In this document: piece by piece, positions 1 to 10,513 of the stretch | Numbering within the stretch: position 1 is the first letter of the stretch | Layout of the letters: each line of letters begins with the position of its first letter | Virus record (IMG/VR): IMGVR_UViG_2703718834_000006 | DNA from: a virus | Taxonomy: Duplodnaviria > Heunggongvirae > Uroviricota > Caudoviricetes | Length of the DNA: 10,513 nt | Direction: 5' to 3' (one strand) | Notes under the pieces: model-generated | Databases searched by the model: none | What the model saw: the letters and a program-made list of their open reading frames with translations, nothing else | Told to the model about the DNA's origin: nothing | Program-made: the position numbers and the translations under genes

Positions 1-1875
1 ATGGCTAAAGCATGGAAAGATGTTATCGCTTCTCCACAGTATCAGGCGTTAACTGAAGAACAGAAAGCACAGGCTCAAGCGCAATATTTTGATGAGGTTG
101 TTGCCCCTAAGGCTGGTGACAAATGGGCTGAAGCAAGAGATCAGTTTTATGCAGCATACCCTCCGCATCAGCAGCAGAAAGAAGAACCATCATTGATGCA
201 ACAAGCTGGCGATTGGCTCACAGGTGGTCAAAGTGCAGGGCAAATTGCAGAACAGGCTGGTCGTGGTCTGGTAAACATACCGTTTGACGTATTACAGGGC
301 GGCGCAAGTCTGATTAATGCAATCAGTCAGGGGCTTGGTGGCCCCAAGGTTTTGGATGATGTTTATCGTCCAGTAGACAGACCGACAGACCCCTACGCTC
401 AAGCTGGAGAAACAATTGGCGGGTATTTAGTTCCAGGAGTTGGAACGGCAGGAAGCATGGCTATTGGATCACTGGCAGAGGCCGCAAATCAGAAAGGTGA
501 TTTCGCACAAAATGCAGCTAAAAATGCCGGAGTTAACCTTGCCGCTCAGGGTGTTCTTTCCGCAGCAGCAAAGGGAATAGGGCGTGGAATAACGGCTATA
601 AAAGGTGATATTGCGCCAGAAGTGGCAAAGAAAATTGCCACATCAGAATCGATGGGCGTGACACCAATGACATCTGATGTTATCCCGCCGAAAAATGCTT
701 TCACTCGCGGACTTACTCAGGATGCTGAGGGGGCTTTGCTCGGGACAGGCTCAAAGCGAGCGGAGCAATATGCAACGCGTAGTAAGCTGGTAAGCAATTA
801 TTTTGACCGTTTTGGTGAGTACAACCCTGATGATGTGGTGAAATCTCTGACCACCACGTTAAGGGGACGGAAGGATGCCGCTGGCGCTGTTATCAATGAC
901 GTCACCAATAAAATGGGTAATGCCGCAGTTGATACCACAAATACCATGAATGCTCTGAATACAGCGATCGCAAGACAGGAACGGCTTGGGACTTCTGCCA
1001 ATCAAAGCCTGCTTACATCCTTGCGTAACCTACGTGAAGAATTAGCAAACCCTGCAACTGATTTGGATGTTACGTTTGATCTCTTGCGCCAGCACAGAAC
1101 AGCATTTAGATCTAATGTTCAGGGAGATGCCATGGTCTTCCCCAACCAGGCAAAAGCAGCTACCAATATGGTAGAGAATGCAATGTCAAAAGACCTTCGT
1201 AACGCAGTTGCTAAAAACCTCGGTGCTTCAGACGCAGCAAAATACCTTAAAGCAAATTCCGATTATGCAAACGTTTATAATAAGGTGCTTAATAAAAACA
1301 TTGCTAACAAGCTCAACAAGGCAAGCAGTGAAGCCAGTCCTGAACTTATAAATACTGTTGTATTAAGCAGAAAACCATCTGACGTGAAACGAATCTGGAG
1401 CGCATTGGATGATAAAGGGAAAGATGCTATGCGTGCAGCTTACGTCAGCAAAATAGCGGAAAAGGCCGGTGACTCTCCAGCCAAGTTCATCACGGAAGTT
1501 AATAAGCTGAAATCTCAGTCAGGCGGTGAAATTTACAACACTATTTTTTCTGGAAAGCACATGAAAGAGCTTGATGCTCTTCATGAAGTTCTACAGCAAA
1601 CAGCAAGGTCAGACACCGCAAATGTAGTAACTCAGACGGGGCAATCACAAGCCAACAGGATAAGGACGATTGGCGCAACTGCGACTCTTGGTGTATCAAT
1701 GGGGCTTGAGGCTGGCTTTGGTGCAATGATGCGTTTGTATGAGTCCAAAGCAGCAAGGAATGCGCTCTTACGTCTGGCAAACACTAAAGCTGGAACGCCA
1801 GCTTATGAAAGAGCGCTAAATCAGGCGGCTACTGCCGTGCGCCCGCTCTTAGTTAACGAAGCTACCCGGCAGTAG
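1..1875 (+). CDS. Phage ejection / DNA-transfer (internal virion) protein, P22 gp16-like by position; possibly 5'-partial because the ORF starts at the window edge
   Basis: 624-aa uninterrupted ORF, Ala/Gln/Gly-rich with low-complexity stretches typical of podovirus ejection proteins. It is the last rightward gene before a convergent SieA-like gene and the immI-like module, the position of gene 16 in P22 (609 aa there). No recognisable catalytic motif; the call is from size, composition and synteny. Confidence 0.5.
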
Positions 1876-1897
1876 CACTGTAAGCCAAGGACGGCAT

Positions 1898-2392
1898 TTA
1901 TTTTATAGTTTTTATGAATTCTTTATTAAATCCCTTCGCTTCTCCGGGGTATCTTCCGAAGACAATTTTTATAAAAACAGAAAAAATAAAGATAGCAACG
2001 CTTAACAACAATTGCAGTATCATTGGAACCCAAAGAACTACAGGCTCTATATTCATGAAACCAAATATTCTTCCGGCGATCATGGCGAAGTACCACACTG
2101 TTATCAGCAAACTTAGTGGCATATGAATTACTGATATTACCAATCCAAGAGCATCAGTAATTCTGTTTTCAAATTTTTCAGGGGAAAACTTTTCTTTAAG
2201 GTAATTCAGTGCGCAGGCCTCATTCTCTGGATTTTCAGCATTTTTCCCTATAGCAATAGAAATCTCAGATATCCTTGATTCAATTCTTTTACGTTTAATA
2301 AAACTAGAAAAAAAGAACCACGCAATCTGCAACCCTATCCCCAGAAATAGAGTTGCGGCAACTAGCACAGCGTAACTCATAGAATCAGACAC
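1898..2392 (-). CDS. Small polytopic inner-membrane protein, SieA-like (superinfection exclusion) by position
   Basis: 164 aa with three to four hydrophobic helices ([24 protein letters not shown]; [26 protein letters not shown]; [28 protein letters not shown]). GTG start at 2392 is preceded by a perfect AGGAGG Shine-Dalgarno 5 nt upstream. Clearly AT-rich relative to its neighbours. P22 carries sieA between gene 16 and mnt in the same orientation. Confidence 0.45.
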
Positions 2393-2452
2393 ACCAACCT
2401 CCTTAGTTTTACGCAGGATACCAGATGATAATGTGTCGCTTCCTAAAGGATA

Positions 2453-3094
2453 TCAAAGCAACGGGATTTCAAGGTAAACTGCGGTTGCCAAAATACTAAC
2501 ATCTTCATTTCTAACAAGAATATTAGGATACATTGGGTTTAGGGATACTAGGTTTGTCTCTATTTCACCAATGTAAACCTGTTTGAAGCTCAATATTTGC
2601 TCTTTATCCAAAGATGCTATTACATAATCTTTGCTTTTAGCTTTTACTAGAGGGCTGAACGTGACAACCGATCCTCTGGGAAAGCTAATACCTGAACTTG
2701 TAGTCATAGCTTCACCTTCAATAGTCAATGCAAATGCAGAGTCACCAACATTGTATATTGCCGGATGAAATCTAGACGATGAATGTTCACCTGTGTTTAG
2801 GTAATGCATAACTTCATCTAGTTTGAGGATTGGTATTTGCTTTACCAGAACGTCAGGCATGACGTTTTTTGTTCCCGGCCCCTGGCCTTCACCCAGAGCT
2901 AACCACTCAGCCGTAGTGCCTAATGCGTTGGCTAATGCCTGCAATACACGAAGCCGTGGTTTAGCCTCACCACCCTCGTATGCAGCTATTTGACGTTGAA
3001 CAACACCAGCTAATTTTGACAACTGCGCCTGCGTCATACCCCTCGACTGTCTTGCCAGAGATACTCTTGATGGGAATTGATCGTCAAAATTCAT
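2453..3094 (-). CDS. Lambda-CI/LexA-like repressor: N-terminal XRE-type HTH plus C-terminal S24-peptidase-like domain with Ser-to-Ala at the nucleophile position (predicted non-cleavable)
   Basis: 213 aa. N-terminus (residues ~10-65) has a Cro/C1-type HTH pattern (MTQAQLSKLAGVVQRQIAAYEGGEAKPRLRVLQALANALGTTAEWL). C-terminus aligns with lambda CI from memory: DSAFALTIEGEAM vs DSAFWLEVEGNSM, ISFPRGSVV vs PSFPDGMLI, SFKQVY..LVSLNPMYP vs [22 protein letters not shown]. Lys171 corresponds to CI K192, but the Ser149 position is Ala129. No A-G or C-G dipeptide in the linker. GGTGA ribosome-binding site upstream of the ATG at 3094. Confidence 0.8.
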   Translation of the reverse strand: MNFDDQFPSRVSLARQSRGMTQAQLSKLAGVVQRQIAAYEGGEAKPRLRVLQALANALGTTAEWLALGEGQGPGTKNVMPDVLVKQIPILKLDEVMHYLNTGEHSSSRFHPAIYNVGDSAFALTIEGEAMTTSSGISFPRGSVVTFSPLVKAKSKDYVIASLDKEQILSFKQVYIGEIETNLVSLNPMYPNILVRNEDVSILATAVYLEIPLL

Positions 3095-3193
3095 TAGTTC
3101 ACCATAAAAAATTCATTGACTCATACTGAGTGTGAGTGAATAATCAAACCTCAAAAAGTGAGATTATGAGTTTTTCAAAAACAGGAGTGCATA
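3095..3193. promoter_or_regulatory. Divergent promoter/operator region between the CI-like gene and arc-ant; candidate Pant-like promoter TTGACT(3116-3121)-N17-AATAAT(3139-3144) with overlapping palindrome and tandem repeats
   Basis: Rightward -35/-10 pair with 17-bp spacing. Palindrome ACTCA-TAC-TGAGT at 3119-3131 overlaps the -35 and spacer, followed directly by tandem TGAGTG TGAGTG (3127-3138), with further GTGAG/TGAG copies at 3158-3170. Operator-like arrangement inside a core promoter, as with the Arc/Mnt operators at P22 Pant. Identified by eye, not scored. Confidence 0.4.
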
Positions 3194-3367
3194 ATGACTG
3201 AAAAGATATCTTCCATCAAGCCGCGTCAGGTTCGTTTTACAGAAAAGGTTGATTCACATATCCGCGAATCAGCAAAAAGATGCCATAGGTCAATTCAGGC
3301 AGAGATAGCTTATCGAATGGAGTTATTAATGAAACTTGAGGCAAAGGGCGATGTTGTCATCCAATAA
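3194..3367 (+). CDS. arc: Arc-like ribbon-helix-helix repressor (57 aa); absent from the supplied ORF track
   Basis: ATG at 3194 preceded by AGGAG (3183-3187) at 6-nt spacing; stop TAA at 3365-3367. Translation: MTEKISSIKPRQVRFTEKVDSHIRESAKRCHRSIQAEIAYRMELLMKLEAKGDVVIQ. Layout matches an RHH fold (N-terminal beta strand then two helices) and resembles P22 Arc (..RSVNSEIYQRVMESFKKEGR..) in the RS..EI and K-G motifs. Lies immediately upstream of ant, as in P22. Confidence 0.6.
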   Translation: MTEKISSIKPRQVRFTEKVDSHIRESAKRCHRSIQAEIAYRMELLMKLEAKGDVVIQ

Positions 3368-3369
3368 AA

Positions 3370-3440
3370 ATAGTGAAGCCCGGCAGTGCGCGAACACAAA
3401 CCGGGCCTCTATGTCAGTAACCGTATGCAAGGAAACTAAC
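3370..3440 (-). ncRNA. Candidate sar-like antisense RNA covering the arc-ant spacer and the ant ribosome-binding site (inferred)
   Basis: On the minus strand an extended -10 element TGcTACAAT (complement of 3447-3455) would start transcription near 3440. It would run through the complement of the ant Shine-Dalgarno/start (3429-3443) and end at the GC-rich hairpin 3378-3406, which on this strand is followed by TTCACTATTTTTA. Predicted length about 70 nt, the size and location of the P22 sar RNA. No expression evidence. Confidence 0.3.
3378..3406. terminator. GC-rich stem-loop in the arc-ant spacer; likely intrinsic terminator for leftward (antisense) transcription and possible attenuator of arc read-through
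   Basis: GCCCGG (3378-3383) pairs with CCGGGC (3401-3406); an inner GTG/CAC pairing is possible within the loop. A T-rich tract follows only on the minus strand (complement of 3365-3377). Confidence 0.35.
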
Positions 3441-4067
3441 ATGAATATTGTAGCAAAATCAGATTACAACTTCCACGGAGTTGAGTTGGTGCCCACCCGT
3501 GATATGCATGGTGTTTGGTTTACATCATCTAATATTGCATCTGCACTTAAATATGCAAATAGCCGTGCAGTAACAATGATTTATAACAAGTATAGCGATG
3601 AGTTTAGCGCCGGGATGACTCAGGTACTCGAAGTGAGTACCTCAGGAAATTATCGCAAAAAAGTGCGAGTTTTCTCACTACGCGGTGCCCACCTAATCGC
3701 GATGTTTGCTCGCACTCCGGTAGCCAAAGAGTTCCGCCGCTGGGTGCTGGATATTTTGGATCGGCAGGCAGAATGCTCACCGATTGCAAAACAGTTCACT
3801 GACGAAGAGCTGGTTAATCTCTGCTACTTACAATTGTGGATGGAGAAGAGTCAACAAATGTGCAAACACATCTACCCAGGAATGAAGCAAATTGGTTCTG
3901 AGCTTTCAGGAAGGATTTACGATATTGCATATGAGACTCGCTACATGTCAGAAGAAACCAAGAAATCACTTCTTCGTGAAATGAAGAATCTTGATACCAA
4001 CAATTTTGTCGTAAAGAACGCTCAGCCAATGCTGGCAAAACTGCGCGGCGAGGAATGGATTCATTGA
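3441..4067 (+). CDS. ant: Antirepressor Ant (Bro-N / AntA-type N-terminal domain)
   Basis: ATG at 3441 with AAGGAA ribosome-binding site at 3429-3434. The track's 3336 start is a TTG that overlaps arc and is rejected. N-terminus YNFHGVELVPTRDMHGVWFTSSNIASALKYANSRAVTMIYNKY...VRVFSLRGAHLIAMFARTPVAKEFRRWVLDILD matches the Bro-N/AntA antirepressor pattern (FxF..., WF.a.dva.aL, rG.lia.f..tp.a.efrrWv). Sits downstream of arc. Confidence 0.8.
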   Translation: MNIVAKSDYNFHGVELVPTRDMHGVWFTSSNIASALKYANSRAVTMIYNKYSDEFSAGMTQVLEVSTSGNYRKKVRVFSLRGAHLIAMFARTPVAKEFRRWVLDILDRQAECSPIAKQFTDEELVNLCYLQLWMEKSQQMCKHIYPGMKQIGSELSGRIYDIAYETRYMSEETKKSLLREMKNLDTNNFVVKNAQPMLAKLRGEEWIH

Positions 4068-4154
4068 TTGGTGCACAGGACGGCGCAAAAGAAAACCGCC
4101 AGTGTGCTGCTGGCGGCCTATGTCACACCCTTACTACCACATAAGGAATGCCTA

Positions 4155-4883
4155 ATGACTTTTAAGAATGTAGCAAACATCGGATCCGTTGTCACGGATA
4201 AAACCATTGACAGCCAGCGCCTGCTTGAGATGGTAAATCAGGCTCGTAGACAGTGCGGTGAGCCGGAGGTTCGTAATAACAAATTCATCGAGAAAATTGA
4301 AGATGAATTGGATGGAGAGCACTACACAAAAAGTGTAGTGCAAAAAGCGAACAAAACTTCGATGGTTATCATTGAGATGTCAATCAAGCAAGCATTGCGA
4401 GTTGCCGCTCGCGAGTCAAAAGCCGTTCGCCGCTCACTGGTAGACCAACTTGAAAGCATGCAAGAAGCGCACATTAAAAGCGGTAAATCAGCGAGTGGAC
4501 TTGTTGAGTATCGTCAAGCGCGAACATTGAAAATGACGGTTGAAGCTGTTACCAATCTGTTCGATCTGATGCCAAATCTTGCGCCTGAGGCAAAGCAGAC
4601 AGCGGCAGCAAGTATAATCAACCCGCTCGTTGGTTTTAATGCAATACCTCTTCCGGCAATAGAAGAGCATTACTACTCAGCAGGGGAGGTTGCAGAGCAG
4701 CTTGGAGTAACGGCCAACAAGATTGGTCGCATTGCTAACGCAAACAACCTCAAAACTGAGCAGTACGGGAAGTTCTTCCTGGATAAATCTGCGCATTCCA
4801 GCAAACAGGTGGAAGCATTCCGCTACAATGCGGAAGGCGTTAAAGCACTACAACACCTGATTCATGGGAGTAATGTTGCATAA
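4155..4883 (+). CDS. Hypothetical phage regulatory protein with C-terminal KilAC (ANT)-like HTH segment; possible second antirepressor-type protein
   Basis: ATG at 4155 with AAGGAA at 4143-4148. The track's 4068 start is a TTG directly after the ant stop and is rejected. The C-terminal stretch YYSAGEVAEQLGVTANKIGRIANANNLKTEQYGKFF resembles the KilAC-domain motif of phage antirepressors (..tEiAkelGvsa..lnk.L...g......g). The N-terminal 150 aa are not recognised. Confidence 0.5.
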   Translation: MTFKNVANIGSVVTDKTIDSQRLLEMVNQARRQCGEPEVRNNKFIEKIEDELDGEHYTKSVVQKANKTSMVIIEMSIKQALRVAARESKAVRRSLVDQLESMQEAHIKSGKSASGLVEYRQARTLKMTVEAVTNLFDLMPNLAPEAKQTAAASIINPLVGFNAIPLPAIEEHYYSAGEVAEQLGVTANKIGRIANANNLKTEQYGKFFLDKSAHSSKQVEAFRYNAEGVKALQHLIHGSNVA

Positions 4884-5104
4884 TGGCAAAGAAAAAATAT
4901 GGCATTATGCCGCCAAGAATCAAAGGAAGAGCTAGGGTAAAAGGTGATGCTGGAAGGTATCACATTCTTGGAGTTCTGTGGCATGAGAGAGCTTTAATTT
5001 TAAGTAGACCTCATGGGTACATTGAAAAGGTATCTATAGATAGAGTAGAGATTCTTCCCCTTACACCTGAAGAAGAAGAAACGTACGGACTTTTTGATAA
5101 CTAA
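4883..5104 (+). CDS. Hypothetical small basic protein (73 aa), translationally coupled to the upstream gene
   Basis: Its ATG overlaps the upstream TAA in ATAATGG (4881-4885). Basic N-terminus (MAKKKYGIMPPRIKGRARVKGDAGR) and acidic C-terminus (TPEEEETYGLFDN). Followed by a strong intrinsic terminator. No family recognised. Confidence 0.45.
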   Translation: MAKKKYGIMPPRIKGRARVKGDAGRYHILGVLWHERALILSRPHGYIEKVSIDRVEILPLTPEEEETYGLFDN

Positions 5105-5110
5105 CCAACT

Positions 5111-5137
5111 AAACCCGCTTAATCGCGGGTTTTTTCT
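5111..5137 (+). terminator. Rho-independent terminator ending the arc-ant-orf-orf operon; hairpin overlaps the mnt stop codon on the opposite strand
   Basis: AAACCCGC-TTAATC-GCGGGTTTTTTCTTTT: stem CCCGC/GCGGG flanked by A/T pairs, followed by a run of six T (5130-5135). On the minus strand only TTT follows, so termination is probably mainly rightward. Confidence 0.75.
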
Positions 5138-5376
5138 TTTCTAAGGATATCAGCCGCAACTTCTTTTACTCGTTCCGAGATTAATGAGGCCAGCCTCTCT
5201 TCTTCATCACGATACCCGCTTACAGGTGGTGGTTTGGAGAGTGATTCTTCCATCGTAGCCACAATTTCGGAATTGATAGACCTGTTATTCATTTTTGCAC
5301 GCTGTTTAATCTTGGCGTGCAACTCGTGCGTAAGCCTCAAGTGGAACTGCGCCTCATCGTATTTGCTGTACATCAT
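5119..5376 (-). CDS. mnt: Mnt-like ribbon-helix-helix repressor (85 aa)
   Basis: MMYSKYDEAQFHLRLTHELHAKIKQRAKMNNRSINSEIVATMEESLSKPPPVSGYRDEEERLASLISERVKEVAADILRKEKTRD aligns along its length with P22 Mnt as recalled (..PHFNFRMPMEVREKLKFRAEANGRSMNSELLQIVQDALSKPSPVTGYRNDAERLA..). Start is ATGATG at 5376/5373 with a GAGG ribosome-binding site. The 217-aa track ORF (5119-5772) is an in-frame upstream extension and is rejected. Confidence 0.8.
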   Translation of the reverse strand: MMYSKYDEAQFHLRLTHELHAKIKQRAKMNNRSINSEIVATMEESLSKPPPVSGYRDEEERLASLISERVKEVAADILRKEKTRD

Positions 5377-5462
5377 CAATGCCTCACCAAATGGGTGGAA
5401 TGGCATCGTAAAACCTACTGTACAAATCAACAATCGTACCGTTTCGGTATGCAACAAATACC

Positions 5463-5478
5463 AACCGTGGCCACGCTG
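5463..5478. promoter_or_regulatory. Palindromic candidate operator (perfect 10-bp core CGTGGCCACG at 5466-5475) between mnt and the tailspike gene
   Basis: AACCGTGG|CCACGCTG. GC-rich dyad symmetry built from GTGG/CCAC elements, the same elements that make up the P22 Mnt operator half-sites, though in the opposite relative order. Lies about 90 bp upstream of the mnt start and about 35 bp upstream of the tailspike start. Confidence 0.3.
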
Positions 5479-5508
5479 CGGCGATTCATTGTATCTGGAG
5501 CAAATTAA

Positions 5509-7569
5509 ATGACAGACATTACAGCCAATGTTGTAGTAAGCATGCCTTCGCAACTCTTCACTATGGCTCGTTCTTTTAAAGCCGTAGCTAATGGAAAGAT
5601 TTATATCGGAAAAATTGACACTGATCCGGTAAATACTGAAAACCAGATTCAGGTTTATGTGGAGAACGAAGACGGCTCTCACGTTCCTGTTTCGCAACCA
5701 ATCATCATTAACGCTGCTGGTTACCCGGTATATAACGGACAGATTGCCAAATTCGTTACCGTGCAAGGCCATTCTATGGCTGTTTATGATGCATATGGTG
5801 CGCAGCAGTTCTATTTTCCGAATGTGCTGAAGTATGACCCTGATCAGTTCAAAGTTTTACTGACAGGGAACGAAGGTTCGACATATATTGGAGATGGCGC
5901 AGGAACTGTAAGCGATTCGCTAAGAAGCTTGGAACATGAGTTTGAACTAATCCAAAGTTTGGATGAAAGGCCAAATCCACCACCTACAGAAGGATATTCA
6001 GGGTATAAGCGCTGGAACCCGATTCATGAAGATGGTTTTCAACTTGGCAGATATACGTTTAAAACTCCAACGCATGTTGATTTTCAGTTTGTATGCGACC
6101 CAATAAATAGTGACATTGGACCAATATTTTCTATGGGCATGGATGGTATAGATCAGCGATCAGCATTTTTTTCTCAAGACAGCTATGAAATTAGAAATGT
6201 AATGATGGATGGGGGGACGGCAAAGCTTGTTGAATTTGAGCCATGGACATCTCATATGGCAACAGTAGAGAAATGTCGTGTTATCAATCCTGAAGATAGC
6301 AACGAGTGGGTAGTTAATTTTAAAGCACAAAATTGGTGGCCACATATTATAAATAATACATACATGGAATATAACGATCACGCCAATAATTTTGTCAAGG
6401 CAATTGATGATGGTGGTAACACAACAGATAGATATTCAGGAAATAGTAGGCTTTTTATTGCATTTAATAGATGTGCATGGCAGGGTGGTAGCGCTGTCGG
6501 TACTGGCATTATGTCATATACATCTGCTGTCGCAACGAGAATAAAAGACAACTCCGCACAGAATGCAAAAACATGCGTTATTTTTGGATATCCATCAACG
6601 TTTTCTTCAGTTGATGGACTTTATTGCGAGATGGCATTTGGACACCAACAAGTCGTACAAATTGGCGATTCAGAAACGACATCGCAGCAGATACTGACTG
6701 ACATTACTATAAATGATGTTTATGCTAATTTACATGGCATAAACTCAAACAGAATAATTGTTGCTGGGAATGATGATGTGATAATGAACTATTTGGAGGT
6801 TGACAAGATATTTATTTCAAATATTCCAGGGTCAGGTTTTATTCAGCCAATAATATCAATTAACGATTTGCCATATCAAAAGATTGTTGCAGGAAGGATT
6901 ACTGCTGAAAATATGCCGCTTCTTCCGTTAACATCCAACCATGTTTCTGTTATTGATAAATACAACGCAGATATACCAGCTCTGAATGGTGACATTATTT
7001 ATATAGAGAACAGTACAGTAAGTATTCCTCCCAACTCATCAACTGCTGTTGCTCCTGGATGGTTTGTAAGATCAACATCTAATACAGTGTTTACTAGGAG
7101 TGGTGCAGGGACTCCAAACAATGCATTGAGAATGAGTCGTTATATTGCATCTGTTCTTAGTAATGCTGGCGCAACGACATCGATTACATTCGAACATCCA
7201 CGAGCCGACTTGGTGAATGGTGAGGCAGTGACAGTCCAGGCTTTGTTTAACGCTGATGTTGAACTAACATTTTTAGTGCACATATATGTAGCAAATGACA
7301 ATGGAGCAAGAACTACACTACTTTCAAAAACATTAGTAGGTGGAGGCTCGTGGAAGGAAATGACCTTTACGGTTGGAGTTTCAGGGGTTGAAAATACTAA
7401 ATCATGTATAGTTGTAGAGATCGGAGCCACAACACCATACTCTACTAATATTTTTGTCACAGGGCATCGCATGAACAGAGGTCGCTTTGGCCTGTGCGGA
7501 GCGGCTAATACTTTTAGCTACGCTGAAACTGAAAGGATGAAGTCGGATTATGATTATATAACCCCATAG
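5509..7569 (+). CDS. Tailspike protein: P22-type N-terminal head-binding domain fused to a divergent receptor-binding domain
   Basis: 686 aa; GGAG ribosome-binding site 9 nt upstream. Residues 1-116 ([42 protein letters not shown]...[15 protein letters not shown]...[10 protein letters not shown]) are near-identical to the P22 gp9 head-binding domain as recalled. After about nt 5857 the sequence has no resemblance to the P22 endorhamnosidase domain and becomes visibly AT-rich. Confidence 0.9.
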
Positions 7570-8035
7570 AAACTAACTGAAGAATAAGAACAAAAATGAT
7601 GTGGGAATAGTTAGATTAGATCTTCTTGATTTTTTCGAAAAATCTAATGATGTAATCGCTATTCCTGCACGTAGTTTATGTTATAACTATCTTATTTCTA
7701 TACTAATAGAAACATGTTAAAAACACGACGTAAATATTTTCATCCATCTGGAGACATGTCACTTTAAATGGATGTTTCAGTGATTTTTAAAAGTATCATG
7801 TCAGTGCTGAATGAGCTAGATACCCATGTATTTAATAGCTTTTTATTTGATCGGCAATTTTTATATGATAATCATGGTAATTTTATATATGTCATGATCG
7901 AAGAGTATTTTACTATACTAACAACTAGTGATAATTAGAACAATGCATGGCGATATGCTTTATAATTTGATGAGACATTATCAAATATGGCACTCATTTA
8001 TTATAAATATTTTTGTAAGAACAAGTATAAATTAA

Positions 8036-8054
8036 AGGGGGCAATACCCCCCCA
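8036..8054 (-). terminator. Probable intrinsic terminator for the acyltransferase gene (minus strand)
   Basis: GGGGG-CAATA-CCCCCCC hairpin 12 nt beyond the TAG stop (8065-8067). On the minus strand it is followed by TTTAATTTAT. Confidence 0.4.
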
Positions 8055-8064
8055 GTAAACAACA

Positions 8065-9075
8065 CTAACCTTCAGCTACTATAATTTCTTTTCTCTTTCT
8101 TCTTAAGAACGGCTTTTCGATATAATAATAAGAAACAGTCGCCAGTAATGTAGTTGCAAAAAGACTAAGAGCTATGGATGGGATGAATTTATTAGTTATA
8201 TTATTTATAATGATCTGTTGTACTGGGAATGCGTATATATACAAACCATAAGATATATCAATCCTTCCGTTTATAACCCTGTCTTTAATGGTTAGGCCAA
8301 GAACAATAATTATAACAGACAAACATAGTGGCGCTACAATTTGTATTTCCGGCTTACCAGTCACGGCAATAAGCAACAATAAGGCAGTAATGAACACTTG
8401 CTTTTTATACTTCAACCATGACTCAGTAGTCATTGACAATAAAGCACCAAAAAAGAATGGCATGCCAAATAATGATAATGATTTAAAAGGCACACTAAAA
8501 TATGTGTAATTTTCAGGATAGAAGTTGAAAATTATTGTGGAAAGTATGCATGTAACTAATAATAAAGCAGGCCCGACCCATGTGAACGATATAGAGAGCG
8601 CAAGGCCAATTATTAGATAGCATGAAAATTCTATAGGCAGCGTCCAAAGGCTTCCATTAATAACATGAGGGTAAAAGTAATCAGAAAACACTCCATCCAC
8701 ATAACTCTGCAGGAAAAAAGTATTTCTTATGATATTTAAGTATGGCTGGGAAGAAAATAAATATGCGTAACTATTATTGGAGTTAAATTCTACTGCGACA
8801 AATAAATACATAACAACAGAGCATACAAATAATGCAGGAAATATACGCAGACACCTTTTCCTCATGAACTCGATAAACGAACCAGATGAATTAAAACTTT
8901 TTGGCATTAAGAAACCAGATAAACAAAAGAAAATTGCAACTGCGACCGCACCATAACTATCCCATTGAAGAAAAACAGGCTCATGATCACCAGATAACCT
9001 GAAGTGATGAGAAAATAAAACCATGTAGGCGGCGACATGTCTAATTATATCAAATGAATTATTTCGCTCGCTCAT
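8065..9075 (-). CDS. Integral-membrane acyltransferase family 3 protein (Oac-like; putative O-antigen acetylase for lysogenic conversion)
   Basis: 336 aa with about 10 predicted transmembrane helices. Carries acyltransferase-3 hallmark motifs: SFDIIRHVAAYMVLFSHH (R/H motif), YGAVAVAIFFCLSGFLM, RKRCLRIFPALF and SYGLYIYAFPVQ. Strong GAGGAG ribosome-binding site 5 nt upstream of the ATG at 9075. Very AT-rich. Position between tailspike and int matches oac in phage Sf6. Confidence 0.8.
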   Translation of the reverse strand: MSERNNSFDIIRHVAAYMVLFSHHFRLSGDHEPVFLQWDSYGAVAVAIFFCLSGFLMPKSFNSSGSFIEFMRKRCLRIFPALFVCSVVMYLFVAVEFNSNNSYAYLFSSQPYLNIIRNTFFLQSYVDGVFSDYFYPHVINGSLWTLPIEFSCYLIIGLALSISFTWVGPALLLVTCILSTIIFNFYPENYTYFSVPFKSLSLFGMPFFFGALLSMTTESWLKYKKQVFITALLLLIAVTGKPEIQIVAPLCLSVIIIVLGLTIKDRVINGRIDISYGLYIYAFPVQQIIINNITNKFIPSIALSLFATTLLATVSYYYIEKPFLRRKRKEIIVAEG

Positions 9076-9355
9076 TAAAGCTCCTCATAATGTATAACAC
9101 ATGTTAAGTTATTTAAGTGAAATTGTAATACCGAGGATGCTGTGCATGATTGTCAACACCTAGAATAGACACATAGGTAGCATGTGCAAGGCGCAATTAA
9201 TGACTTCATGACGCAACTCAATAATCAAAAGCATGAAGTCTATCATCCAAGTCTTAATCGATCTATGACTTGCTGTGGTTGATGAGACAAAACTGAGACA
9301 AACAAAGCTTTGCACTGGATTACAAGGCTTAGTGTCATTCGATAGCTAAGGTGGA
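9076..9355. other. Putative attP-containing spacer between the acyltransferase gene and the int 3' end; also carries the acyltransferase promoter
   Basis: 280-bp non-coding spacer directly beyond the int stop, the attP position in lambda, P22 and Sf6. Contains a 9-bp inverted repeat GACTTCATG (9202-9210) / CATGAAGTC (9232-9240) and a third ATGACTT copy (9265-9271). A consensus TTGACA on the minus strand (complement of 9151-9156) is a possible -35 for the acyltransferase gene. No tRNA 3'-end-like sequence was recognisable. Confidence 0.3.
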
Positions 9356-10513
9356 TCACTCAACCTTTTCATCAATCCAGTCCGCCCACCATTGCATCAT
9401 TTCTCTGCGTTTATCGAGATACTGAGCATGGTTGTAAATCCCACGCACAGATCCGCCGTTGGCATGTGCCAGTTGCACTTCAATAGCGTCAGCAGGCCAT
9501 TCGTGCTCGTTCATAATTGTGCTGAATTCATGCCTGAATCCGTGACCGCTTTCCAGACCCTCATAGCCGATTTGTTTGATCACAAGCAATACCGCGTTCT
9601 CGCAGATTGGCTTCTTCTTATCGTTGCGCCCGGCAAAAACAAACTCTGATACTGGTTTAGTGATGGAGCTTAGCGTAGTGAGAAGTTCAACCACCTGGTC
9701 TGACATAGGAACCACATGAATCCTGCGTCCCTTCATCACACTGGCGTCGATAGTGATAATCCTGTTTTCAAAATCGACGTTCTTCCATAGCATGGAACGA
9801 AGCTCTTTCGTTCTTAGGGCAGTGTAGCGTAAAACTTTGGTCGCAATAAGCGATACGATACTTCCTGAAAATGTTGCCAGTGCTTTATTGAATGCTGGGA
9901 TCTGGTCGGCAGGTAAAAACGGGAAGTTTTTCTTGCGGTATCCCTTCATGGCGTCAGCAAGGTCAGGTGCCGGGTTATATTTAGCCCTACCGGTAACAAT
10001 AGCGTAACGGAAAACCTCGCCGCATCTTCTGCGTGCTTTATTGGCTCGCTCCATTGCACCGCGATCTTCAAACCTGCGGATTACTTCCAGCAGTTGCATA
10101 GGCTCAATATCCTGAATTTCAAGGCCGCCGATGATAGGTAAAATGTCGTCATCAAACATTTTTGCAAGTTCAGTTGCATAGCCTACTGACCAGACTTGCT
10201 TCTTGTGCTCGTACCATTCCTTGTAAATCGCACTAAAGGAATTGTTGTTAGACGAAGCCTTTTTCGCTTTTACCGGATCGATGCCAACCGAGATGTCTTT
10301 CCTCGCAGTCCATGCTTTATCCCTTGCCTCCTGCAAAGTCATAAGCGGATATTTTCCTACGGTCAGGATTTTCTCCTTACCGTCAATCTTGTAGCGAAGC
10401 TGCCATACCTTTTTCCCTGACACAGGGACATAAAGGTACAGGCCATTACCATCGAGTAGGCGGTATGGTTTTTCTTTCGGCTTTGCTGCTTCAATCTGCT
10501 TAACGGTGAGCAT
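9356..10513 (-). CDS. int: Tyrosine site-specific integrase (P4/P22-type, with N-terminal arm-binding domain); complete, start codon at the last bases of the window
   Basis: 385 aa. N-terminus MLTVKQIEAAKPKEKPYRLLDGNGLYLYVPVSGKKVWQLRYKIDGKEKILTVGKYPLMTLQEARDKA is the canonical start of P4-like integrases. C-terminus holds the catalytic region (HGFRHEFST...VQLAHANGGSVRGIYNHAQY) with the H-x-x-R and Tyr nucleophile context. Confidence 0.9.
   Translation of the reverse strand: MLTVKQIEAAKPKEKPYRLLDGNGLYLYVPVSGKKVWQLRYKIDGKEKILTVGKYPLMTLQEARDKAWTARKDISVGIDPVKAKKASSNNNSFSAIYKEWYEHKKQVWSVGYATELAKMFDDDILPIIGGLEIQDIEPMQLLEVIRRFEDRGAMERANKARRRCGEVFRYAIVTGRAKYNPAPDLADAMKGYRKKNFPFLPADQIPAFNKALATFSGSIVSLIATKVLRYTALRTKELRSMLWKNVDFENRIITIDASVMKGRRIHVVPMSDQVVELLTTLSSITKPVSEFVFAGRNDKKKPICENAVLLVIKQIGYEGLESGHGFRHEFSTIMNEHEWPADAIEVQLAHANGGSVRGIYNHAQYLDKRREMMQWWADWIDEKVE

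Follow-up and report, generated by a model that had tools for sequence, protein, structure and literature searches.

In phage P22, the immI region comprises mnt and the arc-sar-ant operon; Mnt represses the ant promoter, Arc shuts this promoter off, and sar limits the translation of ant. A second group of antirepressors, including GfoA and GfhA of the Gifsy prophages, Tum of 186, AntC of N15, and Ant of SPC32H, is controlled by LexA; here the antirepressor gene is silenced by an S24-family repressor, and the product can act in trans on other prophages. In LexA and lambda CI, a Ser-to-Ala substitution abolishes self-cleavage. The LexA control of GfoA and GfhA was reportedly described by Lemire et al. 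in 2011.

The window analyzed here, a stretch of 10,513 nucleotides, is part of a P22-like E. coli prophage with a portable "anti-immunity" cassette, and the module at 2453-5508 is an uncharacterised variant of P22 immI. Our main reading, to which we assign a probability of about 0.6, is that the window contains two neighbouring immI-type units (A, 2453-5132; B, 5119-5508) as opposed to a single rewired circuit, and that unit A is probably a self-contained antirepressor cassette that is horizontally mobile. An earlier note on this DNA had described an immI-type antirepressor module whose arc-ant genes diverge from a CI-like HTH/S24 gene where P22 has mnt, with a Mnt homologue convergent with the operon beyond two extra genes and a terminator; its genes and features were all present where it had placed them and its domain calls hold, the divergent repressor being confirmed by Pfam and the lambda CI alignment. 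However, that note treated the module as one set of genes and overlooked two antisense units revealed by promoter and terminator scans and by covariation. The features of the module are as follows.

2453-3094, minus strand: CI/LexA-family repressor, 213 aa (the CI-like protein); Pfam HTH_3 and Peptidase_S24, lambda CI alignment, catalytic-pair census
3095-3193, no strand: divergent control region, 99 bp; promoter scan, comparison of 26 non-redundant cassettes, P22 sequence
3116-3121, plus strand: -35 element (TTGACT) of the rightward promoter Pant'; promoter scan
3139-3144, plus strand: -10 element (AATAAT) of Pant'; promoter scan
3142-3147, minus strand: -35 element (TTGATT, reverse complement) of a candidate leftward promoter; by eye
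3120-3125, minus strand: -10 element (TATGAG, reverse complement) of the same candidate; by eye
3194-3367, plus strand: ArcL, a ribbon-helix-helix (RHH) protein of 57 aa, first gene of the operon; family profile
3361-3456, minus strand: sar-type antisense RNA unit (unit 1); covariance model R1, covariation, fold energy
3441-4067, plus strand: Ant', antirepressor, 208 aa; Pfam Bro-N (N-terminal) and P22_AR_C (C-terminal)
4084-4176, minus strand: second antisense unit (unit 2); terminator and promoter scan, conservation in leaders of orf242 homologues
4155-4883, plus strand: orf242, antirepressor-class, 242 aa; PHROG 1726, predicted fold
4883-5104, plus strand: orf73, 73 aa; open reading frame, PHROG 4977 (function unknown)
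5111-5132, no strand: intrinsic terminator; terminator scan (8-pair stem, then TTTCTTTTCT)
5119-5373, minus strand: Mnt', a Mnt homologue of 84 aa; Arc Pfam domain, identity to P22 Mnt
5374-5508, no strand: region from mnt' to the tailspike gene; alignment of six loci, pattern search
Beside 5436-5450, minus strand: weak candidate leftward mnt' promoter (TTGTTG-17-TACGAT); by eye

Alternative ant' starts at 3336 and 3438 were rejected, the true start being 3441. The prophage's own C2 gene lies outside the window.

Similar to P22 immI, the module occupies the slot between gene 16/sieA and the tailspike gene, has divergent interdigitated promoters, begins its operon with a small ribbon-helix-helix protein, carries a homologous antisense sar-type unit over the ant start, and encodes an antirepressor with a P22_AR_C domain. 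Dissimilar from P22, the divergent repressor is an HTH and S24-fold protein instead of Mnt; BLASTP detects no similarity between ArcL and P22 Arc; the N-terminal domain of Ant' is Bro-N, whereas that of P22 Ant is P22_AR_N; two genes and a second antisense unit are added; and the window's sar-type copy is missed by the Rfam sar model.

The CI-like protein occupies the position held by Mnt in P22, and it shares an N-terminal HTH_3 domain (E 9e-13) and a C-terminal S24-fold domain (Peptidase_S24, E 1e-12) with lambda CI, P22 C2, and LexA. In the alignment to the C-terminal domain of lambda CI, Ala lies opposite the nucleophile Ser149 (GEAM, within IEGEAM, vs. GNSM in lambda CI); the general-base Lys (FKQ) is retained, as is the remainder of the S24 fold, and the family alignment showed no Ala-Gly cleavage site in the window protein. 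With Ala instead of the nucleophile Ser and no Ala-Gly site, the protein is predicted to be protease-dead, without self-cleavage, and would therefore be Mnt-like in logic; the inducibility implied by its previous designation as a lambda-CI-like S24 protein is not supported. Across the 55 rows of the family alignment, lambda included, Ser and Lys are both present in 33 and the pair is not kept in 22; the window clade has Ala+Lys, and several clades have lost the catalytic pair. Also different from lambda CI, P22 C2, and LexA, the CI-like gene lies outside immC and does not encode the primary repressor, and its partner is an RHH protein as opposed to a Cro-type HTH protein. The CI-like homologues are always divergent from the RHH-antirepressor operon, and we propose that the window protein is a candidate maintenance repressor of the divergent ant' promoter.

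Within the control region, Pant' (TTGACT-17-AATAAT, 3116-3144) is the best sigma-70-like site in the promoter scan, with 10/12 matches. The candidate leftward promoter, which like the candidate mnt' promoter was read by eye and falls under the threshold of the scan, is interdigitated with Pant' in the same manner as Pmnt and Pant in the P22 sequence. A conserved TATGAGTTTTT is located at 3165-3175, and TGAG(T/A) repeats at 3127-3131, 3133-3137, 3159-3163, and 3167-3171 are candidate operators; the overlap of the promoters at TTGACTCAT explains why this is the most conserved motif of the region. No LexA (SOS) box was found in the control region. Among the 26 non-redundant cassettes, the start-codon gap is 97-100 bp in most lineages, with the motifs and promoter layout conserved. 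The true unit consists of the CI-like gene, a promoter region of 97-100 bp, a 57-aa ribbon-helix-helix protein, an antisense RNA, and one or more antirepressors. The ArcL family profile matches the solved Arc, pArc, AmrZ, and Mnt (E 3e-5 to 2e-3), and ArcL itself has weak Pfam matches to ParD_like and Arc; ArcL is proposed to be an Arc analogue responsible for the autoregulatory shut-off of Pant'.

Ant' matches the PHROG anti-repressor Ant (1e-53), and its C-terminal part is 29% identical to that of P22 Ant. The second gene, orf242, belongs to PHROG 1726 'anti-repressor' (5e-101) and has homologues in 17/53 cassettes. It had been called KilAC-like; a Pfam search returned no match even at E<=10, but the fold of an AlphaFold2 model (pLDDT 68) matches viral antirepressor, KilAC, and Rha proteins (Foldseek against BFVD, E 1e-9 to 1e-6), so this label holds at the level of predicted fold and not of Pfam. 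In the model, orf242 begins with a putative Rha/KilA-N-like domain, continues with a helical part, and ends in a winged-helix domain. The start of orf73 overlaps the orf242 stop codon (TAATG), and the two are probably translationally coupled; the orf73 family is narrow (8 clusters), and its low-confidence beta-rich model had no fold match. The terminator at 5111-5132, between the convergent operon and mnt', is identical in locus L020, lying there between the cassette and a complete immI of the P22 type, and it is the right end of the cassette.

Antisense unit 1 has an extended -10 element, TGcTACAAT (reverse complement of 3447-3455), within the first ant' codons, and its predicted RNA, from ~3440 to ~3365, would cover the ant' start codon and ribosome-binding site; its terminator hairpin pairs 3375-3383 with 3401-3409 and has a T-run that overlaps the stop codon of ArcL. 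The unit scores 80.5 bits with covariance model R1. The hairpin has 10 pairs, with compensatory changes in 7, and a covariation of 0.488 vs. 0.258 in shuffles (0/500 as high). Hairpin covariation favours the antisense strand, with 93.8% of cells paired and 71 G-U cells, compared to 77.2% and 5 for the sense strand; similarly, the antisense strand folds at -33.8 kcal/mol (z -5.75) and the sense strand at -20.0 (z -2.25). R1 detected an antisense unit in 59 of 60 searched sources, untrained ones included, the sole exception being Sf101 (L004), which has no arc-ant operon. The Rfam sar model matches the cassettes of L009 and L062, and that of L009 has a hairpin identical to the one in P22 sar. 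Unit 2 has the same design and a different sequence: an extended -10 element, TGcTACATT (reverse complement of 4167-4175), within the first orf242 codons and an intrinsic terminator stem at 4119..4093 followed by a T-run. It has no match to R1, and its fold z is weak (-1.98). By inspection, leaders of orf242 homologues keep the hairpin, the A/T-run, and the antisense TGnTAnAnT, with stem changes present.

From these features we infer who binds where, what is repressed, the antirepressor targets, and the production of antisense RNAs. Leftward transcription of the CI-like gene would start at the promoter that interdigitates with Pant', and in a lysogen the protein would repress Pant'; its S24 domain would not self-cleave under SOS and would serve dimerisation only. 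Pant' would drive ArcL, Ant', orf242, and orf73, and ArcL, like Arc, would turn Pant' off after a burst. Ant' would bind and inactivate C2-type prophage repressors, with orf242 acting as a second antirepressor-class protein. Two cis-antisense RNAs, initiated at extended -10 promoters that lie in the earliest codons of ant' and orf242 and terminated at hairpins just upstream of each ribosome-binding site, would restrain translation in the manner of sar on P22 ant. Unit B would be a remnant of a P22-type mnt/arc-ant unit, reduced to mnt' and the conserved region upstream of it. This proposed silencing of an antirepressor gene by an S24-family repressor resembles the LexA-controlled antirepressors; however, the window repressor is phage-encoded, cassette-specific, and predicted to be protease-dead, no SOS box is present, and a proposed RHH autoregulator and antisense RNAs are added.

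The CI-like/ArcL cassette is present in 28 of 5,426 complete E. coli genomes, and the whole 3.1 kb module recurs in 26 complete E. coli genomes at 95-99.8% identity with all ORFs intact, indicating that its layout is not due to chance. The cassette is also found, annotated, in JEP4, a phage isolate that has been used in a phage cocktail, and in prophage HS-1 of E. coli HS. Approximately 50 distinct viral contigs with varied phage backbones carry it with CI-like proteins of 32-81% identity; divergent from these, an ArcL homologue was found in 47/53 unique cases and a window-type or P22-type antirepressor in 48/53. The 5 loci without an antirepressor match and the 6 without an ArcL match overlap partially; despite the lack of a match, inspection revealed antirepressor-class genes in L009 and the L064 group, and a small upstream ORF in L013 and L064 (RHH-like in L064). 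One cassette lies in a lambda-like tail gene cluster, one beside an integrase, and one in a phage possessing its own CI repressor, and JEP4 has a normal immC (c2, cro, c1) besides the CI-like cassette gene. IS3 and IS100/IS21 insertions interrupt the module in E. coli HS and MS15236, and the cassette is therefore dispensable in a prophage.

The arrangement had been thought undescribed; however, the HS-1 module already appears as a type of 'ant moron' in a diagram by Villafane et al. (2008; PMC2629481, Fig. 3). Its DNA is ~95.6% identical to the window, and the RefSeq accessions of its CI-like protein and ArcL equal those of AHB29, the window's closest E. coli match; dissimilar from the window, the HS copy is broken by IS3. 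In that study the genes were drawn and arc was judged apparently absent, and the CI-like gene, the antisense RNAs, and the wider cassette family were outside its analysis. Literature searches found no functional study of this module. The transcription-factor and small-ORF induction modules that Silpe et al. 2023 (PMC10432266) reported from polylysogens are likewise portable, divergent from their own regulator, and control prophage fate independently of the main repressor; they differ in having other proteins and small antirepressor peptides, and reportedly include neither an RHH nor an antisense layer.

Mnt' (Arc Pfam domain, E 4e-14) is 45% identical to P22 Mnt, and the earlier note took it for a displaced Mnt within a rewired immI with three candidate repressors; in one integrated circuit, the CI-like protein, Arc, and the distal Mnt would all control one antirepressor promoter. 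Three DNA-binding proteins do lie within 3 kb, their exact combination occurs in the 26 complete genomes, and Mnt' lacks its own arc-ant here, hence any obvious local target. Nevertheless, such an integrated circuit is unlikely, because Mnt' is independent of the cassette: Mnt' and its upstream region occur in 64 genomes vs. 28 with the cassette, Sf101 has a lone mnt beside the tailspike gene without the cassette, and any Mnt was found in the locus of only 4/50 distant cassettes. In L020, the cassette is followed by a hybrid mnt, with the same C-terminal half as Mnt', that heads a P22-type unit with its own Pant, Oarc, Omnt, arc, and ant. Furthermore, the palindrome GTACCGTTTCGGTAT at 5436-5450, a candidate Mnt' operator, is the window's only good copy in the pattern search, with no Mnt-type palindrome in or near the ant promoter region (3095-3193); positions 5377-5455 are nearly invariant in the six-locus alignment, Sf101 and IME10 included. 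In the two-unit reading, Mnt' is the lone survivor of a second, P22-type mnt/arc-ant unit (B), outside the CI-like cassette.

Alternatively, the CI-like protein could be a moron whose main role is in immunity or exclusion, as a second repressor that would repress incoming heteroimmune phages or act as a decoy for foreign antirepressors, its adjacency to the ant operon being incidental. Its family is that of primary phage repressors, with 27-32% identity between it and the CI repressors of mEp213, Stx phages, and others, its gene adjoins sieA, a prophage-expressed exclusion gene, and a non-cleavable repressor would give SOS-proof immunity. This is quite unlikely, however, since incidental adjacency would not predict the RHH and antirepressor pairing across 97-100 bp in ~50 lineages on several backbones, and carrier phages also have their own primary repressor. 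Very unlikely is a decaying, non-functional remnant of a cryptic prophage, with erosion accounting for the Ser-to-Ala change and the orphan mnt: the insertions in E. coli HS and MS15236, the lost Ser, and the missing arc-ant partners of mnt' point this way, but the intact, conserved ORFs in 26 genomes, the presence of the module in JEP4, the retained Lys and S24 fold with catalytic-pair loss in several clades, and the compensatory changes in the antisense hairpin, which imply ongoing selection, argue against it. Highly improbable is an SOS-triggered switch, comparable to the LexA-controlled antirepressors, in which DNA damage leads to loss of the CI-like protein (through RecA-stimulated cleavage or otherwise) and the freed Ant' induces the prophage; the Ala at the nucleophile, the missing Ala-Gly site, and a control region free of LexA boxes all oppose it. 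Most relatives keep the Ser-Lys pair, and the L013 protein has an Ala-Gly site as well, so the ancestral cassette may have been such a switch.

The window corresponds to the right arm of a P22-like prophage (Lederbergvirus), and the region of interest is flanked by gene 16 plus sieA and by the tailspike gene, as is immI in P22. Because of this position between gp16/sieA and the tailspike gene, the region was assigned to the P22 immI slot, which was named the 'ant moron' by Villafane et al. 2008 (PMC2629481). Every gene listed in the earlier note was found in the window at 2453-5508, and its call for the divergent 213-aa gene (2453-3094, minus strand) was borne out by Pfam matches to HTH_3 and Peptidase_S24. 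In P22 immI, Mnt is divergent from arc-ant and has its operator at Pant; in the window, however, this HTH_3 and S24 protein, hereafter the CI-like protein, stands in Mnt's place.

Features of the window
1-1875: gp16, ejection protein
1898-2392: sieA homologue, with 95.5% nucleotide identity to P22 over the end of gp16 and sieA
2453-3094, minus strand: CI-like protein, 213 aa
3194-3367, plus strand: ArcL, 57 aa
3361-3456, minus strand: predicted antisense unit at the ArcL-ant' junction
3441-4067, plus strand: ant', antirepressor of 208 aa
4084-4176, minus strand: predicted second antisense unit before the 242-aa gene, of sar-like design and unrelated sequence
4155-4883, plus strand: orf242
4883-5104, plus strand: orf73
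5111-5132: terminator
5119-5373, minus strand: mnt', Mnt homologue of 84 aa, 45% identical to P22 Mnt
5509-7569: tailspike with P22 head-binding domain
8065-9075, minus strand: acyltransferase in a low-GC island
9356-10513: integrase

The gene order recurs. The 3.1-kb segment was present at 95-99.8% identity in 26 of 5,426 complete E. coli genomes (coverage of at least 80% of the segment), and phage JEP4 carries it at 95.9% identity. Furthermore, Fig. 3 of Villafane et al. 2008 (PMC2629481) shows the HS-1 prophage of E. coli HS as one 'ant moron' type, described there as apparently without arc, so that antirepressor control must differ. In E. coli HS, the CI-like protein and ArcL share their RefSeq accessions with the E. 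coli match closest to the window, and an IS3 interrupts the 242-aa gene. The recurrence in E. coli and JEP4 and the 2008 drawing contradict the suggestion that the arrangement was undescribed; it is on record, yet without prior analysis. No functional work on a characterised example was found in the literature on JEP4, immI and antirepressors, and the Kapi1 transcriptome paper is about a P22-type mnt-arc-ant locus, not the CI-like cassette. JEP4 also has an ordinary immC (c2, cro, c1), and the 213-aa protein is therefore an additional repressor rather than the primary one. IS3 and IS100/IS21 insertions were seen in the 242-aa/73-aa part in two strains, E. coli HS (locus L007, 5411-6558) and MS15236 (hit H33).

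Database homologues of the CI-like protein (32-81% identity) were then placed in genomic context. An ArcL homologue was immediately divergent in 47 of the 53 unique ones, and in 48/53 the next operon gene encoded a homologue of one of three proteins: the window's Bro-N antirepressor, P22 Ant or the 242-aa protein. The six loci without an ArcL match and the five without an antirepressor match overlapped only partially; on inspection, antirepressor-class genes were present in L009 and in the L064 group, and a small upstream ORF was present in L013 and L064 (ribbon-helix-helix (RHH)-like in L064). The backbones that carry the cassette vary: it lies in a lambda-like tail gene cluster in L009, beside an integrase gene in L011 (Salmonella) and, in L013, in a phage that has a Phage_CI_repr repressor of its own. 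These data indicate that the module is an uncharacterised immI variant and one of a widespread portable cassette family; the earlier observation was confirmed and its interpretation supported in part, the rewiring not being unique. In L009 (2100-9400), the cassette, with a CI-like protein 81% identical and an intact GDSM, lies between tape-measure and minor-tail genes. E. coli MS10495 (L002, 2902-3507) carries an alternative 'specificity cassette', in which a 106-aa Arc-family protein and a different 57-aa Arc replace CI-like/ArcL; homology to the window stops where arc ends, near window position 3361, and the ant'-orf242-orf73-mnt' block is unaltered.

ArcL had no BLASTP similarity to P22 Arc, and its Pfam Arc score of 16 bits was under the 20.4-bit cut-off. 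The ArcL family profile (29 members) matched solved Arc/pArc structures (2.7e-5 to 2e-3), AmrZ and Mnt (6e-4). Judged from these profiles, ArcL is a predicted RHH protein in the fold class of Arc, an analogue rather than a demonstrated orthologue. The antirepressor start was placed at 3441, in agreement with the RefSeq call. Pfam assigned P22_AR_C (E 3e-14) to Ant' and, at the N-terminus, Bro-N in place of P22_AR_N; identity to P22 Ant is 29% over 69 aa of the C-terminal part. The orf242 protein had no Pfam match even at E<=10, PF03374 (KilAC/ANT) included, and the 'KilAC-like' label that it had received is borne out by predicted fold only: an AlphaFold2 model (pLDDT 68) resembled viral antirepressor, KilAC and Rha proteins (Foldseek against BFVD, E 1e-9 to 1e-6). 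The protein also matched a PHROG 'anti-repressor' family at 5e-101, and a PDB fold search yielded only a weak hit, of the C-terminal winged helix to RacA and BldC (E about 0.1). The gene orf73 is translationally coupled to orf242; its product was without a Pfam or fold match, its family is shallow and its model is of low confidence.

The intergenic region at 3095-3193, a 99-bp gap, holds the best promoter-like site of the region by promoter scan, TTGACT-17-AATAAT, designated Pant'. Read by eye, the reverse strand of the window has TTGATT-16-TATGAG, the leftward -10 overlapping the Pant' -35 and the leftward -35 overlapping the Pant' -10; by eye, Pant and Pmnt are likewise interdigitated in the P22 sequence. 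The start-to-start distance is 97-100 bp in most cassette lineages, with the -35 box at a fixed position. TTGACTCAT was considered as an operator and set aside, because the overlapping promoters account better for its strong conservation. Candidate operators are the conserved TATGAGTTTTT (3165-3175) and a set of four TGAG(T/A) repeats. The motifs of 3095-3193 could not be divided between the CI-like protein and ArcL by repeat finding, by k-mer conservation or by comparing near-identical loci. Neither an SOS/LexA box (CTGT-N8-ACAG) with at most one mismatch nor an Mnt'-type palindrome was found in 3095-3193, and the three SOS-box-like matches elsewhere in the window are as many as chance predicts. 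LexA-regulated antirepressor loci, in contrast, have an SOS box at the antirepressor promoter.

The CI-like protein aligned to the C-terminal domain of lambda CI (residues 129-226). In the HMMER alignment, VEGNSM of lambda CI (Ser149) was opposite IEGEAM of the window protein, and the general-base Lys was kept (SFKQV opposite lambda TFKKL). GDSM is the consensus in the family; GEAM or GDAM is found in the window protein and its closest relatives, and an 81%-identical relative is still GDSM. In an alignment of 55 rows (53 unique proteins, the window protein and lambda CI), 33 retained both Ser and Lys and 22 were without one or both, the window clade being Ala plus Lys. Furthermore, the window linker, which reads QIPILKLDEVMHYLNTGEH, has no Ala-Gly/Cys-Gly scissile bond; the relative in L013 carries IMAG at the aligned position. 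The window protein thus shares with self-cleaving LexA and lambda CI the S24 fold C-terminal to a DNA-binding domain and the Lys, but not the Ser and the Ala-Gly. The S24 domain is accordingly predicted from its residues to be catalytically dead and, since a Ser-to-Ala change abolishes self-cleavage in LexA and lambda CI, the 213-aa protein should be SOS-blind. P22 Mnt behaves as SOS-blind, and by analogy the cassette appears to have converged on Mnt-like logic through another fold. Some relatives of the CI-like protein have a long form of 265-290 aa (P0012-P0021 of the family alignment A1, loci L048-L080); they extend at the C-terminus by about 60 aa, which are missing from the 213-aa protein.

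The ArcL-ant' junction aligned with, and is homologous to, the sar-encoding arc-ant junction of P22, and the L009 cassette has a hairpin identical to that of P22, GAAGCCCCAACTGCGGTAACAGTCAGGGCTTC. In an alignment of 40 junctions, the antisense strand has an extended -10 (TGnTAnAnT) in the first codons of every antirepressor gene, a conserved start-codon complement and a conserved hairpin followed by a T-run overlapping the ArcL stop codon. RNAalifold gave 10 pairs with compensatory changes in 7. Covariation was 0.488 versus 0.258 in shuffles, was reached in 0/500 shuffles and collapsed once the partners were slid. Paired cells made up 93.8% on the antisense strand, with 71 G-U cells, versus 77.2% with 5 on the sense strand; therefore, it is the antisense RNA that is under selection. 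The RNA predicted for the window (about 3440 to about 3365) has a computed fold of two stem-loops, with -33.8 kcal/mol (z -5.75), versus -20.0 kcal/mol (z -2.25) for the sense strand. A covariance model built here, R1, scored 80.5 bits in the window and 65.4 bits in P22. Of the 60 sources searched, untrained ones and CUS-3 among them, 59 gave a match to an antisense unit; the exception was Sf101, which is without an arc-ant operon. Altogether, these data predict a sar-type antisense RNA in the window, overlapping the ant' ribosome-binding site.

Rfam gave no match on the window at E<=1. As a control, the Rfam sar model RF00262 matched P22 and, among the cassettes, L009 and L062, which have the P22-type hairpin, and therefore the window copy lies beyond the Rfam model rather than being absent; RF00262 detects neither the window copy nor 15 of 16 other cassettes. 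The narrowness of RF00262 concerns the window at 3361-3456 (minus strand) and loci L006, L009 and L062. The second unit, before the 242-aa gene, has an antisense TGcTACATT within orf242 codons 5-7 and an antisense terminator at 4119..4093 (promoter/terminator scan); its fold z-score is weak. The hairpin/terminator and the -10 are retained, with changed stems, in the leaders of orf242 homologues, as judged by inspection only. The ant'-orf242 junction was considered as a second copy of sar, but R1 found no homology, and it was treated as a separate unit of the same design.

The earlier note had counted a displaced Mnt among the members of the module. The mnt' gene is 2 kb from the Pant' region and convergent with the operon. 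In Sf101, a 62%-identical mnt' is the sole gene between the ejection genes and the tailspike gene. In L020, a window-type cassette with its terminator is followed by an mnt with a window-like C-terminal half and a P22-like N-terminal half, and then by Pant, Oarc, Omnt, arc and ant. Among complete E. coli genomes, 64 contained the mnt' segment (132 with partial matches), versus 28 for the CI-like/ArcL segment, and only 4/50 distant cassettes had any Mnt in the locus. These distributions tell against membership, and Mnt' is a neighbour of the cassette. The non-coding 5377-5455 beside mnt' is nearly invariant even when compared with Sf101 and IME10, though the Mnt' proteins are only 62-64% identical. 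A palindrome, GTACCGTTTCGGTAT, lies at 5436-5450, and a pattern search gave no second good copy in the window. No rightward, tailspike-directed promoter, as a relic of Pant, was found in 5374-5508 by scan or by eye. The recombinant mnt of L020 (1727-1975) has its P22-like N-terminal DNA-binding half together with P22-type operators.

A tentative reading, to which we give roughly three chances in ten, is that the CI-like/RHH-sar-antirepressor cassette would be a mobile, self-contained anti-immunity switch carried between unrelated temperate phages. Its S24 domain would flip in evolution between a cleavable state, with the antirepressor set free upon DNA damage, and a dead state that is silent in the lysogen and active on infection only, as with Mnt. 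The window copy would be of the dead kind and serve as a weapon inducing or overriding rival prophages; its two antirepressors would differ in target, and each would have an antisense RNA of its own. Separately from this reading, the mechanism proposed for the cassette in the main account runs as follows. On infection, Pant' would fire ahead of any CI-like protein, giving a burst of ArcL, Ant' and the 242-aa and 73-aa proteins; Ant', and possibly the 242-aa protein, would inactivate C2-type repressors of resident prophages. ArcL would afterwards close Pant', and the antisense RNAs would cap translation. In the lysogen, the CI-like protein would hold Pant' silent, thereby shielding the phage's own repressor.

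Other readings fit less well. Were the region one circuit with three repressors, the CI-like protein, ArcL and Mnt' would belong together, and the distribution data argue against this. The fixed architecture of the cassette likewise speaks against the CI-like protein as a second immunity repressor, while the compensatory changes in the antisense RNA are at odds with a decaying remnant. A switch triggered by SOS is opposed by the Ser-to-Ala change.

P22 immI is the textbook case of layered antirepressor control, with two repressors and an antisense RNA. The cassettes suggest that this logic also exists in a widespread portable form, in which a CI/LexA-family protein takes the place of Mnt and the sar-type RNA and promoter geometry are retained. 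The point left open in 2008 is also answered, since the HS-1-type ant moron does possess an RHH analogue of Arc, a divergent one, together with a homologue of sar, and the real sar family is much broader than the Rfam sar model. Within this single cassette family the S24 catalytic pair has been lost repeatedly, which offers a natural series for testing the evolution of SOS-coupled versus SOS-blind antirepressor control. In polylysogenic E. coli, Shigella and Salmonella, such cassettes may determine which of the prophages undergo cross-induction.

As for defence-system components, PADLOC gave generic HTH matches for the CI-like protein alone and none for the other six proteins. The Pfam match of the tailspike (5509-7569) is confined to its first 113 residues, the head-binding domain, the remainder being without a match; related prophages have different tailspike bodies behind the same N-terminus, the tailspike genes in L002, L003 and L007 being 1.9-2.7 kb long. 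Between the tailspike and integrase genes, 7500-9100 is a low-GC island (30-35% G+C) carrying the Acyl_transf_3 gene (8065-9075, minus strand), a probable conversion gene for O-antigen acetylation, comparable to oac in Sf6 and Sf101.

Follow-up and report, generated by a model that had tools for sequence, protein, structure and literature searches.

A CI-like protein with a decayed S24 domain as the probable maintenance repressor in a mobile cassette of antirepressor genes

The immI region of phage P22 is the textbook circuit of secondary immunity. Its logic is that of Mnt, Arc, sar and ant (PMC2629481, PMC7380047), and in P22-like phages the region has been given the name 'ant moron' (Villafane et al. 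2008, PMC2629481). The window analysed here (the whole stretch of DNA, 10,513 nucleotides) carries a cassette that rebuilds this logic around a CI-type protein with a decayed protease. It is the classic immI circuit rebuilt in a new form and not a new type of system. The genes concerned are the following:

1898..2392, minus strand: SieA-like superinfection-exclusion membrane protein, directly downstream of the repressor gene (phrog_7745, E=7e-109)
2453..3094, minus strand: CI-like repressor, 213 aa (Pfam, phmmer, AlphaFold2, Foldseek)
3194..3367, plus strand: gene for a 57-aa protein, opening the ant operon; probably ribbon-helix-helix (Arc/CopG-like)
3441..4067, plus strand: antirepressor Ant, Bro-N + P22_AR_C (phrog_245, E=2e-53)
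4152..4883, plus strand: second antirepressor-family gene, annotated KilA in phage JEP4 (phrog_1726, E=5e-101)
4883..5104, plus strand: 73-aa ORF, function unassigned, last of the ant operon (phrog_4977)
5111..5132, unstranded: hairpin with A- and T-runs, bidirectional terminator separating the ant operon from the mnt homologue, which is convergent with it
5119..5376, minus strand: Mnt/Arc-family repressor homologue, 85 aa, adjoining the tailspike gene (Arc, E=4e-14)

In P22-like phages the cassette sits, like immI, between the genes for DNA ejection (gene-16 homologue) and that for the tailspike (gene-9 homologue). It shares with immI a divergent gene for the probable maintenance repressor, an operon that starts with a small, probably Arc-like gene followed by ant (P22_AR_C), an antisense RNA candidate over the ant start, the lack of SOS input and an adjoining sieA-like gene. 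It differs in that the divergent repressor consists of a helix-turn-helix (HTH) and an S24-like domain (CI-type) whereas Mnt is a ribbon-helix-helix (RHH) protein, in having two antirepressor genes, and in that the sar candidate lacks sequence similarity to sar. In addition, the Mnt homologue is displaced, lying 2 kb away and convergent beside the tailspike gene, and the cassette also occurs in siphovirus tail clusters.

The repressor itself resembles lambda CI, P22 C2, 434 cI and LexA (MEROPS S24) in its two-domain architecture and fold (rmsd 1.8 A to the lambda C-terminal domain), and in keeping the Gly-x-x-Met and Phe-Lys motifs and the Lys general base. Unlike them, it has Ala for the nucleophilic Ser and Val-Met for Ala-Gly, and its role appears to be a secondary one, the control of ant, and not that of a master lysogeny repressor. 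Non-cleavable primary repressors that are inactivated by antirepressors are known from phages 186 (Tum) and SPC32H (Rep/Ant), as well as from the Gifsy prophages. In Gifsy, GfoR and GtgR are repressors of ~150 aa without an S24 domain, which serve as primary immunity repressors, and the ant genes have LexA boxes (PMC3121763). The present locus is like these in combining a repressor that is not self-cleaving with antirepressor genes in the same phage. It is unlike them in that the repressor is placed upstream of ant, retains a dead S24 domain and is accompanied by no LexA box. The Fels-1 antirepressor FsoA, as presented there (PMC3121763), is similarly under the control of a phage repressor and not of LexA, but that controller is a cleavable primary repressor, not a dedicated, non-cleavable second one.

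Fold and catalytic residues of the repressor

The preliminary description of this DNA had depicted the product of the 213-aa ORF as a CI-like repressor with a catalytically dead S24 domain, and the protein that it quoted is the one encoded at 2453-3094 on the minus strand. The features used below are:

nt 2885-3094, minus strand: N-terminal HTH_3 domain (residues ~1-70)
nt 2456-2773, minus strand: S24-like C-terminal domain (residues 108-213)
2807..2812, minus strand: Val95-Met96 codons, at the lambda CI Ala111-Gly112 scissile bond (alignment, model)
2708..2710, minus strand: Ala129 (GCT), aligned by phmmer, Pfam and MAFFT with the S24 nucleophile, lambda CI Ser149
2582..2584, minus strand: Lys171 (AAA), the retained counterpart of the general base Lys192 in lambda CI (alignment)

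Pfam matches HTH_3 to residues 14-65 (E=9e-13) and Peptidase_S24 (PF00717) to residues 108-206 (E=1.3e-12), the two domains being joined by a conserved linker. The claimed alignment with the lambda CI self-cleavage domain is borne out by phmmer against the PDB, which aligns residues 108-206 with the lambda CI C-terminal domain (E ~1e-7); identity with the C-terminal domains of lambda CI and P22 C2 is 26-34%. In agreement with the expectation that the fold would be retained, the AlphaFold2 model (pLDDT 86.5) finds its best Foldseek matches in 3bdn (lambda CI, E=2e-11) and 1f39 (the C-terminal domain of lambda CI, rmsd 1.8 A), with LexA/UmuD also among the matches. We confidently consider the modelled fold to be lambda-CI-like.

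The C-terminal domain has a dN of 0.09-0.25 against homologues 72-92% identical in protein. Because synonymous sites are saturated in nearly every comparison, no domain-wise dN/dS ratios are given and the conclusion is qualitative: the gene is real, with strong purifying selection acting on its C-terminal domain.

The phmmer alignment places EGEAM of the repressor opposite lambda EGNSM, and SFKQ opposite TFKK, so that Ala129 corresponds to lambda Ser149 and Lys171 to Lys192. Pfam and MAFFT alignments concur on the substitution at the nucleophile position, and the Lys is kept, both as first described. The same is true of the linker, which had been said to lack an Ala-Gly or Cys-Gly site: in a MAFFT alignment of 130 sequences Val95-Met96 occupy the columns of lambda Ala111-Gly112, the 213-aa protein contains no Cys, and its sole Ala-Gly (A29-G30) lies within the HTH. 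Residues 92-101, the cleavage-site segment, are helical in the AlphaFold2 model. With the S24-like fold kept but neither the Ser nucleophile nor an Ala-Gly/Cys-Gly site, RecA-stimulated self-cleavage is very unlikely, and we would expect the protein to stay uncleaved in vitro.

It could be argued that the repressor nevertheless cleaves itself and responds to SOS, by way of a nucleophile or site other than the canonical one, such as Thr131, Thr132, Ser133 or Ser134, or with the help of an active S24 partner in trans. The retention of Lys171, the hydroxyl residues that follow Ala129 (EAMTTSSG) and the presence of Ser in most family members speak for this. Against it, Ser-to-Ala is the classic inactivating change at the nucleophile position, the scissile dipeptide is Val-Met in a segment predicted to be helical, and Ser/Ala and Lys/Arg toggle in close relatives that are otherwise strongly constrained. 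In LexA, the S119A change is employed to capture the protein in its uncleaved form (PDB 1jhh and 1jhc, which are among the Foldseek matches). We regard continued self-cleavage as very improbable.

Loss of catalysis is not confined to this protein. Ser and/or Lys is missing in 45 of 121 related sequences; most members of the repressor family retain Ser, four have Arg in place of the Lys, and only one keeps the Ala-Gly site. Changes at the nucleophile are found between close relatives (P0003, 81% identical to the repressor, has Ser, while those at 76% and 72% have Ala), and the codons used, TCT/TCA for Ser and GCT/GCA for Ala, are one base apart. The almost invariable loss of Ala-Gly, together with the toggling of Ser/Ala and Lys/Arg, indicates that it is the domain and not its catalysis that is under selection. 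The family thus forms a natural series of S24 pseudo-enzymes, from those with Ser, Lys and Ala-Gly all intact to those with all three lost, and could be used to study the role of the domain other than cleavage.

The ant operon and its control region

The repressor gene and the ant operon diverge from a short intergenic region. Its predicted elements, with an antisense RNA candidate further into the operon, are:

3095..3193, unstranded: divergent control region, 99 bp
3116..3144, plus strand: predicted ant-operon promoter, TTGACT-17-AATAAT, 10/12 matches (promoter scan)
3119..3131, unstranded: candidate operator O1, palindromic ACTCA-TAC-TGAGT lying between -35 and -10
3158..3171, unstranded: candidate operator O2, GTGAGATTATGAGT, TGAG at 8-bp period, directly downstream of the predicted start
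3364..3455, minus strand: candidate sar-like antisense RNA (folding, covariation)

Counted with both start codons, the control region measures 105-107 bp in nine of 10 related loci. It contains the pentamer TGAGT/ACTCA four times against 0.23 expected (P ~9e-5), and the -35 element of the predicted promoter, TTGACTCAT, is kept across loci. An ACTCAT-N-ATGAGT palindrome or a close variant is present at candidate O1 in all four closest loci. Candidate O2 is identical in four loci whose intergenic sequence is otherwise different. The near-invariant recognition helix of the repressor predicts a common half-site; most loci share only ACTCAT at the -35 and one ATGAGT. The repressor may bind at these candidate sites. 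An inverted repeat at 3149-3163, CCTCA-N5-TGAGA, was also considered as an operator and rejected because JEP4, which encodes the identical protein, has CTACA at that place. Co-variation of the motifs in the control region with the type of the 57-aa protein (beta-strand RQVRF versus MAYRM/ISYRP), examined as a guide to the operators, followed no clean pattern.

In 3095-3193 the promoter scan yielded nothing convincing that would read leftward into the repressor gene. A minus-strand candidate picked manually (-35 TGCACT, 3191-3186; -10 CATAAT, 3168-3163) was set aside, as it scores only 8/12 and is not conserved in the related locus L012. Nor does 3095-3193 include a LexA box (CTGT-N8-ACAG, with up to one mismatch) at the ant promoter; the three matches elsewhere are at chance level.

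The first gene of the operon encodes a 57-aa protein and has a counterpart in 13/13 contexts (PHROG 10182, 'unknown function'). The Pfam matches are weak (ParD_like, 8e-4; Arc, 0.011). The family profile matches only RHH structures (AmrZ, CopG and pArc), in register, and hhalign relates the family to the Mnt homologue of the window (E=9.5e-4). The protein is probably, in spite of the weak scores, of the RHH (Arc/CopG-like) type. BLASTP gave no alignment with P22 Arc, and a single-sequence AlphaFold2 model predicts one long helix, which is uninformative for an obligate-dimer RHH protein.

Ant itself starts at 3441, 347 bp from the repressor start and so at about the 350 bp originally given, and contains P22_AR_C (E=2.8e-14) and Bro-N (E=1.9e-10) domains in Pfam. 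Within its first codons, on the antisense strand, is an extended -10 (TGcTACAAT, 3455-3447). The predicted transcript (~3440 to 3364) would span the ant start codon and ribosome-binding site and end with a GC hairpin and U-run. The structure has an MFE of -33.3 kcal/mol (z = -6.1). The antisense promoter, hairpins and terminator are conserved. Across nine loci, compensatory changes occur at 10 of the 17 pairs; the proportion of paired cells is 92.8%, compared with 35-48% when the partners are slid; G-U cells number 22 and A-C cells 3, which favours the minus strand. Neither sar nor any other Rfam family matches anywhere in the window at E<=1. On these comparative grounds the locus is a candidate for a conserved antisense hairpin-terminator RNA over the ant start that mirrors P22 sar.

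The genes at the two ends complete the picture. The SieA-like gene is probably expressed from the prophage along with the repressor; it is absent from JEP4. The Mnt homologue is missing from the siphovirus contexts and is part of the P22-like backbone, not of the mobile cassette. Its presence beside the 213-aa repressor makes a division of labour between the two possible.

Distribution of the cassette and role of the repressor

We compared 13 contexts: the window, JEP4 (L001), L002 and 10 other loci. In all 13 the repressor gene is divergent from a gene for a 56-67-aa Arc-like protein, followed by one or two antirepressor genes with Bro-N, P22_AR_N/C, pRha or ORF6N domains. The pairing of repressor and antirepressor, which had been called unusual, is therefore the rule in this family. 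The cassette is found within the tail-gene regions of unrelated phages (P22-like, lambda-like and others), and it moves as one unit between podovirus and siphovirus tail regions.

Phage JEP4 encodes a protein identical to the 213-aa repressor, annotated 'repressor protein C2', and has in its immC a separate, canonical cleavable C2 (with VSAG, GDSM and FKK) as well as cro and c1. Since the window does not extend to the immC of its own prophage, we infer a separate primary repressor there from JEP4. By the same token, the 213-aa protein differs from the repressors of 186, SPC32H and Gifsy in not being the primary immunity repressor.

Both the constant divergence from the ant operon and the cleavable C2 of JEP4 point to a secondary repressor that controls ant. 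In our analysis it is most likely to keep the neighbouring antirepressor genes off, as Mnt does in P22, and we favour, with some reserve, its being the maintenance repressor of a mobile immI-type cassette, or ant moron. The 434/P22-type HTH would bind the TGAGT/ACTCA-rich operators in the 99-bp divergent region and shut the strong ant promoter (3116-3144), both in the lysogen and in superinfecting phages with the same cassette. The S24-like domain would have lost its catalysis and been kept only for dimerisation or cooperativity, a loss that would leave the ant operon blind to RecA/SOS, as is P22 ant under Mnt. The 57-aa Arc-like protein would provide negative feedback on the operon, and the sar-like RNA over the ant ribosome-binding site would add post-transcriptional silencing. 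Once made, the Ant proteins would target the cleavable C2-type repressor at immC, the primary one of the phage, or the repressors of co-resident prophages.

The 'repressor protein C2' label and the CI-like architecture could instead suggest that the protein maintains lysogeny as the primary repressor of the prophage and that the immunity region has been relocated. Given the complete immC (c2-cro-c1) elsewhere in JEP4, the occurrence of the cassette in tail-gene clusters of unrelated phages, and the finding of only antirepressor genes downstream, with no cro- or cII-like partner at the cassette, this has very little to recommend it.

The preliminary description had proposed that a repressor unable to cleave itself needs inactivation by another route, supplied by Ant. 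The repressor is probably not a master repressor awaiting Ant in this way: in every context its gene diverges from the ant operon, and JEP4 has its separate C2. A broader version makes the CI-like protein itself the target of the adjacent Ant, in a self-contained switch that could be the chief function of the protein or could feed back positively on ant expression. P22 Ant inactivates several lambdoid repressors, and the C-terminal domain is similar to its counterparts in lambda CI and P22 C2 (the 26-34% identity above). The Gifsy prophages offer a precedent of non-cleavable repressors inactivated by antirepressors (PMC3121763). However, because the repressor is divergent from the Ant operon, Ant would not be made until the repressor was already gone. 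No independent trigger was seen, there being neither a LexA box nor a cleavage site; the ordinary cleavable C2 of JEP4 is a natural target for Ant; and the repressor gene is in a late-region moron, unlike those of Gifsy, which belong to the immunity region. We consider this version unlikely, and retain the Mnt-like role.

As a further and rather doubtful addition to the Mnt-like role, the dead S24 domain may also be a docking surface, by which Ant (or RecA*) binds both the CI-like protein and the repressor of immC. If so, leaked Ant would titrate its own gatekeeper, giving a self-amplifying, bistable 'commit' switch of which the unrelated Mnt of P22 is incapable. This would explain the recruitment of a CI-type and not an RHH protein into the cassette.

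Labels such as 'repressor C2' or 'LexA family', which the genes of this family carry, could mislead predictions of SOS-inducibility. The JEP4 and Stx-phage papers do not discuss the 213-aa repressor, and the ant region of E. coli HS was drawn in 2008 without analysis. The cassette provides a candidate for the regulation of cross-induction among prophages in E. coli and Salmonella. It is present in the model commensal E. coli HS, where its DNA is 99% identical to that of the window. The cassette occurs in ~0.5-1.7% of complete E. coli genomes.

The S24 domain of the repressor

The 213-residue product of the gene at 2453-3094 has a Pfam HTH_3 domain at residues 14-65 (E=9e-13) and a Peptidase_S24 domain at residues 108-206 (E=1.3e-12). 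With phmmer against PDB sequences, residues 108-206 align to the C-terminal domain of lambda CI (E about 1e-7). Here EGEAM faces EGNSM and SFKQ faces TFKK, which equates Ala129 with Ser149 and Lys171 with Lys192 of lambda CI. In a MAFFT alignment of lambda CI and about 128 relatives, Val95-Met96 occupy the columns of lambda Ala111-Gly112. The repressor contains no Cys, and its sole Ala-Gly is part of the HTH. The AlphaFold2 model from 23 family sequences (mean pLDDT 86.5) predicts a helix at residues 92-101, the position of the lambda CI cleavage loop. For this model, Foldseek ranks full-length lambda CI (3bdn, E=2e-11) and the C-terminal domain of lambda CI (1f39, rmsd 1.8 A) highest, ahead of LexA and UmuD'.

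The preliminary description had proposed an S24 domain lacking both the Ser nucleophile and a cleavage dipeptide. The Pfam, phmmer and MAFFT alignments bear this out, and checks by profile alignment and structure prediction (Pfam, phmmer, AlphaFold2, Foldseek) put Ala129 at the nucleophile position and predict a lambda-CI-like fold. Sequence, predicted structure and evolution all lend good support to the 'dead S24' reading. The protein is a structural homologue of S24 repressors but lacks two features that define them as enzymes, namely the nucleophilic Ser and the scissile bond; the name 'LexA-family self-cleaving repressor' is therefore unsuitable for it.

An indexed search recovered only 22 homologues. 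In their alignment, the nucleophile column holds Ala in the window protein, P0001, P0002, P0004, P0005 and P0022. P0003 has Ser though it is 81% identical and closer to the window protein than the Ala-bearing P0004 and P0005, and Ser occurs in more distant homologues as well. The codons (GCT/GCA in Ala forms, TCT/TCA/TCG in Ser forms) are one base apart. P0012, P0018, P0021 and P0022 have Arg in place of the Lys. The counterpart of the lambda 'VQAG' site is recognisably related in distant members (VQAR, VQSR, IMAG, VHSF, EAS), among which P0016 alone keeps Ala-Gly at the cleavage position.

We also searched 1.84 billion cluster representatives exhaustively, aligned the matches and counted residues in 121 HTH-S24 relatives, a set biased towards kin of the query and uninformative on CI-like repressors at large. 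Ala-Gly or Cys-Gly, Ser and Lys are all present in 19; another 57 retain Ser and Lys but have lost the cleavage site, and 45 are without Ser and/or Lys (Ala in 23, Arg in 29). Catalytic loss is therefore a family-wide trend. As judged from these alignments, the window protein is one point along a gradient of such loss, not a singular event.

The window gene was compared with homologues 72-92% identical in protein (loci L014, L003, L012 and L013). Synonymous sites are saturated, as against a dN of 0.05-0.16 for the N-terminal domain and 0.09-0.27 for the C-terminal one; the entire protein is thus under strong purifying selection, its Ala-bearing C-terminal domain included. The dead S24 domain is maintained, not decaying.

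Two further architectures were seen. The more distant homologues P0012-P0021 carry a C-terminal extension of 50-70 residues (alignment A1, columns 300-367), whose end is formed by a conserved amphipathic motif (RLSALENRLDEIMHLIRKG is one example). This extension, missing from the window's clade, may be an extra oligomerisation helix. Six matches of the exhaustive search (P0023, P0024, P0050, P0056, P0085 and P0114) are proteins of 500-5,600 residues with 5-11 tandem HTH copies closely resembling the repressor's N-terminal domain.

Gene map and setting

The window comes from a P22-like (Lederbergvirus) prophage of E. coli, of which it covers the late-region end. Its features are as follows.

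Features of the window
1-1875, plus strand: ejection-protein gene
1898-2392, minus strand: SieA-like membrane-protein gene (superinfection exclusion; phrog_7745, E=7e-109)
2453-3094, minus strand: CI-like repressor gene (HTH_3 and Peptidase_S24, Pfam)
3194-3367, plus strand: 57-aa ORF (PHROG 10182, 'unknown function')
3441-4067, plus strand: Ant, with Bro-N and P22_AR_C domains
4152-4883, plus strand: second antirepressor-family gene (phrog_1726; annotated KilA in phage JEP4)
4883-5104, plus strand: conserved 73-aa ORF (phrog_4977)
5111-5132: bidirectional terminator
5119-5376, minus strand: Mnt/Arc-family gene
5509-7569, plus strand: tailspike gene
8065-9075, minus strand: O-antigen acyltransferase gene (Acyl_transf_3)
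9356-10513, minus strand: IntS-type integrase gene

The stretch from the ejection genes to the tailspike was named the 'ant moron' by Villafane et al., who describe it as in rapid flux among P22-like phages (PMC2629481). In the literature searched, we found no description of a CI-type repressor in an ant moron.

The SieA-like gene follows the repressor after 60 bp on the same strand and is preceded by a promoter-like site (2456-2428). It is not in JEP4 and is therefore a separate insertion. The Mnt homologue converges on the ant operon and immediately precedes the tailspike gene; the 132-bp spacer between homologue and tailspike (5377-5508) has a promoter-like site on the minus strand (5515-5488). 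The homologue has the look of a leftover from an earlier moron with mnt only, to which the new cassette was added. The acyltransferase gene, between tailspike and integrase as is oac in phage Sf6, is likely to be serotype-converting.

Proposed role of the repressor and control of ant

JEP4, whose cassette repressor is identical to the window's, also has a complete immC at another place, comprising a P22-C2-type repressor (VSAG/C, GDSM, FKK), cro and c1. This makes the cassette repressor a second one, and its position and orientation are those of Mnt in P22 immI. In the simplest model it would keep ant off, rather than Ant serving to remove it. The proposal that a non-cleavable repressor is inactivated by the nearby Ant is, in view of the separate immC and the Mnt-like placement, probably inverted. 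That Ant also titrates the CI-like gatekeeper, thereby creating positive feedback, is unlikely, though it is the most interesting of the remaining readings.

No LexA box was found at the ant promoter. With a non-cleavable repressor the operon would be SOS-blind, as is P22 ant. The latter is controlled by Mnt, and ant mutants are still SOS-inducible (PMC7380047).

The control region (3095-3193) and the start of ant contain candidate elements.

Candidate control elements
3119-3131: operator O1, palindrome ACTCA-TAC-TGAGT between -35 and -10
3158-3171: operator O2, GTGAGATTATGAGT, just downstream of the predicted start
3364-3455, minus strand: sar-like antisense RNA (extended -10, two hairpins, terminator)

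The intergenic length is 105-107 bp, both start codons counted, in nine of ten loci. A sigma-70 promoter into the ant operon is predicted at 3116-3144 (TTGACT-17-AATAAT, 10/12 match), with a conserved -35 context, TTGACTCAT; no convincing promoter for the repressor gene was found in the intergenic region. Against an expectation of 0.23, the 99 bp hold four copies of the pentamer TGAGT/ACTCA (P about 9e-5). O1 has a perfect or near-perfect counterpart, ACTCAT-N-ATGAGT, in the four closest loci, and O2 is identical in four loci despite differing flanks. Both are candidate operators; the CI-like repressor, the product of the 57-aa ORF and Mnt are the possible binders.

The 57-aa protein has weak Pfam matches to ParD_like and Arc. 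A profile of ten homologues matches only ribbon-helix-helix PDB structures (AmrZ, CopG-family, pArc), with the strand and the conserved Arg-Ser in register, and hhalign aligns 37 columns of the family with the Mnt homologue of the window (E=9.5e-4). It is probably an Arc analogue of the Arc/CopG ribbon-helix-helix type. Two beta-strand types occur across cassettes, RQVRF and MAYRM/ISYRP.

The candidate antisense RNA would start from an extended -10 (TGcTACAAT, 3455-3447) inside the first ant codons, span the ant start codon and ribosome-binding site, and end in a GC-rich hairpin and U-run overlapping the 57-aa gene's stop codon. For the 79-nt sequence the folding energy is -33.3 kcal/mol (z = -6.1). 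Both hairpins are kept in nine loci, where 10 of 17 pairs show compensatory changes; paired cells amount to 92.8% against 35-48% when partners are slid by 1-3 columns, with covariation scores of 0.58 and 0.06-0.20 respectively. There are 22 G-U cells to 3 A-C cells, which favours a minus-strand RNA over the mRNA. Rfam gave no match to the candidate. Its predicted span agrees with what P22 sar does (PMC2629481) and strengthens the immI parallel.

The cassette would work like P22 immI, but the divergent repressor here is not Mnt; it is a P22-immI-like variant on a known circuit, of moderate interest. Three contrasts separate it from the paradigm of Gifsy (PMC3121763), 186 and SPC32H: its repressor is not the primary one, that repressor retains the S24 fold, and its ant is without LexA control.

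Contexts and spread of the cassette

Twelve contexts were compared with the window: JEP4 (L001), Providencia phage PSTNGR2lys (L002) and the contigs for P0002-P0007, P0015, P0016, P0020 and P0022. In the window and all twelve, the repressor gene is divergent from an ORF of 56-67 aa, followed in every context by one or two antirepressor-family genes (Bro-N/P22_AR_C, P22_AR_N, Phage_pRha or ORF6N domains). This antirepressor 'payload' varies by locus; the repressor and small ORF are constant. In P22-like phages (window, JEP4, L009) gene 16 and the tailspike flank the cassette. The lambda-like siphoviruses (L003, L008, L015) have it either near gpJ or flanked by tape-measure and minor-tail genes. 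In L013 and L014 it adjoins other tail genes, and in Salmonella (L005-L007) it is found beside an integrase at a prophage end. The same layout in such varied settings argues for a mobile three-part unit. L007 and the window share 86% identity in the 57-aa gene but only 46% in the divergent repressor, which implies recombination within the fixed-length intergenic region: the cassette is mosaic and its halves recombine.

Among 5,426 complete E. coli genomes, the cassette (2453-4067) is nearly full-length in 27 and at least partial in 92; among phage records it is in JEP4 only. The cassette DNA of E. coli HS (L021, NC_009800.1 326165-327779), with which L017 is grouped, is 99% identical to the window's. 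There, an IS3 element interrupts the second antirepressor gene, matching the IS3 drawn in the 2008 paper that described the HS-1 prophage moron as apparently without arc (PMC2629481). The RefSeq tag of the 57-aa gene in HS, ECHS_RS25735, is far out of series between RS01605 and RS01610; read as a later annotation addition, this would explain the 2008 remark. RefSeq names the repressor a 'helix-turn-helix domain-containing protein' and, in one genome, a 'LexA family transcriptional regulator'.

Follow-up and report, generated by a model that had tools for sequence, protein, structure and literature searches.

Which protein reads the short repeats crowded into the 99 bp between two phage regulatory genes, and from which promoters those genes are transcribed, are the questions raised by positions 3095–3193 of the window (throughout, the whole stretch of 10,513 nucleotides that we analyzed). 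This interval separates a leftward ORF for a CI-like repressor, which ends at 3094 on the minus strand, from the ORF of an Arc-like protein, which starts at 3194 on the plus strand; the divergent control region that an earlier sequence-only reading had recognized here is upheld by the comparisons below.

Gene content and distribution of the module

The window, whose genes are arranged as in phage JEP4 and in a prophage of E. coli HS, is ~97–99% identical to both. Within this P22-like prophage, 3095–3193 serves as the control region for a secondary immunity module ('ant moron'). In this module the gene for the CI-like repressor (2453–3094, minus strand; 213 aa) is read leftward, and an operon is read rightward, comprising the gene for the Arc-like ribbon-helix-helix (RHH) protein (3194–3367, plus strand; 57 aa; PHROG 10182, 'unknown function') followed by genes for two antirepressors, one with Bro-N and P22AR_C domains (3441–4067, plus strand) and one belonging to the anti-repressor PHROG 1726 (4152–4883, plus strand). 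Convergent with this operon and 2 kb from the control region lies an Arc/Mnt-family (Mnt-like) gene (5119–5376, minus strand). As judged from the ORFs and the annotations of JEP4 and HS, the module occupies the slot between homologs of gene 16 (ejection protein) and gene 9 (tailspike), and its surroundings include a SieA-like PHROG and the tailspike. The combination of a leftward CI-like gene with rightward Arc-like and Ant genes also recurs in unrelated phage backbones, its carriers being phages of E. coli, Salmonella, Yersinia, Klebsiella, Hafnia, and Providencia with several tail types. On the minus strand, the arc–ant junction (3362–3450) holds two hairpins (z = -6.0), the second of which is followed by a U-run; an Rfam scan of the whole window gave no match at E <= 1. 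Our literature search returned no paper describing this module and, for JEP4 regulation and open-access positions of Pant and Pmnt, general statements only. In a survey of P22-like 'ant morons', HS-1 was listed as being without arc, and it was noted only that HS-1 must control ant otherwise than P22 (Villafane et al. 2008).

The CI-like protein combines an N-terminal, 434-repressor-like HTH_3 domain with a C-terminal, lambda CI-like S24 domain (Pfam: HTH_3, 9e-13; Peptidase_S24, 1e-12; PDB: lambda CI C-terminal domain, 1e-7; 434 repressor, 4e-6). At its catalytic site EGEAM aligns with EGNSM of lambda, and the protein is probably not RecA-cleavable because the catalytic serine is thus an alanine; the lysine is kept (FKK against FKQ). 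The family alignment has GDSM in most relatives, and GDAM or GEAM in others. By eye, we saw no LexA box (CTGT-N8-ACAG). For the Arc-like protein, a profile of 19 diverse homologs matched AmrZ (4e-5), Arc (6e-5), Mnt (0.0018), and CopG (0.0026), and 6 of these 19 family members match Pfam Arc; the window's protein alone matched just ParD_like (8e-4, below the cut-off), and phmmer with this single sequence against PDB recovered AmrZ only, at E = 0.8. An AlphaFold2 model of the monomer predicts one long helix (17–50) after a disordered N-terminus, in which the RHH fold is neither shown nor excluded.

Relatives were collected by alignment-based scans of genome contigs, a single-protein scan having yielded 3 loci only. 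The copies in E. coli genomes are unusable for footprinting because all are at least 95% identical; our comparison set consists of 28 diverged lineages, whose control regions are otherwise unalignable.

Rightward and leftward promoters

The rightward promoter P_R, a Pant equivalent (3116–3144, plus strand), is composed of a -35 element TTGACT (3116–3121), a 17-nt spacer, and a -10 element AATAAT (3139–3144). The sequence-only reading had picked out this element and suggested sigma70 promoter prediction as a check: a consensus scan finds it with 10/12 matches, as the sole promoter-like site in 2900–3500. By itself the match is not significant, because shuffles yield 1.1 comparable sites on average; the promoter is real in the comparative sense that all 28 lineages have TTGAC[AT]-N16-18 and a -10-like hexamer at the same, fixed position, 20–23 nt from the CI start to the -35 and 77–82 nt from the -35 to the arc ATG. 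Upstream of the -35 runs an A-rich, UP-element-like tract (3104–3115, plus strand), kept before TTGAC in every main-group lineage, and CATTGACTCAT is invariant among relatives whose CI-like proteins are 71–81% identical. The Shine-Dalgarno AGGAG of the Arc-like gene (3183–3187, plus strand) is likewise conserved among relatives. An extended -10 (TGn) fits neither hexamer register. On this comparative evidence P_R is predicted to be a strong sigma-70 promoter for the Arc-like gene and the two antirepressor genes, with a start site that we infer to lie near 3151.

Transcription of the CI-like gene most likely begins at a weak promoter that points toward P_R. Our candidate for it, P_L (3191–3219, minus strand), has a -35 TTGATG (3219–3214), a 17-nt spacer, and a -10 CATTAT (3196–3191), with a predicted start near 3184. 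With its -10 covering the start codon of arc and its -35 further into that gene, P_L would be face-to-face rather than back-to-back with P_R. It reaches 8/12 in the window and so falls short of the consensus scan's threshold; this position is nonetheless the best minus-strand match in 21 of the 28 lineages, a promoter scan finding TTGATA-N17-CATTAT there in L003 and L048. The codons beneath it are invariant at synonymous sites (ATC AAG in 16/16, Lys AAG in 21/21), although this conservation could reflect coding and translation-start constraints. The sequence-only reading had instead required the leftward promoter to overlap the same 99 bp, such that a single operator array could set both directions of transcription; the two promoters would then be back-to-back or overlapping. 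The pair available for such a layout, TTGATT (3147–3142) and TATGAG (3125–3120) with a 16-nt spacer, would have the left arm of the palindrome as its -10; it occurs in the window and in L048 (4.0 bits), would give a 19-nt leader carrying the Shine-Dalgarno-like GGTG of the CI-like gene (3100–3103, minus strand; kept 5–8 nt before the CI start in relatives), and would mirror the overlapping Pant/Pmnt of P22. It is, however, a weak match, without the final T of the -10, absent from the consensus scan output and conserved in position within one sub-clade only, and it competes with the 3219–3191 candidate of 21/28 lineages and its invariant synonymous codons. We hold this layout to be improbable, and the obligatory overlap becomes doubtful, the sole positionally conserved candidate lying mostly outside the 99 bp.

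The hexamer repeats and their candidate binders

The repeats themselves are as the sequence-only reading had placed them: a perfect 13-bp dyad ACTCA-TAC-TGAGT (3119–3131; ACTCA at 3119–3123, TGAGT at 3127–3131) over the -35 and spacer of P_R, a tandem TGAGTG TGAGTG (3127–3138, plus strand), and further copies at 3158–3170 (GTGAG at 3158–3162, TGAG at 3167–3170). Only the window clade has the tandem, L048 showing a degenerate form of it (TGAGTGGTGGTT); together with ACTGA the tandem forms a second dyad, ACTGA-GTG-TGAGT (3125–3137, plus strand; 9/10 match), that is 6 bp off the first and specific to the window lineage. The downstream copies belong to GTGAGA-TT-ATGAGT (3158–3171, plus strand), where two direct hexamers follow each other at 8-bp spacing, predicted at ~+8 to +21 of the P_R transcript; together they form the inverted partner of the -35-proximal ATTCAT-TG-ACTCAT (3111–3124). 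The hexamer family comprises ATTCAT and ACTCAT on the left, over the -35, and (A/C/G)TGAG(T/A) on the right at 3126, 3132, 3158, and 3166, with spacings of 8, 7, 6, and 8 bp and both orientations in use.

Three elements had gone unnoticed earlier, namely ATTCAT at 3089 and 3111, ATGAGT at 3166–3171 (the best downstream copy), and a palindrome at 3170–3182. Both ATTCAT copies are part of AAAATTCATT, which occurs as a direct repeat with 22-bp spacing at 3086–3095 (plus strand) and at 3108–3117, the latter partly within the A-rich tract. Copy 1 contains the CI-like start codon (CAT, 3092–3094), reads ATGAAT on the minus strand, and is possibly the leftmost half-site, a reading confounded by coding sequence (M-N-F-D); nearly every lineage has AAAA(C/T)TCAT where the CI gene starts. 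The palindrome GTTTTT-C-AAAAAC (3170–3182) comes just before the arc Shine-Dalgarno; close relatives retain it with C or T at its center, and L049 has GTTTT-TAT-AAAAC. It is a candidate site for the Arc-like protein (type A), or else may be a leader element rich in A/T. We discarded a CCTCA-AAAAG-TGAG dyad (3149–3162), whose CTCA arm is present in the window and L011 only, most close relatives having CTAC or CTGC, and an 8-nt inverted repeat CTTGATGG/CCATCAAG (3066, 3213), which is likely a product of chance or a coding effect.

The ACTCA-TAC-TGAGT palindrome alone is not significant, because when the 99 bp are dinucleotide-shuffled, 59% of the shuffles contain a 5+5 palindrome with a 0–6 nt spacer. 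Four copies of TGAGT/ACTCA within 99 bp arise in 3 of 5000 shuffles (window-wide rate, 0.23 per 99 bp), and ACTCA-N3-TGAGT with at most one mismatch is seen three times in the window as against 0.34 expected, two of these overlapping at 3119 and 3125. In the 39-kb JEP4 genome, the sole perfect ACTCA-N3-TGAGT and the sole cluster of at least four copies are at the control region.

The geometry of the repeats is fixed in the 28 lineages: ACTCA(T) lies over the -35, and inverted (A/T/G)TGAGT at +41–43 and/or +49–51, where TGAG, counted from the -35 start, peaks with 17 and 12 occurrences, respectively. Further, when the -35-proximal 7-mer is compared with the reverse complement of +36..+62, pairs from one lineage agree better than pairs from different lineages (5.74 vs 5.19±0.12; observed score reached in 0/20000 permutations). 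A distant branch has the same layout with another half-site, ACTTCAT-N4/5-ATGAAGT, and a direct ATGAAGT 10 bp on; the corresponding direct-repeat spacing is 8 bp in L003, L048, L049, and L146. Throughout the family, the half-site repeats follow an operator-like layout in which one inverted copy is combined with one to four direct ones. When the suggested conservation check is applied to individual elements, 3158–3171 is the repeat element with the highest conservation, its GTGAG and TGAGTTT being invariant alongside CATTGACTCAT in the relatives with 71–81% CI identity, whereas the right arm of the palindrome and the tandem TGAGTG are the least conserved. The dyad frame of 3119–3131 is retained in L048 (ACTCATAATGAGT), L046 (ACTCATCATGAGA), L050 (ACTCATCTTGAGC), and L145, and the spacer dyad is missing in L003, L036, L037, and L049 (CI-like 71% identical); even in the near-identical prophages L013, L028, and L031 the right arm reads CGAGT.

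As for the binder, the earlier proposal of an Arc-like and/or a CI-like protein can be narrowed, the repeats following the CI-like protein and not the Arc-like β-strand. The CI-like residue preceding RQIAAYE (residue 33), which aligns with Gln28 of the 434 repressor, is R in 10/10 lineages with TTGACACA, and Q, H, A, T, or P in 16/17 TTGACTC lineages: R is paired with ACACA; Q, H, A, or T with ACTCAT; and P mostly with ACTCAAT/ATTGAG, and the distant branch, with GVSQRQ, has ACTTCAT/ATGAAGT. L048 and L050 possess another Arc β-strand (KPMAYRM), yet keep ACTCAT-N-xTGAGx; L112 and L164 have the window's Arc β-strand but a spacer dyad ATATGAAT-A-ATTCATAT, their CI-like proteins being 46% identical; L140 and L126 have unrelated control regions with 98% identical Arc-like proteins; and both kinds of site are found with each of the β-strand types B, KPISYRP, and KQISYR. 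Because the arms covary mutually and with one recognition-helix residue, and not with the Arc-like β-strand, we lean on balance toward the TGAGT-family repeats being half-sites of the CI-like repressor, and propose the 13-bp dyad at 3119–3131 as its putative primary operator in the window lineage. The association of repeat and CI type may nevertheless be one of co-inheritance (perhaps 3–4 independent events), given the physical linkage between repeats and CI gene. Also against this assignment, most lineages have isolated hexamers 37–39 bp apart, which a lambda/434-type dimer does not bind, rather than local 13–17-bp dyads; the covarying base positions mismatch the contacts expected of 434 Gln28; the direct-repeat spacings of 6–8 bp (10 bp in the distant branch) resemble those of RHH operators (MetJ, omega); and the 13-bp dyad has exact Arc/CopG geometry at the place of P22's Arc operator.

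On a rival view, the array is instead an operator on which Arc-like RHH dimers sit side by side, with the CI-like protein acting elsewhere or on fewer sites. The protein family is RHH, its Arg14 (equivalent to Arc Arg13) is invariant in all types and could read the G's of TGAG irrespective of the other strand residues, and the spacings, including the 8 bp shared by L003, L048, L049, and L146, and the use of both orientations are in keeping with such an array. So are TGA(C/G)TCA, a 7-bp self-palindrome suited to one two-fold β-sheet, the ACTC-N5-GAGT placed between -35 and -10, and the presence of ATGAGTTTT in 6/6 type-A lineages as against ~3/14 others. Yet the hexamer is unchanged across Arc types differing at the Asn11 equivalent (Q, A, S, or P), the same hexamer accompanying β-strand types A, B, KPISYRP, KQISYR, and D; it differs between lineages with identical Arc β-strands (L140 vs L037 and L126; the window vs L112 and L164); and the dyads that do follow Arc type, such as CGCA-N8-TGCG in type B and ACATC-N5-GATGT vs ACATT-N5-AATGT in type D, are downstream of the -10. 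We accordingly rate an Arc-like array as rather unlikely. More unlikely still is that the CI-like protein reads single hexamers flanking the polymerase core by means of a clamping or wrapping oligomer, or that HTH and RHH proteins share one hexamer; the single-hexamer version would fit one inverted copy at the -35 with one to four direct copies ~37–47 bp downstream at a conserved distance, and the shared version, if true, would have two unrelated folds competing or cooperating on one repeat array.

A separate doubt concerns the TGAGT copies in the spacer (the tandem TGAGTG and the right arm of the palindrome), which might be functionless products of a 6-bp slippage duplication and drift, such that the -35-proximal and downstream copies alone matter. 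The spacer is indeed the most variable part among relatives with 71–81% CI-like identity, near-identical prophages differ precisely at 3124–3127, L049, L003, and L037 do without a spacer copy, and one 5+5 palindrome is expected by chance. In about one-third of lineages, however, the spacer carries a partner hexamer that is always that lineage's own half-site (ACTCAT/ATGAGT; GACACA-C-TGTGTC in L142; ACACA-N6-TGTGT in L070; ATGAAT/ATTCAT in L112; ACTTCAT/ATGAAGT in the distant branch), a covariation that drift hardly explains, and we take functionless spacer copies to be a possibility on the doubtful side. The involvement of the Mnt-like protein at 3095–3193, which had also been entertained, is unlikely because its gene is at 2 kb distance and is accompanied by a 13-bp dyad of its own (CACC-N5-GGTG, 5385–5397), none such being present in 3095–3193.

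Proposed regulation and comparison with known systems

Taking the CI-like protein as the reader of the repeats, we propose that P_R would drive the operon of the 57-aa Arc-like RHH protein and the two antirepressors. In the lysogen, the CI-like protein would occupy the dyad at 3119–3131 (or the 6-bp-shifted one at 3125–3137) and the downstream pair at 3158–3171, which would keep P_R off and the antirepressors silent, a role equivalent to that of Mnt in P22. Repression of P_R would in turn relieve interference and favor CI-like synthesis from P_L, and CI-like protein bound at 3158–3171, predicted to be ~+13 to +26 of the P_L transcript, could limit its own synthesis. After infection, the Arc-like protein would presumably turn the operon down through a separate, lineage-variable site near +1 to +30, for which ATGA-GTTTT-TCAA and GTTTTT-C-AAAAAC, within 3166–3182, are the window's candidates.

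P22 immI is the textbook antirepressor module and the source of the model proteins Arc and Mnt. Antirepressor modules let one prophage induce others, and the present one points to a widespread alternative wiring, with a lambda/434-type repressor in Mnt's place beside an unannotated Arc-like protein. The comparative map supplies concrete candidate operators and promoters for the HS-1 case, whose control the 2008 survey left unexplained, and the pairing of residue 33 with half-sites offers a natural set of specificity variants for studying the evolution of HTH recognition. We see this as a useful annotation and a modest mechanistic lead rather than a new principle.

The module is best viewed as an uncharacterized variant of P22 immI or of a lambdoid switch. 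The Arc operator of P22 is TAGA-N5-TCTA; neither this nor the P22 Mnt operator sequence is present in 3095–3193, and the window's ACTC-N5-GAGT resembles the former in geometry only. Like P22 immI, the module is located between gene 16 and tailspike homologs (PMC2629481). In both, a small RHH gene heads the antirepressor operon, the maintenance repressor gene adjoins it divergently, and a 13-bp dyad lies between -35 and -10; the bottom-strand hairpin and U-run that the window has between arc and ant might be a counterpart of the sar antisense RNA of P22. In contrast to P22, where the neighboring repressor is the RHH tetramer Mnt, the one here combines HTH_3 and S24 domains, and the Mnt-like gene is found 2 kb off at the operon's far end; the operon has two antirepressor genes; and the promoters appear to be face-to-face, whereas those of P22 are divergent and overlapping.

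MetJ uses 8-bp boxes and omega 7-bp heptads. With these RHH operators and those of Arc/CopG the control region shares short direct and inverted repeats at spacings below one helical turn, but its repeat sequence is independent of the RHH β-strand type. The 13-bp symmetric element of Arc/CopG has 4-bp boxes 5 bp apart (PMC2724298). Repressor-silenced antirepressors are also a feature of SOS-type systems, such as the LexA-controlled gfoA/gftA of Gifsy, Tum of 186, and AntC of N15, and a LexA/CI-superfamily repressor is known to keep an antirepressor outside the main immunity region off at its promoter (PMC3121763). An SOS link is doubtful here because, unlike in those systems, the repressor is phage-encoded, adjacent to the operon, and without the catalytic Ser in the window lineage; relatives keep GDSM.

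The lambda/434 OR is matched in the 434-like HTH and lambda-CI-like C-terminal domain of the repressor, in a dyad of 434-like length (13 vs 14 bp) with an outer 'AC' over the rightward promoter, and in a divergent repressor gene with a probably weak promoter. It appears to differ in having an array of three similar 14–17-bp dyads, where the window has one perfect 13-bp dyad, one overlapping 9/10 copy, and otherwise isolated hexamers; it differs further in pairing its repressor, whose catalytic Ser is lost in the window's version, with Cro rather than an RHH protein; and in governing the lytic early operon, in place of which the switch described here would govern antirepressors.

A secondary immunity region and its divergent regulators

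The window is 97-99% identical to a prophage carried by E. coli HS and further E. coli strains, and to the Lederbergvirus JEP4. Gene order is shared too: an ejection protein (gene 16 homologue), a SieA-like protein and a leftward CI-like repressor, followed by four rightward ORFs (a 57-aa one, two antirepressors and a small one), a leftward Arc/Mnt-family gene and the tailspike. Since the genome of JEP4 has its usual primary immunity region (c2, cro, c1) at another place, the region studied here is a secondary immunity region, in the 'ant moron' slot of Villafane et al. These authors list HS-1, the E. coli HS version, as apparently without arc and conclude that it must control its antirepressor in another way than P22 (PMC2629481); our literature search found no published analysis of this control region.

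The leftward gene product combines an HTH_3 domain with a Peptidase_S24 domain; its N-terminal domain aligns with the 434 repressor (E about 4e-6) and its C-terminal domain with that of lambda CI (E about 1e-7). At residues about 126-130 it has EGEAM opposite lambda EGNSM (Ser149), with the catalytic Lys kept; because the Ser149 position is replaced, self-cleavage has probably been lost, and this repressor is probably not SOS-inducible. Most relatives have GDSM here (the closest, GDAM or GEAM), and some may be self-cleaving and SOS-inducible. The 57-aa protein (3194-3364) alone gives matches below cut-off only (ParD_like, 8e-4) and belongs to PHROG 10182, 'unknown function'. However, a profile of 19 diverse homologues matches the RHH structures AmrZ (4e-5), Arc (6e-5 and 0.003), Mnt (0.0018) and CopG (0.0026), and six of the 19 match Pfam Arc, which justifies 'Arc-like' at the superfamily level. 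Its AlphaFold2 monomer model, based on a shallow, near-identical alignment, is one continuous helix (17-50, pLDDT above 90) rather than strand-helix-helix. The model was uninformative as to the fold; modelling a monomer, or from so shallow an alignment, is the probable source of the artefact, and the profile search still places the family among RHH proteins.

We gathered CI-like homologues from viral, metagenome and genome collections and assemblies, obtaining 69 distinct upstream regions after duplicate removal, with about 28 main-family lineages and a distant branch. In every case the CI-like gene reads leftward, and the Arc-like gene and then one to three antirepressor-type genes read rightward; the module is found in differing phage backbones, adjoining tape-measure, baseplate or tailspike genes. 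Loci L046, L050 and L166-L170 place it in long-tailed phages, beside tape-measure, tail-L, baseplate or Big_2 genes, with hosts including Yersinia, Klebsiella, Hafnia, Serratia, Enterobacter and Providencia. Among cultured phages (INPHARED set), only JEP4 and Providencia phage PSTNGR2lys have the CI-like gene.

Further downstream, the Arc/Mnt-family gene (5119-5376, minus strand; Pfam Arc 4e-14) faces the ant operon from its distal end, in convergent orientation, and adjoins the tailspike gene. A perfect 13-bp dyad of Arc/CopG-type geometry, CACC-AAATG-GGTG (5385-5397), stands 9-21 bp upstream of its start and is a likely operator of that gene itself; no site of this type occurs in 3095-3193. 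For the bottom strand of the arc-ant intergenic region (3362-3450), folding predicts a pair of hairpins (-35.1 kcal/mol, z = -6.0), the first covering the ant ribosome-binding site and start and the second GC-rich and followed by CUUCACUAUUUUU. By its predicted fold it looks like a P22 sar-type antisense RNA; an Rfam search gave no match. In about 40 further E. coli genomes, canonical 'Arc family' genes end in a stretch that shares bases 3361-3400 at 95-97%.

Promoters and repeats of the control region

The 99-bp control region (3095-3193) separates the start of the leftward ORF (3094, in its own sense) from that of the rightward ORF (3194). Direct reading of 3080-3200 located every element listed by an earlier, sequence-only reading: the rightward promoter P_R (plus strand; TTGACT 3116-3121, 17-nt spacer, AATAAT 3139-3144), the palindrome ACTCA-TAC-TGAGT (3119-3131), the tandem TGAGTG TGAGTG (3127-3138), GTGAG (3158-3162) and TGAG (3167-3170). 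That reading had missed two ATTCAT copies (3089 and 3111) within a 10-nt direct repeat, AAAATTCATT, at 22-bp spacing, a full hexamer ATGAGT (3166-3171) and a palindrome GTTTTT-C-AAAAAC (3170-3182). An extra spacer copy in the window's lineage also creates a second dyad register (3125-3137; 6-bp shift, 9/10 match).

P_R, with a 10/12 consensus match, is the sole promoter-like site in 2900-3500 by consensus scan. In comparison between lineages, the proposal of a rightward promoter is borne out: in 28/28, TTGAC[AT] is followed after 16-18 nt by a hexamer resembling a -10, always in the same position, with the CI start codon 20-23 nt left of the -35 and the arc ATG 77-82 nt right of the -35 start. 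CATTGACTCAT is invariant among relatives with CI-like proteins 71-81% identical.

The leftward promoter, in contrast, had been said necessarily to overlap the same 99 bp, whereas bottom-strand scoring of all lineages yields a single positionally conserved candidate, P_L (3219-3191, minus strand; best match in 21/28), lying over the arc start and codons. Its -10, CATTAT (3196-3191), lies opposite the ATAATG that includes the arc start codon, and its -35, TTGAT(A/G) (3219-3214), opposite the arc Ile-Lys codons. The codons beneath this -35 are invariant at synonymous sites (ATC AAG 16/16; Lys AAG 21/21), whereas their neighbours vary. A promoter scan calls TTGATA-N17-CATTAT in loci L003 and L048; the window's version matches 8/12, below the consensus-scan threshold. 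A leftward promoter within the 99 bp could be sought in TTGATT-N16-TATGAG (3147-3120), a weak candidate, but this sequence is confined to one sub-clade. If P_L is real, the promoters would lie face-to-face, initiating at about 3151 and 3184 and so separated by about 32 bp, and repressing the strong P_R would relieve interference on the weak P_L. Similar logic is seen with Mnt at Pant/Pmnt and in face-to-face switches such as that of phage 186.

Several smaller features accompany these promoters. An 8-nt inverted repeat, CTTGATGG (3066-3073) / CCATCAAG (3213-3220), occupies mirror positions within the two divergent genes, in the 5' end of each, and its centre falls close to the -10 of P_R; its right copy supplies the -35 of candidate P_L, and its left copy leads to no convincing promoter. 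ATGAGT at 3166 begins an 11-codon putative upstream ORF, MSFSKTGVHND (3166-3201, plus strand), whose TGA (3199-3201) overlaps the arc start and whose opening M-S-F is similar to the CI-like N-terminus, M-N-F-D. On the opposite strand, ATGAAT (3116-3111) begins a putative 5-codon ORF (MNFLW). Both ORFs may be translated or may simply follow from the half-site sequence.

The palindrome alone is not above chance, with 59% of dinucleotide shuffles of the 99 bp holding a 5+5 palindrome with a 0-6 nt spacer. Unlike it, the repetition of TGAGT/ACTCA exceeds chance: only 3/5000 shuffles reached four copies, and the window as a whole averages 0.23 per 99 bp. When one mismatch is allowed, the window has three occurrences of ACTCA-N3-TGAGT where 0.34 are expected, a pair of them overlapping in the control region, and in the complete JEP4 genome (39 kb) the sole perfect dyad copy and the sole cluster of four are the control-region ones. 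The third near-copy, ACTCG-AAG-TGAGT (3626-3638, one mismatch), within the first antirepressor gene, may have arisen by chance or may serve as a distal site.

Conservation of the repeats and their candidate reader

Measured from the -35 start, CTCA occurs at +4 in 15 lineages and TGAG at +41-43 (17 occurrences) and +49-51 (12), the intervening sequences being otherwise unalignable; these conserved positions are filled in the window by 3158-3163 (+42) and 3166-3171 (+50). Among the relatives with 71-81% identical CI-like proteins, GTGAG and TGAGTTT are invariant. The repeat proposal holds as a conserved architecture, but the parts it stressed, the palindrome right arm and the tandem TGAGTG, fall in the -35/-10 spacer, the most variable stretch in these relatives. 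Near-identical prophages vary exactly at 3124-3127 (CATGCTGAGT, CATAGTGAGT and CATTCCGAGT, the last breaking the palindrome right arm), and the tandem occurs solely in the clade of the window. L048 (perfect, ACTCATAATGAGT), L046, L050 and L145 retain the 13-bp frame ACTCA-N3-TGAGT, which L049, L003, L036 and L037 lack.

The two sides covary: the -35-adjacent 7-mer matches the reverse complement of +36..+62 at 5.74 within lineages versus 5.19 ± 0.12 between them, a value attained in 0/20000 permutations, the lineages forming a few clades and hence few independent events. The matching pairs are ACTCAT with ATGAGT, ACTCAAT with ATTGAG, and ACACA with TGTG. Partners in the spacer likewise match their own lineage's left arm, as in GACACA-C-TGTGTC (L142), ACACA-N6-TGTGT (L070) and ATATGAAT-A-ATTCATAT (L112, L164). 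The suggested layout of an inverted pair plus extra direct copies recurs independently in the distant branch with an ATGAAGT half-site (ACTTCAT-N4/5-ATGAAGT, then a further ATGAAGT 10 bp on).

The binder had been given as Arc-like and/or CI-like; two lines of comparative evidence favor the CI-like repressor. The residue preceding the invariant RQIAAYE of its recognition helix (position 33, equivalent to 434 Gln28 by alignment) is R in 10/10 lineages with TTGACACA and Q, H, A, T or P in 16/17 lineages with TTGACTC; P goes mostly with ACTCAAT / ATTGAG sites and GVSQRQ with ACTTCAT. Nor does the half-site follow the β-strand of the Arc-like proteins: KPMAYRM, KPISYRP and KQISYR are all found beside ACTCA-type as well as ACACA-type sites, L048 and L050 retain the window's palindrome despite a different strand, and L112 and L164 have the window's KPRQVRF with a different spacer dyad and a 46%-identical CI-like protein. 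In L140 and L126 the Arc-like proteins are 98% identical, with the arc gene common up to the Shine-Dalgarno and control regions unrelated right up to it. Alignment of the window with L048 runs from the CI gene up to and including AATAATCAA, immediately beyond the -10; from there on the sequences differ, as does the Arc type, giving a recombination junction at about 3147. These junctions indicate that the control region moves with the CI-like gene and that arc-ant cassettes are swapped in behind. The CI-like assignment is not secure: the control region is physically linked to the CI gene, and co-inheritance could give the association. In most lineages, too, the hexamers are isolated, 37-39 bp apart, rather than forming local 13-17-bp dyads.

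A serious, if unlikely, rival makes the repeats the operator of the Arc-like RHH protein. Direct repeats are spaced by 8, 7, 6 and 8 bp in the window and by 10 bp in the distant branch, as is typical of RHH operators. Moreover, the G's of TGAG could be read by Arg14, the counterpart of Arc Arg13 and the same residue in every Arc-like type. The 13-bp dyad lies between -35 and -10, like the P22 Arc operator, and its 4-bp boxes, 5 bp apart, give it the geometry of the symmetric elements of Arc and CopG (PMC2724298). What tells against this rival is that the half-site does not track β-strand type. Likelier candidate Arc-like sites, judged by comparison between lineages, are dyads that do follow Arc type; these stand downstream of the -10 and often enclose or surround the TGAG of fixed position: CGCA-N8-TGCG and CACACC-N5/6-GGTGTG (β-strand type B), ACATC-N5-GATGT versus ACATT-N5-AATGT (type D, a compensatory change) and ATATCAT...ATGATAT (NNMLVRM type). 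For the window's type A, nothing is common but ATGAGTTTT(T) and the A-tract after it (3166-3182).

A model and its relation to known switches

With the CI-like repressor as the preferred reader, the protein made from P_L in a lysogen would occupy the -35/spacer dyad and the downstream hexamer pair, silencing the Arc-like/antirepressor operon; the extra spacer copy of the window's lineage (3125-3137 register) may increase occupancy, or it may be a product of slippage that is neutral. In a newly infected cell P_R would fire, and the Arc-like protein would then limit it via its own site. We infer the binding, the start sites and the sign of regulation in this model. The finding closes a gap noted in 2008 and offers testable sites; it overturns nothing.

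The arrangement is like P22 immI in its working and differs from it in repressor type and both operators. With the lambda/434 switch it shares the repressor fold and one dyad operator, but it differs in operator organization, partner protein and catalytic serine; LexA-controlled antirepressor genes are alike in logic (PMC3121763). The module is thus best filed as an uncharacterized but widespread CI-like/Arc-like/Ant arrangement.

Follow-up and report, generated by a model that had tools for sequence, protein, structure and literature searches.

The sar RNA is a classic antisense regulator that is usually treated as peculiar to phage P22 and its closest kin. In P22, convergent transcription from Pant is reported to affect the output of sar in cis (promoter interference), and the RNA was also treated by Schaefer and McClure in 1997. 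PMC2629481 and PMC3134472, citing Liao et al. 1987 and Wu et al. 1987, describe sar as an antisense RNA of 68-69 nt that represses ant. It was seen again by RNA-seq in 2026 (PMC13397905). At the arc-ant junction, the P22 record has annotations for the RNA itself (as misc_RNA) and for the terminator and the promoter of sar. Villafane et al. 2008 (PMC2629481) describe the 'ant moron' of P22-like phages, with Sar annotated also in phage epsilon34; as in the DNA considered here, the module is positioned between a gene 16 homologue and the tailspike gene. In the same paper the E. coli HS prophage type is taken to be without arc, with a control that is probably unlike that of P22.

The DNA stretch analysed here (the window, 10,513 nucleotides of viral DNA) is 99.4% identical to this E. 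coli HS prophage type. We propose that the minus strand at 3367-3476 encodes a diverged homologue of P22 sar, i.e. a predicted cis-antisense RNA of ~74 nt directed against ant. We assign this reading a probability of roughly 85%. The features of the locus and its surroundings are the following:

2453-3094, minus strand: divergent repressor gene with HTH and Peptidase_S24 domains, C2/LexA-like (Pfam)
3116-3144, plus strand: Pant-like promoter TTGACT-17-AATAAT of the sense operon (promoter scan)
3194-3367, plus strand: gene of a 57-aa protein at the arc position (PHROG 10182, function not assigned)
3363-3374, minus strand: U-rich tail ACUAUUUUUAUU with 6 U in 10 nt (read from the sequence)
3367-3440, minus strand: predicted sar-like antisense RNA of ~74 nt (covariance model R1, fold, register with P22)
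3375-3409, minus strand: terminator hairpin (fold energy, pairing in 54 distinct homologues)
3413-3440, minus strand: 5' hairpin with the stem GUUAGU/ACUGAC and the anti-Shine-Dalgarno UUCCUU (3434-3429) in its loop
3429-3434 and 3441-3443, plus strand: Shine-Dalgarno AAGGAA and ATG of the ant-like gene, the target (read from the sequence)
3441-4067, plus strand: ant-like antirepressor gene, 208 aa (Pfam Bro-N and P22_AR_C; PHROG 245 and 5060, 'anti-repressor Ant')
3447-3455, minus strand: extended -10 element TGcTACAAT in ant codons 3-5, ATT GTA GCA (read from the sequence)
3471-3476, minus strand: -35-like hexamer GTGGAA, 18 bp upstream of the -10 (read from the sequence)
5119-5376, minus strand: gene of the Mnt/Arc family, elsewhere in the window (Pfam, PHROG)

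Predicted antisense promoter and RNA at the ant start

The antisense promoter GTGGAA-18-TGcTACAAT occupies codons 3-12 of ant. The reverse complement of positions 3447-3455 is TGCTACAAT, i.e. a TGn motif followed by TACAAT, which matches TATAAT at 5 of 6 positions. The -35-like hexamer agrees with the consensus at 3 of 6 positions, as does the corresponding GTGTTA of P22. In most relatives TGGAA is found at equal spacing from the -10, mostly as TTGGAA. The -35 sequence TTCCA shares bases with a Phe codon that is conserved in the Bro-N domain. When window and P22 are aligned, TGcTACAAT falls onto TGcTATACT of Psar, and in both sequences ATTCAT and then a +1 G follow, such that the distance from the -10 to the +1 G is equal. 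Like the window promoter, Psar lies within the first codons of ant, and the codon phase of the two extended -10 elements is the same.

By itself, the -10 motif is unremarkable and within chance expectation: the window contains 3 copies of TGNTAYAAT versus 1.46 expected, and 24 of TGNTANNNT versus 30 expected. Beyond chance are the combination of the signals, their position and their conservation in relatives. A simple sigma-70 promoter/terminator scan flagged neither of the two antisense elements. The same scan also misses the experimentally defined Psar and sar terminator of P22, such that its silence carries no weight.

From the P22 register the 5' end of the antisense RNA is probably G3440, and the 3' end would lie within the U run at 3370-3366, a run that extends into the upstream gene's stop codon. 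The minus-strand RNA from 3441 to 3366 folds into two hairpins with an energy of -33.8 kcal/mol (z = -5.4), a stability that none of 200 shuffled sequences attained. The terminator hairpin consists of 10 pairs, an internal loop and then 4 further pairs, and has the inverted repeat GCCCGG/CCGGGC (3378-3383 and 3401-3406) as its core. Its energy is -23.9 kcal/mol on the minus strand versus -15.5 kcal/mol on the plus strand, and a gap of 4 nt separates the stem from the U tract. The minus-strand tail ACUAUUUUUAUU is richer in U than the tail of P22 itself, AACUUUACGC.

Most of what a previous, sequence-only reading of this DNA had noted at the junction is in agreement with these data. The extended -10 that it saw on the minus strand inside the 5' end of ant can be read directly and aligns with the annotated Psar of P22. 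Also the T-rich tail is, as it stated, confined to the minus strand, since the plus strand continues after the hairpin with CUCUAUGUCAGU, which is not U-rich. The hairpin that it placed at 3378-3406 is present on the minus strand, but extends further, over 3375-3409. The transcript was moreover thought to be complementary to both the Shine-Dalgarno and the start codon of ant. With a start at G3440 the Shine-Dalgarno would be covered, but the ATG itself probably not.

Comparison with P22 sar and rearrangement of the module

Homology of the locus to P22 sar is established by an element-by-element alignment, in which the hairpin base GAAGCCC...GGGCyTC matches, GTCAGTAA is shared and AACATGAATAnTnTAGCAA, common to window and P22, carries the -10 in the same codons. 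The global identity of 65% compares to 49 ± 3% for shuffled sequences (maximum 58%), and the intermediates L098 and L106 bridge the window and P22 sequences. P22 sar folds into two hairpins with -29.5 kcal/mol (z = -5.3), and the predicted window RNA has the same shape. Both RNAs lie between a small upstream regulator gene and ant, are ~70 nt long, place their +1 G directly before the complement of the ATG and carry an anti-Shine-Dalgarno in the 5' loop, which is CUCC in P22 and UUCCUU in the window. The terminator of each borders on the upstream stop codon or overlaps it. The upper stem of the terminator differs: the window has a 35-nt hairpin with an internal loop, whereas P22 has a 32-nt perfect stem. 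The suggestion that the counterpart of the window unit is the sar RNA of the arc-ant junction is supported by the P22 record, which annotates RNA, terminator and promoter there.

A comparison with P22 sar by covariance model and BLASTN had been envisaged in the sequence-only reading as well. The covariance model R1 (see below) fits both sequences. The Rfam sar model RF00262, however, gave no match at its gathering score (43 bits), nor at E ≤ 10 on 3150-3650, and P22 was not among the hits of a blastn search of the phage collection (E ≤ 1e-5). As a positive control, P22 scores 97.8 bits with RF00262. The consensus of RF00262 hardly departs from the P22 sequence, such that this model looks narrow. 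Other short two-hairpin RNAs that are, like the predicted window RNA, antisense to a translation start are SymR and the plasmid ctRNAs. They differ from the window unit in that there is neither synteny nor a sequence relationship. Full-length weak alignments to Rfam gave 21.8 bits (E = 0.09) for the window with SymR and 24.3 bits for P22 sar with ctRNA_pGA1, the latter far below the gathering threshold of 45 bits. An identity with SymR was rejected given its gathering score of 61 bits, the resemblance being one of architecture only.

The genes around the antisense unit are largely not those of P22. The name arc would fit the upstream gene by its position only, and Arc is not recognisable in it: BLASTP detected no similarity of the 57-aa protein to P22 Arc. 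The protein has only a sub-threshold Pfam match to ParD_like (ribbon-helix-helix), and single-sequence AlphaFold returned one long helix, an uninformative model. The ant-like gene has the same start codon that RefSeq annotates in E. coli HS. Its product has a Bro-N N-terminus and only the C-terminal domain in common with P22 Ant. On the left-hand side the C2/LexA-like repressor takes the place of mnt, and the divergent Mnt of the P22 immI module is not found there. The Pant-like promoter converges on the antisense promoter from a distance of ~300 bp, a geometry that is also found in P22. An antisense unit kept in an otherwise rearranged module, as had been suspected, is thus what the window presents, with a 57-aa protein that BLASTP does not relate to Arc, an Ant that matches in its C-terminal domain only and a replaced mnt.

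The predicted unit adds a diverged relative to the known sar class. Together with the small upstream gene, it indicates that part of the P22 logic is retained in the E. coli HS type, a prophage type that the literature read as being without P22-style control. The sar unit outlasts the replacement of both flanking proteins with its register, fold and strand bias intact. Since the curated Rfam model is too narrow to detect it, such RNAs stay without annotation in genomes as well as in transcriptome analyses of prophages. With a broader model, dozens of variants would be labelled in phages of Escherichia, Salmonella, Klebsiella and Yersinia.

Family-wide conservation, alternative explanations and proposed mechanism

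The covariance model R1 was built from 29 diverse junctions. In the window it scores 71.6 bits at 3363-3440 on the minus strand (E about 1e-11 to 1e-13), with 11.5 bits for the next best site, and on P22 sar it scores 56.3 bits. Altogether 64 sites were found, all at junctions upstream of an ant-like gene, and the resulting family comprises 54 distinct sequences from Escherichia, Salmonella, Klebsiella and Yersinia phages. A search with the DNA pattern CATGAATANTNTAGCAA returned many chance matches in unrelated viruses, which were sorted out by fold energy and the covariance model; among these chance matches R1 found no site. Genuine matches to CATGAATANTNTAGCAA are biased for the -10, and the promoter statistics therefore come from loci that were located via the upstream protein. 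Searching genome contigs with the upstream protein provided two loci only, one in Klebsiella and one in Yersinia. A MAFFT and RNAalifold consensus of the raw alignment A2 was poor (7 pairs) due to misaligned hairpins, and the covariance-model alignment was used instead.

The fold is conserved throughout the family. The terminator helix is 99.4% paired over the 54 distinct sequences, with both sides changed at 6 of its 9 pairs. Helix 1, that of the 5' hairpin, is 82% paired family-wide and shows covariation at 3 of 6 pairs. The covariation score of 0.363 compares to 0.213 for shuffles (reached by 0 of 500) and to at most 0.17 for slid controls, where the shuffle statistics overstate independence since the family members are related by descent. 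In all 54 distinct members the minus strand gives the more stable fold, on average -30.4 versus -20.8 kcal/mol.

The promoter register is conserved as well: the extended -10 is located exactly 6 nt ahead of the +1 purine in 33 of 34 distinct upstream regions. For the wobble positions we used the loci anchored on the upstream protein, a sample that is hence unbiased towards the promoter. Here, both wobble bases of the -10 are invariant in all 15 distinct Ant N-termini, among them MNIVA, MTSLT, MNTVA, MKSIA, MSIA, MNSVH and MNSIA. All 15 keep A[GTC]T and [GAT]TA, with use of the rare codons ATA and TTA. Such fixation across differing N-termini speaks for nucleotide-level selection. Protein constraint on the Ant N-terminus could nevertheless account for part of the promoter conservation. 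The antisense block is retained though the flanking proteins are not, and over the first 41 nt of ant (3439-3479) the identity to unrelated Salmonella phages with different flanks is 97.6%.

One could argue that the region is derived from sar but is a relic, in which the promoter no longer fires usefully and the signals reflect history without function. In favour of this, the -35 has only 3 of 6 matches and an 18-bp spacer, the module is unlike that of P22 (a C2/LexA-like repressor for mnt, a protein without BLASTP similarity to Arc at the arc position) and the RefSeq annotation of E. coli HS contains no ncRNA at the locus. We nonetheless consider a relic unlikely. The promoter is at least as good as the proven one of P22, with TACAAT compared to TATACT and with TGn and a 3/6 -35 in both, and the U run is better than that of the P22 terminator. 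In addition, the antisense block is identical in ~30 independent viral contigs and present in 77 E. coli genomes, and the -10 wobble positions and the stem pairs are kept over deep divergence.

Very unlikely is an element of the plus strand, i.e. a hairpin that works in the ant mRNA leader by processing, stability or Shine-Dalgarno masking, with the -10 as a by-product of conserved N-terminal codons. The plus strand folds too (-24.2 kcal/mol, z = -2.3) with the Shine-Dalgarno in the hairpin loop, but such a mirror-image mRNA structure is expected of any cis-antisense pair and fits the sar reading as well. In all 54 members the plus fold is the weaker one, G-U stem pairs of the minus strand become A-C mismatches on the plus strand, and the U tract exists on the minus strand only. 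An M-x-[ITS]-[VIL]-A pattern is common to Ant N-termini, yet protein constraint leaves the fixation of wobble bases across different amino acids unexplained. The notion that a -10-like motif and a hairpin are found together by chance, with which the unremarkable motif frequency alone would agree, is effectively refuted by the element-by-element alignment with P22 sar, by the gap between the R1 score and that of the next best window site and by the covariation throughout the family.

For the preferred reading, a diverged sar RNA, we infer transcription, exact ends, translational repression and biological timing. A weak sigma-70 promoter within ant codons 3-12, which relies on its extended -10, would drive leftward transcription from G3440. 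The transcript would end at the intrinsic terminator formed by the hairpin 3409-3375 and the U run over the upstream stop codon. In the 5' hairpin the loop UUCCUU would be exposed and complementary to the Shine-Dalgarno AAGGAA of ant, which in turn would sit in the loop of the mirror-image mRNA hairpin. Pairing probably begins loop to loop and would proceed to a full duplex over the ribosome-binding site of ant that blocks Ant translation. The convergence with the Pant-like promoter ~300 bp upstream should couple the antisense output to sense transcription as in P22.

A second predicted antisense unit in the operon

Downstream of ant, a further set of antisense signals was found:

4086-4160, minus strand: second predicted antisense RNA, ~73 nt (covariance model R2, 54.2 bits)
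4093-4119, minus strand: terminator of the second unit, a hairpin followed by UCUUUUG
4167-4195, minus strand: second antisense promoter GTGACA-17-TGcTACATT, flagged by the scan (9/12 plus TG), in codons 5-14 of the next gene

The second predicted RNA covers the ATG (4155-4157) and the Shine-Dalgarno of an antirepressor-like gene at 4155-4883. Its predicted promoter is a strong one and is conserved in JEP4, phiKp_30, KP12 and SPN3UB. Pairing of the terminator helix is complete (100%) in 20 distinct relatives, with compensatory changes, and the unit as a whole is kept in 30 of 48 relatives. No Rfam family was found for it. The -10 elements of the sar-like and the second unit share one codon phase (xxT GTA GCA) and lie close to the beginning of their target genes, and each unit has as its end a minus-strand terminator directly behind the preceding stop codon. 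However, R1 misses the second unit and R2 misses sar, and we therefore claim no common origin for the two.

It appears somewhat probable that the antirepressor operon is guarded by independent cis-antisense RNAs, one per gene, namely the diverged sar and a previously undescribed family of ~73 nt, both being predicted. Should the second unit prove genuine, modules of this kind would follow a general design rule by which every antirepressor-type gene is gated by an antisense RNA, and this would provide an easily testable system. The second unit accompanies at least four unrelated downstream families, i.e. the PHROG 1726 antirepressor, Rha-like and KilA-N-like proteins and an SPN3UB-type regulator. 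This suggests that the conserved antisense blocks double as recombination joints of the mosaic module.

The ant region of the prophage

In a P22-like (Lederbergvirus) prophage of E. coli, the window spans the part that has the DNA-transfer (gene 16-like) gene on one side and the tailspike and integrase genes on the other; Villafane et al. 2008 (PMC2629481) call it the 'ant moron'. Positions 3100-3600 share 99.4% identity with the E. coli HS prophage and match one clinical isolate perfectly (100%); among 5,426 complete E. coli genomes, 77 contain this segment. The genes are:

2453-3094 (-): HTH and Peptidase_S24 repressor, C2/LexA-like (potentially self-cleaving), from domain content
3194-3367 (+): 57-aa protein in the arc position, PHROG 10182 (function not assigned)
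3441-4067 (+): ant, antirepressor with Bro-N and P22_AR_C domains, from domain content
4155-4883 (+): second antirepressor-like protein, PHROG 1726
4883-5104 (+): 73-aa ORF
5119-5376 (-): Mnt/Arc-family gene

The ant start at 3441 is supported by family alignment and RefSeq. The mechanically called reading frame runs further upstream, with an in-frame ATG at 3411-3413 and a TTG at 3336, neither of which has a Shine-Dalgarno sequence. The proteins flanking the antisense unit at the ant start are not conserved with P22: Ant is 29% identical to P22 Ant over only 69 C-terminal residues, and the 57-aa protein, conserved at 81-100% in Escherichia, Klebsiella and Yersinia prophages, showed no BLASTP similarity to P22 Arc and only a sub-threshold match to ParD_like (ribbon-helix-helix). 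According to Villafane et al. (PMC2629481) the HS-type moron lacks arc and its control is probably unlike that of P22. The 2453-3094(-) repressor diverges from the ant operon at the place of mnt in P22; the Mnt/Arc-family gene lies 2 kb rightward in opposite orientation. This arrangement suggests that the antirepressor operon is under SOS-linked control.

A putative sar-like unit at the ant start

The sequence-only reading had placed signals for an RNA resembling sar, the P22 antisense RNA against ant, at 3368-3455. The claimed extended -10 element is present on the minus strand inside the ant 5' end: 3447-3455 reads TGCTACAAT when reverse-complemented. Also present is the GC-rich inverted repeat, though its extent was drawn too small, since a longer minus-strand hairpin (3409-3375) is built around it; the T-rich tail, ACUAUUUUUAUU, is indeed read on that strand only. 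In the P22 register the predicted RNA starts at G3440 and ends after about 74 nt in the U run 3370-3366; as in P22, this run shares bases with the stop codon of the upstream gene. Complementarity had been proposed to both the ant Shine-Dalgarno sequence and the start codon; the former is covered, while the latter probably lies outside since the register puts the RNA start at G3440. Folding of a 76-nt minus-strand RNA provided two hairpins (-33.8 kcal/mol, z = -5.4), and the hairpin alone reached -23.9 kcal/mol on the minus versus -15.5 kcal/mol on the plus strand. RefSeq annotates no RNA at this locus, and a simple consensus scan for promoters and terminators flagged nothing there. This silence carries no meaning because the same scan, run as a control on P22, likewise missed the experimentally defined Psar (the sar promoter) and sar terminator.

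Junctions were collected by two routes: using the upstream 57-aa protein with a genome scan, which is unbiased for RNA and promoter, and using a DNA pattern at the ant start. True junctions were cleanly separated from chance pattern matches by fold energy. A covariance model of the family, R1, built from 29 diverse sequences (alignment A2), found 64 sites, each antisense to a junction upstream of an ant-like gene, in phages and prophages of Escherichia, Salmonella, Klebsiella grimontii and Yersinia vastinensis. We consider the window unit (3367-3476, minus strand) a putative functional sar homologue, with a probability of about 0.85.

The extended -10 lies 6 nt ahead of +1 in 33 of 34 distinct upstream regions, with variants including TGCTACAAT, TGCTATACT, TGTTAAACT, TGCTACAGT and CGCTATACT, and most of these regions carry a TGGAA -35-like element 18 nt upstream. 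In the subset anchored by the upstream protein, A[GTC]T and [GAT]TA are kept in all 15 distinct Ant N-termini (among them MNIVA, MTSLT, MNTVA, MKSIA, MSIA, MNSVH and MNSIA). There the -10 codons have both wobble bases fixed and include the rare ATA and TTA, which indicates that the -10 is under nucleotide-level selection exceeding the protein requirement. Conservation of the -35 is inseparable from protein constraint, because this element shares bases with a Phe codon that is conserved in the Bro-N domain. Beside a selected -10, the reading of the unit as a relic of sar appears unlikely.

In a model-based alignment of 54 distinct sequences the terminator helix is 99.4% paired, with changes on both sides at 6 of 9 pairs. 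For the 5' helix, pairing is 82% and 3 of 6 pairs covary; its two sequence subtypes make the alignment less clean. Covariation of the whole structure was 0.363 compared to 0.213 ± 0.009 for shuffled alignments (0/500 reach it) and at most 0.17 with slid partners, statistics that overstate independence because the sequences share descent and the alignment was fitted to the model. Free of any alignment, all 54 distinct RNAs are more stable than their complements (mean -30.4 versus -20.8 kcal/mol), and many stem positions that pair as G-U on the minus strand would mismatch as A-C on the plus strand. It is thus the minus-strand structure that is selected. The ant mRNA leader can fold into mirror-image hairpins that present the Shine-Dalgarno sequence in a loop, and a plus-strand leader element accompanied by a coincidental -10 is, given the strand bias, a rather improbable explanation. 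Chance, suggested by a -10 motif frequency that by itself stays within chance expectation, is hardly credible with no R1 site among the chance pattern loci.

Viral contig L110 has two separate R1 matches, 1478-1554(-) and 5378-5452(-), about 3.9 kb apart, such that sar-type units can recur within one genome; the second copy has no obvious -10 in the usual register.

Comparison with P22 sar

The P22 record lists sar as a misc_RNA at the ant junction, with its terminator, and with its promoter inside ant. The window, phages JEP4 and SPN3UB, and P22 can be aligned through three blocks: the hairpin base (TTGAAGCCC...GGGCyTC), GTCAGTAA and AACATGAATAnTnTAGCAA. The -10 occupies the same codons in all four (AGT ATA GCA in P22, ATT GTA GCA in the window); in P22 and the window it is followed by ATTCAT and then by the +1 G, the base right before the ATG complement. 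Both RNAs fold into two hairpins with an anti-Shine-Dalgarno sequence in the 5' hairpin loop (UUCCUU in the window, CUCC in P22). Their global identity is 65%, compared to 49 ± 3% (maximum 58%) for shuffles.

Covariance models, suggested as a check, gave a divided answer. R1 scores the window at 71.6 bits (next best window site 11.5 bits), whereas RF00262, the Rfam sar family, yields 97.8 bits on P22 but no match on the window even with E ≤ 10, and by this curated model the window RNA is not a sar member. We read the miss as that of a narrow model because its consensus is almost the P22 sequence itself. In Rfam, the window RNA (3372-3443, minus strand) aligned weakly over its full length with SymR (21.8 bits, E = 0.09), and P22 sar (L003, the P22 region, 3016-3087, minus strand) did so with ctRNA_pGA1 (24.3 bits, E = 0.012). 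Both families are likewise cis-antisense RNAs with two hairpins, and the alignments, scoring far under threshold, are taken as shared architecture. The call of a diverged sar homologue is correct.

For P22, repression of Ant synthesis by sar is established (Liao et al. 1987; Wu et al. 1987; both cited in PMC2629481 and PMC3134472), and sar was detected by RNA-seq (PMC13397905). We infer that this repression would extend to the window locus, a P22-type mechanism being the best-supported reading of the putative homologue: a weak promoter inside ant, dependent on its extended -10, would produce a short two-hairpin RNA that pairs with the ant leader, probably starting at the complementary loops, and would thereby occlude the ribosome-binding site. 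A Pant-like promoter (TTGACT-17-AATAAT, 3116-3144) converges on the antisense one with the spacing seen in P22.

Salmonella siphophages with unrelated flanks share 97.6% identity with the window over the opening 41 nt of ant (3439-3479), antisense promoter included, and JEP4, otherwise 98.4% identical, diverges directly after 3479. This places the antisense block at mosaic boundaries. The sar block occurs 3' of many different upstream gene ends, and from sequence such conserved blocks look like mosaic recombination joints. As had been anticipated, the rearranged HS-type module keeps a predicted sar antisense layer, and it also has a small gene where P22 has arc. The sar design appears far commoner and more durable than the curated family implies, persisting where immI protein parts were replaced.

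A predicted second unit at the ant/next-gene junction

The same locus also holds a second, apparently undescribed antisense unit of sar-like design, facing the antirepressor-like gene 4155-4883. Downstream of the ant stop (4065-4067) follow AAAAGAAAA, a hairpin CCGCCAG-n7-CTGGCGG and a Shine-Dalgarno sequence AAGGAA. Its elements are:

4155-4157 (+): start codon ATG of the antirepressor-like gene
4175-4167 (-): -10, TGcTACATT
4195-4190 (-): -35, GTGACA, 17 bp before the -10
4119-4093 (-): terminator, tail UCUUUUG, flagged by the scan

The scan also flagged the promoter (9/12 plus TG), whose -10 again lies on xxT GTA GCA codons (codons 5-7 in this case). The RNA predicted here (4160->4086) spans the ATG and Shine-Dalgarno sequence. 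JEP4, Klebsiella phages phiKp_30 and KP12, and SPN3UB all keep these elements, the last with another downstream gene and the promoter 27 nt further in. Among 48 distinct post-ant regions, sampled through sar matches only, 30 carry the unit; in most of the other 18, a P22-type Ant gene of 300 aa precedes a plus-strand terminator. Pairing of the unit's terminator helix is complete (100%) across 20 distinct sequences, with both-side changes at 3 of 8 pairs, minus-strand-specific G-U pairs, and a covariation of 0.334 versus 0.152 shuffled (0/500 reach it) and at most 0.17 slid. Scanning with the hairpin only, a promoter signature was found 48-63 nt downstream in 10 of 18 matches with an A-rich 5' flank and in none of the other 215.

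No Rfam family matches the second unit. A dedicated model, R2, matches the window (54.2 bits), E. coli HS, JEP4, phiKp_30, KP12 and SPN3UB and does not match P22. R1 and R2 do not cross-match in either direction, and therefore common ancestry of the two units is not claimed. Literature searches of incomplete coverage returned no description of the second RNA, which makes them weak evidence of novelty.

Just within the 73-aa ORF there is a third minus-strand terminator-like site (4915-4900, tail TATTTTTTCT), together with a weak TGaTACCTT (4962-4954). The region 4890-4962(-) may encode a further short antisense transcript, which would leave the ribosome-binding site at 4883 uncovered.

Follow-up and report, generated by a model that had tools for sequence, protein, structure and literature searches.

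Positions 4155 to 5104 of the window, by which we mean the whole 10,513-nt stretch of viral DNA that was analysed, from a P22-like prophage of E. coli, are best read as the distal half of an extended immI-type operon consisting of an arc-like gene, ant, ORF242 and ORF73, in which ORF242 would be a second antirepressor gated by an antisense RNA (here sar2) and ORF73 an optional add-on; we assign this reading as a whole a probability of roughly 0.6. Transcription of the operon would run rightward from a promoter beside the divergent repressor gene to the terminator at 5111–5132. Most likely, once the operon has been derepressed by superinfection or because the immI repressors are lost, ORF242 would bind and inactivate a prophage repressor, which could be the phage's own or that of a co-resident prophage, so that ORF242 would widen the range of repressors that the module neutralises. 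The features on which this reading draws are as follows.

2453..3094 (−), divergent CI-like repressor gene (Pfam HTH_3 9e-13, Peptidase_S24 1e-12)
3116..3144 (+), promoter-like site TTGACT-17-AATAAT (consensus scan, 10/12 matches)
3194..3367 (+), arc-like ribbon-helix-helix gene, 57 aa, cistron 1 (weak Pfam Arc and ParD_like matches; phrog_10182 2e-37)
3366..3441 (−), ends approximate, sar1, homologue of P22 sar opposite the ant ribosome-binding site (alignment with the annotated P22 sar gene and promoter TTGCTAcAaTATTCATGTT)
3441..4067 (+), ant, Bro-N and P22AR_C antirepressor, 208 aa, cistron 2 (Pfam Bro-N 2e-10, P22_AR_C 3e-14; phrog_245 'anti-repressor Ant')
4085..4160 (−), sar2, predicted antisense RNA of ~75 nt, complementary to the Shine-Dalgarno sequence and start codon of ORF242 (terminator scan)
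4155..4883 (+), ORF242, putative second antirepressor (N-terminal P1-Ant-type core ~14–106, helical linker, C-terminal winged-helix domain ~176–240)
4167..4195 (−), predicted sar2 promoter GTGACA-17-TGcTACATT within ORF242 codons 5–14 (scan)
4883..5104 (+), ORF73, optional small gene (SH3-like beta-barrel, basic N-terminal tail, acidic C-terminal helix)
5111..5132 (+), intrinsic terminator closing the operon (terminator scan, 8-bp stem then TTTTCTTTT)
5119..5376 (−), mnt-like Arc-family repressor gene, convergent with the operon (Pfam Arc 4e-14; P22 Mnt 45% identity, E 5e-23)

Operon layout and flanking genes

The immI-type gene order was read from the window and from at least 30 related loci. 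The divergent repressor gene occupies the slot held by Mnt in P22 and its product is alignable to lambda CI (EGEAM vs. EGNSM, with Ala replacing the nucleophilic Ser of CI); from its position, it is presumed to be the repressor of the ant operon. The site at 3116–3144 is, again by position, a candidate Pant of the arc-ant-ORF242-ORF73 operon, and the four genes are probably co-transcribed as one unit. RefSeq relatives of the arc-like gene are annotated 'Arc family DNA-binding protein', and the product of ant exhibits 29% identity to the C-terminus of P22 Ant. At the distal end, the terminator is invariant in loci both with and without ORF73. The late-operon 'ant moron' of the window thus holds an antirepressor cistron that lies downstream of arc and is divergent from the repressor gene.

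This layout resembles P22 immI (mnt, arc, sar, ant) in its rightward arc-ant operon between gene 16/sieA and the tailspike gene, in a sar homologue opposite the ant ribosome-binding site and in the presence of a Mnt homologue. It departs from P22 in that the divergent repressor is CI-like, whereas the mnt-like gene lies downstream and is convergent, in the Bro-N N-terminus of the window Ant, of which only the C-terminal domain resembles P22 Ant, in the prediction of a second sar-like RNA gene, and in the two genes under study, as P22 carries only the terminator, and no gene, between ant and gene 9. A preliminary description of this DNA had recorded two extra rightward genes following ant, the empty interval in P22, an mnt-like gene downstream and a location in a known hotspot, and all four points hold: the position is the same 'ant moron' as in P22, a recognised hotspot of gene flux (PMC2629481). 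The variability of this region was already described in 2008, and current understanding is not overturned by our findings.

ORF242 and its protein family

ORF242 (ATG at 4155, TAA at 4881–4883) is preceded by a Shine-Dalgarno sequence, AAGGA, at 4144–4148, has 2112 homologues, and exhibits dN/dS values of 0.10–0.29 (mostly 0.16–0.21) against E. coli, Klebsiella-phage and Salmonella alleles. ORF73 (ATG at 4883, TAA at 5102–5104) varies among 8 alleles at 17 sites, of which 12 are third codon positions, and has a summed pN/pS of 0.075. Both ORFs lie where the preliminary description placed them, and both are real genes under purifying selection and not chance ORFs.

The core domain of P1 Ant1 is present in ORF242, with BLASTP aligning Ant1 residues 112–206 to ORF242 residues 14–106 at 66% identity (E 6e-39), and hhalign of ORF242 against Ant1 giving a probability of 99.95% with only the N-terminal core aligned. 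Over its full length, ORF242 (residues 1–242) matches profile positions 1–264 of phrog_1726 (E 5e-101), termed 'anti-repressor', a label that in PHROGs and GenBank is annotation by similarity. ORF242 hence looks, on sequence grounds, like a second antirepressor that is P1-type and of a family distinct from the upstream Bro-N Ant. Kinship with P22 Ant was rejected, as neither a BLASTP alignment to P22 Ant nor a Pfam match to P22AR_C (PF10548) was obtained; that domain is carried by the upstream ant and not by ORF242. A further match from the representative search, P0130 (539 aa, with repeats), was dropped as apparently spurious. The AlphaFold model of ORF242 is of moderate confidence (pLDDT 68) and renders the C-terminus as a MerR-like winged helix, a region in which weak Pfam matches to HTH_17 and HTH_31 also fall (residues 171–196). 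ORF242 would accordingly combine the core domain of P1 Ant1/Ant2 with a winged-helix C-terminal domain. The preliminary description had regarded a KilAC-like C-terminal segment as the only recognisable part of the protein; the recognisable part is instead the N-terminal domain, and the KilAC identity of the C-terminus is rejected at the sequence level, with no PF03374 match in ORF242 or 24 homologues and no part of the C-terminus aligned by hhalign to the KilAC domains of P1 Ant1 and P1 KilA. Scans of ORF242 and ORF73 against Pfam, NCBIfam and PADLOC gave nothing significant, and sequence searches of the PDB with single sequences and with a profile gave no match. A literature search by RefSeq accessions and PHROG identifiers returned no paper, and no experiment on ORF242 or a close homologue. 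As a separate observation, the N-terminal domain occurs in at least three allelic types.

In terms of genomic setting, ORF242 directly follows a Bro-N ant in podovirus-type and myovirus-type E. coli prophages as well as in Morganella, Serratia and Salmonella siphovirus-type prophages, and upstream of these genes lies a divergent repressor gene of the Arc family or the HTH-S24 type. The same arrangement is seen in 11/11 full-length loci from other species. ORF242 is the fixed third cistron of a mobile repressor/arc/ant/ORF242 module, transferred whole from one phage type to another, and the earlier picture of a self-contained two-gene cassette inserted into immI is replaced by this one.

A second-antirepressor role for ORF242 is favoured by the P1 Ant core, the PHROG 'anti-repressor' assignment, the constant position after ant and the sar-like antisense control described below. 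A core domain in common with P1 Ant does not prove a common activity, as contact with C1 could be made by another domain of P1 Ant. Proteins of ORF242-like architecture include host-killing proteins and DNA-binding regulators, P1 KilA being an example. It is conceivable, if unlikely, that ORF242 is itself a DNA-binding regulator or a host-toxic protein of the KilA/Rha/Bro kind, which the same immI controls would silence in the lysogen and which would act on host or phage DNA once derepressed. Such a function would fit the resemblance of the C-terminal domain to DNA-binding MerR-type winged helices, the weak HTH_17/HTH_31 matches and the annotation of the gene in JEP4 as 'KilA protein', and tight control by both a repressor and an antisense RNA would be no less fitting for a toxic product. 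However, the only experimentally characterised relative of the N-terminal domain is P1 Ant, an antirepressor, the gene is bound to ant-type operons across genera, and hhalign detects no similarity between ORF242 and P1 KilA.

Relation to other antirepressor systems

In addition to the 66% identity of the N-terminal core, ORF242 has in common with P1 Ant1/Ant2 an overall plan in which a linker joins the core domain to a C-terminal helix-turn-helix-type domain, and it is similar to Ant2 in size (242 vs. 264 aa). The P1 immI operon, c4-icd-ant, is also an immunity operon in which translation of the antirepressor gene is controlled by antisense RNA, and according to the P1 record the product enters an Ant1/Ant2/C1 complex and thereby antagonises C1 repression. 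The two systems differ in several respects. Ant1 has KilAC (PF03374, 1e-30) where ORF242 has its winged-helix domain, no upstream icd-like gene is needed for ORF242, the predicted antisense RNA of ORF242 is cis-encoded and sar-like whereas that of P1 is processed C4 RNA, and the target repressor of ORF242 would be of the C2/CI type and not P1 C1. The C2-type repressor of this prophage is located beyond the limits of the window.

The 'antirepressor protein' genes of Stx2a-converting phages (e.g. Stx2a_F451_08) are ~60–63% identical to ORF242 over the full length and likewise lie near a second antirepressor gene (AntA and P22AR_C), but are located in the early-left region near int instead of an arc-ant operon and have no sar2-like element upstream. 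The antirepressor of phage 24B has been described as having a C-terminal domain that resembles P22 Ant (PMC3064807); it is probably not a member of the ORF242 family, as such a domain is absent from ORF242. A concept for the benefit of two antirepressors per operon may be borrowed, by functional analogy, from the Salmonella Gifsy prophages, where an antirepressor from one prophage can act in trans on the repressors of other prophages and inactivate them (Lemire et al. 2011, PMC3121763). If ORF242 does work as an antirepressor, many Enterobacterales prophages would encode a pair of unrelated antirepressors in a single operon under tight control, which would bear on the mutual induction of co-resident prophages, on superinfection immunity and on Stx phages with the same gene; with its allelic N-terminal domain, ORF242 would then also be a ready case for the evolution of antirepressor specificity.

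A predicted antisense RNA at the ORF242 start

The window holds a recognisable homologue of P22 sar, sar1, that folds into two hairpins as does P22 sar (z = −6.2) and is preceded by a promoter with a TG-extended −10 element, TACAAT, at 3452–3447. A comparable arrangement is predicted at ORF242, with an opposite-strand promoter inside the 5′ coding region and an antisense-strand intrinsic terminator in the intercistronic gap, for which the scan gives a hairpin at 4119–4093 followed by a T-run to about 4085. The putative sar2 transcript (~75 nt) would start from the promoter in the first ORF242 codons, cover the Shine-Dalgarno sequence and ATG, and stop in the ant-ORF242 gap, thereby gating ORF242 translation separately, as P22 sar acts on ant. 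It would match P22 sar in the placement of its promoter in the first codons of the target gene, in its length of ~70–75 nt over the Shine-Dalgarno sequence and ATG, and in its two hairpins and intrinsic terminator in the intercistronic gap. It differs from P22 sar in its predicted target, ORF242 and not ant, and in having no significant sequence match to sar or sar1.

The promoter and the hairpin are both conserved. Across 16 loci, the −35 hexamer is invariant, as are the TG and T1, A2, A4 and T6 of the −10 hexamer despite differing encoded residues, and third-position conservation is 1.00 at ORF242 codons 5, 6, 7, 12 and 13 vs. a background of 0.58. Conservation of the −35 hexamer is partly due to the protein, since the hexamer overlaps Val-Thr codons that hardly vary. 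In 14 divergent sequences the hairpin remains fully paired (100%), 3 of its pairs having changed on both sides, and it outperforms every shuffled and slid control; the T-run is invariant. A covariance model of the element (R1) located it in 41 loci at the same position, the 5′ end of the gene that follows ant. The model matched neither P22 sar nor sar1, and Rfam contained no family for sar2 at the gathering threshold and only chance-level matches up to E 10 (those to symR, SgrS and Trp-leader were set aside as chance-level or terminator look-alikes); sar2 is thus analogous to sar, and only possibly homologous.

The hairpin at 4093–4119 could instead be a plus-strand element between ant and ORF242 that serves, for instance, in attenuation, mRNA processing or mRNA stabilisation, with no antisense RNA at all, since the covariation shows that the hairpin matters and not which strand uses it, and the fold as a whole (77 nt) reaches a shuffle z-score of only −2.0. 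We consider this improbable. Only on the minus strand is the hairpin followed, on its 3′ side, by the invariant T-run (the plus strand has an A-run before the hairpin); upstream on the minus strand there is also a promoter whose −35 is invariant and whose −10, TG-extended, is separated from it by 17 nt, conserved at synonymous sites and spaced for a sar-sized RNA; and the arrangement copies that of annotated P22 sar. If real, sar2 would add a new target to one of the longest-known cases of antisense control.

ORF73 as an optional gene

The ORF73 start overlaps the ORF242 stop by one base (gcaTAATGg), as noted in the preliminary description, and the sequence GGGAG lies 13–17 nt upstream; by way of this overlap and GGGAG, ORF73 may be translated by coupling to ORF242. 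The scan revealed no separate ORF73 promoter. The AlphaFold model is confident (pLDDT 84) and the fold is a generic SH3-like barrel. ORF73 matches PHROG 4977 (unknown function) over its full length (E 5e-54), as do 43 of the 44 family members, and distant homologues at 31–47% identity occur in Pseudomonas, Serratia, Burkholderia, Klebsiella and Vibrio. The product is a small protein with an SH3-like fold, characteristic of mobile elements, and represents a small, widespread and unstudied family within them.

Comparison of loci identifies ORF73 as a clean insertion/deletion located between the end of ORF242 and the terminator. Of 89 E. coli genomes that carry ORF242, 54 have it, in each case immediately downstream of ORF242, and 35 lack it; none of the 11 full-length loci of other species has it, nor do the ORF242 loci of Klebsiella phage phiKp_30 and strain A3. 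Distant relatives without any ORF242 are found on plasmids, in ICE-like gene arrays and in prophages. The two families do not obligately co-occur across genomes, and ORF73, which would have been acquired later by insertion in front of the terminator, is an optional add-on and not an obligate partner of ORF242. The GC content of ORF73 is lower than that of ORF242, and the His-Gly-Ser codons near the ORF242 end read CAT GGG AGT in ORF73-bearing alleles, creating the GGGAG, vs. CAT GGC TCA in those without ORF73. These natural plus and minus alleles constitute a clean experiment.

The same distribution bears on the proposal of an autonomous ORF242-ORF73 accessory module, serving defence, anti-defence or exclusion, whose products act as a stoichiometric pair. 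The TAATG overlap, the fact that ORF73 never occurs away from ORF242 in E. coli, the hotspot location (PMC2629481) and the small-gene arrays that place some ORF73 relatives beside SprT-like, methylase and GmrSD_N genes would all fit, but the gene is missing from the E. coli, other-species, phiKp_30 and A3 loci given above, its relatives occur without ORF242, ORF242 itself lies within the ant operon under sar-like control, and no separate promoter was found. PADLOC defence-system models matched ORF242 only at chance level (E 0.004 or weaker) and ORF73 not at all. Such a module is very improbable, and the stoichiometric pair of the preliminary description is not upheld. Of its candidate 'second antirepressor with partner', the antirepressor is favoured for ORF242 and the partnership of ORF73 is not; its judgement that sequence allows no role to be assigned is unduly pessimistic with regard to ORF242 and stands for ORF73.

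A looser association, in which ORF73 modulates the antirepressor system, e.g. as an inhibitor, stabiliser or specificity factor for ORF242 or Ant, and was recently acquired in one E. coli lineage of the module, appears doubtful. It would accord with the translational coupling, with a Serratia relative located two genes upstream of an ORF6N antirepressor-type gene, and with P1 icd, a gene also of 73 aa that overlaps ant1 and on which, by its annotation, ant expression apparently depends; yet ORF73 has no sequence similarity to P1 Icd, most distant relatives have no antirepressor neighbour, and the fold is a generic one.

Beyond the optional add-on that we prefer, we regard a bolder extension as rather unlikely, in which the module would be a portable dual-antirepressor switch, each cistron with its own cis-antisense RNA allowing separate release against different repressors and prophage cross-talk, and ORF73 would represent a new SH3-like effector family (e.g. 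in anti-defence or host takeover) that piggy-backs on an early-expressed operon. The occurrence of ORF73 relatives in small-gene arrays on plasmids and ICE-like elements is possibly relevant to an effector role.

Organization of the region

The window is the late-operon end of an E. coli P22-like (Lederbergvirus) prophage, in which two genes, ORF242 (242 aa, a putative second antirepressor) and ORF73 (73 aa), follow ant.

Features of the window
1-1875, plus: gene 16 ejection protein
1898-2392, minus: sieA-like gene
2453-3094, minus: CI-like HTH + S24 repressor
3194-3367, plus: arc-like gene
3441-4067, plus: ant, with Bro-N and P22AR_C domains
4155-4883, plus: ORF242
4883-5104, plus: ORF73
5111-5132: terminator, after ORF73 and before the mnt-like gene
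5119-5376, minus: mnt-like gene
5509-7569, plus: tailspike
8065-9075, minus: acyltransferase-family gene, beside the IntS integrase
9356-10513, minus: IntS-type integrase

From arc to the tailspike start, the sequence exhibits 95% identity to Escherichia phage JEP4 with 92% of the length covered, and the 950-base cassette is 99.8% identical to an E. coli MS10495 prophage that adjoins an Arg-tRNA gene. The region corresponds to the 'ant moron' reported by Villafane, Casjens and colleagues to be in rapid flux (PMC2629481), and its variability was already described in 2008.

Both ORFs are present where the preliminary description placed them. ORF242 starts at ATG 4155 with an AAGGA Shine-Dalgarno sequence upstream, and its TAA (4881-4883) overlaps the ORF73 ATG (4883) by one base. 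Neither homologues nor RefSeq use the longer ORF242 that would begin at TTG 4068. The P22 interval between ant and gene 9 does hold only a terminator, and the downstream minus-strand gene is indeed mnt-like, with 45% identity to P22 Mnt. The dN/dS of ORF242 (0.10-0.29, mostly 0.16-0.21), together with the location of 12 of 17 variable ORF73 sites at third codon positions and a pN/pS of 0.075, shows purifying selection on both genes.

ORF242 is related to the P1 antirepressor

Scans of ORF242 against Pfam, NCBIfam and PADLOC gave no significant match, whereas in PHROGs it matches phrog_1726 'anti-repressor' over its full length (E 5e-101). In the protein database, 2112 ORF242 homologues span Enterobacterales, and full-length relatives of ~60% identity in Stx2a phages are annotated 'antirepressor protein'. 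The antirepressor annotation of the family is already known; the relationship to P1 Ant adds to it. Residues 14-106 share 66% identity with the phage P1 antirepressor Ant1/Ant2 (tblastn of phage genomes), and hhalign gives a probability of 99.95%. According to the P1 record, the Ant1/Ant2 product antagonises C1 repression via an Ant1/Ant2/C1 complex. On sequence comparison, ORF242 is unrelated to P22 Ant.

The C-terminus had been read as KilAC-like, but the KilAC domain of P1 Ant and KilA is not detectable there. P1 Ant2 has the same plan, a core domain followed by a C-terminal HTH-type domain, although the C-terminal domain differs (KilAC in P1). The N-terminal core match and the non-KilAC C-terminus thus give ORF242 the P1 Ant2 plan with a swapped C-terminal domain. 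Phage proteins of this class often show such domain shuffling. ORF242 could alternatively be a KilA/Rha-like DNA-binding or toxic regulator. Within E. coli the protein is mosaic, with at least three sharply different allelic types at residues 20-76 (4215-4385) and near identity at residues 77-242 among prophages, a pattern that would suit a specificity-determining surface in the N-terminal part.

ORF242 is the constant third cistron of a portable module

ORF242 and ORF73 had been regarded as a free-standing two-gene insertion; instead, ORF242 lies directly after a Bro-N type ant, at a distance of ~80 nt, in every locus examined. All 11 of 11 full-length relatives have ant immediately upstream (the synteny scan of other species used one genome per species). 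An arc-like gene of 55-57 aa precedes ant wherever gene calling or similarity revealed one; the divergent repressor upstream is either Arc/Mnt-like or HTH-S24. This repressor/arc/ant/ORF242 module is located between gene 16 and the tailspike in E. coli podovirus-type prophages, between the SLT-domain protein and baseplate genes in E. coli myovirus-type prophages, and between the tail chaperone and tape-measure genes in siphovirus-type prophages of Morganella, Serratia and Salmonella. The constant synteny of ant and ORF242 indicates that the mobile unit is the whole module, of which ORF242 is the constant third cistron; this fixed position adds to what was already described.

In E. coli HS, an IS3-family element interrupts the ORF242 homologue (locus L006, 5001-6802), the same insertion that the 2008 epsilon34 paper draws in the 'HS-1' ant moron. 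A short part of ORF242, 45-49 nt long (4311-4358; 2501-2549 in locus L092) and with a perfect 8-bp inverted repeat, CACTACACaaaaaGTGTAGTG, persists unannotated as a remnant in a series of E. coli genomes, ETEC and STEC among them. In L092, the one such locus inspected, the prophage has no ORF242, and the remnant is flanked by the ant terminator and the tailspike gene. It resembles a deletion or recombination scar.

ORF73 is an optional rider

The proposal that the two proteins form a stoichiometric pair is contradicted by their co-occurrence across prophages. Of 89 E. coli genomes with ORF242 (at least 80% coverage), 35 have no ORF73, which occurs in 54 of 5426 complete E. coli genomes, always directly after ORF242 and always at 95% identity or more. 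It is absent from all 11 full-length ORF242 loci of other species and from Klebsiella phage phiKp_30. Alignment of loci with and without ORF73 reveals that it is cleanly inserted or deleted between the stop codon of ORF242 and the common terminator. ORF73 is therefore not an obligate partner of ORF242, and its optional nature likewise adds to the earlier picture. The two genes could still constitute an autonomous defence or anti-defence module, but their co-occurrence pattern and the absence of PADLOC matches oppose this. Alleles with ORF73 use CAT GGG AGT for the His-Gly-Ser at the 3' end of ORF242, placing GGGAG 13-17 nt before the ORF73 ATG, whereas those without it have CAT GGC TCA. Such a pattern is consistent with translational coupling of a rider gene gained recently, and the GC content of ORF73 is below that of ORF242.

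Close relatives of ORF73 are scarce, amounting to 8 clusters with at least 80% identity. Exhaustive searching and then a profile search gave ~89 distant clusters (31-47% identity) in Pseudomonas, Stutzerimonas, Serratia, Burkholderia, Klebsiella, Citrobacter, Salmonella, Vibrio and Aeromonas, all 'hypothetical' and none with a Pfam domain. The family shares the core motif KYGxMPPxP..A.VKGDAG.Y.VWG.DW...RVLLDRAG.EW..I..V, and 43 of 44 members match phrog_4977 (unknown function). The confident AlphaFold model (pLDDT 84) shows an SH3-like barrel of five strands, flanked by a basic N-terminal tail and an acidic C-terminal helix; fold searches return only generic SH3, Tudor, KOW and integrase-CTD matches. 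Another possibility is that ORF73 modulates the antirepressors. The distant relatives are solitary genes, found in small-gene arrays on plasmids or ICE-like elements, or in other prophages after ejection-type genes. In Stutzerimonas (L007-L009), Pseudomonas and Burkholderia (L017-L020) and Salmonella plasmid-like contigs (L014-L016), these are long same-strand arrays of 60-130-aa genes, with neighbours such as SprT-like, N6-methylase, GmrSD_N and Fic, or TIR/SLATT, RelB/YafQ, Hha and ProQ; they resemble the accessory or leading regions that plasmids and ICEs carry.

A predicted second sar-like RNA

A clear homologue of P22 sar (sar1, ~3366-3441, minus) lies opposite the ant ribosome-binding site. 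It is alignable to P22 sar together with its promoter, has a TG-extended -10, and folds into two hairpins as in P22 sar (z = -6.2). It is absent from the Rfam scan output. The 87-nt gap between ant and ORF242 contains a strong minus-strand intrinsic terminator (4119-4093) followed by a T-run, and a minus-strand promoter-like site, GTGACA-17-TGcTACATT, is found at 4195-4167 within ORF242 codons 5-14. Together, these predict an RNA of ~75 nt (sar2) complementary to the ORF242 Shine-Dalgarno and ATG, a layout exactly that of P22 sar relative to ant.

Conservation of the element supports this prediction. Across 14 divergent sequences, base pairing in the hairpin is complete (100% of cells) and three pairs are changed on both sides, which no shuffled or slid control matched. 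The -35 hexamer, the TG and -10 positions 1, 2, 4 and 6 do not vary across 16 loci, whereas the residues specified by the overlapping codons do (Asn or Thr; Val or Leu; Ala, Ser or Thr); conservation at the third position of codons 5, 6, 7, 12 and 13 is 1.00 against a background of 0.58. The hairpin could instead be a plus-strand element, but the invariant T-run lies 3' of it on the minus strand only and the minus-strand promoter is conserved. As the sar2 covariance model matches neither sar1 nor P22 sar, and the Rfam scan gave no match, the predicted RNA, the second sar-like one and new here, is analogous to sar and perhaps distantly related.

By the covariance model, 41 loci have the element at the 5' end of the gene after ant; in some of these, that gene shares just one half, N-terminal or C-terminal, with ORF242. 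Such half-match genes occur in Proteus, Providencia, Pantoea and Xenorhabdus (L046-L048, L062-L063, L074 and others), where the sar2-like element is retained 5' of them; domains are exchanged behind a constant regulatory element.

Proposed mechanism and flanking features

In the lysogen, the repressors of immI (the P22-type immunity-I region) would hold the arc-ant-ORF242(-ORF73) operon off. On derepression, ant and ORF242 would each be further limited by their own antisense RNA, and ORF242 would then bind a prophage repressor, as P1 Ant does. Two unrelated antirepressors would widen the set of neutralisable repressors, in agreement with the concept of trans-acting antirepressors from Lemire et al. 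(PMC3121763). The CI-like repressor, which occupies the P22 mnt position, has a Peptidase_S24 domain with Ala at the catalytic Ser of lambda CI (IEGEAMT versus VEGNSMT) and a retained Lys (FKQ versus FKK). The Ser to Ala change suggests that it may be incapable of self-cleavage, in which case this protein would not make the ant operon directly SOS-inducible.

Relatives are integrated at an Arg-tRNA gene that adjoins yfdC, and the acyltransferase gene (8065-9075, minus) may have a role in serotype conversion. The mnt-like stop codon (5119-5121) lies inside the operon terminator stem (5111-5132), so that one hairpin is common to both convergent units. A weak terminator-like hairpin on the minus strand (4900-4915) within the first ORF73 codons, TGGCG-GCATAA-TGCCA followed by TATTTTTT, may be a by-product of Lys codons or a stop for mnt read-through transcripts.

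Follow-up and report, generated by a model that had tools for sequence, protein, structure and literature searches.

The 10,513-nt stretch of DNA analyzed here (the window) represents the right arm of an E. coli prophage of the P22-like (Lederbergvirus) group. The region to the left of its tailspike gene is probably, taking the explanation as a whole, the right-hand end of an "ant moron", namely a self-contained unit of mnt, its promoter Pmnt and a single operator (5436-5450), which lies back-to-back with the tailspike gene and has no arc-ant operon between it and that gene. A Mnt tetramer would bind GTACC-N5-GGTAT one base upstream of the weak −35 element of its own promoter, the P22-type rightward target promoter (Pant) would have decayed, and the role remaining to the operator would be to adjust how much Mnt the lysogen contains, i.e., autoregulation. 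The antirepressor operon that converges on mnt would have been acquired separately, with a repressor of its own, and would have only a terminator in common with mnt. A stem-loop with a palindrome at its tip would travel with the tailspike gene, whatever lies upstream.

Gene Order and Relatives of the Window

The window begins with the genes for a DNA-injection protein (1-1875, + strand), a sieA-like membrane protein (1898-2392, − strand) and a repressor with HTH and peptidase-S24 domains (2453-3094, − strand). The repressor gene is divergent from an operon on the + strand, which encodes RHH57, a ribbon-helix-helix protein of 57 amino acid residues (3194-3367), Ant (Bro-N + P22_AR_C; 3441-4067), a KilA-like protein (4155-4883) and orf73 (4883-5104). 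A hairpin terminator (5111-5132) and the mnt homologue of 85 amino acid residues (5119-5376, − strand) come next, and they are followed by the tailspike gene with its P22-type head-binding domain (5509-7569, + strand; Pfam Head_binding, E = 7e-67), an acyltransferase gene (8065-9075, − strand) and an integrase gene (9356-10513, − strand).

The closest sequenced phage was Escherichia phage JEP4, with 95% identity across 3000-5521, and one IMG/VR contig (L017) carried identical copies of nearly all proteins compared across this region. The set used for comparison consisted of 80 sequences, namely 79 IMG/VR loci found via the Mnt protein together with the window. When species-representative genomes were scanned with the Mnt protein, two loci only were obtained, from Citrobacter and Serratia.

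The mnt Gene and Its Product

The product of the gene at 5119-5376 matched the Arc family of Pfam (PF03869, E = 3.8e-14, residues 8-53), aligned with P22 Mnt without gaps at 45% identity (73 residues, 7-79; E = 5e-23) and had 1mnt as its best solved relative (residues 3-75, E = 1.6e-15). These matches agree and bear out the identification of the gene as a Mnt homologue in an earlier sequence-only reading of this DNA, all of whose statements about the sequence were correct, coordinates included. The protein has an N-terminal ribbon-helix-helix domain with the beta-strand residues QFHLRL, and its C-terminal part can be aligned with the tetramerisation region of P22 Mnt; like P22 Mnt, the homologue is predicted to act as a tetramer.

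A Shine-Dalgarno sequence, GGTGAGG, was read on the − strand at 5382-5388, in a region that is conserved among the relatives. It is overlapped by an imperfect inverted repeat in the mnt 5′ UTR (TCACC-AAATG-GGTGG, 5384-5399), for which the P22 equivalent is CACT-N7-AGTG; this repeat may fold into a small RNA hairpin around the ribosome-binding site of mnt.

The mnt reading frame was intact in 80 of the 80 loci, and its divergence per site was far lower at nonsynonymous positions (pN 0.02-0.19) than at synonymous ones (pS 0.56-0.84), the latter being saturated. The lone mnt is under strong purifying selection, which argues that the module is functional and most likely autoregulatory. The sole disrupted mnt that was seen belongs to a Citrobacter sp. 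(L217, 2501-2752) and has an in-frame stop (YSK*DE). The left arm of the operator is also mutated in that locus, to GTACT, and gene and site appear to decay together.

Predicted Operator and Promoters

A Mnt-type operator is very probably present in the spacer between mnt and the tailspike gene, as judged from sequence comparison. The predicted site, CGTACCGTTTCGGTATG, occupies 5435-5451, with the arms GTACC (5436-5440) and GGTAT (5446-5450) placed 5 bp apart; the right arm is an imperfect complement of GTACC. In a gapless alignment of the spacers, CTCAAT followed directly by AGGTCCACGGTGGACCT in P22 stood opposite AACAAT followed directly by CGTACCGTTTCGGTATG in the window. The P22 dyad (GGTCC-N5-GGACC) and the dyad of phages L, SE1 and Gally (AGACC-N5-GGTCT) have the offset and the 5-N5-5 geometry of the window site, and all three dyad types carry CC/GG at the inner arm positions. 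In P22 the dyad is located between the annotated Pant −10 (X01916) and arc. We take this P22 dyad to be the Mnt operator, Omnt (Vershon et al. 1987; Knight and Sauer 1989).

According to papers citing Knight and Sauer (1989), the beta-strand residues determine the specificity of Arc and Mnt. The beta-strand HFNFRM goes with the arm GGTCC in P22, QFNLRL with AGACC in L, SE1, Gally, L084 and L086, and QFHLRL with GTACC in the window and about 75 loci. Across these alleles, the sequence of the predicted arm co-varies with the beta-strand class at a constant offset. Among 78 sequences of the QFHLRL type, the arms RTACC/GGTAY were kept in all but one, and the central 5 bp varied (GTTTC, ATTTC, GTTTA, ATTTA, ATTTT and GTCTC). 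The arms thus persist despite the saturation of the synonymous sites of mnt. As shown by the alignment of 88 distinct spacers, conservation was high from the mnt start to ~5451 and collapsed to the right of it.

GTACC-N5-GGTAT at 5436-5450 was the sole perfect match in the window, and no second match was found across the 39-kb JEP4 genome. The promoter region of the ant operon (3095-3193) had no match at ≤3 mismatches. The sequence-only reading had proposed that the wiring differs from the control of Pant in P22, and this stands, with the predicted operator in the mnt-tailspike spacer and none at 3095-3193. Three near-matches were found in the window against 0.47 expected in shuffles. Inside orf73, AGACCTCATGGGTAC (5006-5020) is one mismatch from the operator pattern and combines an arm of the L/Gally type with one of the window type.

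A predicted Pmnt was assigned on the − strand at 5405-5433 by positional homology with P22. It reads TTGTTG (reverse complement of 5428-5433), 17 nt and TACGAT (reverse complement of 5405-5410), and its P22 counterpart is TTGAGA-17-TATCAT. The promoter is weak, with 7 of the 12 consensus positions, which is below the threshold of the consensus scan, so that it was not reported there; its −10 form TAnnAT was constant across all allele classes. The predicted operator starts one base upstream of the Pmnt −35 and is centered ~45 bp upstream of the predicted start. A stronger candidate by consensus on the − strand, CTGTCA(16)TACAAT (5515-5488, 9 of 12 positions), was rejected, given that its −35 coincides with the start codon region of the tailspike gene and that most relatives have TACAAG in place of its −10.

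On the + strand, the counterpart of P22 Pant at 5400-5428 is degenerate, with ATGGCA (5400-5405) and CAAATC (5423-5428) spaced by 17 nt in place of the TTGACA and TATATT of P22; it probably does not work as a promoter. The consensus scan found no promoter-like site on the + strand of the mnt-tailspike spacer, and the total number of sites that it returned equaled the shuffle expectation. With the Pant counterpart degenerate and no other + strand promoter in the spacer, Mnt would be left without a target in cis, save possibly its own promoter.

The GC-Rich Palindrome

The perfect 10-bp palindrome CGTGGCCACG, which the sequence-only reading had reported at 5466-5475, was located there by pattern search, its arms being too short for the inverted-repeat finder. 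Palindromes of this length are at chance frequency here: the window contains 14 perfect ones against 11.5 ± 3.2 in shuffles, and 9.8% of the shuffled copies of the 132-bp spacer hold one.

The same reading had taken the palindrome for the Mnt operator, at which bound Mnt would control its own promoter as well as tailspike expression, and we consider this highly unlikely. A perfect palindrome does lie in the spacer, and GTGG/CCAC is also found in the P22 operator. However, only 3 of the 80 sequences (the window, its twin L017, and L027) have it in perfect form, and with 77 of the 80 lacking it, the check proposed with that model, retention in otherwise conserved homologous loci, failed. At its position, JEP4 (Mnt 97.6% identical) has CGTAGCCATG, E. 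coli O111 strain 110512 (DNA 99.5% identical) has CGTAGCCACG and VSe13 (Mnt 95%) has CGTAACCACC; the nearest relatives with CGTAGCCATG or CGTAGCCACG have Mnt proteins that are 98-99% identical. Conversely, the palindrome is present together with an unrelated Mnt allele in the UMNF18 prophage of E. coli. This prophage has the order mnt-arc-ant-tailspike and the Mnt beta-strand PQVNLRLP; its leader is identical, including CGTGGCCACG, and directly follows tANT, and its mnt, of other specificity, is >1 kb away. Moreover, the palindrome falls to the right of the conservation boundary at ~5451, in the poorly conserved half of the spacer, and its half-sites are inverted without a spacer, whereas all three Mnt classes have 5-N5-5 sites. 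By sequence comparison, CGTGGCCACG differs by two substitutions from the common leader CGTAGCCATG, and the palindrome is best read as a chance variant of the tailspike leader, outside the predicted mnt-operator unit; the likely site of Mnt binding is the other dyad, at a distance of 20 bases.

The Tailspike Leader and Its Stem-Loop

The spacer between mnt and the tailspike ATG (5509) is 132 bp long and, as had been pointed out before, is at once the upstream region of mnt and the 5′ region of the tailspike gene. A tailspike Shine-Dalgarno sequence, GGAG (5497-5500, + strand), was read from the sequence and is invariant in the alignment. The 45 bases from 5464 to the ATG form a leader that moves together with the tailspike gene: of the 843 E. 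coli genomes with a match, about 780 aligned only from query position 365 (5464 of the window) rightward, and in HK620, CUS-3, N7 and P22 the leader stands directly after the ant terminator.

In the leader of the tailspike mRNA, a stem-loop, CCGUGGC-CAC-GCUGCGG, was predicted at 5465-5481 (+ strand), its apex being the palindrome at 5466-5475. Of 71 distinct leaders, almost all had a minimum-energy hairpin of 6-8 bp at a constant position in RNAfold, and among them were families of unrelated sequence such as the Sf101 type (GCAAUCA-CAUCA-UGGUUGC). In a MAFFT alignment of 18 representatives, which were picked by eye although the alignment itself is unbiased, five outer pairs were kept through G-C/G-U, C-G/U-G and A-U/G-U changes, and the two inner stem pairs varied as G-C/A-U/U-A and C-G/G-C/A-U. 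The wobble pairs work on the tailspike sense strand only. The folding energy of the window leader, taken as a single sequence, was about that of shuffles (z = −0.04), and an Rfam search of 5050-5600 found no relevant family, the sole match being a sub-threshold Trp_leader over the terminator. On balance, the stem-loop is somewhat more likely than otherwise to be a conserved RNA element, as its pairing pattern suggests. A function of the hairpin as a − strand terminator was rejected, given that relatives do not conserve the U-rich tail and that G-U pairing is possible on the + strand only.

The stem-loop was observed ~27-45 nt upstream of the tailspike start in the window, in L003, L005-L008, L010, L012 and L013, and in many IMG/VR loci. 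In the spacer between ant and gene 9 of P22 (L012, 1559-1768), AAAATTCACCGTAGCCAYGCT occurs twice, flanking ~100 bp, and L088 is alike; the doubling in P22 points to an insertion or a duplication where the tailspike leader begins. In JEP4 (L001, 6019-6210) and E. coli ET729 (L016), the head-binding tailspike reading frame ends after MTDII, and a different tail gene begins ~190 bp past the truncated frame; the receptor-binding module is replaced just inside the tailspike start in both.

The Antirepressor Operon and the Shared Hairpin

The mnt gene adjoined the tailspike gene in 79 of 79 checkable loci (one of the 80 IMG/VR loci is on a contig that ends before the tailspike start), and in most of them it lay ~118-134 bp from the start of a tailspike gene of the head-binding type, a few loci having insertions. 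The Ant/KilA-like operon was present in ~52 and absent from ~26 of the 80 mnt-tailspike loci, and orf73, RHH57 and the S24 repressor accompanied it in some loci and were missing in others. Given this constant adjacency and the variable left flank, the ant operon (3194-5104, + strand) is, by comparison of the loci, the insert, and mnt is the fixed neighbor of the tailspike gene. The description of Mnt as displaced in the sequence-only reading therefore had the direction the wrong way round. The Ant gene also occurs in Salmonella phage SPN3UB, with 94.5% identity.

JEP4 carries a separate immC C2 repressor, and for this reason the C2/LexA-like repressor at 2453-3094 looks like a dedicated repressor of the antirepressor operon, possibly RecA-cleavable. 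A 13-bp palindrome, ACTCATACTGAGT (3119-3131), overlaps the −35 of TTGACT(17)AATAAT (3116-3144). In E. coli O111 strain 110512 (L014, 1994-2146), a truncated second gene of the Arc/Mnt family replaces the S24 repressor, which indicates that the regulator of the ant operon is itself exchangeable; the Ant gene of this locus is interrupted by IS1203. One further IMG/VR locus (L082) has a mnt-tailspike spacer of 644 bp with a C-terminal antirepressor fragment right after the leader motif CGTAGCCACGCTGCGGCG. The fragment, between operator and tailspike gene, is a vestige of the rearrangements here, and the locus may be a transitional form linking the layouts that contain arc-ant with those that have mnt only.

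The hairpin at 5111-5132 consists of AAACCCGC-TTAATC-GCGGGTTT with a 6-nt loop, and the mnt stop codon TAA (reverse complement of 5119-5121) falls in this loop. On the + strand, the hairpin is followed by the T-run TTTCTTTTCT, makes a good terminator and closes the Ant/KilA-like/orf73 operon; the − strand has no more than TTT there, and then AGTTGG. The stop codon in the loop, the short TTT on the − strand and the convergence of mnt on the antirepressor operon had all been noted in the sequence-only reading and were found again, the hairpin being common to both transcription units. VSe13 has the same hairpin with the stop codon in the loop, without an ant operon upstream, and the annotation of phage L places a bidirectional terminator over the mnt end; the stop codon in the loop is thus a feature of the mnt module and not an adaptation to the ant operon. 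Transcription of mnt may interfere with the ant operon in antisense, but this is not a conserved property.

Function of the mnt Unit and Alternative Explanations

Autoregulation would most likely be the minimal function of the mnt unit; its sign and its existence are uncertain because the site, near −45, is at a non-classical position for repression. Autoregulation alone does not explain why a solitary repressor and its operator are so strongly constrained by purifying selection. It could be supposed that operator-bound Mnt, transcription running head-on from Pmnt and the hairpin terminator (5111-5132) together throttle the read-through of late or ant-operon transcripts into the tailspike gene, so that the pairing tunes tailspike dosage. 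The idea has precedent in the literature, and we regard it as unlikely. It would account for the adjacency in every checkable locus and for the purifying selection on gene and operator without an ant target, and any rightward transcription does have to cross the predicted operator, which is 58 bp upstream of the tailspike ATG. Late transcription in P22-like phages, however, is antiterminated and may ignore such obstacles, and the adjacency could go back to one old deletion or insertion that was inherited with the conserved head-binding module. In addition, Sf6 and APSE, which are without an ant moron, make tailspike normally according to the literature. An improbable account, too, is that the lone Mnt acts in trans as an immunity factor: P22-like phages with the same operator that superinfect the cell or reside in it would have their antirepressor promoter silenced, and the prophage would be shielded from induction by Ant. 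Silencing of superinfecting antirepressor promoters is an established role of prophage Mnt in P22, and a target elsewhere would suit a gene under strong purifying selection that has no target in cis besides mnt itself. Against it, no arc-ant operon behind a GTACC-N5-GGTA operator, and no mnt-arc-ant layout with a GTACC operator, was present among the matches listed (at least ~74 true ones, from IMG/VR). JEP4 has no second site, and the conservation of the resident operator would be left unexplained.

That the mnt unit is a decaying immI remnant without present function was raised as a possibility in the phage L genome paper for the mnt-like gene of that phage. The degenerate Pant counterpart and the one Citrobacter copy that is a pseudogene are in line with it, but it is very improbable in view of the reading frame that is intact in all 80 loci, the excess of pS over pN, with saturated synonymous sites that exclude very recent copies, and the operator arms that are kept while the neighboring spacer diverges. 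Purifying selection on the lone mnt beside the tailspike gene thus argues against the published suggestion. A broader proposal, which we consider improbable, is that lone mnt-operator units are no relics but selected and widespread partners of the tailspike genes of P22-like phages, which set amount or timing together with the leader stem-loop (by roadblock, head-on transcription and RNA element), and that the arc-ant layout of P22 is the derived exception. The reading that we favor is still the lone unit of mnt, Pmnt and operator described at the outset. The three beta-strand classes with their three arm sequences amount to a natural table of specificities for a ribbon-helix-helix repressor known from textbooks. 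The palindrome that had been flagged matters little, as it does not serve as a regulatory site and the layout has been described before.

Comparison with Known Systems

The immI region of P22-like phages has been summarized in the literature, where the "ant moron" zone is described as rapidly changing, ten types having been counted among sixteen genomes, and where mnt-only ant morons are reported in ST64T, ST104 and L. The immI region of P22 resembles the window in its homologous Mnt, in the leftward transcription of mnt from a weak promoter, and in the single 17-bp 5-N5-5 dyad one base upstream of the Pmnt −35, at an equal offset from the mnt start codon. Unlike P22, the window has no arc or ant downstream of the operator, the tailspike gene following directly; its counterparts of the Pant hexamers are degenerate, GTACC arms take the place of GGTCC, and the beta-strand of its Mnt belongs to the QFHLRL class and not to the HFNFRM class. 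A P22-type immI circuit would have a strong rightward arc-ant promoter whose start is overlapped by the operator, and no such promoter was found in the spacer, nor was an operator found at 3095-3193.

HK620, CUS-3, N7 and UMNF18 have the same leader of ~45 nt including the stem-loop, and in CUS-3 this segment is annotated as the boundary sequence bsq1. In these phages and prophages, the leader comes after an ant gene or an ant remnant, and not after a Mnt operator as in the window. Phages L, ST64T, ST104, SE1 and Gally are built just like the window at this point, with a lone mnt that diverges from the tailspike gene, ~130 bp of spacer and one dyad followed by the CCGTAGCCAYGCTGCGG leader. They differ from it in belonging to the QFNLRL class, with AGACC-N5-GGTCT, and in having no extra antirepressor operon that converges on mnt. 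With its lone divergent mnt and one spacer dyad, the window belongs with the mnt-only ant morons of the L/ST64T type, a layout that is already published and is ordinary for P22-like prophages.

Follow-up and report, generated by a model that had tools for sequence, protein, structure and literature searches.

The window analysed in this study is a 10,513-nt stretch of DNA from E. coli strain G184, and the gene at positions 5509–7569 is the tailspike gene of a P22-like (Lederbergvirus-type) prophage at argW. The open reading frame runs on the + strand from an ATG at 5509 to a stop codon ending at 7569 and encodes 686 aa, exactly as the preliminary description had placed it. Immediately upstream lies a conserved leader with a ribosome-binding site (GGAG; 5464–5508, + strand), delimited by the block boundaries of blastn DNA alignments; it is common to HK620 and CUS-3 from 5464 and to Sf6 from 5494. 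The gene order in the source contig is Phage_P22_gp16, SieA, Ant, Arc, spike, Acyl_transf_3, integrase and tRNA-Arg, which places the spike after gp16 and the immI region and before a modification gene and the integrase at the prophage end, the position of a P22-like spike. Furthermore, in Sf6, HK620 and CUS-3 as here, the tailspike gene is followed by a polysaccharide-modification gene on the reverse strand and then by the integrase gene at argW. The tyrosine integrase (9356–10513, − strand), recognised by its Pfam integrase domains, shares 99% aa identity with the Sf6 integrase, and tRNA-Arg(CCT) argW, where the prophage sits, lies ~160 nt past int on the source contig. Note that the literature searched for the host serotype gives strain G184 without one.

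The first 114 residues (5509–5850, + strand) are the conserved head-binding (virion-attachment) domain, which anchors the spike in the tail hub. PF09008 (Head_binding) covered residues 1–113 end to end with an E value of 7e-67, exceeding the Pfam gathering score, and solved head-binding domains in the PDB matched the N-terminus, namely those of Sf6 gp14 (7sg7, E 1e-64) and P22 gp9 (2vky/8tvr, E 3.5e-51). The domain closes with a ten-residue motif (residues 105–114, nt 5821–5850), and a PF09008 domain ending in the YDPDQ linker marks the protein as a P22-like tailspike. The first ~116 residues had been described as near-identical to P22 gp9. The domain is indeed of the P22 type, but the near-identity did not stand, as identity was 74% (85/115) to P22 vs 92% to Sf6 and CUS-3; it was 88% to HK620 over 129 aligned residues.

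DNA alignment by blastn showed that nucleotide homology stops directly after YDPDQF, at 5851 for HK620, 5850 for Sf6 and 5849 for CUS-3. The break is abrupt, falling from 88–94% nucleotide identity to none against all three phages, and the earlier estimate of a junction at about nt 5857 was right to within 2 codons. HK620, Sf6 and CUS-3 combine this head-binding domain with unrelated modules, fused at an identical codon, and the conserved YDPDQF codon block, common to all P22-like spikes, is the exchange point. Megablast of the spike and of 7570–9355 against complete E. coli genomes recovered conserved flanks only: 1,123 of the 5,426 genomes matched the first ~340–358 nt of the spike, none matched its remainder, and the cassette was found in 0/5,426. 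On the right side, homology resumes at 9221–9362, ahead of the integrase. Within 9076–9355, complete E. coli genomes and HK620 match from 9220/9221 onward only, and 9076–9220 is a cassette-specific region upstream of the acyltransferase gene that forms the right end of the cassette. The variable cassette thus delimited (5851–9220; 3.4 kb, 36% GC) comprises the receptor module, a spacer and the acyltransferase gene, and is bordered by conserved sequence, the head-binding domain to its left and the integrase to its right. The DNA had also been noted as visibly AT-rich after ~5857. This was confirmed for the cassette as a whole, whose GC fraction is 0.361 vs 0.445 in the rest of the window (p = 4e-16), but the shift exactly at the junction is weak, from 0.43 to 0.39 at all positions (chi-square p = 0.22, not significant) and from 0.42 to 0.29 at third codon positions (p = 0.009). 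Strongly AT-rich DNA lies further downstream, in the spacer (0.287) and the acyltransferase gene (0.342).

From residue 115 onward, the spike continues as another receptor module, acquired horizontally and belonging to the Det7 gp206 (TSP4-9) family, as found by tblastn, BLASTP and phrog_36390. Although this C-terminal part had been called unrecognised, it has relatives: Det7 gp206 is homologous over the full length of the receptor module, with 34% identity over 544 aa, 95% coverage and E values of 2e-85 (tblastn) and 3e-93 (BLASTP), and phrog_36390 matched with an E value of 4.3e-90 (protein residues 46–559 vs profile positions 530–1039). Det7 gp206 (Kuttervirus TSP4-9) is the only phage-database relative and covers the beta-helix, beta-sandwich and C-terminal tail predicted below; however, it carries the module on a myovirus TSP4 scaffold of 1,048 aa that has baseplate-anchoring domains, and not on a P22 head-binding domain, and the low identity suggests that its specificity probably differs. 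A literature search for a receptor or host of Det7 gp206/TSP4-9 found none. At least one of the three non-P22-like Det7 spike C-termini was reported to resemble an E. fergusonii ECD227 prophage, and which one was not stated (Casjens et al. 2015, PMC4424284). The ECD227 tailspike falls in the same 90% cluster as the tailspike in the window, a cluster of 73 sequences from E. coli and E. fergusonii. Full-length identical entries are WP_061356291.1 and that of E. fergusonii ECD227, and 98% identical proteins also exist; the identical entries are the same uncharacterised chimera and not a known tailspike of uniform composition.

The module has no sequence similarity to the P22 endorhamnosidase, as had been proposed. 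Residues 117–686 gave 0 matches to that enzyme or to any other PDB chain, either with the single sequence or with a 21-sequence profile, and P22 PDB chains matched residues 1–116 only (phmmer, profile), indicating no homology to the receptor domain of P22 gp9 or Det7 gp207 in these searches. In Pfam (E up to 1) and NCBIfam (E up to 0.1), PF09008 was the only family found in the tailspike, and neither database returned a GH28, Pectate_lyase_3 or Beta_helix signature. The module family is rare, with 26 representatives among 1.84 billion clusters. Alignment of 34 homologs with different adaptors was possible from the module start onward, and the same receptor module (42–72% identity over ~570 aa) occurs behind at least 4 different N-terminal adaptors: the P22-type head-binding domain; PF18668 (Tail_spike_N) in siphovirus-like prophages; a 773–784-aa class in which Pfam recognises no adaptor, from prophages that lack a tape-measure gene; and the TSP4 scaffold of Kuttervirus. 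One module behind at least four adaptors, and one head-binding domain with unrelated modules at the same codon, bear out the module swap that the preliminary description had read from the sequence. Mosaicism of P22-like tailspikes is already established, and the locus conceptually stays within that picture, as an ordinary mosaic prophage tailspike with a rare, uncharacterised, putative sugar-degrading receptor module.

The module is predicted to consist of a neck helix, a right-handed beta-helix and a CBM-like beta-sandwich. It would begin with a linker and neck helix (aa 115–165, nt 5851–6003, + strand; helix at aa 134–149), placed by AF2 secondary structure and homology loss in a region of low monomer pLDDT. 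Next, the AF2 monomer model shows at aa 166–461 (6004–6891, + strand) a right-handed parallel beta-helix as in pectin-lyase-fold depolymerases, a putative polysaccharide-binding/catalytic domain that holds most family-invariant residues, including D224, D300, D301, E374, D387, D432 and D453. The C-terminal beta-sandwich (aa 503–657, 7015–7479, + strand), defined by Foldseek and AF2 strands, resembles CBM4/11/22 domains with TM-scores relative to target of 0.5–0.65. The conserved C-terminal tail (aa 658–686 and the stop codon, 7480–7569, + strand) closes with a 17-residue segment, and K, D, Y and P columns are nearly invariant at the C-terminus of the family alignment. Across E. coli, Salmonella-phage (Det7) and Vibrio-phage members, 42 columns are invariant and nine of them are acidic, concentrated in the beta-helix, indicating purifying selection on more than a scaffold. 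D300/D301, E374 and D387 are candidate catalytic residues; since there was no Pfam, NCBIfam or PDB sequence match and no beta-helix profile homology, this assignment draws on fold and conservation only. The top Foldseek matches, CBA120 TSP4 (orf213, 5w6h), K2-2 TSP (8iq9) and KP32gp38 (6tku), likewise have a beta-helix followed by a C-terminal beta-sandwich, but CBA120 TSP4 and the Klebsiella capsule depolymerases share 9–11% identity with the module at TM-scores of 0.24–0.43. The HK620 tailspike (endo-N-acetylglucosaminidase, PDB 2vji) also differs, with 10% identity in the structural alignment and without a CBM-like C-terminal beta-sandwich of the type predicted here. When the family profile was compared by hhalign, there was no homology to the HK620 RBD (probability 0.15), and with the CBA120 TSP4 RBD the alignment was confined to the PF18668-type adaptor that other family members carry and did not reach the receptor module, indicating that the fold matches are analogous or very remote and that catalytic residues are not transferable from them.

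Convergent to the tailspike gene lies a gene for an Oac-like integral-membrane acyltransferase of 336 aa (8065–9075, − strand), a putative receptor-modifying (seroconversion) partner. It matched PF01757 (Acyl_transf_3; E 2.6e-20) and phrog_3333 (O-acetyltransferase), and is 37% identical to Sf6 Oac over the full 336 aa (E 7e-66), thus combining the membrane domain with the full-length similarity of an Sf6 Oac-type protein. The gene 14-oac-int region of Sf6 is alike in its head-binding domain, the junction after the same YDPDQF block, the convergent Acyl_transf_3 O-acetylase downstream, the integrase and the argW attachment site; on the other hand, its endorhamnosidase is unrelated in sequence to the receptor module here, its acyltransferase is of another lineage, and it has 33 bp where the window has a 495-bp AT-rich spacer. 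CUS-3 also shares the head-binding domain, the exchange point and the spike–acetyltransferase–integrase layout at argW, but its module is an endosialidase acting on the K1 capsule, and its acetyltransferase NeuO presumably belongs to a different protein family than the acyltransferase in the window. The spacer between the convergent stops (7570–8064, 28.7% GC) has a single ORF of 56 aa, and scanning the cassette for Rfam families, repeats, promoters and terminators returned only one terminator-like hairpin (8033–8054, − strand), just past the acyltransferase stop. The spacer is specific to the source prophage lineage: the L014, L006, L008 and L010 loci have no counterpart, and the tailspike–acyltransferase gap elsewhere is 11–45 nt (L006, L007, L008, L010 and L014) or ~35 nt (L016/L017).

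The two genes had been suggested to form a receptor/modification pair, and synteny supports this. A convergent Acyl_transf_3 gene follows the module in 8/9 distinct contexts, and the ninth has gtrABC, found after the module in E. cloacae prophages. Orthologs adjoining the same tailspike module are 81% (L014), 55% (L016/L017) and 49% (L008) identical to the acyltransferase in the window, and this lineage (49–81% identity) accounts for five of the eight Acyl_transf_3 contexts, the window counted. The other three are distant Acyl_transf_3 lineages, indicating that the pairing is functional-class synteny and not strict co-inheritance in every case. Several enterobacterial genera have prophages, both podovirus-like and siphovirus-like, in which module and acyltransferase co-occur, and collinearity with a siphovirus-type prophage was found at the nucleotide level (RBD 70%, acyltransferase 75% identity). 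Note that a scan of species-representative genomes returned two loci, too few for pairing statistics. In temperate phages at large, a modification gene next to the tailspike gene is common. As for gtrABC (P22, Shigella SfX/SfV phages), it glucosylates O-antigen units.

Taken together, the P22-type spike has received a Det7 gp206-type module by exchange, and we consider it likely that this module binds and cleaves a polysaccharide and that the acyltransferase subsequently masks it. Specifically, the beta-helix, presumably trimeric, would bind and cleave a host surface polysaccharide, most likely O-antigen, and in this way bring the virion to the outer membrane. After lysogeny, as the synteny suggests, the acyltransferase would acetylate the same polysaccharide, so that spikes of the same type no longer bind; such acetylation would be a seroconversion giving superinfection exclusion, as for Sf6 Oac. 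The target might instead be capsule or another exopolysaccharide (K antigen, enterobacterial common antigen or colanic acid), with the acyltransferase modifying that polymer, since Foldseek ranks 2–13 are Klebsiella capsule depolymerases (K2-2 TSP, Kp7 gp52, KP32gp38 and Depo32), CUS-3, in the same gene layout, pairs a spike specific for capsule with the capsule acetylase NeuO, and Acyl_transf_3 includes EPS acetylases, among them an ExoZ-annotated phage homolog of 34.5% identity. We regard this as unlikely, however, because the closest characterised relative of the acyltransferase is the O-antigen acetylase Sf6 Oac, gtrABC follows the module in E. cloacae prophages, and fold likeness among beta-helix depolymerases does not discriminate substrates.

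That the module is a polysaccharide lyase acting by beta-elimination at uronic acids, and not a glycoside hydrolase, appears unlikely: the top structural neighbours (HK620 TSP, GH110 and GH28) are hydrolases, hydrolases more typically have invariant Asp/Glu pairs, and the invariant columns contain no Lys and three scattered Arg only (R314, R541 and R654), each of these points weighing little either way. It is very improbable that the module is a binding-only adhesin without enzymatic activity or the decayed spike of a defective prophage, given the intact ORF, its 73-member cluster in two Escherichia species, and the invariant columns with their acidic residues in the beta-helix. A single uniformly evolving tailspike lineage without a local junction, as the identical or 98% identical database proteins and the non-significant all-position GC difference might suggest, is refuted by the identity break at 5849–5851, the confinement of genome matches to the first ~340–358 nt, and the occurrence of the C-terminal module behind unrelated adaptors.

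More tentatively, the swapped module and the acyltransferase may be read jointly, a possibility to which we give well under even weight. The module, having no Pfam or PDB sequence relative and so few cluster representatives, could be the E. coli prototype of a new, unclassified polysaccharide-depolymerase family. With one particular Oac-lineage acyltransferase it might make up a portable two-gene 'recognise-then-mask' cassette that podovirus-like and siphovirus-like prophages exchange as one piece; on the tailspike of the virulent myovirus Det7, the module has a distant relative by itself. Both genes might then act on one acetylatable O-antigen motif common to Escherichia, Enterobacter, Scandinavium, Buttiauxella and perhaps Salmonella.

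Tailspike receptor modules decide which serotypes can be infected, and they are parts used for host-range engineering and serotyping reagents; the locus adds one rare receptor-module family to these. Joining a conserved head-binding end to another receptor module that comes with a surface-sugar acetyltransferase gene is an established route by which phages reach new hosts, and the module described here tends to be accompanied by one acetyltransferase lineage in phages of different morphotypes. The module–acyltransferase pairing is a practical handle for assigning the receptor of this prophage spike, and that receptor, once assigned, would probably also indicate which host the orphan Det7 TSP4-9 spike serves.

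The tailspike ORF of the window is intact, running from an ATG at 5509 to the stop at 7569 and encoding 686 aa. A GGAG ribosome-binding site lies 5' of the gene, and the leader is conserved with HK620, CUS-3 and Sf6, as examined by DNA alignment. Tailspike residues 1-113 matched the whole Pfam model PF09008 (Head_binding; E 7e-67), and the N-terminus matched the solved head-binding domains of Sf6 gp14 (7sg7, E 1e-64) and P22 gp9. By the testable criteria, the protein is a P22-like tailspike. The preliminary description called this domain near-identical to that of P22, which was overstated because identity to P22 gp9 is only 74% (85/115), versus 92% to Sf6 and CUS-3; identity to HK620 is 88% (129 aligned residues). 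DNA homology is lost abruptly at 5849 (CUS-3), 5850 (Sf6) and 5851 (HK620), the exact end of a ten-residue motif at residues 105-114, and the module junction described from the sequence is thus real. Furthermore, the first ~340-358 nt of the gene were matched in 1,123 of 5,426 complete E. coli genomes and the rest in none of them, so that a reading without a junction is refuted. The tailspike joins a P22-type adaptor, at the canonical YDPDQF exchange point, to a Det7 gp206-family receptor module.

The receptor module gave no Pfam, NCBIfam or PDB sequence match in single-sequence or profile searches, bearing out the earlier statement that it has no recognisable similarity to the P22 endorhamnosidase; it belongs neither with the P22 receptor-binding domain (RBD) nor with any glycosidase or lyase family defined by sequence. 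It does have relatives, in the family of Det7 gene 206. A tblastn search of 50,697 phage records matched this gene and four near-identical Kuttervirus records (34% identity, 95% coverage, E 2e-85), as well as a Vibrio lentus phage spike (28%). The only PHROG found for the module is phrog_36390, the Det7 gp206 family (E 4e-90), and the BLASTP similarity covers gp206 residues 509-1039, the whole of it beyond the myovirus scaffold. Det7 gp206 is subtype TSP4-9 in Sorensen's nomenclature, and no receptor was found assigned to it in the literature searched. Casjens et al. 2015 (PMC4424284) reported that C-terminal domains among three non-P22-related Det7 spikes resemble an E. fergusonii ECD227 prophage, without specifying the matching spike; the ECD227 tailspike falls in the 90% cluster of the window's tailspike.

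A protein database search returned 34 homologs (42-98% identity), in all of which the alignable region starts within a few residues of window residue 117. At least three kinds of adaptor precede the module in these proteins: the P22 head-binding domain (E. coli, E. fergusonii, Enterobacter ludwigii and metagenomes), PF18668 Tail_spike_N (~700-827 aa), and a class of 773-784 aa without a Pfam-recognised adaptor. The family is rare, with 26 matches (22 at E <= 1e-10) among 1.84 billion cluster representatives in an exhaustive HMMER scan, and presence in two of 185,579 species-representative genomes (Scandinavium sp. and Buttiauxella sp.).

The exchanged unit is larger than the module. Homology on the right-hand side restarts at 9221 (HK620), 9322 (CUS-3) and 9362 (Sf6), and at ~9220 in other E. 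coli prophages; with its loss at the tailspike junction, this delimits the variable unit, a 3.4-kb cassette (5851-9220) comprising the receptor module, a 495-bp spacer, an acyltransferase gene and the region upstream of it. The AT-richness noted after the junction held in part: GC over all positions fell from 0.43 to 0.39, which was not significant (p = 0.22), but GC3 fell from 0.42 to 0.29 (p = 0.009), and GC of the whole cassette was 0.361 versus 0.445 in the remainder of the window (p = 4e-16). It is the DNA downstream that is clearly AT-rich: the spacer (0.287) and the acyltransferase (0.342). Rfam, repeat and promoter scans of the cassette found nothing. The spacer (7570-8064, 28.7% GC), which separates the convergent tailspike and acyltransferase stop codons, has no Rfam match or repeats, and related loci have 11-45 nt there. 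Its sole ORF (7768-7938, + strand, 56 aa) is absent from the source annotation, and the spacer may be what is left of another cassette gene, or a small moron.

The low-GC cassette also encodes an Oac-like enzyme: the 336-aa product of 8065-9075 (- strand) matched PF01757 Acyl_transf_3 (E 2.6e-20) and is 37% identical over its full length to Sf6 Oac, its closest relative among phage records. We examined the gene downstream of the module in every fetched context, giving nine distinct ones. A convergent Acyl_transf_3 gene directly follows the module in eight, and is of the window's lineage in five, counting the P22-like E. coli window itself, the reference for identities. The other four are a siphovirus-type locus, L014 (RBD 68%, acyltransferase 81%), Scandinavium sp. 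L016 and Buttiauxella sp. L017 (49% and 55% in both), and P22-like L008 (65% and 49%). Distant lineages follow the module in P22-like E. ludwigii L006 (RBD 72%) and E. coli L010 (784-aa spike, RBD 63%), with partial matches only, and in P22-like L007 (RBD 63%), with no significant match. Window and L014 DNA are collinear behind different adaptors (module 70%, acyltransferase 75%). This synteny supports the receptor/modification pair proposed earlier, and the cassette, whole or in parts, recurs in phages of different morphotypes. In the ninth context (Enterobacter cloacae L012/L013, RBD 50%), a gtrA/gtrB/gtrC cassette takes the place of the acyltransferase; gtrABC glucosylates O-antigen in P22 and Shigella phages, which favours O-antigen as the target. 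Note that these two prophages have the same spike, and that L013 encodes a 407-aa gtrC-like glucosyltransferase (9150-10373) where L012 has a 204-aa ORF (9757-10371) and a 650-nt gap, so that the L012 seroconversion gene may be inactivated. Window and L014 also have an anti-repressor region in common (3375-4828 and 10794-12271, 73% nucleotide identity), in a different order in L014 (spike, oac, arc, ant), which points to the exchange of a larger block between prophages of P22-like and siphovirus-like type.

An AlphaFold2 model of residues 117-686 (21-sequence alignment; mean pLDDT 79.6, pTM 0.69) predicted a linker of low confidence that contains one helix (aa 134-149), a long beta-strand solenoid (~aa 166-461, pLDDT mostly 80-96), a beta-sandwich (~aa 503-657) and a short conserved tail. 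Top Foldseek matches were CBA120 TSP4 (5w6h, E 3e-10) and Klebsiella capsule depolymerases, and the C-terminal domain resembled CBM4/11/22 modules. Profile-profile comparison gave no sequence homology to the RBDs of HK620 and CBA120 TSP4; the beta-helix fold class of the modelled module is therefore established, the enzyme class not. A capsule or other EPS as the target, as for the Klebsiella enzymes among these matches, is rather unlikely beside the O-antigen pointed to by the gtrABC context. An alignment of twelve members, Det7 and a Vibrio phage among them, has 42 invariant columns, most of them in the beta-helix; the acidic ones include D224, D300, D301, E374, D387, D432, D453, D483 and E617, from these we infer that D300/D301, E374 and D387 may be catalytic. 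That the enzyme is a lyase instead of a hydrolase is considered improbable. A binding-only or decayed spike is very doubtful in an intact ORF with these invariant residues.

The window lies at the end of contig LONU01000011.1 of E. coli strain G184 (GCA_001575945.1), for which no host serotype was found in the literature and records searched. The genes there are, in order, a P22 gp16-type ejection protein, SieA, an HTH/S24 repressor-like gene, two anti-repressor genes, Arc/Mnt, tailspike, the convergent Acyl_transf_3 gene, integrase and tRNA-Arg(CCT) (argW). The ejection protein gene (1-1875) is mosaic, matching HK620 gene 16 over nt 1-426 only (96%) and Sf6 over nt 1-125 only (83%), with no close match for the remainder among the HK620, Sf6 and CUS-3 loci compared; our Pfam scan gave no family and precomputed annotation lists PF26808. 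The immI-like region (1898-5373) is elaborate, with SieA (1898-2392, -), an HTH_3 and Peptidase_S24 repressor-like gene (2453-3094, -), a 57-aa ORF, a Bro-N/P22_AR_C anti-repressor (3411-4067), a second anti-repressor (4155-4883, phrog_1726), a 73-aa protein (phrog_4977) and the 84-aa Arc/Mnt (5119-5373, -). In the HK620 and CUS-3 records examined, the annotated immI layout has no S24-type repressor gene at this position beside sieA. A 217-aa ORF (5119-5772, -) is an over-extended reading of the Arc/Mnt gene, and its upstream part, overlapping the tailspike start on the opposite strand, is almost certainly non-coding. The integration module is by far the most conserved part of the window; the integrase (9356-10513) shares 99% protein and 97% DNA identity with the Sf6 integrase. 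The prophage abuts argW (10884-10958 of the source locus, L001).

The layout of spike, reverse-strand polysaccharide-modification gene and integrase is common to Sf6, HK620, CUS-3 and the window, whose architecture and logic are those of these phages. Mosaic tailspikes of the P22-like kind, next to seroconversion genes, are textbook knowledge. Likewise noted already in 2015 is the likeness of Det7 spikes to the E. fergusonii prophage; the module itself is rare and uncharacterised. Its trimeric beta-helix would bind and cleave host O-antigen at adsorption, and the lysogen's acyltransferase would then acetylate that O-antigen, masking it from phages bearing the same spike, as has been described for Sf6. 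It is possible, if on balance doubtful, that the module represents a new family of depolymerases that travels in a two-gene cassette for recognition and masking.

Follow-up and report, generated by a model that had tools for sequence, protein, structure and literature searches.

A standalone Oac-like acyltransferase-3 gene beside the tailspike gene of a P22/Sf6-like Escherichia coli prophage

Prophage O-antigen acetylation alters serotype, vaccine epitopes and phage susceptibility. The locus considered here raises the question of whether the gene lying between the tailspike and integrase genes of an E. coli prophage encodes an enzyme of this kind and, if so, which surface glycan it modifies. 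The whole stretch of DNA that was analysed, 10,513 nucleotides, is referred to below as the window, the product of the gene as the acetylase, and the features on which the argument rests are collected in Table 1. The gene is of an ordinary kind, a membrane acetyltransferase gene of a P22/Sf6-like E. coli prophage beside its tailspike gene. As for its function, it is probable that the acetylase is an O-antigen O-acetyltransferase working like Oac of phage Sf6, a prophage moron that causes seroconversion and superinfection exclusion. What the analysis shows directly is the family of the protein, its conserved motifs, its predicted fold, a gene order shared with Sf6 oac, and an association with receptor-binding genes and with O-antigen loci.

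Table 1. Features of the acetylase locus, with positions in the window
Feature	Position	Strand	Basis and remarks
Tailspike, 686 aa	5509..7569	plus	PF09008 at 223 bits; convergent with the acetylase gene
Non-coding spacer, 495 bp, GC 0.287	7570..8064		GC content and gap lengths
Hairpin GGGGGGGTATTGCCCCC, G+C-rich, followed by a T-rich tail	8035..8053	minus	Terminator scan; 11 nt past the acetylase stop codon
Acetylase coding sequence	8065..9075	minus	Open reading frame; 336-aa standalone AT3 integral membrane protein, Oac-like; ATG start
Int-acetylase intergenic region	9076..9355	minus	Megablast
Ribosome-binding site GAGGAG	9081..9086	minus	Read from the sequence; 5 nt upstream of the ATG (9075-9073)
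-35-like hexamer TTGACA, perfect	9151..9156	minus	Relaxed hexamer scan; best promoter candidate, weak
IntS-type tyrosine integrase (int), 385 aa	9356..10513	minus	PF00589, PF22022, PF13356; upstream of the acetylase gene, same strand

The product of the gene is a standalone acyltransferase-3 (AT3) membrane protein. In a profile search, Pfam Acyl_transf_3 (PF01757) matched it at 73.2 bits (cutoff 31; E 2.6e-20), and the alignment is full-length, with residues 5-316 corresponding to profile positions 1-325 of 326. The PHROG family phrog_3333, "O-acetyltransferase", matched as well (E 2.9e-41). The architecture is AT3-only, with a single Pfam domain across the protein and no fused domain; the Pfam search found no SGNH domain, and the protein stops at residue 336, right after transmembrane helix (TMH) 10. 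Two motifs have been defined in AT3 proteins and described as essential, namely R-X10-H in TMH1, which holds the catalytic His and the CoA-binding Arg, and RXXR (PMC9833829). Both are present, as R12-X10-H23 in TMH1 and as R74-C-L-R77 at the cytoplasmic face of TMH3, in agreement with the first-pass annotation, which had ascribed the AT3 signature motifs to this protein. Across an alignment of 62 homologs, H23, R74 and R77 never vary, and the conservation of R12 is at least 90%. PADLOC defence models gave no match. The likeness to Oac, also proposed at first pass, was confirmed by protein comparison: Sf6 Oac (gene 15 of Lederbergvirus Sf6), whose O-antigen acetylase activity is proven, is the closest characterised relative, being 36.6-37.3% identical across 98% of the length (E ~5e-53). 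Moreover, when the list of experimentally critical Oac residues (PMC3467182) was applied, 19 of the 22 were found to be conserved in the acetylase, including S52/G53, R73, R76, FP78-79, R110, the GS and WT motifs, GR269-270, SYG274-276 and FPV282-284. The three positions that differ are R75 (to L), K111 (to N) and D333 (to A).

The AlphaFold2 model of the acetylase (pLDDT 91, pTM 0.90) has 10 long helices, at residues 8-27, 41-64, 67-96, 145-162, 167-185, 197-215, 217-237, 244-262, 275-293 and 297-335, and two short helices in the loop between TM3 and TM4. The count of about 10 TMHs suggested earlier thus agrees with the predicted structure; it is taken from the model, a Kyte-Doolittle hydropathy scan being too crude for counting. 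The acetylase sequence had no match in the PDB. By comparing the model with the PDB in Foldseek, only acetyl-CoA-bound human HGSNAT reached a meaningful TM-score (0.46-0.47, probability up to 0.98), a weak match with a non-significant E-value of 0.17 and a sequence identity of 9-10%, while the same search against the BFVD viral models returned nothing meaningful. A transmembrane acyltransferase (TmAT) superfamily has been proposed (PMC12423673), and the fold likeness of the modelled acetylase to HGSNAT fits this proposal.

The gene had been assigned to a lysogenic-conversion slot like that of Sf6 oac, and its gene order and orientation do match the Sf6 record exactly: tailspike (plus), terminator, acetylase or oac (minus), int (minus), and attP beyond int. 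The first-pass annotation had described the position more closely as between the tailspike and attP-int. The gene indeed lies between tailspike and int, but attP lies beyond int and outside the window, because int and the acetylase gene stay adjacent in the prophage state and the Sf6 record places the attP core upstream of int. The int gene of the window is 96.9% identical to Sf6 int at the DNA level. In the integrated prophage a tRNA-Arg(CCT) gene, argW, adjoins the int start codon (loci L001 and L003), and the prophage sits at argW in seven of the eight E. coli loci shown, the eighth (L008) having phage-internal gene order. By the E. coli K-12 map the O-antigen locus would lie some 350 kb from argW.

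The GC content of the acetylase gene is 0.342, against 0.442 for positions 1-5508 of the window and 0.47 for int, so that the strong AT-richness seen at first pass (34% GC against 44-47% in the flanks) is real. Horizontally acquired morons typically have a GC content below that of the phage, as here, and this supports the horizontal acquisition that had been suggested together with the AT-richness. The consensus GAGGAG ribosome-binding site read at first pass is likewise in place. Neither of two scans found a convincing sigma-70 promoter upstream of the gene; the stricter scan returned none, and the best candidate of the relaxed scan (TTGACA, 18 nt, GGTATT) agrees with the consensus at 9 of 12 positions. 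The stretch of the intergenic region in which this candidate falls moves together with the acetylase gene. Megablast matches in phages N7 and HF4s and in 455 E. coli genomes cover only 9220-9355, which is common to other IntS-type phages and prophages, whereas 9076 to ~9219 is specific to the acetylase cassette, and a mosaic junction is therefore placed near 9220. Phase variation of the gtr-like Dam/OxyR type was considered and rejected, the 280-bp upstream region having a single GATC. At the other end of the gene, the terminator scan gave six overlapping matches at the hairpin against 1.0 expected, and this hairpin is likely the intrinsic terminator of the acetylase transcript; an equivalent hairpin stands between the convergent genes in Sf6 and in homolog loci L011, L013 and L014. 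Rfam had no match over the whole window.

The spacer that separates the two convergent genes is far longer than its counterparts, which measure 29-44 bp in the homolog loci examined and 33 bp in Sf6. It had no similarity to phages (distant mode), to complete E. coli genomes or to any fetched locus (blastn, tblastx). A 56-aa open reading frame within it (7768-7938, plus strand) was rejected as a small gene: it is frameshifted in four of nine near-identical loci (L001, L003, L008 and L015), the flanking genes being intact in the first three, and it has no Pfam match. The spacer looks like decayed DNA. This resemblance next to the gene, together with the lack of a strong promoter, could mean that the acetylase gene is cargo, silent or in decay, that currently serves no function in the prophage, and one near-identical copy (L015) carries a +1 frameshift at about codon 33 of the acetylase. 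Such a state is nevertheless very unlikely. That sole frameshift falls within a run of T and may be an artefact of sequencing; a full-length reading frame persists although stop codons are common in DNA of 34% GC; no catalytic motif is damaged, and a strong ribosome-binding site and a terminator are present. Furthermore, the gene is intact and the protein identical on all 24 contigs read, and only synonymous changes occur where the DNA departs from the window, as in L001, L003 and L008, although these were looked up by the exact protein and the comparison is hence biased. The index lists the sequence in 55 blocks of the collection. In near-identity DNA searches, the gene and the tailspike domain were absent from 50,697 phage records and from 5,426 complete E. 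coli genomes; dozens of draft E. coli assemblies do carry them. The E. coli assembly GCA_016114505.1, which has this prophage, is 99.9% identical to the window. Eight prophage loci retain the block 5464-10513, conserved at 96.6-99%, and in six of the eight the region upstream of it differs.

The neighbouring tailspike consists of a P22-type head-binding domain (residues 1-113) and, over residues ~123-686, a beta-helix receptor-binding domain of the depolymerase type, with phrog_36390 matching residues 162-675. Nothing in the phage collection searched is closely related to the receptor-binding domain (best match 34% identical), and the sequence of the domain had no match among solved structures. 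The AlphaFold2 model of the tailspike (pLDDT 84) resembles CBA120 TSP4, Klebsiella K2 depolymerases and the HK620 tailspike. On this model, the tailspike is predicted to be a polysaccharide depolymerase, and its receptor-binding domain is presumed to be the reader of the glycan that the acetylase edits. Here the identity of the glycan comes into question, since the best matches include the Klebsiella K2 capsule depolymerases 8iq9, 7vyv, 7lzj and 6tku alongside the O-antigen-specific CBA120 TSP4 and HK620. The fold matches capsule depolymerases as well as O-antigen spikes, and therefore the receptor could be a capsule. The acetylase would then acylate another surface glycan, most plausibly a capsular K-antigen or exopolysaccharide serving as the true tailspike receptor, with the same logic of masking and conversion. 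Capsules, ECA, OPGs and peptidoglycan are all known targets of AT3 proteins (PMC9558356), and prophage-driven capsule conversion is documented in Acinetobacter (PMC13228068). Even so, we consider a target other than O-antigen unlikely in view of the characterised relatives and of the loci described below. The best characterised relative is an O-antigen enzyme, and the acetylase differs from peptidoglycan OatA-type enzymes in having no SGNH domain. Among NCBIfam models no family matched it at E 0.01 or better, hence there is no WecH, OpgC/MdoC or other equivalog match and no curated equivalog for another polymer. Clear orthology to a non-O-antigen acyltransferase, which the first-pass annotation had named as the result that would tell against its reading, thus finds no sign here.

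In several different phage chassis, including P22-like tails, tape-measure-bearing tails and a baseplate-bearing prophage, homologs of the acetylase (81%, 59%, 55% and 35-46% identity) face a tailspike or tail-fibre gene in convergent orientation. When the search starts from the receptor-binding domain, the slot is filled by an AT3 gene next to three relatives of the domain (72%, 63% and 63% identity) and by gtrA-gtrB-gtrC, the known O-antigen glucosylation cassette, next to two others (56% and 50%); Enterobacter members of the same tailspike family carry alternative modifiers there. The replacement of AT3 by gtrABC in the slot beside homologous receptor-binding domains speaks for O-antigen and against another glycan, and so does a 43% homolog in Rouxiella, which lies between hisF/hisIE-gnd and three glycosyltransferase genes, the classic his-gnd position of an O-antigen cluster. 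The modifier beside this domain family belongs to at least four AT3 lineages or is gtrABC, and the pairing is therefore functional rather than strictly one-to-one. Strict co-evolution of AT3 and receptor-binding domain was first suggested by paired identities (AT3 81% with domain 68%, AT3 55% with domain 49%) and was then weakened by the reciprocal search. The AT3 gene is not strictly co-inherited with the domain, because the closest domain relatives (72% and 63%) carry unrelated AT3s. Of the earlier suggestion that the acetylase is matched to the novel tailspike domain, what stands is that an O-antigen modifier almost always adjoins this domain family; a fixed modifier lineage does not.

This loose association could also be read as a sign that the O-antigen is indeed acetylated but that the gene is selected for what it brings the host (antigenic variation, fitness in colonisation or towards the immune system, or resistance to unrelated phages) and not for excluding the carrier phage, or that the acetylated form is tolerated or even preferred by the tailspike. 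The AT3 lineage is not strictly tied to one domain lineage, and one 59% homolog, in a prophage of myovirus type with a baseplate, adjoins an unrelated tail-fibre gene; moreover, Kapi1, a related argW phage of E. coli, modifies the O-antigen and improves the gut competitiveness of its host (PMC8787464). We regard this explanation as quite improbable. The convergent, terminator-sharing placement by receptor-binding genes recurs across phage types, for which a coupling of recognition and editing is the simplest reading, and both Sf6 Oac and BTP1 OafB are reported to block the cognate tailspike (PMC9558356).

We hypothesize that the acetylase, as an O-antigen O-acetyltransferase of the Oac type, works as follows. 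Transcription would probably start at a weak promoter belonging to the gene, or else reach it as read-through out of int, and translation would rely on the strong GAGGAG ribosome-binding site. The 10-helix protein would reside in the inner membrane, bind acetyl-CoA from the cytoplasm in a cavity whose walls carry R12, H23, R74 and R77, and hand the acetyl group to the periplasmic face. It would there O-acetylate a repeat-unit sugar of the undecaprenyl-pyrophosphate-linked O-antigen, before ligation to the lipid A-core. The O-antigen of the lysogen would be altered in this way, leading to seroconversion, and the acetylated glycan would be a poor substrate for the phage's own convergently encoded depolymerase tailspike; therefore, we propose, related phages could not superinfect. 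In this scheme we infer acetyl-CoA as the donor and O-antigen as the acceptor, and likewise the sugar and position acetylated, expression in the lysogen and the exclusion phenotype.

By taking the gene and its neighbours together, a broader reading can be offered tentatively, with less confidence than the enzyme assignment itself. This AT3 lineage may install an undescribed O-acetyl epitope (O-factor) on an O-antigen of E. coli or Enterobacter, and the receptor-binding domain and modifier slot may form a portable cassette of receptor reader plus receptor editor. Such a cassette would be exchanged among P22-like, tape-measure-bearing and baseplate-bearing tails across Enterobacterales, with at least four AT3 lineages and gtrABC replacing one another as the editor. 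It would mean that the editor beside a spike could predict a chemical feature of the O-antigen that the spike cannot tolerate. The acetylase gene may encode a conversion factor not yet characterised in E. coli, and the tailspike family with its alternative modifiers offers a small and tractable set of natural reader/editor pairs for studying which decorations block depolymerase tailspikes.

Among known systems, Sf6 Oac comes nearest. It is likewise a standalone AT3 protein of similar length (333 aa, against 336 aa in the acetylase), and both proteins have the R-X10-H and RXXR motifs, 10 predicted TMHs and a longer periplasmic TM3-TM4 loop, although this loop aligns poorly between them. The GC content is 42% in Sf6 oac and 34% in the acetylase gene. 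The Sf6 tailspike, an endorhamnosidase, shares its head-binding domain with the window tailspike, but its receptor-binding domain is unrelated. With 37% identity and an unrelated partner receptor-binding domain, the acetylase does not stand as an ortholog of Oac with the same acceptor; because the identity is only 37%, donor and acceptor specificity are not transferable from Oac. Rhamnose III O-2 of the S. flexneri backbone, the acceptor of Sf6 Oac, is very unlikely to be the acceptor here, because the host is E. coli. OafA and OafB (GtrC family II; Salmonella, prophage BTP1) share with the acetylase the AT3 domain, both motifs and the 10-TMH cavity; unlike it, they continue into an 11th TMH and, after it, a C-terminal periplasmic SGNH domain, which carries out the last transfer step. 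OafB is prophage-borne and thought to protect against the BTP1 tailspike. The gtrABC genes of P22 and of the Shigella SfI-SfX phages occupy the same conversion slot adjoining the tailspike, but they act by glucosylation via Und-P-glucose, through three proteins whose sequences are unrelated to AT3. Human HGSNAT, the only solved fold similar to the acetylase, moves acetyl from cytosolic acetyl-CoA across a membrane, though this enzyme is lysosomal and eukaryotic and has additional domains. Thus, the acetylase extends rather than changes existing knowledge, because its biology follows the paradigm established by Sf6, P22 and BTP1.

The window represents the late-right end of a temperate E. coli phage of P22/Sf6-like (Lederbergvirus-type) character; the table lists the features of the window.

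Features of the window, by position
Feature	Position	Strand
Gene-16-type DNA-transfer protein	1-1875	
immI-like region: sieA, S24/HTH repressor, two antirepressor-like genes, Arc/Mnt-like gene	1898 to ~5400	
sieA	1898-2392	-
Repressor, 213 aa, HTH + S24-peptidase (CI/LexA-like)	2453-3094	-
Antirepressor-like gene, Bro-N/P22_AR_C	3336-4067	
Antirepressor-like gene, phrog_1726	4068-4883	
Conserved 73-aa ORF	4883-5104	
217-aa ORF, overlaps tailspike gene start	5119-5772	-
Tailspike	5509-7569	+
Acetylase ORF	8065-9075	-
IntS-type integrase	9356-10513	-

The acetylase is a family-3 acyltransferase (AT3), as the first-pass annotation had proposed. Its ORF of 336 aa matched Pfam Acyl_transf_3 (PF01757) end to end with 73.2 bits (cutoff 31) and PHROG 3333 'O-acetyltransferase' with an E-value of 2.9e-41, and it is listed at NCBI as 'acyltransferase family protein [Escherichia coli]'. 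PMC9833829 describes two motifs as essential to AT3 proteins and universal among them, and the acetylase carries both, with R12-X10-H23 located in helix 1 and R74-X-X-R77 at helix 3. In a 62-homolog alignment (31-81% identity), H23, R74, and R77 were invariant and R12 was at least 90% conserved. The AlphaFold2 model built on this alignment (pLDDT 91, pTM 0.90) has ten long helices, in line with the approximately ten transmembrane helices annotated before, and two short ones in the helix 3-4 loop, a topology also reported for Oac and OafB. No solved AT3 structure was found in the PDB, and among PDB chains only those of acetyl-CoA-bound human HGSNAT reached a meaningful TM-score against the model (0.46-0.47, probability up to 0.98). 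This likeness is consistent with the TmAT superfamily that was proposed recently (PMC12423673). The AT-richness of the gene (GC 0.342 versus 0.44-0.47 in the phage backbone) and a consensus GAGGAG ribosome-binding site, 5 nt ahead of the ATG, were likewise confirmed.

The gene had also been placed between the tailspike and 'attP-int'. It does lie between tailspike and int, but attP is situated beyond int, outside the window, since the order in seven prophage loci is yfdC, tRNA-Arg(CCT)/argW, int, acetylase, tailspike, so that int and the acetylase remain neighbours after integration, and since the attP core in the Sf6 record is annotated upstream of the int start. Across the entire window, identity is 99.9% to an E. 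coli prophage (L006, in assembly GCA_016114505.1); over bases 22-10513 it is also 99.9% to L007, a contig obtained by assembling sequencing run SRR11308040. The tailspike-to-int block (5464-10513) shows 96.6-99% identity across eight prophage loci, in six of which the immI region upstream is swapped; L006 and L007 match the window throughout. Siblings that retain the tailspike-acetylase-int block carry different modules in the immI-like region (1898-5400). The Arc/Mnt-like repressor match of the 217-aa ORF there is confined to its C-terminal ~95 residues, and sibling-locus gene calls are only 83-97 aa long; thus, the ORF is an over-extended small mnt/arc-type gene.

Relative to Sf6, JEP4, N7, and HF4s, the segment ~5850-9220 is novel; it takes in the tailspike's receptor-binding part, the spacer, and the acetylase with the region immediately upstream of it. 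No near match to the DNA of the acetylase, spacer, or receptor-binding domain was found among 50,697 phage records and 5,426 complete E. coli genomes. Only 9220-9355 (136 bp), downstream of int, is common to other IntS-type elements, being 90-96% conserved in 455 of the 5,426 genomes and in phages N7 and HF4s; none of these genome and phage records has an annotated feature under it. On the right-hand side, this piece marks the recombination junction of the tailspike-acetylase cassette. In a large protein collection, each of the 24 contigs examined carries the exact acetylase protein, which is indexed there in 55 blocks; at eight of its places the surroundings were inspected, and each proved to be a P22-like prophage with the same module. 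In a 99%-identical acetylase gene of L015 (291-1302; IMG/VR UViG_2547132077_000001), a T-run near codon 33 has one extra T (+1), and the resulting frameshift cuts the protein off before most helices; the copy is a natural pseudogene, or else the homopolymer was misread in sequencing.

No strong sigma-70 consensus was found upstream of the acetylase. The best promoter candidate combines a perfect TTGACA (9156-9151) with a poor -10 element (9/12 matches), and transcription by read-through from int is possible; a smaller rival to a working enzyme, on which these promoter data bear, is that the acetylase is silent cargo. Salmonella gtr operons are controlled by a Dam/OxyR phase-variation switch, and a gtr-like switch is not evident here, as only one GATC lies upstream of the acetylase. 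A G+C-rich hairpin with a T-rich tail forms a terminator 11 nt past the acetylase stop codon, and equivalent hairpins occur between the convergent genes in Sf6 and homolog loci. The spacer from the tailspike stop to this terminator (7570-8064, 28.7% GC) measures 495 bp, compared with 29-44 bp in Sf6 and the checked homolog loci, and it had no detectable similarity in complete E. coli genomes, phages, fetched loci, or Rfam. Its length varies by 1-5 bp in near-identical prophages (496-501 bp), and its 56-aa ORF (7768-7938, +), called as a gene in the public assembly L007, is frameshifted in four of nine near-identical copies. The spacer is probably non-coding or decayed DNA.

A large convergent ORF was present downstream in 18 of 32 homolog loci (35-99% identity), in 17 of them within ~100 bp of the stop codon. 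The convergent ORFs scanned in enterobacterial and viral loci all match tail-spike/tail-fibre PHROGs, except in loci L028 and L033, where only function-unknown families matched; the Pseudomonas neighbours (L101, L103) gave no tail-family match. Convergent to the 81% homolog is a tailspike of 702 aa, in a prophage whose tail is of the tape-measure type, and a 55% homolog from Buttiauxella faces a convergent tailspike of 783 aa. A 59% homolog lies at one end of an Enterobacter prophage that bears a baseplate (myovirus type), where it adjoins genes for tail fibre and tail-fibre assembly. The tailspikes beside the 81% and 55% homologs share the receptor-binding domain of the window (68% and 49% identity over ~565 residues), and in these three cases it sits on three different N-terminal adaptors. 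Homologs of at most 44% identity are found beside unrelated spikes. A 43% homolog in Rouxiella occupies the canonical place of an O-antigen cluster, flanked by hisF/hisIE-gnd on one side and by GT2, GT8, and GT1 glycosyltransferase genes on the other. A Buttiauxella sp. B2 locus (L100) carries two AT3 genes on the same strand ~0.9 kb apart (6001-7020 and 7914-8972), one of them 53% identical to the acetylase; with an adjoining IS-type transposase (rve) and no obvious phage tail genes, it resembles a small islet of acyltransferase genes more than a prophage slot.

The reciprocal search from the receptor-binding domain returned a small family of ~40 clusters, mainly from the Enterobacter cloacae complex, E. 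coli, and Buttiauxella. The slot holds an AT3 gene beside the 72%, 63%, and 63% relatives and a gtrA-gtrB-gtrC O-antigen glucosylation cassette beside the 56% and 50% relatives, and it was empty only in one 42% P2-like case. The AT3s beside the closest domains are of other lineages (37% in a partial alignment, no match, and 28% against the acetylase). A spike of this kind is therefore accompanied by one or another O-antigen editor (in this one family, gtrABC or any of at least four AT3 lineages) and not by a single fixed partner; the match with the tailspike domain that the first-pass annotation had raised as a possibility holds only in part. The domain (window 5875-7569, +; relatives L175-L183) occurs on at least three adaptors: PF09008 (P22 head-binding), PF18668 (Tail_spike_N), and a phrog_1640-type. 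It had no PDB sequence match, and the tailspike model (pLDDT 84) shows a beta-helix with a C-terminal CBM-like sandwich, resembling CBA120 TSP4, Klebsiella K2 depolymerases, and the HK620 spike. On these structural likenesses, the partner tailspike is predicted to be a polysaccharide depolymerase, not an esterase. The spike fold cannot separate O-antigen from capsule specificity, which leaves room for the main rival, that the acetylase targets capsule or another exopolysaccharide; in view of the O-antigen editors found in the same slot, we consider it unlikely.

We hypothesize that the acetylase is an O-antigen acetyltransferase which probably brings about serotype change and superinfection exclusion by an Oac-like mechanism. 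From its observed family, motifs, predicted fold, synteny, and context, together with the established AT3 model (PMC9833829, PMC7448272, PMC9558356), we infer the donor, the acceptor polymer and position, the expression in lysogens, and the phenotype. The enzyme would take acetyl from cytoplasmic acetyl-CoA in a cavity lined by R12, H23, R74, and R77 and move it across the inner membrane onto a sugar of the O-antigen repeat. It would mean that the serotype changes and that the acetylated glycan becomes a poor substrate for the cognate tailspike, so superinfection would be excluded. Such exclusion is described for Sf6 Oac and BTP1 OafB in PMC9558356; a role that benefits the host instead of excluding the phage is a smaller rival.

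The Oac-like character was borne out by the protein search of the 50,697 phage records, in which Sf6 Oac was the best match (36.6-37.3% identity over 98% of the length, E ~5e-53), followed by acetyltransferases of Halomonas, Burkholderia, and Mycobacterium phages (~25-35%). No NCBIfam model of any kind matches the acetylase, and thus no orthology to a known non-O-antigen acyltransferase was found. By comparing the 22 residues shown by mutagenesis to be critical in Oac (PMC3467182), 19 are kept in the acetylase, and the positions without conservation are Oac R75, K111, and D333. Sf6 shares the arrangement of tailspike (+), terminator, oac (-), putative promoter, and int (-), the slot order tailspike / acetylase / int / attP is exactly the same, and the int genes are 96.9% identical in DNA. 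The acetylase is real and well supported as an Oac-like AT3 enzyme, and the place it occupies in this Sf6-like E. coli prophage is the known seroconversion slot. The most useful by-product is a series of natural pairings, in which one spike family is combined with gtrABC or with AT3s of at least four lineages, for studying how tailspikes are blocked by O-antigen decoration. Systems of this kind are textbook knowledge, and the acetylase is a new lineage among them: no studied enzyme is more than 37% identical to it, and its partner is a predicted depolymerase tailspike.
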